This document shows, in pieces, positions 1 to 32,000 of a stretch of DNA of 32,000 nucleotides. The position numbers and the translations under genes were made by a program. Origin of the DNA: Marinifilum sp. D714 (lineage in GTDB: Bacteria; Bacteroidota; Bacteroidia; Bacteroidales; Marinifilaceae); contig NZ_JALPNU010000013.1 of assembly GCF_030851345.1 (NCBI RefSeq), positions 67,709-99,708 of the forward strand, in the 5' to 3' direction. Position 1 is the stretch's first letter, and each line of letters opens with the position of its first letter. A model generated the notes under the pieces. It saw only the letters and a program-made list of their open reading frames with translations, was not told the DNA's origin and ran no database searches.

Positions 1-1095
1 GCCATTTTTTCTGTTTTCCATGTTCAACTTTGAGCGATTGATATCAATTTTGGCATTGGCAATATTTCTATTTACTTGTCCACCATTAAAAATTGGAATG
101 CTTAAATTGAATCCGAACATTTTATTTTCACGATTTGATAACTGATCGCTTAGCCTCATCTCTTCTCGAATAATAGCTGGATCACCATTTACATCTAATC
201 CATATTCAGGGAAGTCTTTTGAATAACTAGATCCCCAATATCCAGACATGGTTAACCTAGGAGATCGTTGACCTTTCGCCAATATGAGTCCTTTTTCTGA
301 ACTTTCTAATCTGTATTTTGCAGCTTTTATTTCAGGTCTGAATTCCAAAGCATTAATAAATACAGATTCCGGATCGACCATTGAGCGAGTTGCATTCAAT
401 ACAGGCAATTCAGGAACGCTAATGTCGAAATCCGCTGGTTTTTCAAGATCTAGCAATTGTGCCAAATCTAGCAAAGCCAAATCAAGATCATTTGATGCAT
501 TAACTACCTCAAGTTCTTCTCTGGCTGCCTGAGCATTTTGTTCCATCAGAGTTCCTTTTGGAAGCGTTCCTGCTTCAACCAAAGCTTCTGTTCTTTTAAT
601 CTGAAGTTTGGTAACTTTTAATTTTTCCTGAGCTATATATAACAACTCTTTGTTGAAAAGAATATTCAAATAGGAAGAAGTAATGTTTAAAGCCAAATCT
701 TCTTTTGCTTTTTCTACATCTTGAAGGTAAGCTTGAAGGTCAAGCTCATTTTTCTTTATTGAATTATACTTTTGAAAGCCTTCGAATAAAGTTACATTTG
801 CTGATAATCCAACCGAACCACTTTGCGTATTAAGATCACCATATGTGTTATCTGCTTTTAGTGTACGACCATAGCTAAAGTCGTACCTTGTGCTACCATT
901 TAAATTTGGCAAAAGGGCAAACTTTGATTGTTTTGTATTGTTAGCTTGAACTTCAGCATCAAGTTTTCGAAGCTGTAAATCAATATTGTGTTCTTTCGCA
1001 TAGTTGATGCATTTCTCCAAACTCCATTTTTCTTGAGCATTTGCTGAAGAGAATGTAAATGCAATCGCAATTAGCGGTAATAATATTTTTTTCAT
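1..1095 (-). CDS. TolC-family outer-membrane efflux protein (N-terminal 365 aa; C-terminus lies beyond the left window edge)
   Basis: Absent from the ORF track because no stop lies inside the window. Hand translation of the minus strand from ATG at 1095 gives MKKILLPLIAIAFTFSSANAQEKWSLEKCINYAKEHNIDLQLRKLDAEVQ...TEALVEAGTLPKGTLMEQ... and stays open to base 1. It has a signal peptide and typical OMF/TolC N-terminal and helical repeat signatures. It sits directly downstream of the adaptor and ABC genes. Confidence 0.85.
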   Translation of the reverse strand, partial: MKKILLPLIAIAFTFSSANAQEKWSLEKCINYAKEHNIDLQLRKLDAEVQANNTKQSKFALLPNLNGSTRYDFSYGRTLKADNTYGDLNTQSGSVGLSANVTLFEGFQKYNSIKKNELDLQAYLQDVEKAKEDLALNITSSYLNILFNKELLYIAQEKLKVTKLQIKRTEALVEAGTLPKGTLMEQNAQAAREELEVVNASNDLDLALLDLAQLLDLEKPADFDISVPELPVLNATRSMVDPESVFINALEFRPEIKAAKYRLESSEKGLILAKGQRSPRLTMSGYWGSSYSKDFPEYGLDVNGDPAIIREEMRLSDQLSNRENKMFGFNLSIPIFNGGQVNRNIANAKIDINRSKLNMENRKNG

Positions 1096-1194
1096 TTGTT
1101 TTTTGTTTTATAATCCGTACTACGGTTTAGGCAATTATAAAAACGATTTTGATATGATAAATATGAGCAATATTAAGCTCTTTACAAAGCTTGC

Positions 1195-2328
1195 TTAATC
1201 TTTCTTTTCTTCTTTTTTCTTCTCTTTAATCATATCAGATTTTTTCTTCTTCTCACCCTTAAGTTTGTCATCTTTGGTAATACCTTCTAGAACTTCGATA
1301 TTGATTCCATCAGATAATCCGGTTTTAATGAAACGTCTTTCAAATTCTTGAGGAGAAGTTTCTACTTCAACAAAGGTTGAGTCATTCTCAAACTCTAACA
1401 AGCTTTCGTTTACAGCAAGTACTTTTTCTCTTTTATCCAAAACGATTTCAGCATTTGCACTATAACCTGAACGAATAAAATATTTATCGTTTAACTCAAC
1501 TGAAGCTTTAATTTCAAATTGAATTGCACCATTTTCTTCAACTCCTTTTGGAGAAATGTATTCAAGATTTGCATCGAATTTAACATCCTCAATTGCACCG
1601 ATGGTAAGTTTAAGGTTCATTCCTTGATTAATTTTTCCGACTTCAGTTTCATCAACTTTACCTTGGAAAATCATTTCACCCATATCAGCTACGATTGCTA
1701 CAGTAGTACCATCGTTAAATGTATTGGATTGAATTACAGAATTACCTTCCTTAATTGGAATATCCAAAATCATACCTTCAATAGTTGAGCGAATGATAGT
1801 GTTCGTTGCATTTGCTGATTTTTTGGTAACACCTTCTTTTATCAGCTGTAAATTATCTTTTGCAGCTTGCAATTCTTCTCGAGAATTACGGAAAGCCAAC
1901 TGTGTTTTCTGGAAATCTGATTCGGAGATTACTTTTTTGTCGTATAATGCTTTATCACGATTGTAATTGATCTCAGAATCTTCAAAGTTAATTTTGGCAA
2001 CATTAACACGTGATTCGGCACTATTCAAGTTAATCATGTCTGGAATGATCTTAATTTTTGCAATTGGATCACCTTTTTTCAACATTTCACCAGCTTCAAC
2101 ATATAAAGTTTCGATAATACCAGAAACACCTTGAGGTTTAATTTCAATTTCTTTTCTAGGTACCACCGAACCAGTTGCAATTGTTTTTTTAACAATGTCA
2201 GTAATCTCAGGAGATTTTGTGTTATAAACTACAGGTTTGTCTTGCGACTTTTTATAAAGGAAAAAAATGGTTCCTACAAAAAGGACGATTAACCCTACAA
2301 CCATTAAGATTCTTAGAACTTTTTTCAT
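1195..2328 (-). CDS. HlyD/MacA-type periplasmic adaptor (membrane fusion protein) of an ABC efflux system
   Basis: 377-aa ORF with one N-terminal TM anchor (ILMVVGLIVLFVGTIFFLY). It has a lipoyl-like motif (GEMLKKGDPIAKI), a coiled-coil hairpin and a beta-barrel region. It lies between the FtsX permeases and the TolC-like gene. The Lys/Glu-rich C-terminal tail is low complexity. Confidence 0.85.
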   Translation of the reverse strand: MKKVLRILMVVGLIVLFVGTIFFLYKKSQDKPVVYNTKSPEITDIVKKTIATGSVVPRKEIEIKPQGVSGIIETLYVEAGEMLKKGDPIAKIKIIPDMINLNSAESRVNVAKINFEDSEINYNRDKALYDKKVISESDFQKTQLAFRNSREELQAAKDNLQLIKEGVTKKSANATNTIIRSTIEGMILDIPIKEGNSVIQSNTFNDGTTVAIVADMGEMIFQGKVDETEVGKINQGMNLKLTIGAIEDVKFDANLEYISPKGVEENGAIQFEIKASVELNDKYFIRSGYSANAEIVLDKREKVLAVNESLLEFENDSTFVEVETSPQEFERRFIKTGLSDGINIEVLEGITKDDKLKGEKKKKSDMIKEKKKEEKKD

Positions 2329-2357
2329 GACTTGTATTATTTTCAGATTTATGACTT

Positions 2358-3608
2358 TTATTCGTATCTCAACGCATCAACGGGTTTAATTCTGATGGCT
2401 CTTTGTGCTGGTAAAAGTCCAGCAAGAACTCCAAAAAATATCAAAACTCCGAGTGCTATAAATGCTACATTAATATCAACGTAGGGATTTAAAATTTGAG
2501 GGTTAGGACTTCCTTCAGTTGCTTTGCCAATTAACTCAACAATAACAACTCCAAGTACCAATCCCCAAAATCCTGCAAAAGTGGTTAAGAATACCGATTC
2601 GTTAATGATTTGACCAACAACTAATGCAGGTTTAGCCCCAATGGCACGTTTAATCCCAAGCTCTTTGGTTCTTTCTTTCACAACAACGTGCATGATATTA
2701 CTTACACCAATTACCCCTGTGATTAGAACTCCAAAACCAATAACCCAAAACAGGAATCCAATACTATTGAATAGTCCAAATATCTTATTGAATATTTTTG
2801 CAATATTGAAGTGTCCAATTGCTTGGGTATCTTCAGGGTGAATAGAGTGACGACGAGCTAGAATTTCAAATATTTTATCTTCCAATTCAGCTACCGATTC
2901 ACCCACCTTAGCAGTTGCAAGGAACACATAGAATTTATCGCCATAATTATACAATTGTTGCAAGGTAGTATAAGGCAACTGAATGATATCATCTCGATTC
3001 CCCATGTTATTACTCAAAGGTTTGATCTCACCAATGATTTTGAAAAAAATACCGTTCACCTTTAGGTATTGCCCAATTGGATCCTCATCTTCTTCGAACA
3101 TGAGTTCTTTAACACGAGGACCAATGGTAATTACTTTACGGAATTCTTTAAGGTCATTCTCGTTGATAAACCTACCTGAGATTACTTCAACAGGATTTAC
3201 CATGTTCATTTCTGGAGATGTACCTTTGATTCTGAAATTTCCTTTTTTCTCTTTTCGAAATGTATTGTGAGTTGCACCACCACTCCAACCATTAATATCA
3301 GGAGCGATATGTTCCAATTCAGGAATGTTTTTCTTGAGAGCTAATAAATCGTCATTGGTAAATTGGTAAAATCTGTTTCTGGGCAAGCCCTTATATGCTT
3401 TGGTTGTTCTTTCTACCCAAAACACCGTTGAATTGGTTGCAAAGTTTCCCAAAGAAGATTGAATGTTATTTTGAAATCCTCTTCCTATTCCCAGAAGAGT
3501 TACCAAAATAAGAATCCCGAACATCACACCTAAGCCTGTTAGGATGGTACGAAGTTTATTCTTTTTTAGTGCGGCAGTAATTTCTTGCCATTTATCTAGA
3601 TCAAACAT
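2358..3608 (-). CDS. ABC transporter permease, MacB/FtsX type (paralog 2)
   Basis: 416 aa with MacB topology: N-terminal TM, about 220-aa periplasmic domain, then a C-terminal three-TM FtsX domain. It ends ...RIKPVDALRYE. It shares the N-terminal MFD.DKWQEI...KNK.RTILTG motif with the upstream paralog. Confidence 0.9.
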   Translation of the reverse strand: MFDLDKWQEITAALKKNKLRTILTGLGVMFGILILVTLLGIGRGFQNNIQSSLGNFATNSTVFWVERTTKAYKGLPRNRFYQFTNDDLLALKKNIPELEHIAPDINGWSGGATHNTFRKEKKGNFRIKGTSPEMNMVNPVEVISGRFINENDLKEFRKVITIGPRVKELMFEEDEDPIGQYLKVNGIFFKIIGEIKPLSNNMGNRDDIIQLPYTTLQQLYNYGDKFYVFLATAKVGESVAELEDKIFEILARRHSIHPEDTQAIGHFNIAKIFNKIFGLFNSIGFLFWVIGFGVLITGVIGVSNIMHVVVKERTKELGIKRAIGAKPALVVGQIINESVFLTTFAGFWGLVLGVVIVELIGKATEGSPNPQILNPYVDINVAFIALGVLIFFGVLAGLLPAQRAIRIKPVDALRYE

Positions 3609-3632
3609 TCTAATGTCGTTTATAAATTCGTA

Positions 3633-4886
3633 TTACTCGTCTCTTAAAGCTTCAATTGGTCTGATGGCTGCAGCTTTTCGTGCAGGGAAAAATCCTGCCA
3701 AAGCACCGGTAATTACCAAAACAATTGTTGCGCCTATTGCTATTCCAAGATCAACTTGTGGGTCAAGGAAATATATTGCTGCTGGTGCATAAATTTTTTC
3801 GATAATGTCAAACTGATTGATAGCTTCCAATAATCCTACCCCTGCAATTAATCCTACATAACCCGAAGCAGCAGTAATAAATATTGCCTCCATTAGGATT
3901 AAGCCAACAACAGAGCCTGGAGATGCGCCAATGGCTTTTCGTATACCAATTTCTTTTGTACGCTCTCTAACAACAATCATCATGATATTGAAAACGCCAA
4001 TTACGCCTAATACAATGGTGAATATTCCTATTATCCAAACAAACATTTCGATTGCACTAAATAAACCAGCGAAAGTTTGAGAGTTTTCAATATTATTCCG
4101 AATCCATAGGGCATTTTTATCTTCCTTGCTGAAGTTGTGTCTGTCAGCCATTTTATAGGTAATCTGTCTTTCAATGTTTTTACTTTCCTCTACCGAAACA
4201 TCATTTAAGGTGAAAGAGATTCTACGGATATGATCGTTGTTATTGAATATTTTTTGAGCTACAGTAATCGGAATGTATATTTCTCTTGAGTTATCATCGA
4301 AACTTGACTGATGAAAAATACCAATTACTTTAAACTTGATATCGTTAATGTTGATGTATTTGTTAAGAGCAGTTTCTTTTGGGAAAAGTACTTTTTTTAC
4401 CTCATCCTGAATGGCTACAACTTTTCTGTGTTCATCCAGGTCATTTTGATTAAGAAACCTTCCCTTAAGGATTTCAAAGTTTTTAATTTCTTTGTAGGTA
4501 TCATGAACAGGCGATACGTTAAAATTTCCGAAATTATTTTTGTAGGAAATGGTTTCAGCTCCTGGAATGTATGACATCGCCGAAATCACATCTATTTTTT
4601 GAATCGATTTTTTCAGATTCAGGAAATCATCATTTACCATTTGAATCCTTTTGCCTTCTGGAGTTCCTTTGTATGCTTTGGTCGTTCTACCACCAAATAT
4701 TTGCATGCTGTTTGTTGCATCCTGAGCAAAAACAGAAGTCATACCATTACGTAGGCCTCTTCCTGCACCCAAAAGGAAAATCAACATAAATATACCCGTT
4801 GCAACCGAAAAACCGGTTAATATCGTACGGGTTTTGTTTTTCCTGATGGTACTAAATATTTCTTGCCACTTATCTCTGTCGAACAT
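3633..4886 (-). CDS. ABC transporter permease, MacB/FtsX type (paralog 1)
   Basis: 417 aa with the same architecture as 2358..3608. It ends ...AIRPIEALRDE. Confidence 0.9.
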   Translation of the reverse strand: MFDRDKWQEIFSTIRKNKTRTILTGFSVATGIFMLIFLLGAGRGLRNGMTSVFAQDATNSMQIFGGRTTKAYKGTPEGKRIQMVNDDFLNLKKSIQKIDVISAMSYIPGAETISYKNNFGNFNVSPVHDTYKEIKNFEILKGRFLNQNDLDEHRKVVAIQDEVKKVLFPKETALNKYININDIKFKVIGIFHQSSFDDNSREIYIPITVAQKIFNNNDHIRRISFTLNDVSVEESKNIERQITYKMADRHNFSKEDKNALWIRNNIENSQTFAGLFSAIEMFVWIIGIFTIVLGVIGVFNIMMIVVRERTKEIGIRKAIGASPGSVVGLILMEAIFITAASGYVGLIAGVGLLEAINQFDIIEKIYAPAAIYFLDPQVDLGIAIGATIVLVITGALAGFFPARKAAAIRPIEALRDE

Positions 4887-4907
4887 AGCTTGATATTAGG
4901 GTTTGTT

Positions 4908-5627
4908 TTATTCCTGAAGAGGAATTTTAACCGATTCAGTATTGTTAATTTTGTTATTCTCTACGATTGATTCGATAACACCATCCTTTAAATTGATGAT
5001 TCTATCTGTCATATGGGCAATGTCATTTTCGTGAGTAACAATAATTACTGTAATTCCTGATTGGTTGATTTCTCTTAAAAGATCCATTACTTCAATTGAA
5101 GTTGCAGAGTCAAGAGCTCCGGTTGGTTCATCGGCTAAAATAATTTTGGGTTGGGTGATCATAGCACGGGCGATAGCTACTCTTTGCTTTTGCCCACCCG
5201 AAAGTTCGTTTGGCATATGGTGTGCCCATTCTTTTAATCCCATTTTATCAAGATATTCTACGGCAAGATTATTTCTCTTTTTTCTTGATACTTTTTGATA
5301 GTAAAGTGGGAGTGCCACGTTTTCCATGGCATTTTTAAAAGAAATCAGATTAAATGATTGAAATACAAAACCCAACAAATTATTGCGAAGCTTGGCAGCT
5401 TTTGTTTCGCTCATCGATTTAATTTCCTCATTGTTTAGCTCGTAAACTCCTTCGTCATGGTTGTCTAAAAGTCCGAGAATATTCAATAATGTTGACTTTC
5501 CGGACCCGGAAGATCCCATGATTGATACCAATTCACCTTCTTTAATGTGCAAATCGATACCTTTAAGGACATGCAACTTGTTGGTTCCGGTAATGTACGA
5601 TTTGTGAATGTTTTGTAATCGGATCAT
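4908..5627 (-). CDS. ABC transporter ATP-binding protein (MacB/LolD-like ATPase)
   Basis: Walker A GSSGSGKST, ABC signature LSGGQKQRVAIARA, Walker B ILADEPTGALD, and H-loop VTHE. First gene of the minus-strand operon. Confidence 0.95.
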   Translation of the reverse strand: MIRLQNIHKSYITGTNKLHVLKGIDLHIKEGELVSIMGSSGSGKSTLLNILGLLDNHDEGVYELNNEEIKSMSETKAAKLRNNLLGFVFQSFNLISFKNAMENVALPLYYQKVSRKKRNNLAVEYLDKMGLKEWAHHMPNELSGGQKQRVAIARAMITQPKIILADEPTGALDSATSIEVMDLLREINQSGITVIIVTHENDIAHMTDRIINLKDGVIESIVENNKINNTESVKIPLQE

Positions 5628-5685
5628 AATATTGATGTATTTTTAAAAAACCTATATACAATAGTAATTTTATGTGATTGGATTT

Positions 5686-5693
5686 CAAATTTA
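5686..5693 (-). promoter_or_regulatory. Candidate Bacteroidota -7 promoter box (TAAATTTG) for the efflux operon
   Basis: The reverse complement of caaattta is TAAATTTG, which matches TAnnTTTG. It lies 59 nt upstream of the ATG at 5627. An ACAATTGT palindrome (5709..5716) sits where a -33 element would be. Confidence 0.4.
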
Positions 5694-6029
5694 TTTAGAC
5701 CAACGTACACAATTGTCGACAAACCTGTATTATCAACTGATAATGTCGAAATAAATAAGCATAATAATAAAATAGAAAATCTTCACCCCAATGATCTTAT
5801 ATTTTTCAATACTCGTGCCACATAACGGAACTGTCATTAAATCAGTGTAATGAATGATTTTTATATTTTTTTTTGATGATTTATGTGTACGATGTTATTA
5901 CATAGGATGTACGGATTCGTACAATTCAATATATCAGTATAACAGTTAAAGTGGTGAATTGTTAATAATTGCTAAACAAATCGGGCAACGAGAATTTTTA
6001 ATGTAATTTAGGAGCTTTAAATCTAAATT

Positions 6030-7373
6030 ATGGATTGGATAAAATTACTTTCAACGAAAAGATTCGGACAAGAAGATAAATACTCACCAGCAAGTGTTGA
6101 TGTGAGAACTCAATTTCAAAGAGATTACGACAGGTTGATATTTTCATCGCCATTTCGTCGTTTACAAAATAAAACACAAGTATTTCCGCTTCCCGGAAGT
6201 ATTTTTGTACACAATCGATTAACTCATAGTCTTGAGGTCTCTAGTGTTGGAAGATCACTTGGTAATTTGCTGGCTGAAAAATTAATTGAGAAGAAAAAAG
6301 TAGATCCTGATTCAGGAATTAGGGAAATAGGCAGTATTGTTGCGGCAGCATGTTTGGCTCATGATTTGGGTAATCCTCCTTTTGGACACTCTGGGGAGAA
6401 AGCTTTGTCGCACTATTTTGAAAAAGGAGAAGGGGCAGAGCTTAAGGATAAATTTAGCGATGAGGAATGGTTTGATTTAATCAACTTTGAGGGCAATGCA
6501 AATGCATTACGATTATTGACACATGCTTTTAATGGAAGAAGAAAAGGAGGGTTTGCACTAACTTATTCTACCATCGCATCTATTGTAAAGTATCCTTGGG
6601 AGTCAAATAAAATTCCTGAAGTTGGAAAAAGAAAGTATGGATATTTTCAAACAGAAAAGGAATCTTACTTTAAGATTGCCAAAGAATTGGAAATTCCCGA
6701 GGTAAGTAAAGGAATATATGCACGATTTCCTTTGGTTTACCTGGTTGAGGCAGCCGATGATATTTGTTATCAAATTATGGATATCGAGGATGCTCACAAA
6801 TTAAACATTTTGAGTACTGCAGAAACCAAGGAACTCCTTCTAAACTTTTATGACCCTAAAAAAGACAAATCAAGTCTTGAGAGAATTGATGAAACTTGCC
6901 AAGAGGTTACTGATACCAATGAGCAGATTGCATTTATAAGAGCCAGCGTGATTGGTAAACTGGTGGGAGAGTGTGTTCATGTTTTTCTTGATAATTACGA
7001 CGATATTTTAAGTGGAACATTTACTGGTACTTTAATCAAGGAAGTAGAGCCAATTTGCAAGCAAGCTTATAAAACTTGCACGGGAGTTGCTGTTCAGAGA
7101 ATTTATCGACACCGATCTGTTATCGAAATAGAATTGGCAGGTTATAAAATCTTAGGAACCTTATTGGAGGAATTCGTTTCAGCAGTGATGGAACCAGATA
7201 ATTTCTATTCTAAGAACTTACTATCCTTAATTCCTCAGCAATACGATGTGTCGGGTGAGAACGATTACAAGAAAATCATGTCGGTATTGGATTTTGTATC
7301 TGGCATGACCGATGTATTTGCTCTTGATTTGTATCGAAAAATAAAAGGGATTGAGTTACCTGAAATAAAGTAA
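6030..7373 (+). CDS. dgt: dGTP triphosphohydrolase-like HD-domain protein
   Basis: 447 aa. N-terminal F.RDYDR.IFS..FRRL..KTQVF and HNRLTHSLEV..V HD motif, followed by HDLGNPPFGH. These are diagnostic of the dGTPase family. Confidence 0.9.
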   Translation: MDWIKLLSTKRFGQEDKYSPASVDVRTQFQRDYDRLIFSSPFRRLQNKTQVFPLPGSIFVHNRLTHSLEVSSVGRSLGNLLAEKLIEKKKVDPDSGIREIGSIVAAACLAHDLGNPPFGHSGEKALSHYFEKGEGAELKDKFSDEEWFDLINFEGNANALRLLTHAFNGRRKGGFALTYSTIASIVKYPWESNKIPEVGKRKYGYFQTEKESYFKIAKELEIPEVSKGIYARFPLVYLVEAADDICYQIMDIEDAHKLNILSTAETKELLLNFYDPKKDKSSLERIDETCQEVTDTNEQIAFIRASVIGKLVGECVHVFLDNYDDILSGTFTGTLIKEVEPICKQAYKTCTGVAVQRIYRHRSVIEIELAGYKILGTLLEEFVSAVMEPDNFYSKNLLSLIPQQYDVSGENDYKKIMSVLDFVSGMTDVFALDLYRKIKGIELPEIK

Positions 7374-7376
7374 AGT

Positions 7377-7898
7377 ATGAGAAAGTTTATATTGATCTGT
7401 ATGCTAAGTTTGGCATGGATATCAGGTGCAATTGCACAGGAAGAATGGAAAAAGGTAGAATCAGAAAAATCAAAAATAAGATTTTCGATTCCCGATCAAC
7501 CCATTGTTCAAAATAAAGAACTCAATGGAATTTCGATAGAGGTTTTTAGTTTTAAGGATGCAGTTACAGTATTTGGGATTGTAGCTTCTGATTTTTCAGG
7601 AGTAGGAATTGATTTTACCTATTCAGATCCGACCGAATATTATGAAGAAATGAAAGAAGGCAGTTTGGTAAGTAATGGAACAATTTTATTAGAGGAAAGA
7701 TCCGTGGCTTACCAAAAAATGCTGGGAAAAGAAATTGAATATACCCAAATGGTTGGTAAACATGAGTATACCTATTTTAAACGATTCTTCTTCCGTGGAA
7801 AATACATTTATCAAATTGCGATAGGTGGGCCATCTCGAATGAAAAGAATACTTCTTGACAAAAAGAATTTGTACTTTAATTCGGTGGAATTTTTATAA
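7377..7898 (+). CDS. Secreted protein of unknown function
   Basis: 173 aa with signal peptide MRKFILICMLSLAWISGAIAQ. It starts 3 nt after the dgt stop, so it is probably co-transcribed. I recognise no family. Confidence 0.6.
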   Translation: MRKFILICMLSLAWISGAIAQEEWKKVESEKSKIRFSIPDQPIVQNKELNGISIEVFSFKDAVTVFGIVASDFSGVGIDFTYSDPTEYYEEMKEGSLVSNGTILLEERSVAYQKMLGKEIEYTQMVGKHEYTYFKRFFFRGKYIYQIAIGGPSRMKRILLDKKNLYFNSVEFL

Positions 7899-7942
7899 TA
7901 ACCGGACTTTCTGTGAATAATATTTTTAGTCAAAATCAGGTT

Positions 7943-7998
7943 AATATTTACGTAAATATTAATTGATATTACGTAATTGTGAATTCATATTACGTAAT
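7943..7998. promoter_or_regulatory. Three TTACGTAA palindromes at exact 21-bp spacing (candidate operator or activator array)
   Basis: Site 1 is the perfect 18-bp palindrome AATATTTACGTAAATATT (7943..7960). Sites 2 and 3 are ATTACGTAAT (7968..7977 and 7989..7998). The CG centres fall at 7951/52, 7972/73 and 7993/94. Confidence 0.6.
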
Positions 7999-8080
7999 CG
8001 TTAAACCATACAAAAACAGCTTGAATATTAATCATATTCCTATTAAATTTAAGGTAGTAAAACAGTAAACTTTAGGGGAT

Positions 8081-8230
8081 ATGAAACTATTAAAAAAGCT
8101 AAAAGATTTGTTCTACACGGTAGACGACGATTTCGTGGTTGTTGATCTTACTACGAAAATGATTCAATCGATGAATGCTAGAGAGTGGAATCGATTAAAA
8201 AACAAGAAAAACTTCATGGTAATAAAGTAG
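8081..8230 (+). CDS. Possible 49-aa small protein
   Basis: Hand-translated: MKLLKKLKDLFYTVDDDFVVVDLTTKMIQSMNAREWNRLKNKKNFMVIK*. It is below the ORF-track cutoff. It is preceded by a near-consensus -7 box TAAATTTA (8044..8051) and by the TTACGTAA array. It is followed by a hairpin at about 8262..8295. Confidence 0.3.
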   Translation: MKLLKKLKDLFYTVDDDFVVVDLTTKMIQSMNAREWNRLKNKKNFMVIK

Positions 8231-8325
8231 TTCTTTTTGTAAAAAGTAAAATAGATAGGCTAGAATGATATTGGCAAATCGTTTTAGCCTGAGGGTTTGG
8301 CGACCTTATGAAAAAATGATTTCGA

Positions 8326-9429
8326 CTATTTGTCGGAATTTTTTTTGTCTTTTTCTTTGTATTTCTTCAATCCCCGAATAACAATGTTACCTGTTCCGTT
8401 TGGATTGCAAGGATATTGAAATTCCCTTTTGCTTAATTTTTCATCATTGATAATTTCATAGAATCTGTCGAGGTATTTAAGTGTGTGTTTCTTGTAAGTC
8501 TTATCGAGGAAGGTATTGCTCTTGTAAATGGCATAAATTTCTTTTTTCAATTCATTAAATAACTGGAAAGTAGATTCAAATTCACTCATATCATCAATAC
8601 AATATCCTCTATACCTTCTATCGCGAACAGAATTTAATTGAAGGGCTTCTGCAGGTGCTGCATATGAAGTATTTACCATTCCCGACATGTCAAAATCATA
8701 AGGAACGGCATACAAGGATGAGTTCTTTTCGCTGTTTAAGATTTTAATATTGTGAAGGTATTGGATAGACCAATCGGTGTTGCCAATCAGAAATTGAAAT
8801 ACAGACATTTTAAGAAAATACTCCTTATTGATAGTTTTAGGATTAACATTTAACTGCTTTCGAATTGCAGAATGATTTCGCCCGGCCATTTCATCCTGAT
8901 CTTCCAAAAGAATTCCATAGGTAGCACTTCTGATTTTATTTCTTTTTGTGTCTTCAAAAATTACTTTCACCAATCTTACTCGAAAGCTTTTCTCTGTAAT
9001 TAACTGGTAGATTTTATAAACCAGGTATTCTTGCACAACAAATTTTTCATCAGCACAAGTTGTAACCAGTTTTAATTTATTCTGCCCCCTAAAAATGGTT
9101 TCAGCCAAATCTGGCAAAGTATCAAAATTTAAAAGTAGAGGAGGAGTTGCACAGTTTATTCTCATTTTGCGAAAATGCCCACGTGTTTTCACACGGATAT
9201 CTAAAGAGTGTTCTTGGTTATTGATTTCATATGAGAAAACAAAAGGGTGATATTTTGCATTTTCTTTTCTGTCATTGAACAATTTTCTGATATCTCCTTT
9301 GAGTTTGATTTCAAAAATCTCATCACTATCGAACAGTGGAGATGGCCCATAAGAGTTGTTTGTGTCATTTTGAGCGCAAACTTCCCAGGTAAAACACAAG
9401 GATAATATCAGGACGAAAAAGAATCTCAT
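8326..9429 (-). CDS. Secreted CotH-like (atypical kinase fold) protein
   Basis: The track ORF runs 8326..9480 from a TTG. The ATG at 9429 gives an N-terminal signal peptide (MRFFFVLILSLCFTWEVCAQ) and avoids overlap with the upstream gene. The segment FLKMSVFQFLIGNTDWS...LHNIKIL(9 aa)LYAVPYDFDMSGM matches my memory of the CotH core pattern (l.gn.D...nNyyly...ipwD.D.sfg). Confidence 0.55.
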   Translation of the reverse strand: MRFFFVLILSLCFTWEVCAQNDTNNSYGPSPLFDSDEIFEIKLKGDIRKLFNDRKENAKYHPFVFSYEINNQEHSLDIRVKTRGHFRKMRINCATPPLLLNFDTLPDLAETIFRGQNKLKLVTTCADEKFVVQEYLVYKIYQLITEKSFRVRLVKVIFEDTKRNKIRSATYGILLEDQDEMAGRNHSAIRKQLNVNPKTINKEYFLKMSVFQFLIGNTDWSIQYLHNIKILNSEKNSSLYAVPYDFDMSGMVNTSYAAPAEALQLNSVRDRRYRGYCIDDMSEFESTFQLFNELKKEIYAIYKSNTFLDKTYKKHTLKYLDRFYEIINDEKLSKREFQYPCNPNGTGNIVIRGLKKYKEKDKKNSDK

Positions 9430-9454
9430 ATTAATAATTTGTGGTGTATGTGAT

Positions 9455-11329
9455 TTATTTCCGAAGGGTATATTCATCAATCAATTCCAATGTGTCAGGA
9501 TTCTTAACGCGAACACTGATTTTGTTTCCATCAACATCAATCAGCACAAGAGCATTTTGCGTAGAAAAGTTTCGAACATTTTCCGACCATGGCGTTTTCT
9601 CCTGTGCATAATAGGGGGCACCAGCTGCACCATTGTTTATCTGGTAAAAAGTTCTGCTCAATTCCAGCTTTTCGTGTGGATACTCTTGGGGATATCTTAG
9701 CATTTTATTGGTGATGGTAAGTAAGTTATAGTTGTGTTCATCGCCACTTAGAATGGCCACCGTTTTTTTGCACTTGTTAACGATGAGGTCAAGCAGTTCA
9801 TCACGCCTTTCGATGATGCCTTTCTCATAAAATTGTCCTTTCACAACCGCTCTAAACTTGTTGTTCCCATCATACCACATATCATCTTTTACATGTCCGC
9901 CATTGGGAAAGAAAGGAGTGTGTATAGAGATAAAAACATGGTCGACATCTTTATTTTTTTCCAACTGCTTTAGTGTTTTTTGAAGCCATATCATTTGATT
10001 ATCCATTATAAAAGCATGGAGATTACCACCAGTGGTGGATAAGCCACTTGGAGCATAAAAATAATCTGAATTCAGGACAACTACAGCAACATTATCGTAG
10101 GCATACCAGAATACACTTTCCTTGTAGGAAGGAAAATCTATTTTATTGGGATTTGGATCGTATTTTGAGTTGTCTTCGCTACGTGGGCCATTTTCGTGCA
10201 ATACAAAATTATCCTGGAACAAAGATTCACTTGAATCATCCTTAAAAGGAAAGTGATCGATGGCATGATAAGTGCCTGCCTCGGTATCGTTAAAAACAAA
10301 ATTATAGGCTTCGTGGTTTCCAAAGCCCGGAACAAAAGGAATGTAATGCCACCAGGGTTCCACTGCATGTTTCCAGTTTGCATATTGCAGATTCATCCGT
10401 TCGCGACTGGTATCGTAGCCATTAATTAAATCGCCTGTAAACTGAACAAACTTGACATTTTCGGACATGGCCAAAGCTGCAATCTTTTTCATGATGTAAG
10501 CATTGGTGCCAAAAATGTTTCGCTCGCCGCCACCGTTTCCAGCGCGAGAATCACTGCCATAAGCAAATGTAAAAGCCTTTCTGCTTCCCGGATTTGGAGC
10601 CGTTTCAAAACTAAAGTCATATTTAAAATCAGCCACCGAAACGGTATAGGTATGCTTGCGAGAGGCTTGTAAATCATTAACCTTTATTTCATGATATTTG
10701 GCTGGCCTTTTGTCTTTGTATGTCTTGCCATTAATTTGAATGCCTGCCTCAATCTCTTCAGATGTTGTAAAAGATATCACAGCACCTTTGTGCGAAAGCT
10801 GATTGATAAAAGGACCTTCAACAATGGTAGGTTCTGTTTTAAACATTCCGTCGGAGTAGGTAAAAGCCATTCTGCCATCGTAAAGCATGTCGCCTTTGTT
10901 GTTTACGATACGAAAGCCAATCACTCCTTTTCCTGTCTTCTCCCAATCGATCATATCATACTTACCCGATAAAAATCTTTTAATTGGGATATGACAAATG
11001 CCAATATTTATGGGCGAACTCTCACGAAAATAAACCGGTTGTGGATGCTTGCCATCATTGTAATTGATAAATCCATAGTACAGTGTACCATTCAGTTCCG
11101 GAAATTTAAAATCAAAGCTTAATCCTTCTCTTGTTCCGATGGCAGCCGTGTATAAATCTTCAAATTTGAATTGATCATCTGCTTTTAAGGCATAAATTCT
11201 TCTGTTTTCCATTTGTAGAAATACGCCATTTTCATCGGAGCCGATATTGCTGTAAACAGCTGGAATCTCCTGCGCAAGGCTAAGCGAAAATGTTGTCAGA
11301 AGTAGGGCAATGGTATTCAGAATCTTCAT
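9455..11329 (-). CDS. Secreted metallophosphoesterase, purple-acid-phosphatase-like
   Basis: 624 aa with signal peptide MKILNTIALLLTTFSLSLAQ. Calcineurin-like motifs occur in order: GSDSR, FTGDLINGY, GNHE, SIHTPFF, SGDEHNY. They are preceded by a beta-rich N-terminal region with a PAP-N/Fn3-like stretch (HEIKVNDLQASRKHTYTV). Confidence 0.8.
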   Translation of the reverse strand: MKILNTIALLLTTFSLSLAQEIPAVYSNIGSDENGVFLQMENRRIYALKADDQFKFEDLYTAAIGTREGLSFDFKFPELNGTLYYGFINYNDGKHPQPVYFRESSPINIGICHIPIKRFLSGKYDMIDWEKTGKGVIGFRIVNNKGDMLYDGRMAFTYSDGMFKTEPTIVEGPFINQLSHKGAVISFTTSEEIEAGIQINGKTYKDKRPAKYHEIKVNDLQASRKHTYTVSVADFKYDFSFETAPNPGSRKAFTFAYGSDSRAGNGGGERNIFGTNAYIMKKIAALAMSENVKFVQFTGDLINGYDTSRERMNLQYANWKHAVEPWWHYIPFVPGFGNHEAYNFVFNDTEAGTYHAIDHFPFKDDSSESLFQDNFVLHENGPRSEDNSKYDPNPNKIDFPSYKESVFWYAYDNVAVVVLNSDYFYAPSGLSTTGGNLHAFIMDNQMIWLQKTLKQLEKNKDVDHVFISIHTPFFPNGGHVKDDMWYDGNNKFRAVVKGQFYEKGIIERRDELLDLIVNKCKKTVAILSGDEHNYNLLTITNKMLRYPQEYPHEKLELSRTFYQINNGAAGAPYYAQEKTPWSENVRNFSTQNALVLIDVDGNKISVRVKNPDTLELIDEYTLRK

Positions 11330-11408
11330 GTTGTTTGCTTATTTAAAATGATTCTATTAAAGATACAACATGATCAATTCAATGTGAAAATTATTTTTTG
11401 GATGATTT

Positions 11409-11442
11409 AAAAAAGCGAACCCCAAATATTCTTGAGATTCGC
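11409..11442 (-). terminator. Rho-independent terminator of the 235-aa gene
   Basis: The minus strand reads GCGAATCTCAA-GAATAT-TTGGGGTTCGC, an 11-bp stem with two G.U pairs, followed by TTTTTT. Confidence 0.75.
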
Positions 11443-11473
11443 CCCGGTAAATATATCAACTTAACACTATTTT

Positions 11474-12181
11474 CTATTCTTCGTTTGTTGTTTCTTCAAC
11501 TACTTCTTCATTTTCTTCGGCTTGTGTGGTCGATTTGCTCGAAGCATAAAGCACATAGTCGTTGTAAAAAGCTTCGTTTTTGTGCTCCCAGATTCTTTTA
11601 CCCACCTCGCACAATTCAACAATTAATTCGTAAAGCTCATTACCCATTGCAAGACGCTCCACACTTTTTTGTTCGCGAATTGATATGGCCTCGGCTTGTG
11701 CATCAATGGCATCGTCTAAAGCAATGGTAGCATCGGTAGTTTGGGTGATTAACTCGGGAGTTACATTGCGTTTGCTCAATGGTTCTTTAAAGAATTCGGC
11801 AGTTTGACAAACATGCTTGGCATAGGCTACCAACTCATTATCGGTTTTGCGATCTACTCCGCTAAAACGGAAGGTTGCATACTCTTTACTACCGCTTCCC
11901 AAAGCCAATTTGGCTTTAAAAGCAACTTCTCCTAAAAGTCCTACCAAAGTACTTCTGCATTCGTCCTTGGCATTGGTTTTTAAGGTTTTTTGTCCTTCCC
12001 AATACATGTCGGGCAGGATATCTTTAAACTGTTTGGTTTTATCTGCCACCTGGGTAGGAATGGTTTCTTCGTAGCCAAACTTCACGAATTCCGCCACATC
12101 ACGAGCAACAACAGCTTGAACTCTATCGCCGCGCTGTCCTAACTCAGAATAGGCCATTGTAAATTTTTTAGTCTGTTTCAT
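11474..12181 (-). CDS. Hypothetical helical protein with acidic C-terminal tail
   Basis: 235-aa ORF, monocistronic: 228-bp upstream gap and its own terminator. No signal peptide or TM segment. The tail is ...TTQAEENEEVVEETTNEE. No family recognised. Confidence 0.65.
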   Translation of the reverse strand: MKQTKKFTMAYSELGQRGDRVQAVVARDVAEFVKFGYEETIPTQVADKTKQFKDILPDMYWEGQKTLKTNAKDECRSTLVGLLGEVAFKAKLALGSGSKEYATFRFSGVDRKTDNELVAYAKHVCQTAEFFKEPLSKRNVTPELITQTTDATIALDDAIDAQAEAISIREQKSVERLAMGNELYELIVELCEVGKRIWEHKNEAFYNDYVLYASSKSTTQAEENEEVVEETTNEE

Positions 12182-12451
12182 TGTTTAATAATTTTAGGGT
12201 GATTAATATATTTTACCGTTGTAATTAATATGTTGTAAAAAAATACAGATTTAAGTTAATAATATTATGCTTTTACTTGTATTAAAATATGTTAAAAGTA
12301 ATTGGAGGTAGCTGAAATGCCGATTAACAGTAGCTTTGCGACTATTTTGTTAGATGAGATTTTAGTTTTCGGCTTATAATCAGGTGCTAAAATGACTTTT
12401 TGTTTGAGTTTAAAAAGGCGAAAATAATAGTTGATATGTCATTTTTTGTAT

Positions 12452-12682
12452 GAGACCTGCCAATGTTAGCGTGAGACTTGCCAATGTTTTCCTCAATGTT
12501 AATAAGTGCACGCTCATACCTGCCATCTGCATCGAGAGACCTGCGAACCGCACGCTCAATGTTGAAAACTGCGCCGTCAATGTTAATAAATGCACCGTGA
12601 GACCGGTCATCTGCATCGAGAGACCTGCCATCTGCACGCTCAATGTTGATAACCGCACGCTCATTGTTAATAAGTGCAATGC
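12452..12682. repeat. Degenerate tandem array, 11 x 21 bp, organised as 84-bp higher-order repeats
   Basis: There are two unit types: GAGACCTGCC..-type and CAATGTTAATAA.TGCAC..-type. The block 12494..12577 repeats at 12578..12661 with 69/84 identical by hand count, and a third block starts at 12662. The array is bracketed by the 11-bp inverted repeat CTGCCAATGTT (12457..12467) / AACATTGGCAG (12702..12712). Confidence 0.9.
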
Positions 12683-12849
12683 ATTTGGTAGGAATGAGTC
12701 AAACATTGGCAGATGGGGGCATGCATTTGCTCACTCTCACAAGCCCAAGGGCAGGCAGAAGCACGCCGATGAGGAGAATTAGCGTACCAATAACAGGATT
12801 GAGGGAAACAAAAACAAGAATGAGAATGCAGTTGTGGGTGTTATGGTAG

Positions 12850-12870
12850 AGACGTAGCACTGCTACGTCT
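12850..12870. repeat. Palindromic hairpin element, copy A (AGACGTAGCA-C-TGCTACGTCT)
   Basis: 21-nt perfect palindrome around a central C. It shares flanks GTAG.GACGT...ACGTCT.TA with copy B at 16993..17010. Confidence 0.7.
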
Positions 12871-13243
12871 TTACGGATGAGGGGGGATTTTGTGAGGAAT
12901 GGGGAGTTTTCCATAAAGCCTGCATTTAATGCTCGCGCAATCTTTTATTCAATTGATCAATTAGAGCGATATTGAAACAAATCAGGTAAAGATTAAAATT
13001 GCATAGTGTGACACAATGTCCTAGTTAATAGTTGTTTGTGTCAAAAATTCAGAAAAAATATTTTCAATAATGAAAAATTGTCAGTTAACAGTATTGCGGG
13101 GTTTTTAAAGAGCTTTTGATTTTCAGTGTAATACAAAATGTTGGTGGTTTTGGCATTCAGTTTGAAAGACATAAAGTGAATCGCGATTCTAATTTTAATG
13201 AGAATATAAGTATGTATTAATTTAAATTAGGGAGGATATAATT

Positions 13244-13687
13244 ATGACTTTAGTTAAGAAAAATACCGATAATTTTTTCCCATCCTTCTTTGATAACTTT
13301 TTCTCCAGAGATTGGATGGATTGGAATACCACAAATTTCTCAACTACAAACACCACTTTGCCTGCGGTGAATGTAAAGGAGGATAAAAACGAATTTACGA
13401 TTGAGGTTGCGGCACCAGGAATGGATAAGAAAGACTTCAATATTAATTTAGAGAACAATCAGTTGACCATTTCTTCTGAAAAGAAGAGTGAGGTTGAAAA
13501 TAAGGGAGACAAATATACCAGAAAAGAATTCTCTTATTGTTCGTTCCAGCGTTCGTTCCAGTTGCCTTCGGAGGTGGTGGATGGCGATAAAATAAAGGCC
13601 AATTACTCTGATGGAATTTTGGTGATTCACTTGCCTAAAAAAGAAGAAGCGAAGCCTAAACCAGCCAGAATTATTAAGATTTCCTAA
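13244..13687 (+). CDS. Hsp20/alpha-crystallin family small heat-shock protein
   Basis: 147 aa. The alpha-crystallin core is PAVNVKEDKNEFTIEVAAPGMDKKDFNINLENNQLTISSEK...FQRSFQLPSEVVDGDKIKANYSDGILVIHLPK. It is preceded by a strong SD, GGGAGGA (13230..13236). Confidence 0.95.
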   Translation: MTLVKKNTDNFFPSFFDNFFSRDWMDWNTTNFSTTNTTLPAVNVKEDKNEFTIEVAAPGMDKKDFNINLENNQLTISSEKKSEVENKGDKYTRKEFSYCSFQRSFQLPSEVVDGDKIKANYSDGILVIHLPKKEEAKPKPARIIKIS

Positions 13688-13716
13688 AATTCATAGGACT
13701 GTTTATAAAAAATATG

Positions 13717-13750
13717 CTTGCCACTTACTCTGCAAAAGGTAGGTGGTAAG
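13717..13750 (+). terminator. Candidate terminator hairpin after hsp20
   Basis: CUUGCCACUUAC-(10 nt)-GUAGGUGGUAAG forms a 12-bp stem. Two of the pairs are G.U, which only form in the plus-strand RNA. There is no U tract. Confidence 0.4.
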
Positions 13751-13840
13751 CTTATGGATTAGAATGAGCTTTAAAATAAAAGGTTTATTTAAATTGGAAT
13801 CAAGAGAAATAGATTTCTCTTATCCTCAAGCCGGTAGGCT

Positions 13841-13869
13841 CCTACTTTTTCCATTGATGAAAAAGTAGG
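13841..13869. repeat. Strong intergenic hairpin (CCTACTTTTTC-CATTGAT-GAAAAAGTAGG)
   Basis: 11-bp perfect stem with a 7-nt loop. A second hairpin, AAGAGAAA-TAGA-TTTCTCTT, lies at 13802..13821. Neither has a flanking U tract. Confidence 0.5.
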
Positions 13870-14115
13870 CAAAAAATCTAGGGCGTGTAAGGTCAAACTA
13901 CTGATACTTGAAAACTTTAAGTGCGGCGGGGTGATTTTCGAACAAAGTTCTCAACTTCCCCTTCTTTCTAAAAGTTTTCTGCGCATAAGCAACTTGACCT
14001 TCCAATGCCCATTGAGCCAATACATGTTTTGCGTCATTGAGTGGCGTTTAATTTAGTTGTGTATTCGGCAGTTATCAAGCTAGTAGTAAGATTTTAAACA
14101 TTAAAATGATTTGTT

Positions 14116-15633
14116 ATGAAGAAGATTGCTCAATTATTTATAGTTGCATTCATTGCCAGTGCAATTACATCTGTTGGATTTATTTTCTTTAATAAGGAAG
14201 ATAAAACCTACACCATTAAACATGTAGATTCTGCACCCGTTGTTGGGGCGGCATACACGGTAAACCATAATGGAGAGGTGGTTCCATTGCAATTTACTGA
14301 TGTATCCAAGAAAGTGATGGATGCAGTGGTGCATATTAAATCAACCCATATTCAAGGAACTCAAAGCAGACAGAAAGTTCCGTCGCCTTTTAGGGATTTT
14401 TTCAACGACAATATGCTGAAAGATTTTTTTGGTCCTCATTTTAAGTTCGAACAAAGAACACCTCAGCAAAGAGGACCATATACCAGGGTGGGAACTGGTT
14501 CGGGAGTCATTATTAGTTCCGATGGATATATTGTTACCAACAATCATGTAATTGATGGTGCTGAAGATATTGAAGTAAGCCTACACGATAATAGGGTGTA
14601 CAAAGCGAAGGTGATTGGAACCGATCCAACAACCGATTTGGCTGTGATTCAGATTAAAGAAAAGAAATTGATTCACGTACCATTTGTAAACTCCGATGAT
14701 GTGGAAATTGGAGAGTGGGTTTTGGCAGTTGGAAATCCGTTTAATTTAAATTCGACAGTAACAGCGGGTATTGTTAGTGCAAAAGGCAGGAATATCAATA
14801 TCCTACAGTCGCAATCGGCAATAGAATCCTTCATTCAGACCGATGCGGCAATCAACCCTGGAAATAGTGGTGGAGCTTTGGTAAATCTAAAAGGAGGATT
14901 AATAGGTATTAATACTGCTATTGCGAGTCCTACAGGTTCTTATTCAGGTTATGGATTTGCCATTCCATCGAATATTGTGAGTAAGGTTGTTGAAGATATT
15001 TTAGAATACGGATTTGTGCAGCGCGGTTATATGGGCATTACTATCCGAAGTGTAGATGGAAATTTTGCCAAAGAAAAAGAATTGGATGTTACCGAGGGTG
15101 TGTATGTGGATAGCCTAATGAATGAAAGCTCTGCAAAAGAGGCAGGCCTTCAAAAAGGTGATGTGATTGTGAAGGTGAATAAAAATAGGATAAAGACATC
15201 TTCTGATTTGCTCGAAATAATTGGTCAGCACCGACCGGGAGATCAATTGTTGGTAGGAGTAAATCGTTTTGGAAAGACCAAAGAGTTTGAGGTTACTTTA
15301 AAGAATGCGCAGGGCGAAAGCGAAATTAGCAGTACCAATCAACAGGATATAATTTCCAAACTAGGAGCTGAAATTATTGAAGTGGATGAAGAAAAAGCTT
15401 CAAAACTGGATGTGCCAACAGGTTTAATGATTGAAAAGCTAAATTCCGGCTTGCTGCGAAATCAAACCAATATGAAGGAGGGTTTTGTAATCACACATGT
15501 GAATGATAAACGTGTAGAAAGCCTGAAGGAATTAAAAGCTTTACTGAAAGGGAAATCGGGAGGTGTGATGCTTAAAGGAGTTTACCTTGATTATCCTGGA
15601 CAACATTATTACGCCTTTGGCATTGGTGAATAG
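14116..15633 (+). CDS. htrA: HtrA/DegP/DegQ-family periplasmic serine endoprotease with two PDZ domains
   Basis: 505 aa with an N-terminal anchor or signal. Trypsin-like triad context: TNNHV (His), DLAVIQI (Asp), GNSGGAL (Ser). Two PDZ-like regions follow (GLQKGDVIVKVN..., GFVITHVNDKRV...). Confidence 0.95.
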   Translation: MKKIAQLFIVAFIASAITSVGFIFFNKEDKTYTIKHVDSAPVVGAAYTVNHNGEVVPLQFTDVSKKVMDAVVHIKSTHIQGTQSRQKVPSPFRDFFNDNMLKDFFGPHFKFEQRTPQQRGPYTRVGTGSGVIISSDGYIVTNNHVIDGAEDIEVSLHDNRVYKAKVIGTDPTTDLAVIQIKEKKLIHVPFVNSDDVEIGEWVLAVGNPFNLNSTVTAGIVSAKGRNINILQSQSAIESFIQTDAAINPGNSGGALVNLKGGLIGINTAIASPTGSYSGYGFAIPSNIVSKVVEDILEYGFVQRGYMGITIRSVDGNFAKEKELDVTEGVYVDSLMNESSAKEAGLQKGDVIVKVNKNRIKTSSDLLEIIGQHRPGDQLLVGVNRFGKTKEFEVTLKNAQGESEISSTNQQDIISKLGAEIIEVDEEKASKLDVPTGLMIEKLNSGLLRNQTNMKEGFVITHVNDKRVESLKELKALLKGKSGGVMLKGVYLDYPGQHYYAFGIGE

Positions 15634-15797
15634 GCACAAATGATTTAGATGTAATTAAAGTGTTAAAGCAGATTTTCTTTTAATACTATTTTAATGTTGT
15701 ATGTATTATGTCGATCGATTTCTAAAGCCTTAGATAGAGAACGCGAAGCAATATGGCATGTTAGAGATTGATCGGTATAATTAAATAATCATCAGAT

Positions 15798-15995
15798 ATG
15801 TTAGAACATCAGAAGTTTGTTTTGCAGGCTGTTGCCGATCAGGAAAATTTATTTCGAAAAGAGTTAATTAAATCAATGAATTGGCTGGATGAATATGATC
15901 AGGAAAAGTTATTAAACTGGCTTAAGGAGCGTTTTAACAATCGAAAGGATATCATCGATGAGATCATAAATACTAGCTTGGTTCCATTATATTAG
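15798..15995 (+). CDS. Small helical protein of unknown function (65 aa)
   Basis: ORF with ATG start, followed by a strong hairpin. A 13-bp stem that only pairs fully in plus-strand RNA lies upstream (15711..15723 with 15763..15775). No family recognised. Confidence 0.45.
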   Translation: MLEHQKFVLQAVADQENLFRKELIKSMNWLDEYDQEKLLNWLKERFNNRKDIIDEIINTSLVPLY

Positions 15996-16016
15996 TCTCT
16001 TTGCTTATTTTCTAAA

Positions 16017-16050
16017 AAGAGTCTATTCGGTGTAAACTGGATAGACTCTT
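16017..16050. terminator. Hairpin between convergent genes (likely bidirectional terminator)
   Basis: AAGAGTCTAT-(14 nt)-ATAGACTCTT is a 10-bp perfect stem, followed by CTTTAATATTTTT. Confidence 0.6.
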
Positions 16051-16091
16051 CTTTAATATTTTTCGATAGATATATTTACTGGAGGTGATTT

Positions 16092-16970
16092 TTACAATCC
16101 TCTCATCCATTCCTCGCGCAATCTTGCATTGGCAGGATCATCGAGAACTGCATTAATTCTATCGAGCATTTCCTGTTTGTCGCGAGGGAAGTTGCCACGC
16201 AAAACCAAATAGTTGGAAGCATGGTCGCTGCGGAAAACAGTTGATTCCAGTTCCAGGTTTTCGATAAAGACTTTCATTTCGGCAATCAGCTCAACGGTGT
16301 TCAAAGGAATAAATTCACCATCGAACTTTTTGGCAAAATGATCTTCGCCATAAGGATAGCTCAAAACCAATGTAGAAAGGAACTCTGGTTGAATTTCGTT
16401 GATTACCTTGGCAGAATTTAAGGCATGCTGGTAGGAGTAGTTTTTACCACCCAGTCCGTTTAGAATCATTACCGAAAGTTTGATTCCTGCTGCACGCGCT
16501 CTTTTTAAAGCTTTGGCAGTACTCTCATAGTTTTCCGATTTGTTGATTCTGCCCAACAATTCATCATCCCCAGACTCGATTCCTACGTATAGAAGTTTTA
16601 ATCCTTTTGCCGCCAATTGTTGTAGCTCTTCATCAGTTTTGGCTTCAATATCTTTAGGCAAAGCATAGGCTGATACACGAGTCAATCTTGGAAACTTCTC
16701 ATTTAATCTGTCCAATATGCGCGAAAGCTTGTCAAAGGATAATACCATTGCATTGCCATCAGCCAAAAATACCTTGCGATAATGATTGGCATAGGGCTGC
16801 ATGGAAGCTATATCGGCAAAAATATCTTCTTCTTTGCGAGTGCGAAATTGCTTGCTGCTGTACATTTCGCAAAATGCACACTTGTTCCAGGCACATCCTA
16901 GTGTTACCTGCAGTATAAAGGAGTAGGCCTCGCTTGGCGGGCGGAATAATGGTTCGTCGTATTGGATCAT
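16092..16970 (-). CDS. Radical SAM protein with non-canonical CX4CX2C cluster motif
   Basis: The track ORF extends to 17072, but that extension translates the hairpin element. The ATG at 16970 gives MIQYDEPLFRPPSEAYSFILQVTLGCAWNKCAFCEMY.... The cysteine spacing was confirmed at the codon level (TGT GCC TGG AAC AAG TGT GCA TTT TGC). GIESGDDELL and a TIM-barrel-like pattern follow. Confidence 0.8.
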   Translation of the reverse strand: MIQYDEPLFRPPSEAYSFILQVTLGCAWNKCAFCEMYSSKQFRTRKEEDIFADIASMQPYANHYRKVFLADGNAMVLSFDKLSRILDRLNEKFPRLTRVSAYALPKDIEAKTDEELQQLAAKGLKLLYVGIESGDDELLGRINKSENYESTAKALKRARAAGIKLSVMILNGLGGKNYSYQHALNSAKVINEIQPEFLSTLVLSYPYGEDHFAKKFDGEFIPLNTVELIAEMKVFIENLELESTVFRSDHASNYLVLRGNFPRDKQEMLDRINAVLDDPANARLREEWMRGL

Positions 16971-16992
16971 GATGGCAAAAATAATACGTAGG

Positions 16993-17010
16993 GACGTTGA
17001 ATGCAACGTC
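16993..17010. repeat. Palindromic hairpin element, copy B (GACGTTG-AATG-CAACGTC)
   Basis: 7-bp stem in the divergent promoter region between the radical SAM and acylphosphatase genes. Same flanks as copy A. Confidence 0.7.
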
Positions 17011-17124
17011 TGTAAGTGTAAATGATTGAAATCATATAAAATCATAAGCATCATGAAAACCTGCGTCTTCATGAGTAGATCATGTTCCTAACTTAAATTT
17101 CTTAACTTCGTAACTCAAATTGTA

Positions 17125-17409
17125 ATGGATTCGTTTGTGGCAGAAAAATCAGTAAATATCACCGTTTTTGGAAAAGTACAAGGAGTTGGTTTTCGTTATC
17201 ATACCAGAAAGGCGGCGCAGCGTTTTGGTGTGAATGGTTTTGTAAAGAACCAGGTAAACGGAACAGTTTATGTAGAAGCAGAAGGGGATGAATTGGCTGT
17301 TGAATTGTTTTGCGAGTGGTGTAAGCAAGGACCAGACTGGGCCAGAGTAGATCGCATTAATATTTGCGATGCTGGTGCGAAAGAATATTCTGGATTCGAA
17401 ATCAGGTAA
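17125..17409 (+). CDS. acyP: Acylphosphatase
   Basis: 94 aa. Signature V.GKVQGVGFRY...A...GV.G.V.N...G.V, with C-terminal ...GFEIR. Confidence 0.9.
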   Translation: MDSFVAEKSVNITVFGKVQGVGFRYHTRKAAQRFGVNGFVKNQVNGTVYVEAEGDELAVELFCEWCKQGPDWARVDRINICDAGAKEYSGFEIR

Positions 17410-17421
17410 TGGTATAAAAAT

Positions 17422-17450
17422 AAAAAAAGCTCCGAAGTAATTTCGAAGCT
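17422..17450 (-). terminator. Rho-independent terminator of tRNA-Gln copy 1 (also closes acyP on the plus strand)
   Basis: The minus strand reads AGCTTCGAA-ATTAC-TTCGGAGCT, a 9-bp stem with one G.U pair, followed by TTTTTTT. Confidence 0.8.
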
Positions 17451-17456
17451 TTTAAG

Positions 17457-17527
17457 TTGACCCATAAGGACTCGAACCTTAAACGTCTGGACCAAAACCA
17501 GATGTGTTACCATTACACCATGGGTCA
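17457..17527 (-). tRNA. tRNA-Gln (anticodon UUG), copy 1
   Basis: Reverse complement: TGACCCA TG GTGT AATGGTA ACAC A TCTGG TTTTGGT CCAGA CGTT TAAGG TTCGAGT CCTTA TGGGTCA A. This is a full cloverleaf with a U1-A72 pair as in bacterial tRNA-Gln, the anticodon loop is uU-UUG-Gu, and CCA is not encoded. Confidence 0.9.
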
Positions 17528-17560
17528 ATACCATACAGTCATTTTCTGACTAAGACGCTG

Positions 17561-17568
17561 CAAATATA
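17561..17568 (-). promoter_or_regulatory. -7 promoter box TATATTTG for tRNA-Gln copy 1
   Basis: Matches Bacteroidota TAnnTTTG, 34 nt upstream of the tRNA 5' end. Confidence 0.6.
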
Positions 17569-17682
17569 GTGGAAATATTTTTACGTCAAAACGAAAAATT
17601 ACAAAAATATTGCGAAGATTTTTGCATTAGGAAATAGGAGCGCTTGAATGCTTCTCATTGTCAATTTGAAAGAGGTTTAGAA

Positions 17683-18048
17683 ATGGAAGAAAAAAAAATT
17701 GAATCTTTAACTGGAAAGTGGATTTACGAAGAGGATTATGGCTATGGGACGGCCCAGGGAGAGTTAATTTTGGTGCAGGAAGGAAAGAAATTGTCTGGCA
17801 AAATTATTTTTTCGGAGAATGCCGATTCCGATGATACATTCATGATTCAGGAGAAAATAGAAGGAGAAATTAACAAAAACAGAATTAAAATTCAGGCAAC
17901 GGAATACGATATCATTCATGCGGATTACGATATACGATATGAATTGGACTCCTGGGAAGGAATGATGATTAATGAAACCATTATTGAAGGAGAAAGTTTG
18001 GATGATCAGGGAGTGGCCGGGAGTTTTAGGTTTACGAAGATCGTTTGA
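17683..18048 (+). CDS. Hypothetical cytoplasmic protein (121 aa)
   Basis: The track ORF starts at a TTG at 17644. The in-frame ATG at 17683 (MEEKKIESLTGKWIYEEDYGYG...) is more plausible. It looks beta-rich, with no signal peptide. No family recognised. Confidence 0.55.
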   Translation: MEEKKIESLTGKWIYEEDYGYGTAQGELILVQEGKKLSGKIIFSENADSDDTFMIQEKIEGEINKNRIKIQATEYDIIHADYDIRYELDSWEGMMINETIIEGESLDDQGVAGSFRFTKIV

Positions 18049-18342
18049 AAGTACAAGAGTAGAAAAGTGAAAAAGTATGAAAAGAAAGAAAAGTCTTGAA
18101 GAGTGGTAAAGTACAGAGAAAATAAGGGTTTAAATATTTTGAAGTACTAAAATCGAATTTAGGTCTCCCCTTTTAGGGGATCCGCGATAACTATCGGGAG
18201 GTGACAGCCAGAGGGTGCATTTTTGATTATATTTTTCTTATTTCACCCTTTTCCCGGTCGGGATTTTCCCTAAAAGGGAAAAACTCTATTTGAAAATGCG
18301 ATAAGAGATTTTATCACTGCCTAAACTATGGAGTATGAATTG

Positions 18343-18369
18343 CTCCGAGTTTCAATTTGGAGTTTTTTT
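18343..18369 (+). terminator. Orphan rho-independent terminator-like hairpin
   Basis: CTCCGA-GTTTCAAT-TTGGAG is a 6-bp stem with one G.U pair, followed by TTTTTTT. It lies 295 nt downstream of the nearest plus-strand stop (18048). Confidence 0.5.
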
Positions 18370-18458
18370 AGAATTGGTTAGGAATTCCGAAAGAAGTGAA
18401 AATTATAATGTTCCGACTTTCAAATCGGAGTTCAGATATGGTACATAAGTATGGATAC

Positions 18459-18493
18459 AAAAAAAGCTTCGAAAGTAATTTCGAAGCTTTTTT
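18459..18493 (-). terminator. Rho-independent terminator of tRNA-Gln copy 2 (bidirectional shape)
   Basis: AGCTTCGAAA-GTAA-TTTCGAAGCT is a 10-bp perfect stem flanked by A7 and T5 runs. Confidence 0.85.
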
Positions 18494-18496
18494 AAG

Positions 18497-18567
18497 TTGA
18501 CCCATAAGGACTCGAACCTTAAACGTCTGGACCAAAACCAGATGTGTTACCATTACACCATGGGTCA
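18497..18567 (-). tRNA. tRNA-Gln (anticodon UUG), copy 2
   Basis: All 71 nt are identical to copy 1. Confidence 0.9.
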
Positions 18568-18597
18568 ATCATAATGCGCCTTTTCGTAAAGACTCTG

Positions 18598-18605
18598 CAA
18601 ATGTA
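18598..18605 (-). promoter_or_regulatory. -7 promoter box TACATTTG for tRNA-Gln copy 2
   Basis: Matches TAnnTTTG, 31 nt upstream of the tRNA 5' end. The surrounding GAC.CTGCAAAT.TAGT is conserved with copy 1, while the rest of the leader is not. Confidence 0.6.
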
Positions 18606-18737
18606 GTAATTTTTTTTTTTGTGCAAACAAATTCCGAAAAATATTCTGTAGGAATTCAAGGGAAACACTGAAATTTGACTATTTTCGTTCAGATTATTTC
18701 ACTACGAATCAGTAAAAAAAACAAAAATACACACAAG

Positions 18738-21700
18738 ATGAAGTCGAATTACAAATTGGTTAATAATGTGTTAGGATGGGTAGCTTTTCTTATCGCTGCC
18801 ATTACTTACTTGTTAACAATTGAACCAACTGCCAGTTTATGGGATTGTGGAGAATTTATTACCACAGCTTATGGTTTAGAGGTTGGTCACCCACCAGGAG
18901 CCCCTCTTTTCATGATTATGGCTCGATTTTTTGCACTTTTTGCACCAAGTCCTTCCGAAGCTGCCTTAATGGTAAATGTAATGTCTGCTTTGGCTTCGGC
19001 ATTTACAATTCTGTTTTTGTTCTGGACCATTACTCATCTTGCGAAAAAATTGGTTGACAAAAACGAAGAACTTTCGAAAGGAAATCTATTTGCGATTATG
19101 GGAACCGGAATGGTAGGAGCTTTGGCTTACACTTTTTCTGATACCTTTTGGTTTTCGGCAGTAGAAGGTGAAGTTTATGCATTATCATCACTGTTTACAG
19201 CCATTGTTTTCTGGGCAATCCTGAAATGGGAGGATGTTGCTGACGAGAAGTACGCCAACCGTTGGATTATTTTGATTGCATACCTAATGGGATTATCGAT
19301 TGGGGTTCACTTGTTGAACTTGCTTGCCATTCCTGCCATTGTTTTTGTGTATTACTTTAAAAAGTATGAACCAACTCGAAATGGAATTATCGCTGCAGGA
19401 GCTATTGCGGTAGCCATTTTAGGAGTGGTAATGTATGGTGTTATTCCTGGCGTTGTTAAAGTGGCATCGTGGTTCGAGCTGATGTTTGTAAACGGATTTG
19501 GATTGCCTTACAATACTGGTGTAATGGTGTATGCTGTATTGCTGATTGCTTTTGTGATTTGGGCAATTGATTATACCATTAAAAAGAACTATGTGGTTTT
19601 AAATACCATTGTTACTGCCTTTATGGTGATTGTAATTGGTTACTCATCATTTGCAATGATTGTAATTCGTTCGTCGGCAAATCCACCAATGGATGAAAAT
19701 AATCCGGATAATGTATTTGCATTGCTTTCCTATTTAAATCGTGAGCAATATGGCGATAGACCATTGATGTATGGTGAGTATTACAATGCTCCGGCAGTTG
19801 ATTTGGTGGAAACCAAACCGAATTACATTCAGAAAAATAACAAATATGTAATTGCATCGCGCAAGCAAAAATATGAGTTCGACTCTCGTTTCGAAACTCT
19901 TTTCCCTCGTATGTATTCTTCTCGCGACAACCATGTTAGAGAGTACGAGTTTTGGGGCGATGTGAAAAAAAATAACCCAATTGCATTAGGTAATGGAGAA
20001 GTGGTTTACAAACCAAGTTTCGGATCGAACCTTCAGTTTTTCTTTAAATATCAGGTAGGATGGATGTATTGGCGATACTTCATGTGGAACTTTGTTGGTC
20101 GTCAGAACGACATTCAAGGTCATGGTGGAATTTTGCATGGCAACTGGGTATCGGGTATTCCTTTTATCGATAGAGCAAAAGTAGGAAACGAAGATAAATT
20201 GTACCCTGAGTTAAAGAACAAGAAATCGCGAAATAACTATTTCTTCCTGCCATTTATACTGGGATTAATTGGTTTGATTTACCAGTTTAGATCTGGCAAG
20301 AAAGGAAAGCAGGATTTCTCTATAGTAATGTTGTTGTTCTTCTTTACGGGATTGGCCATCGTGGTTTACCTGAATCAATATCCACATCAGCCACGTGAGC
20401 GTGATTATGCCTATGCCGGTTCGTTCTACGCTTTCGCGATATGGATTGGTTTTGGTGTGATGGGCTTATACCAGACACTGAAGAAGAAAATGCCTGAAGT
20501 TTTAAGTGCAGGATTAATTACAGGTTTGTGTCTGGTAGCTGTTCCAGGATTAATGGCACAGCAAAACTGGGATGATCATGATCGTTCGGGTCGTTATGCA
20601 ACTTTGGCTTATGCAAAGAACTATTTGAACTCATGTGCGCCAAATGCCATTTTGTTTACTTATGGAGATAACGATACTTTCCCATTGTGGTATGCACAGG
20701 AAGTGGAGGGAATTCGTCGAGATATTCGAATTGTGAACCTGAGTCTGTTGGCTGGTGATTGGTACATCAACCAAATGCGTAACAAGGCTTACGATTCTGA
20801 CCCTATTCCGATGAGTTTTGGACCAGAAAAAGTTGAGCCAGGGAAGCGTGATCAGGTGCCTATTTTGGAACGTCTGGAGGATGAAGAATCATTACAGCAA
20901 ATGCTTGACTTTGTAGCCAGCGATAATAAGGCTTCAAAGGTTGAAATGCAAACTGGCAGAAAACTGGATTACTTTCCGGGAAGAAATGTTTATATCCCAG
21001 TTGATTCGGCTAAGGTAGTGAACAACGGTACGGTTCGTCCTGAAGATGCACATTTGATCAAGAAAAAATTGGATTGGAAAATCAAGAGGAATTATCTGTA
21101 TAAGAATGACATCATGGTTTATGATATTATTGCCAATAACAATTGGGAACGACCAATTTATTTCTCAGTTGGTATGGGTACAAGTAGTTTCTTAGGTTTG
21201 GAAAAATATTTTCAGTTGGAAGGTGCAGCATACCGCTTAGTACCAATTGAAACCAAAACGAATAGTTTAGAAATTGGACGAATCGATACTGATATTCTGT
21301 ATGATAATTTCATGAACAAGTTCGAATTTGGTCGTATCAAAGAAGCAGATGTATATATGGATCAATTCCATATCTTAACCATTAATATCATGAGTTTCCG
21401 TTCTAATTACAGTCGTTTGGCAAGTCAGTTAAACGATGAAGGACAGATGGAAAAAGCCGTAAAAGTATTGGATAGATGTATGGAAGAATTGCCTACCAAC
21501 AAAATTCCATATGACAATAGTTTGGTTGGATTTATTCAAGAATATTACAGAGCTGGTGCAATTGATAAGGCAAATGCTTTATTTGAAGAGATGGCACAGC
21601 AATGCTACGATAAATTGGATTACTACTTCTCGTTACAACCAGCATTGGCTAAGAGTTTCCGTAACGAACAAGAGAGAGAGATTAGAGTTGTACAGATGCT

Positions 21701-21791
21701 GTTAGGCTTGGCTGAAATGGGTGGGCAAACAGAGCTGAAAGACAAAACACAACAGAAGTTTGAACTCTTGTTTAAATCCTTCACAGAATAA
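18738..21791 (+). CDS. DUF2723/TMEM260-like GT-C-fold membrane glycosyltransferase, paralog 1 (1017 aa)
   Basis: The track ORF starts at a TTG at 18675. The ATG at 18738 (MKSNYKLVNNVLGWVAFLIAA...) aligns with the start of paralog 2. The N-terminal half is polytopic, with the loop-1 motif SLWDCGEFITTAYGLEVGHPPGAP. The C-terminal part is large and soluble, ending in TPR-like helices. Confidence 0.8.
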   Translation: MKSNYKLVNNVLGWVAFLIAAITYLLTIEPTASLWDCGEFITTAYGLEVGHPPGAPLFMIMARFFALFAPSPSEAALMVNVMSALASAFTILFLFWTITHLAKKLVDKNEELSKGNLFAIMGTGMVGALAYTFSDTFWFSAVEGEVYALSSLFTAIVFWAILKWEDVADEKYANRWIILIAYLMGLSIGVHLLNLLAIPAIVFVYYFKKYEPTRNGIIAAGAIAVAILGVVMYGVIPGVVKVASWFELMFVNGFGLPYNTGVMVYAVLLIAFVIWAIDYTIKKNYVVLNTIVTAFMVIVIGYSSFAMIVIRSSANPPMDENNPDNVFALLSYLNREQYGDRPLMYGEYYNAPAVDLVETKPNYIQKNNKYVIASRKQKYEFDSRFETLFPRMYSSRDNHVREYEFWGDVKKNNPIALGNGEVVYKPSFGSNLQFFFKYQVGWMYWRYFMWNFVGRQNDIQGHGGILHGNWVSGIPFIDRAKVGNEDKLYPELKNKKSRNNYFFLPFILGLIGLIYQFRSGKKGKQDFSIVMLLFFFTGLAIVVYLNQYPHQPRERDYAYAGSFYAFAIWIGFGVMGLYQTLKKKMPEVLSAGLITGLCLVAVPGLMAQQNWDDHDRSGRYATLAYAKNYLNSCAPNAILFTYGDNDTFPLWYAQEVEGIRRDIRIVNLSLLAGDWYINQMRNKAYDSDPIPMSFGPEKVEPGKRDQVPILERLEDEESLQQMLDFVASDNKASKVEMQTGRKLDYFPGRNVYIPVDSAKVVNNGTVRPEDAHLIKKKLDWKIKRNYLYKNDIMVYDIIANNNWERPIYFSVGMGTSSFLGLEKYFQLEGAAYRLVPIETKTNSLEIGRIDTDILYDNFMNKFEFGRIKEADVYMDQFHILTINIMSFRSNYSRLASQLNDEGQMEKAVKVLDRCMEELPTNKIPYDNSLVGFIQEYYRAGAIDKANALFEEMAQQCYDKLDYYFSLQPALAKSFRNEQEREIRVVQMLLGLAEMGGQTELKDKTQQKFELLFKSFTE

Positions 21792-21811
21792 TACTTGAGC
21801 TTTATATAGAG

Positions 21812-21846
21812 AATGGCCGTCACAACAATGATGGCCATTTTTTTTT
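21812..21846 (+). terminator. Rho-independent terminator between the two GT-C paralogs
   Basis: AATGGCC-(14 nt)-GGCCATT is followed by a T9 run. Confidence 0.8.
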
Positions 21847-22029
21847 GCTTATGGTTTAATCATTAAATTATTCAGTTTGATAAGGGAAAAGTACATGTCG
21901 GTATCAGATTTACAATAAGTCGCAGTTTTATTTTAAGTTTTTTTCACATAATTAAAAACAATACTTTTTTCGGAAAGTAGTATCTTCGATGCTTAATCAC
22001 CATTTAATAAAACCCTTATTTCGACTGAT

Positions 22030-25000
22030 ATGAACAAATATCAAAAAATCAATGTGCTTTTTGGTTGGCTTTCATTTGCAATAGCCGCCATTGTTTACCT
22101 CTTAACCCTTGAACCTACTGTTAGTTTCTGGGATTGCGGAGAGTTTATAACTGCATCATACAAATTACAGATTGGTCATCCTCCTGGAGCACCATTTTTT
22201 ATGTTGTTGGCACGGTTTTTTGCATTGTTTGCCGGGGGAACTGAAAATGTGGCATTCATGATTAATGCACTTTCGGGCATGGTAAGTGCCTTTACAATTC
22301 TTTTCTTGTTTTGGACCATAACTCATTTGGCAAAAAAACTTGTTTCCAATGGAGAAGAACCTGTTGGAATGCAAATTTGGAAGATCATTGGAGCAGGTTT
22401 TATTGGAGCAATGGCTTATACTTTTTCAGATACATTCTGGTTTTCGGCAGTAGAAGGAGAGGTGTATGCAACATCATCGCTATTTACGGCAGTTGTATTT
22501 TGGTGTATTTTAAAATGGGAAAATGAGTCGGATAAGGCTTATGCCAACCGATGGATTATTTTGATTGCTTACCTAATGGGTTTGTCAATTGGAGTTCACC
22601 TGTTGAATTTATTGGCGATACCAGCCATTGTAATGGTGTACTATTTTAAGAACTATACGCCTACACGAAATGGAATTATCAAAGCTCTTGGGTTGGCGAT
22701 ACTCTTACTTGGTGGAGCCATGTATGTAATTATTCCTGGAGTTGTGAAGCTCGCATTCCTGTTTGATTTATTCTTTGTAAATGTAATTGGATTGCCATTT
22801 AATTCTGGTTTAATCATATTCATACTAGCTGTAATTGCAGCAATTGTTTGGGGTGTTCGATATACCATTCAAAAGCAAAAAGTTCTTGCCAATACAATTC
22901 TGATGGCATTTGCGGTTGTGTTAATTGGATATTCGTCCTATGCAGTAATCATGATTCGATCCAATGCAAATCCTAGTTTGGATCAGAACAACCCTGAAGA
23001 TTTACATACCTTACTATCCTATTTAAATAGAGAGCAATATGGTGATACACCATTAATTTATGGGCAGTATTTTAATTCACCTTTGGTTGAAAATAAACGA
23101 TTTGTAAAAGATAAGAATGTATACATCAAGAAGGATGGAAAATATGTGGTTTCGTTTGAGAAAACAAAGGCAAATTTTAAAGATTCGCACAAATCCATTT
23201 TTCCAAGAATGCACACCAAAGGCATGACAGGAAAGAATCCTGTTGAGTATGCAAAATGGACTGGTATTAATCCTGAGCAGAAAGAAATACCGAGTTTTGG
23301 CCAAAATCTGAAATTCTTCTTCTCATACCAGGTGAATTACATGTATGTTCGCTATTTCTTATGGAATTTTGCAGGCAGACAATCTGATAAACAGTCGTAT
23401 GGAGGAGTGGTAGAAGGAAACTGGATATCTGGAATTCCATTTATCGACAATATGCGATTGGGCGATCAATCTCTTCGTCCGGATCACATGAAAAATAATA
23501 GAGGAAGTAACAAGTATTATTTCCTGCCATTTTTATTGGGAATTGCAGGGTTGCTTTATCAATATCGAAAGAACAGTGCAGGCCAGAAAGACTTTTGGGT
23601 GATCATGCTCTTATTTGTGTTTACCGGAATTGCCATTGTGTTGTATTTGAATCAACCTCCTTTGCAACCTCGCGAAAGGGATTATGCCTATGCAGGATCG
23701 TTTTATGCTTTTGCCATTTGGATTGGTTTGGGCTTTTTAGCTGTGTTGGAAGTTAGCAAGAAGGTTCTGAAATCAGAGAAAATTGCAGTTCCTGCTGTAT
23801 TTGTTCTTTGTTTTGTTGCTGTGCCTGGACTTATGGCTCAACAAAATTGGGATGATCACGACAGATCGGGAAGATATTTGGCTCGCGATATGGCCTATAA
23901 TTATTTGAATTCTTGCGAACCCAATGCCATTTTATTCACTATGGGCGATAATGATACTTTCCCACTTTGGTATTTGCAGGAAGTAGAAGGCATTCGTACC
24001 GATGTTCGTGTATGTAATTTGAGTTACCTGTCTACCGATTGGTATATCGATCAAATGAAGCAGCAGAACTACGATTCGGCACCACTTCCAGTATCAATGA
24101 CAAAAGATAAATACCTGGAAGGAAAACGAGATATTGTTTATTTGGTAGATGATCCAAGATTGAAAGCTTATGTAGAGAAGAACAATGGTTTGGATATCAA
24201 AGATGCCTTGGAATATGTTTTAAGCGATAAAGAAAGTACGAAAAACATTTATGGTTACGATGAAAGGATTGATCACTTTCCTGCCAGTAAGTTCAGATTG
24301 GTAGTTGACAAAGAACAAATTCTAAAAACAGGTATAGTAAGTGAAAAAGACTCTGCTTTGATTGTAGATCAGTTGGAGTGGGAGATGAAAGGAAATTATA
24401 TCGAGAAAGCCGGACTAACCTTGTATAACATGCTTTTGGAAAACAATTGGAAAAGACCAATGTATTTTGCAATTACAGTTCCATCGAATGGTTATTACGG
24501 GTTGGAAAATTATTTTCAATTAGAAGGATTTGCTTATCGATTGGTTCCAGTAAAAACAGAAAACGAAGATGGGCAAGTTGGTAGAGTTAATGGATCGAAA
24601 ATGTATACCAACATGCTAGAAAAATTTAGGTGGGGAAATATTGAGGATCCAGATGTATATTTGGATGAGACTTGTTCGAGAATGACTTTGAGTATGCGCA
24701 ATAATTATTTGCGATTGGCAGAGACTTTAATGGACGAGGGAAAAAGAGATTCGGCTGTTATGGCACTTAATAAGTGTGTGGAGTTGATCCCAAATGATAG
24801 AGTTCCTTTGGATTATTGGGGAGTTTTAATTGCAAAAGCTTACTATCGCGCTGCAGAATATGAAAAGGCAAATCAGTTGGTGCAAGAGGTTTCGGAACGT
24901 TTGGTGCAAGAGTTGGATTATTATGCCAGCCTGACTCCGGTTTCGACATCAGAATATCCTCGTTGGCAAAACCGAAATTTGTATTTGATGCAGGAGCTGT

Positions 25001-25092
25001 ATCAAATTACGGCACGATATGAACAAGAAGATCTGAATAAGAAAATTGAATTGGAATTTAAGAGGTTGTTAGGGAATTATAGGAAGGGATAA
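22030..25092 (+). CDS. DUF2723/TMEM260-like GT-C-fold membrane glycosyltransferase, paralog 2 (1020 aa)
   Basis: Colinear with paralog 1. Long identical blocks include FWTITHLAKKLV, AYTFSDTFWFSAVEGEVYA, YANRWIILIAYLMGLSIGVHLLNLLAIPAIV, LSYLNREQYGD, QPRERDYAYAGSFYAFAIWIG and VPGLMAQQNWDDHDRSGRY. Confidence 0.8.
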   Translation: MNKYQKINVLFGWLSFAIAAIVYLLTLEPTVSFWDCGEFITASYKLQIGHPPGAPFFMLLARFFALFAGGTENVAFMINALSGMVSAFTILFLFWTITHLAKKLVSNGEEPVGMQIWKIIGAGFIGAMAYTFSDTFWFSAVEGEVYATSSLFTAVVFWCILKWENESDKAYANRWIILIAYLMGLSIGVHLLNLLAIPAIVMVYYFKNYTPTRNGIIKALGLAILLLGGAMYVIIPGVVKLAFLFDLFFVNVIGLPFNSGLIIFILAVIAAIVWGVRYTIQKQKVLANTILMAFAVVLIGYSSYAVIMIRSNANPSLDQNNPEDLHTLLSYLNREQYGDTPLIYGQYFNSPLVENKRFVKDKNVYIKKDGKYVVSFEKTKANFKDSHKSIFPRMHTKGMTGKNPVEYAKWTGINPEQKEIPSFGQNLKFFFSYQVNYMYVRYFLWNFAGRQSDKQSYGGVVEGNWISGIPFIDNMRLGDQSLRPDHMKNNRGSNKYYFLPFLLGIAGLLYQYRKNSAGQKDFWVIMLLFVFTGIAIVLYLNQPPLQPRERDYAYAGSFYAFAIWIGLGFLAVLEVSKKVLKSEKIAVPAVFVLCFVAVPGLMAQQNWDDHDRSGRYLARDMAYNYLNSCEPNAILFTMGDNDTFPLWYLQEVEGIRTDVRVCNLSYLSTDWYIDQMKQQNYDSAPLPVSMTKDKYLEGKRDIVYLVDDPRLKAYVEKNNGLDIKDALEYVLSDKESTKNIYGYDERIDHFPASKFRLVVDKEQILKTGIVSEKDSALIVDQLEWEMKGNYIEKAGLTLYNMLLENNWKRPMYFAITVPSNGYYGLENYFQLEGFAYRLVPVKTENEDGQVGRVNGSKMYTNMLEKFRWGNIEDPDVYLDETCSRMTLSMRNNYLRLAETLMDEGKRDSAVMALNKCVELIPNDRVPLDYWGVLIAKAYYRAAEYEKANQLVQEVSERLVQELDYYASLTPVSTSEYPRWQNRNLYLMQELYQITARYEQEDLNKKIELEFKRLLGNYRKG

Positions 25093-25709
25093 TGATGTTA
25101 AGGTGGTTGAGAGCGCCGGGAATAATCAGAAGGTTATTTCCCGACTTTGTGTGGAGGTACAATTCAGGTGAGAAAAAGGTTTATCTGACCTTTGATGATG
25201 GACCAATTCCAGAATCTACGATGTGGACCTTGGATTTGTTAAAAGAGAAAGGCATAAAAGCAACTTTTTTTTGCGTGGGAGACAATGTTCGTAAGTACCC
25301 TAATCTGTATCGAAGAATTGTAGAAGAGGGACATGCGATAGGCAATCATACTCACAATCACCTTAAAGGATGGTATATCAATACTCAAAAGTATGTTGAG
25401 AATGTTATTATGGCTTCTGAATTCATCGATTCTAAGCTATTTCGACCTCCGTATGGACTGATAAAGCGTTCGCAAGCAAGATACTTGCAAACCGATTATA
25501 AAATCATAATGTGGGATGTATTGAGTGGCGATTACAGACAAGACATTTCTCCTGAGAGATGTTATCGAGATGTCATGGAAAAAGTGCGTCCTGGTTCAAT
25601 ACTTCTTTTCCACAATCATCTAAAATCAGAAAAGAATATGCGCTATACAATTCCTCGCTTAATCGATGAATTGCACGCGCAAGGATATGAATTTGGTGTT
25701 TGCCATTAG
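25092..25709 (+). CDS. Polysaccharide deacetylase (NodB homology domain, CE4)
   Basis: 205 aa. NodB motifs are TFDDGP, H.HNH (GNHTHNHL), RPPYG and LFHN. The start overlaps the paralog-2 stop by 1 nt (TAATG). Confidence 0.85.
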   Translation: MMLRWLRAPGIIRRLFPDFVWRYNSGEKKVYLTFDDGPIPESTMWTLDLLKEKGIKATFFCVGDNVRKYPNLYRRIVEEGHAIGNHTHNHLKGWYINTQKYVENVIMASEFIDSKLFRPPYGLIKRSQARYLQTDYKIIMWDVLSGDYRQDISPERCYRDVMEKVRPGSILLFHNHLKSEKNMRYTIPRLIDELHAQGYEFGVCH

Positions 25710-25857
25710 AAAAAAACAAATTCATTGCATATCATTCAGGATAACTGCAATTGAATCCTTAAATTTGCTGTCGATCAATACCATTTTATAACAAAATCAT
25801 CTTTACTGATCAGGCTTTATCACTAGTATTGATGATGATATTCAATTTATTTGACAC

Positions 25858-27126
25858 ATGAAAGTACTTCTTTTGGGGTCTGGAGGCCGAGAGCATGCAT
25901 TCGCATGGAAATTCAATCAAAGCAAAAAACTGGAAAAACTTTTTGTTGCACCTGGAAATGCAGGTACGGCAGAAATAGCAGAAAATGTAAATCTTAATCC
26001 AAATGATTTTGATGGCATTAAGAAATTTGTTTTGGACAATGACATCAATATGGTGGTTGTTGGTCCTGAAGATCCATTGGTGAATGGAATTCACGATTTC
26101 TTTTTAAATGATGTGGAGATTAAAGAAATTCCGGTGATTGGACCAGAAAAATTGGGAGCTCAATTAGAGGGAAGTAAGGATTTTGCAAAGGAATTCATGT
26201 TCCGACACAATATCCCAACTGCAGCTTATAAAAGTATAACGACGGAAAATTTAGAGGAAGGATTGGCTTTTCTTGAGACAATGAAAGCTCCGTATGTGTT
26301 AAAAGCTGATGGTTTGGCAGCAGGTAAAGGGGTTTTGATTATTGAAGATCTTGATGAGGCCAAGAATTCATTGAAAGAGATGCTGGGCGGAATGTTCGGT
26401 GATGCTGGAAACCGTGTAGTAATCGAAGAATTCTTATCAGGAATTGAATTGTCTGTTTTTGTTTTAACTGATGGTAAATCATACCGAACTCTTGCCGAAG
26501 CTAAGGATTACAAAAGAATTGGTGAGGGCGATACCGGTTTGAATACGGGTGGAATGGGAGCTATTTCTCCAGTTCCATTTGCGAAAGGTGATTTTATGCA
26601 GAAAGTTGAAGAGCGTGTAATTGCTCCAACAATTGAAGGTCTGCAAAAGGACAATATCCCCTATAAAGGATTTGTATTTATTGGGCTAATGAATGTAGAG
26701 GGAGATCCTTATGTAATCGAGTACAATGTACGAATGGGTGATCCGGAAACAGAAGTGATTATGCCTAGAGTCAAATCAGATCTTTTGGAATTAATGGAAG
26801 CTGTATCTAAGCAAGAGTTAGATCAGGCTGATTTTGAAATGGACTCAAGAACTGTTTCAACTGTAATGTTGGTATCTGGAGGATATCCAGAAGCTTACGA
26901 AAAAGGAAAAGCGATCAAGAATCTTGAAAAAGTGGAAGGAAGTATCGTTTTCCATGCAGGTACAACAAATTCTAACGGAGATGTTGTTACCAATGGTGGG
27001 AGAGTAATTTCGGTTAGCTCTTATGGAGATAATCTCCAAGAAGCTTTGAGATCATCTTTTAAAAATGCTGAATTAATCGATTTTGAAGGTAAATACTACC
27101 GAAGAGATATCGGTTTCGACTTATAA
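25858..27126 (+). CDS. purD: Phosphoribosylamine--glycine ligase
   Basis: 422 aa. [18 protein letters not shown]..., an ATP-grasp core and the [10 protein letters not shown] motif. Confidence 0.95.
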
Positions 27127-27180
27127 AATAATCTATTGCGGTTTTCAGTAGGTCTGGAAACTGCAATCAAATATTTATAC

Positions 27181-28155
27181 ATGCTGCTAAAAACGCTTAA
27201 AGGGAGGCACTATTTGTTACTGTTTTTGGTGCCAATTTTACTCCTGTTCTTATGGATGAAGGCATTTATTTCTCCAGTATCTTTAACCCCAGGGCAAGAT
27301 CAAATGCCACTTTACGAATTACTTCAACAGATTACTGGGGGCAGCATTATCGCATTAAACATTGTTGGGGCGGTCATCTTAATTCTCCTGTCGCTTTTGG
27401 TAGTGCGATTAAACGAACGATATATTTTTATCAGGCAAAGAACCGATTTGCCAGCTTTTGTTTTTACTTTAATAGCAACGGGTACAGTTTCATTGTATGG
27501 AATGCATCCTGCACTATTGGCTAGTTTCTTACTGTTTTTTGCTATTGATTGCGTGTTTGCAATATATCACGGATCAAGAACCTTGGCTAAATCTTTCGAA
27601 GCAGGAATGTTTATAGGATTGGCTACAGTTACCTACCTTTTTTCGGGTGTTTACCTATTTTGGTTTTGGGTAGCTTTGGCATTTTTGGGATATTTTCGAC
27701 TTCGTGAAATTCTTGCAGGTTTGGTGGGCTTTTTATTGCCGGTATTTGTTGTTTTAAGTTGGTATTTCCTTAATGATAATTTGACGGGCTTACTTCAGAC
27801 TATAAGTTCATTATACAATTTTGAATTTAATGCTGAATATTCAATATTCCAGAAAGTATATTGGGGGATGTTAGCTGCTTTTGTTCTGATTGCTTCTGCA
27901 TTTATGGCGAATGTTGTGGAAGAGAAAAAAATCAGTTCGAGAAAATACTTCATGATTTTGTTTGTATTCTTTTTAACTGCGATTGGGAACTATTTTATTT
28001 TTTCTTCTGCTGGTACTGAATTATATTTTCTTCTTTTGATACCCACTACTTTTATTGTTAGTCATTACTTTGTTTTAAGCGGATATTCTTGGGTAAAGGA
28101 AATTTTGTTTATTCTTTTTGTAGTGGCCAGTATTTTGGTTCATTTTCTGGGATAA
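27181..28155 (+). CDS. Polytopic inner-membrane protein of unknown function (about 9-10 TM segments)
   Basis: The track ORF starts at a TTG at 27136; the ATG at 27181 (MLLKTLKGRHYLLLFLVPILLLF...) is more plausible. It is almost entirely hydrophobic helices. No family confidently recognised. Confidence 0.65.
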   Translation: MLLKTLKGRHYLLLFLVPILLLFLWMKAFISPVSLTPGQDQMPLYELLQQITGGSIIALNIVGAVILILLSLLVVRLNERYIFIRQRTDLPAFVFTLIATGTVSLYGMHPALLASFLLFFAIDCVFAIYHGSRTLAKSFEAGMFIGLATVTYLFSGVYLFWFWVALAFLGYFRLREILAGLVGFLLPVFVVLSWYFLNDNLTGLLQTISSLYNFEFNAEYSIFQKVYWGMLAAFVLIASAFMANVVEEKKISSRKYFMILFVFFLTAIGNYFIFSSAGTELYFLLLIPTTFIVSHYFVLSGYSWVKEILFILFVVASILVHFLG

Positions 28156-28158
28156 AAA

Positions 28159-28184
28159 ATGCCAACTCAAAAATGAGCTGGCAT
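28159..28184. terminator. Hairpin between convergent genes
   Basis: ATGCCAACTCA-AAAA-TGAGCTGGCAT is an 11-bp stem with one mismatch. Confidence 0.5.
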
Positions 28185-28206
28185 CTTCATAACAAAGTGG
28201 TTGTGA

Positions 28207-30081
28207 TTATTTCTCGATAATGTTTTCGGTATCAAATGCAGTTGCAACTAGATTATCCTCTTCATTATCGGTTACTGCGAATATAATGTCGTTGTAGTCC
28301 TTATCCCCATCAGGAAGCTTGATGTCTTCAAAACAAAGTACAATATCCTTACAGTTCTTTTCTATGAACAAAACATGCTGTTGGTTTCCAAATTCATTAA
28401 ACTCGGTATTGGTATAGTGCTTGTAAATGCCATCTGTGGTTGCACCATTTTTCCATCCTTTAGCAACTAGGCAGAAACCAATAACTGTATTTTCAGGGAA
28501 AGCTGCATCACCCAATTGAACTCTGTCTCCTGATTTTAATCCTCCGCCTTCTCCTTCTTTCGAGACATTAGGGAATAACATATGAAGTTCAATCTCATCT
28601 TCACCAGTTGGTGGGTTTTCAGCATCGTATGTATAGTAAGCCAAGGAGTTTCTCCATCCAGCTCCTTCATCAATAAATGTTAGGTACACAGGCGATTCTT
28701 TCTTCAATTTCAGAATCAATTTGCTTTCATCTGTAAATAAATCAGAATGATCGTCACGATTATCTTTGCCCGCAGGGAACATTGCAACAATGTTATCAAT
28801 TAATGTTGGACAAGGTTTAGTAGGGATGATGTCATCAGGAATACCTTCATCCAATTCAATGCTTAAAATTTTAAGACCACCAGTTCCAGCAGCAACAAAA
28901 ATGCATTCATCTTTAGATTCAACAAAATTTACTGATGCATCAAAAAACATACTACCCATTAGTAATACTTCATCATCTATTTCAGGAATGATAGCACCTA
29001 CATATAGTCCAGCACCACCATTACCAATTAATAACAGTTCTTCGTTTAAAGCAACGGAGTTGGTTACGTAGTTTTCATCTAATCTTCCTTCTGGTGTAGG
29101 CGGTCTATCGAAATGCTCAATAAGCTCACCTTCTAAATTTCTGATGTCAAGCCCACCTTCATTCAAAGCAGCAAGCAATAAGTCATCTGTAACGTCGATT
29201 TCTGTTTTTGATTCTGCTGTAACAGGTCCATTCAGGCCAATAAATTCAGGTCCTGATAAATCTGTAATAGAGAATTTATGCAACTGAGGAGTTGTTCCTT
29301 CTAAAACATAGATATGGTCAGTATTGATTGCAACAGATCTGGCATCATTAATATCTTTGTATCCAGCTAAAGTGAAATTGTGATTTAAAACAGTAAGTTT
29401 TCCGTTAGATCCACTGGTTACATAAATATAATCATCATCAACCTTAACATCTGTAGCTACGTATGAGGCAATATCATATGTGTTCGAAACATATAGGATT
29501 TGACCTGATTGGCTAAGTTCCATCTCAATAAGAATTGCTGGTGAATCAAATACAAACCCTGGAGTGTCAGGATCATGGGCACCTGCCAAATAGAGCTTTC
29601 CATTGTAATAATCTACAGCACTAATGTCAACATCGTGAAACATTGCTTGCGCCTGAAGAATTGGCTTTGTTTTGTCGGTTACATCGAACAATTCAACACC
29701 TCCATTGTATTCAGGACCTTTGGTGTTGTAGGTTACAAATGCCATTTCACCAACTATTTTAACGTGTGTTGCTTGAACATATTCACCTTTAACTTTTGGA
29801 GCCTCAACTTCGGCTCTTAATTTAAAGGCATAGTTTTTTGTTGGATCAATTTCAAAATCTGATTTGAATGACTTTGTTGATCCAGCTGGAATATCGTTTA
29901 CAATAACCAATTTATCGCTGTAAGTAACACGAGAACTTAAATCAGCGGCATTATTGATAATGTTAACCGATTGAATTACATCATCTTTTTTTTGTGGCTT
30001 TTCAGTCTCTTTAAAATTATCTTCTGAGCAAGATGAAACAATAGTAGCCAATAAGATAAAAAAGACTAAATACTTTTTCAT
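28207..30081 (-). CDS. Lipoprotein with LVIVD-like beta-propeller repeats and a C-terminal DUF4114 domain
   Basis: 624 aa. Lipobox ...LLATIVSS-C-SEDN. Repeated blades of the form hot-spot + G.(Y/F).(V/A).(A/G)..GG(L/V).(I/L) (for example GGVELFDVTDKTKPIL, GTGGLKILSIE). The C-terminal part is GAGWRNSLAYYTY...GDKDYNDIIFAVTD, which matches my memory of DUF4114. Confidence 0.65.
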   Translation of the reverse strand: MKKYLVFFILLATIVSSCSEDNFKETEKPQKKDDVIQSVNIINNAADLSSRVTYSDKLVIVNDIPAGSTKSFKSDFEIDPTKNYAFKLRAEVEAPKVKGEYVQATHVKIVGEMAFVTYNTKGPEYNGGVELFDVTDKTKPILQAQAMFHDVDISAVDYYNGKLYLAGAHDPDTPGFVFDSPAILIEMELSQSGQILYVSNTYDIASYVATDVKVDDDYIYVTSGSNGKLTVLNHNFTLAGYKDINDARSVAINTDHIYVLEGTTPQLHKFSITDLSGPEFIGLNGPVTAESKTEIDVTDDLLLAALNEGGLDIRNLEGELIEHFDRPPTPEGRLDENYVTNSVALNEELLLIGNGGAGLYVGAIIPEIDDEVLLMGSMFFDASVNFVESKDECIFVAAGTGGLKILSIELDEGIPDDIIPTKPCPTLIDNIVAMFPAGKDNRDDHSDLFTDESKLILKLKKESPVYLTFIDEGAGWRNSLAYYTYDAENPPTGEDEIELHMLFPNVSKEGEGGGLKSGDRVQLGDAAFPENTVIGFCLVAKGWKNGATTDGIYKHYTNTEFNEFGNQQHVLFIEKNCKDIVLCFEDIKLPDGDKDYNDIIFAVTDNEEDNLVATAFDTENIIEK

Positions 30082-30237
30082 AATTATTGAGGTTTTAATG
30101 TGTGACTTGATTTAATTATAAGCAAGTTACATTCTTTAATTGAAACCTAATTATTCATTATGGTAGAACATGAAAAAGTTTTGATGAAATTGTATTTTTC
30201 TTTTGTCAAAATCTTCAATAGATTGTTTGTGATGTAT

Positions 30238-31320
30238 TTAAGATTTATTGTTTTTAAAATGCTTATTTATCCATCTGGGAAGTAAGTAAACTCCAATAAA
30301 CAGATAAGGATAATATGATATTAAGCGCCAAATTAAGGCCATACTAGCAGCTAATCCTGCAGTAGGCAAGAAGTCACCTAGATATTGAGTAAATACCCAC
30401 TCTGAAAACCCACTACCACCAGGAGTTGGACTAACCAACATCATGATCCACATTACCAATTGTCTGGCAAATATCATGATGTGATCAGCAAAGCCATAGC
30501 CTTCCAACATAAATGCGACCAACATTGCATTGACTACCCAATATCTGGCTGTCCAAGACCAGAATGTAGCCATAAATGCTTTAAACCAAAACAAGAAAGG
30601 TTTTCTTCTGAGTTCTTTTGAACTTTCTATGATATCACTGCCTGCCTTATTGGCTCCATGTTTCCATTTGCGTAGGACAGGAAGCTTAAATATCCATAAA
30701 AGCAGCCATTTTAAGCCTCTTGGATTCCAAAAGAGCCCGTAGGTAAGCACGATTAGGTAAACAAGTTTCACCAAATATCCACCAAGTGCGAAATACAATA
30801 AAGAATCGAGCCAGATAGAATGCTCCGGAGATTCTATCATGAACAATTGTTTTACATTTAAAAGTAAAATCAATAATGGAAACATGATGATAAAATAGAG
30901 CTCATCTAAAAACGATGTAGACATTACAACAGCAGAACTTCTTCCTACTTTAAGTCCCTCTTTGTTTAGATAAAGAATGGCAACCGAAGTTCCTCCAATT
31001 GCCGAAGGCGTGATTGCTGATGTAAACTCCCAAAGCATGATGATGCGAAATGCTTTGCCCCAGGAAAATTTTCTGTCGGTAAGGATTCTCAATCGAGCCA
31101 TATAGCCTAAATCTCGAATCACCATCATTAAAAGTGCAATGAAAAGCCAAAAAACTGTATACCAGGTAAACTCTATTAAGGAGAATGTATTGGCATCAAC
31201 TTCTTTTACCAACATGTACACAACTACTGCCAATCCAATTAAAATAGGATAGATTATCCTACTTGGTCGGACGCCATGCAATAATTTCTTCGGTGAACTT
31301 TGTTTGTCAGTTATTTCCAT
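30238..31320 (-). CDS. UPF0104 / LPG-synthase-TM (flippase-like) membrane protein
   Basis: 360 aa with about 8 TM segments. It has the characteristic late motif SPTPGGSGFSEW and a basic loop between its two halves. Confidence 0.7.
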   Translation of the reverse strand: MEITDKQSSPKKLLHGVRPSRIIYPILIGLAVVVYMLVKEVDANTFSLIEFTWYTVFWLFIALLMMVIRDLGYMARLRILTDRKFSWGKAFRIIMLWEFTSAITPSAIGGTSVAILYLNKEGLKVGRSSAVVMSTSFLDELYFIIMFPLLILLLNVKQLFMIESPEHSIWLDSLLYFALGGYLVKLVYLIVLTYGLFWNPRGLKWLLLWIFKLPVLRKWKHGANKAGSDIIESSKELRRKPFLFWFKAFMATFWSWTARYWVVNAMLVAFMLEGYGFADHIMIFARQLVMWIMMLVSPTPGGSGFSEWVFTQYLGDFLPTAGLAASMALIWRLISYYPYLFIGVYLLPRWINKHFKNNKS

Positions 31321-31471
31321 GCTACTTTTTGTGGAAAATAAAATTACACAAATAAAAAACTTAAATCACAATGTATTGGTGAACTATTTGTTAAAAATAT
31401 CTAAATATAAGAAGTATAAAATATTCCATCCTTTTTTCTATTTTTATTAAACTAACGATATAAAGTTTACT

Positions 31472-32000
31472 ATGCCGACAAATCAATCAGCTCAAAAATT
31501 TGGAACTGCTCCAGTCTTTTTTACCGCAATATCTACAATATTAGGTGCCATATTGTTTTTACGATTTGGCTATGCAGTAGGAAGTGTTGGTTTCTGGGGA
31601 GTAATATTTATTATTTTATTAGGACATGCAGTTACCATACCTACCGCTTTTGCAATATCTGAAATTGCAACCAATAAACGTGTTGAGGGAGGAGGGGAAT
31701 ACTTTATTATATCCAGATCGTTCGGTTTAAATATTGGAGCTACCATTGGTTTGGCTTTGTTTATGTCGCAAGCCATAAGTGTAGCATTTTACATTATTGC
31801 ATTTACCGAAGCTTTTGAGCCAGTTTTTAATTGGGTACGTGAAACATATGGATATCATCTACCCAGGCAAGTTGTAAGTATTCCTGCCATGTTAATTCTT
31901 TCGGCATTGATCTTGAAAAAAGGTGCCAACCTGGGAGTGAAAGCTCTTTATTTTGTGGTAGCAATTCTTTTTATTTCATTGGCCTTGTTTTTTCTAGGAT
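31472..32000 (+). CDS. APC-superfamily permease, SLC12 cation:chloride-cotransporter-like (N-terminal 176 aa; continues past the right edge)
   Basis: Hand translation from ATG 31472 gives MPTNQSAQKFGTAPVFFTAISTILGAILFLRFGYAVGSVGFWGVIFIILLGHAVTIPTAFAISEIATNKRVEGGGEYFIISRSFG.... It stays open to the window end. Confidence 0.75.
   Translation, partial: MPTNQSAQKFGTAPVFFTAISTILGAILFLRFGYAVGSVGFWGVIFIILLGHAVTIPTAFAISEIATNKRVEGGGEYFIISRSFGLNIGATIGLALFMSQAISVAFYIIAFTEAFEPVFNWVRETYGYHLPRQVVSIPAMLILSALILKKGANLGVKALYFVVAILFISLALFFLG

Follow-up and report, generated by a model that had tools for sequence, protein, structure and literature searches.

The 21-bp repeat array at 12452..12682 of the window (the whole stretch of 32,000 nucleotides from Marinifilum sp. 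D714 that was analysed) is a non-coding element under purifying selection, and it belongs to the adjacent gene for a 235-aa protein (11474..12181, minus strand; MDQ2179594, annotated as hypothetical), of which it is the constant companion. We give a little less than an even chance to the reading that the array is a cis element of this gene which would consist of phased protein-binding sites on duplex DNA and would co-evolve with the gene. The related loci that carry the comparative evidence are referred to by L numbers.

The array lies in a gap of 1.06 kb in which the NCBI annotation (PGAP) calls no protein. On one side, an AT-rich spacer (12182..12451) with a GC content of 0.16-0.35 and an approximately neutral substitution rate separates it from the start of the 235-aa gene; on the other side is the gene for an Hsp20 protein (13244..13687, plus strand; MDQ2179595, identified by exact protein look-up). 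The neighbourhood further includes a 624-aa ORF with a metallophosphoesterase annotation and genes for a CotH-like protein, a DegP-like protease, and a radical SAM protein. With a GC content of about 0.47-0.52, the array region is richer in GC than its flanks, as had been described in the initial annotation, a model's reading of the bare sequence. A lag scan over all 32 kb of the window picked out the array as the sole region with a repeat signal; applied to about 184 kb of control sequence from related loci, it returned three other repeat matches, one of them at lag 21.

The eleven contiguous units and their division into two classes (GAGACCTGCC... and CAATGTTAATAA.TGCAC... on the plus strand) were known from the initial annotation and were re-found in register. 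Three unit types can be told apart, A (GAGACCTGCCATCTGCATCGA-like), B (CAATGTTAATAAGTGCACGCT-like), and A' (GAGACCTGCCAATGTTAGCGT), which follow each other on the plus strand in the order A' A' B A A B B A A B B. The 84-bp blocks 12494-12577 and 12578-12661 differ at exactly 15 of 84 positions, the number counted previously, and TRF reports a period of 84 with 2.2 copies (score 264) plus several rows of period 21. The inverted repeat said to bracket the array is present (CTGCCAATGTT at 12457-12467, AACATTGGCAG at 12702-12712) and lengthens to 32 nt at 75% complementarity. Beyond the core array, the 21-nt periodicity runs on in degenerate form to about 12845 (12683..12845), as seen from the row layout, the lag-21 signal, and inverted k-mers. 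This distal continuation carries inverted core motifs: where the core array has CCTGCC, the plus strand reads GGTAGG (12687-12692), GGCAGA (12708-12713), GGCAGG (12750-12755), and AACAGG (12792-12797), and these GGCAGG-type cores fall in the same register columns as CCTGCC. The distal part also shows a 21-nt indel polymorphism at 12838/12839. Both the degenerate register and the fact that the bracketing inverted repeat is uncompensated (see below) had been overlooked before.

Two long open frames run through the array as sets of heptads: a plus-strand ORF of 110 aa (12450..12782) and a minus-strand ORF of 98 aa with a leucine at every seventh position (12410..12706). Both exist as initially described, and a novel repeat protein had been offered as one explanation, with a weak hint that the plus frame is the constrained one. 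That the array is a real heptad-repeat protein gene in either frame would be in keeping with frames that stay open over 98-110 aa and begin with ATG, with a period that is a multiple of 3 and indels that are multiples of 21, and with gene callers that sometimes call an ORF in the array (L014, L016, L033). We nevertheless regard such a gene as scarcely credible. A given frame of a random 21-mer is free of stop codons with a probability of about 0.7 ((61/64)^7), so that open frames are to be expected in any 21-nt repeat array; the plus-strand ORF is open merely because the unit has no stop codon in that frame. When orthologous loci were fetched with the neighbouring 235-aa protein as query, substitutions in the array showed no codon-phase bias (5/9/9 per phase for four close species; 44/39/52 for seven Marinifilum, chi-square p=0.38), whereas the 235-aa gene of the same taxa gave 12/5/60 and 48/28/180 (p=2e-35). 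The starts and stops of the array ORFs shift between species, and in L006 and L017 the minus-frame leucine is replaced by arginine in every heptad. The related array of L026 has stops in all six frames, and several others have one strand closed, or have open frames but no start codon. Neither translation matches an entry in Pfam, NCBIfam, PHROGs, or PADLOC, in agreement with the earlier impression that they resemble no known family, and each has a single match among 5.8 billion proteins.

The hint in favour of the plus frame, which does not stand, came from the synonymous differences between the two 84-bp blocks. The counts as such (plus frame 4, minus frame 1) are correct, but the two ORFs share their third codon positions, so that neither count discriminates between them. 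The third frame (minus frame of the ORF 12699..12914) has 3 synonymous differences and is also open through the array save for one TGA; the initial annotation had missed this frame as well as the shared third positions. The TGA (12699-12701) corresponds to Cys and Ser codons in the aligned sequences of other species. A selenocysteine reading was considered for it and was set aside because its frame shows no coding signal. The base composition of the arrays by codon phase proved uninformative, being dominated by the unit consensus. The heptad ORFs are a by-product of a non-coding 21-bp array and are not genes. Long heptad "ORFs" in a 21-bp repeat are no evidence of a gene, which matters for annotation because gene callers do call such ORFs in some genomes.

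The array is conserved outside the D714 genome and is constrained there. Among four close species, changes per site amount to 0.09 in the array, 0.21 in the spacer, and 0.29 at third codon positions. The array of L033 differs from that of the window by 3.6% and the spacer by 12.6%; the two loci encode an identical 235-aa protein, and their genes differ by 23 synonymous changes and at about 9.7% of third positions. The array thus evolves about three times more slowly than synonymous sites. On the plus strand, unit positions 4-16 are conserved and positions 17-21 and 1-3 are variable, so that a core of about 13 bp is kept in each unit and a linker of about 8 bp varies; constraint tracks the unit position and not the codon position. 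The array is therefore under purifying selection with a 21-nt structure. No motif conserved across lineages was found in the spacer.

The alignment of the array across Marinifilum species is free of indels, and the same 11 core units occur in the same order in nine Marinifilum orthologues. Variation in copy number between strains, which had been raised initially, is thus not seen in the core array, and the constant number of units is not that of a hypervariable (phase-variation) repeat. Length variation is confined to one distal 21-nt indel and to an 84-nt difference between the paralogue arrays of two species. These length differences, together with the degenerate paralogue array of M. breve (L011), are what a neutral minisatellite or a decaying remnant without function might display; an origin of that kind is nonetheless highly improbable given the slow rate relative to synonymous sites, the constancy of unit number and order in the nine orthologues, and the presence of an array upstream of essentially every family member, down to 27% protein identity. 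Change has also been concerted. Between L017 and the window, identity is 92% in the gene, 87% in the distal part, and 70% in the array, and the L017 array shares 82% identity with the array of L006, a more distant locus. Each of the 11 units has changed at the same unit positions in L006 and L017; all 11 units of L017 differ from the window at unit positions 1-2. Such a concerted change would be expected if the sites track one specificity.

The initial annotation had placed the array upstream of hsp20. In M. fragile JCM 15579 and M. breve (L001, L003), about 4 kb of other genes lie between the array and hsp20, and the block that corresponds to 12182 to 12900 of the window has stayed beside the 235-aa gene. 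It is with this gene, and not with hsp20, that the array belongs. Neighbours vary between loci and the 235-aa gene alone is constant; a rule that the upstream neighbour is always divergent is broken in L004, L007, L018, and L032.

The association extends over the gene family and covers same-genome paralogues as well as relatives at 27-35% identity. Homologues in Labilibaculum, Ancylomarina, Labilibacter, and Mangrovibacterium also have upstream arrays, as do 13 of 16 metagenome loci, which reach down to 27% identity; the other three either lack usable upstream DNA (L020) or give a weak signal (L022, with a best lag of 41, and L029). With these two weak cases excepted, the best upstream repeat period is 21 or 42 in all loci with at least about 300 nt of upstream sequence, and the array lies about 40-400 bp upstream of the gene. 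The distance from the end of the array to the start codon is 220-390 bp in Marinilabiliales and 40-140 bp in distant relatives. In 17 of 19 arrays, the units point the same way with respect to the gene, and a super-period of 42 nt is common.

The unit sequences are unrelated between lineages, and every lineage keeps a period of exactly 21. In L031, AAAGCATAATGAACCTTGGGA recurs in 12 nearly perfect copies, the unit of L030 is TAnnnnGGAAAATGTTATTTG and that of L023 is nGAGnTGTCCTGAnGAGCnTT, and the array of L026 is built from the 7-nt repeat TTAGTGC. A weak shared core (T-A-A-G-G-C-G-like) among the arrays suggests common descent. A second paralogue of the gene (M. fragile, M. flexuosum, M. breve) has its own array in the same relative place, the units of which (TAAGGCGGGATTGGC plus 6 variable bases) are unrelated to those of the window; exact-protein look-up returned no record of this second paralogue in D714.

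The 235-aa protein is a member of a family with 1212 clusters (profile search, E<=1e-3; clusters at 50% identity) from Marinilabiliales and other uncultured bacteria, with length classes of about 230, 315, and 400 aa. It is predicted with good confidence to be all-alpha with very long helices (AF2 model, pLDDT 87.6). Its pI, about 5-6.5 over residues 1-215, is acidic to neutral, and it has an acidic tail. Longer or distant family members add C-terminal beta-sandwich domains of the FN3-like or CarboxypepD_reg type. The protein has no match above cut-off in Pfam or NCBIfam, none in the PDB by sequence search, no significant fold match (viral folds included), no recognizable DNA-binding domain, and no match among the PADLOC models, ToxN/AbiQ included. 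Pfam DUF6261 and NCBIfam PQLLE_fam were discarded as the family's identity, the matches being below threshold. The family has no match in plasmid, phage, or viral-contig collections.

A structured RNA, another of the initial proposals, finds no backing in the folding data. No Rfam model matches the window or any of 13 related loci, RNAalifold gives a covariation term of +1.18, and the folds of the arrays are neither more nor less stable than those of controls in which all units had undergone the same column permutation (z about 0, on either strand). The bracketing inverted repeat shows no compensatory change in orthologues (flexuosum, McD1.5) and is deleted in L004, so that a long-range stem formed by it was dismissed. 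Pairing between array RNA and the start region of the gene was likewise abandoned as a general mechanism; the duplex is significant in the distant locus L026 (z=-7) and in none of 12 others. At its outer edge, the conserved block carries a hairpin (GTAGAGACGTAGCA-C-TGCTACGTCTTTAC; 12846..12874, plus strand) which is 93% complementary and is kept in orthologues, with changes on both sides in L006 (GACATGG/CCATGTC). It is followed by TTTAC alone and fails the terminator scan; it may be a weak terminator of a putative plus-strand transcript. In L019, a canonical opposite-strand terminator is found just beyond the array. The terminator scan detected no terminator-like site between array and gene (12182-12451). 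The sole match in the gap to the Bacteroidota -7 promoter motif TAnnTTTG (TAGCTTTG; 12331..12338, plus strand) points towards the array and has an orthologous motif in 5 of 9 Marinifilum loci; its role as a promoter is speculative. The hairpin, the L019 terminator, and this box would fit an array-containing transcript.

The orientation of the cores bears on the level at which the array acts. Inverted cores stand in helical phase with direct cores in the window and in L012, L018, L023, L030, and L031. In L023, about ten inverted and about ten direct units have only the 8-bp core GTCCTGA(A/C) in common and keep a strict 21-bp spacing. Cores that are conserved in both orientations could not both be read by an RNA-binding protein, and since 8-nt cores are split by 13 non-complementary bases, no stable hairpin is expected to form from them.

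Two further readings dispense with phased binding sites on duplex DNA. The transcribed array could act as RNA, either as a separate non-coding RNA or as a long leader, with its 21- or 42-nt units bound or processed by the linked protein; it would then resemble the repeat antitoxin RNAs known from type III toxin-antitoxin systems, or a scaffold that titrates a protein. We take this to be unlikely but worth serious attention. It would account for an array directly upstream of, and co-inherited with, one protein gene, for unit sequences that are lineage-specific and mostly keep their orientation, for the common 42-nt super-period, and for the hairpin and the L019 terminator; that a canonical TAnnTTTG promoter is present on the gene strand of the spacer in just 1 of 28 loci also means that the gene might be transcribed from further upstream. 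Against it, the inverted cores, which are conserved at phased positions, would present another sequence in RNA, and there is neither a conserved secondary structure nor, in the window, a terminator between array and gene. The hints of transcription are on the strand opposite to the gene, unlike in type III toxin-antitoxin systems, and the all-alpha protein matches neither ToxN/AbiQ nor any other PADLOC model. A period fixed at exactly 21 over 27-100% protein identity would be unexpected from RNA alone.

That fixed period, combined with unit sequences that are unrelated between lineages and with a position upstream of the gene in every locus, could instead indicate a structural DNA element which does not depend on sequence: in-phase bends would add up, and a curved or stiff element would set the geometry of the promoter without a dedicated binder. 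Some arrays (for example L027, L030, L031) have one A-tract per unit, as such an element might. This explanation is quite improbable in view of the position-specific purifying selection on the core of about 13 bp within each lineage, of the 8-bp core that L023 has in both orientations, and of the switch in concert of all units at the same positions in L006 and L017. The 220-390 bp to the start codon in Marinilabiliales would moreover be far for an effect of curvature.

Phased protein-binding sites on duplex DNA are the reading that we prefer. One candidate site per 21 bp corresponds to two helical turns, so that all sites would lie on the same face of the helix. In favour of duplex DNA are the period of exactly 21 in all lineages with their unrelated units, the inverted cores in helical phase with the direct ones, the negative searches for an RNA family or a conserved fold, and the concerted change in L006 and L017. 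We picture a sequence-specific factor that would bind along the array in a cooperative manner, as is known from iterons, plasmid centromeres, and multi-site operators; the resulting complex would either regulate the neighbouring gene or make the array a platform for assembly. As each paralogue and lineage has a private unit sequence, the binding specificity must be inherited with the locus, and the binder would most simply be the protein encoded by the linked 235-aa gene. That the array acts as DNA, which protein binds it, and what regulation results are inferences. Several observations weigh against a duplex-DNA reading. The linked protein is acidic and has no recognizable DNA-binding domain or fold match, and the C-terminal beta-sandwich domains of distant relatives would be unusual for a DNA-binding protein. 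The hairpin at the distal edge of the window array and the L019 terminator would fit an array-containing transcript, the two unit classes (A, B) require a tolerant binder or two binding modes, and ten to twenty sites are far more than an ordinary operator needs.

A more specific version holds that each family member has a private 21-bp-phased array bound by its own product, with the all-alpha domain as a new nucleic-acid-binding fold and the C-terminal beta-sandwiches as the output; we see this as possible, though on the whole rather doubtful. It would represent a new class of self-addressed protein-nucleic-acid system, and a mosaic exchange of array types between lineages would then point to diversifying selection. 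A literature search on PQLLE, DUF6261, and 21-bp repeats in Bacteroidetes returned no description of a module of array and gene, and the module thus appears to be undescribed. A large uncharacterized protein family is now tied to a conserved non-coding partner that keeps a period of two helical turns and whose sequence arises anew in each lineage. The array provides an experimental handle on the family, namely the question of whether the protein binds its own array, and as DNA or as RNA, and the matched pairs of protein and site form a natural set for studying the evolution of binding specificity.

Among known systems, type III toxin-antitoxin loci (toxIN, cptIN, tenpIN, abiQ) share with the array the tandem repeats directly upstream of, and co-evolving with, a single gene. 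Their repeats are 34-45 nt long and occur in 2-5.5 copies, a terminator precedes the toxin gene, and the toxin is a ToxN-like endoribonuclease. The array differs by its 21-nt units in 11-20 copies, its inverted units, the lack of an intervening terminator, and its all-alpha protein; no ToxN, AbiQ, CptN, or TenpN toxin was identified by PADLOC, Pfam, or the predicted fold. A known RNA is not indicated either, with neither an Rfam match nor a covarying structure.

Operators of the AraC/XylS and LytTR types resemble the array in that their direct repeats have a spacing of exactly 21 bp, a conserved core in two parts, and a variable linker. They have 2-3 repeats and a regulator with a recognizable domain, as compared to 11-20 repeats and no such regulator adjacent to the array. 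The centromeres bound by ParR, ParG, and omega (R1 parC, pSK41, pSM19035) consist, like the array, of many short direct and inverted repeats in strict phase; they lie upstream of an operon, are cooperatively coated, and double as operators. Their units are of 7-11 or 20 bp as opposed to 21 bp, and neither a motor NTPase gene (ParA, ParM, TubZ) nor a ribbon-helix-helix protein is encoded beside the array, which is chromosomal and belongs to modules that occur as paralogues in one genome.

Plasmid iterons (P1, F, R6K, pPS10) are direct repeats of 17-22 bp about two turns apart, have a replicon-specific sequence and inverted copies, and adjoin an AT-rich stretch and the gene of the iteron-binding protein. 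The array has comparable tandem repeats (11 x 21 bp) beside an AT-rich region of 270 bp. AT-rich intergenic DNA is normal in the D714 genome and is thus a weak iteron feature. Of the three options offered in the initial annotation, which it could not tell apart, a protein-binding iteron array fits best, except that a plasmid origin has to be discarded as there is no adjacent Rep gene and no plasmid or mobile context. The locus is chromosomal and syntenic across several genera, its family is without plasmid or phage matches, the acidic protein lacks a Rep or winged-helix signature, there are two unit classes per array, and the inverted copies are distal to the gene and not at its promoter. Overall, the array appears to work most like iteron, centromere, or multi-site operator arrays.

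Indels between related arrays are multiples of 21 nt. A 21-nt segment, CCAACAAAAACTCCCTTCTAC, which is absent at window position 12838/12839 from both strain D714 and M. fragile JCM 15579, is carried by the Marinifilum orthologue L033 and by most other Marinifilum. The protein encoded at L033 is identical to that of D714. For the arrays associated with the second paralogue, copy number in M. fragile (L010) and M. flexuosum (L012) differs by exactly 84 nt, corresponding to 4 units. Between these two loci, the degenerate distal part has diverged by about 1.5-3.6%, which is less than the 8.6% seen at third codon positions of the gene.

The orthologous locus L017 is a mosaic in the region 1455-1709 (compared to window 12452-12700). 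Its gene (92%) and its distal part (87%) match the clade to which the window belongs, while its array is of the type found in another Marinifilum orthologue, L006 (82%), and three residues within codons 1-10 are also L006-like. This combination suggests that the array, the spacer, and the gene start were exchanged by recombination.

The array of the distant family locus L026 (187-270) consists of about 12 copies of the 7-nt repeat TTAGTGC, and its reverse complement CCACTAA occurs four times directly ahead of the start codon (397-425). The predicted duplex between them has a z-score of -7 relative to shuffled sequences; a duplex of this kind between array repeat and start region was found at none of 12 other loci. 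In the window, the first B unit, read on the gene strand (12662-12678, TTATTAACAATGA), is very similar to the sequence at which translation of the 235-aa gene starts (12185-12198, TTATTAAACAATGA). At L031, another locus of the family, there is an 8-nt match of the same kind. The likeness may be due to chance.

The third minus frame is closed by a TGA at window 12699-12701, which is aligned to TGT (Cys) in M. flexuosum and to TCT (Ser) in two other relatives. Because no coding signal was found in this frame, this alignment is probably meaningless.

Beyond the arrays, M. fragile JCM 15579 (L001, ca. 930-5280) and M. breve (L003, ca. 1990-5340) carry an insert of about 4 kb between the array block and hsp20, with 4-5 ORFs including one DUF6320. 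It directly adjoins the conserved hairpin and lies beside the counterpart of window 12875-12900. At the family locus L019, a canonical terminator (1287-1313, on the strand that does not encode the family protein), with an 11-bp stem followed by TTTGTTTTT, is located immediately distal to the array, with no intervening ORF.

Elsewhere in the window, two identical tRNA-Gln(ttg) genes (17456-17527 and 18496-18567, minus strand) are about 1 kb apart and have about 50 nt of flanking sequence in common, including a terminator-like hairpin (AAAAAGCTCCGAAAGTAATTTCGAAGCTTTTTT). At 7948-8010, the motif ATATTACGTAAT, with the palindromic core TTACGTAA, occurs three times at a spacing of exactly 21 bp, and the same motif array is found in M. 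breve (L003, 10263-10323). This motif array is unrelated to the main 21-bp array and has the appearance of a conventional operator with phased transcription-factor sites.
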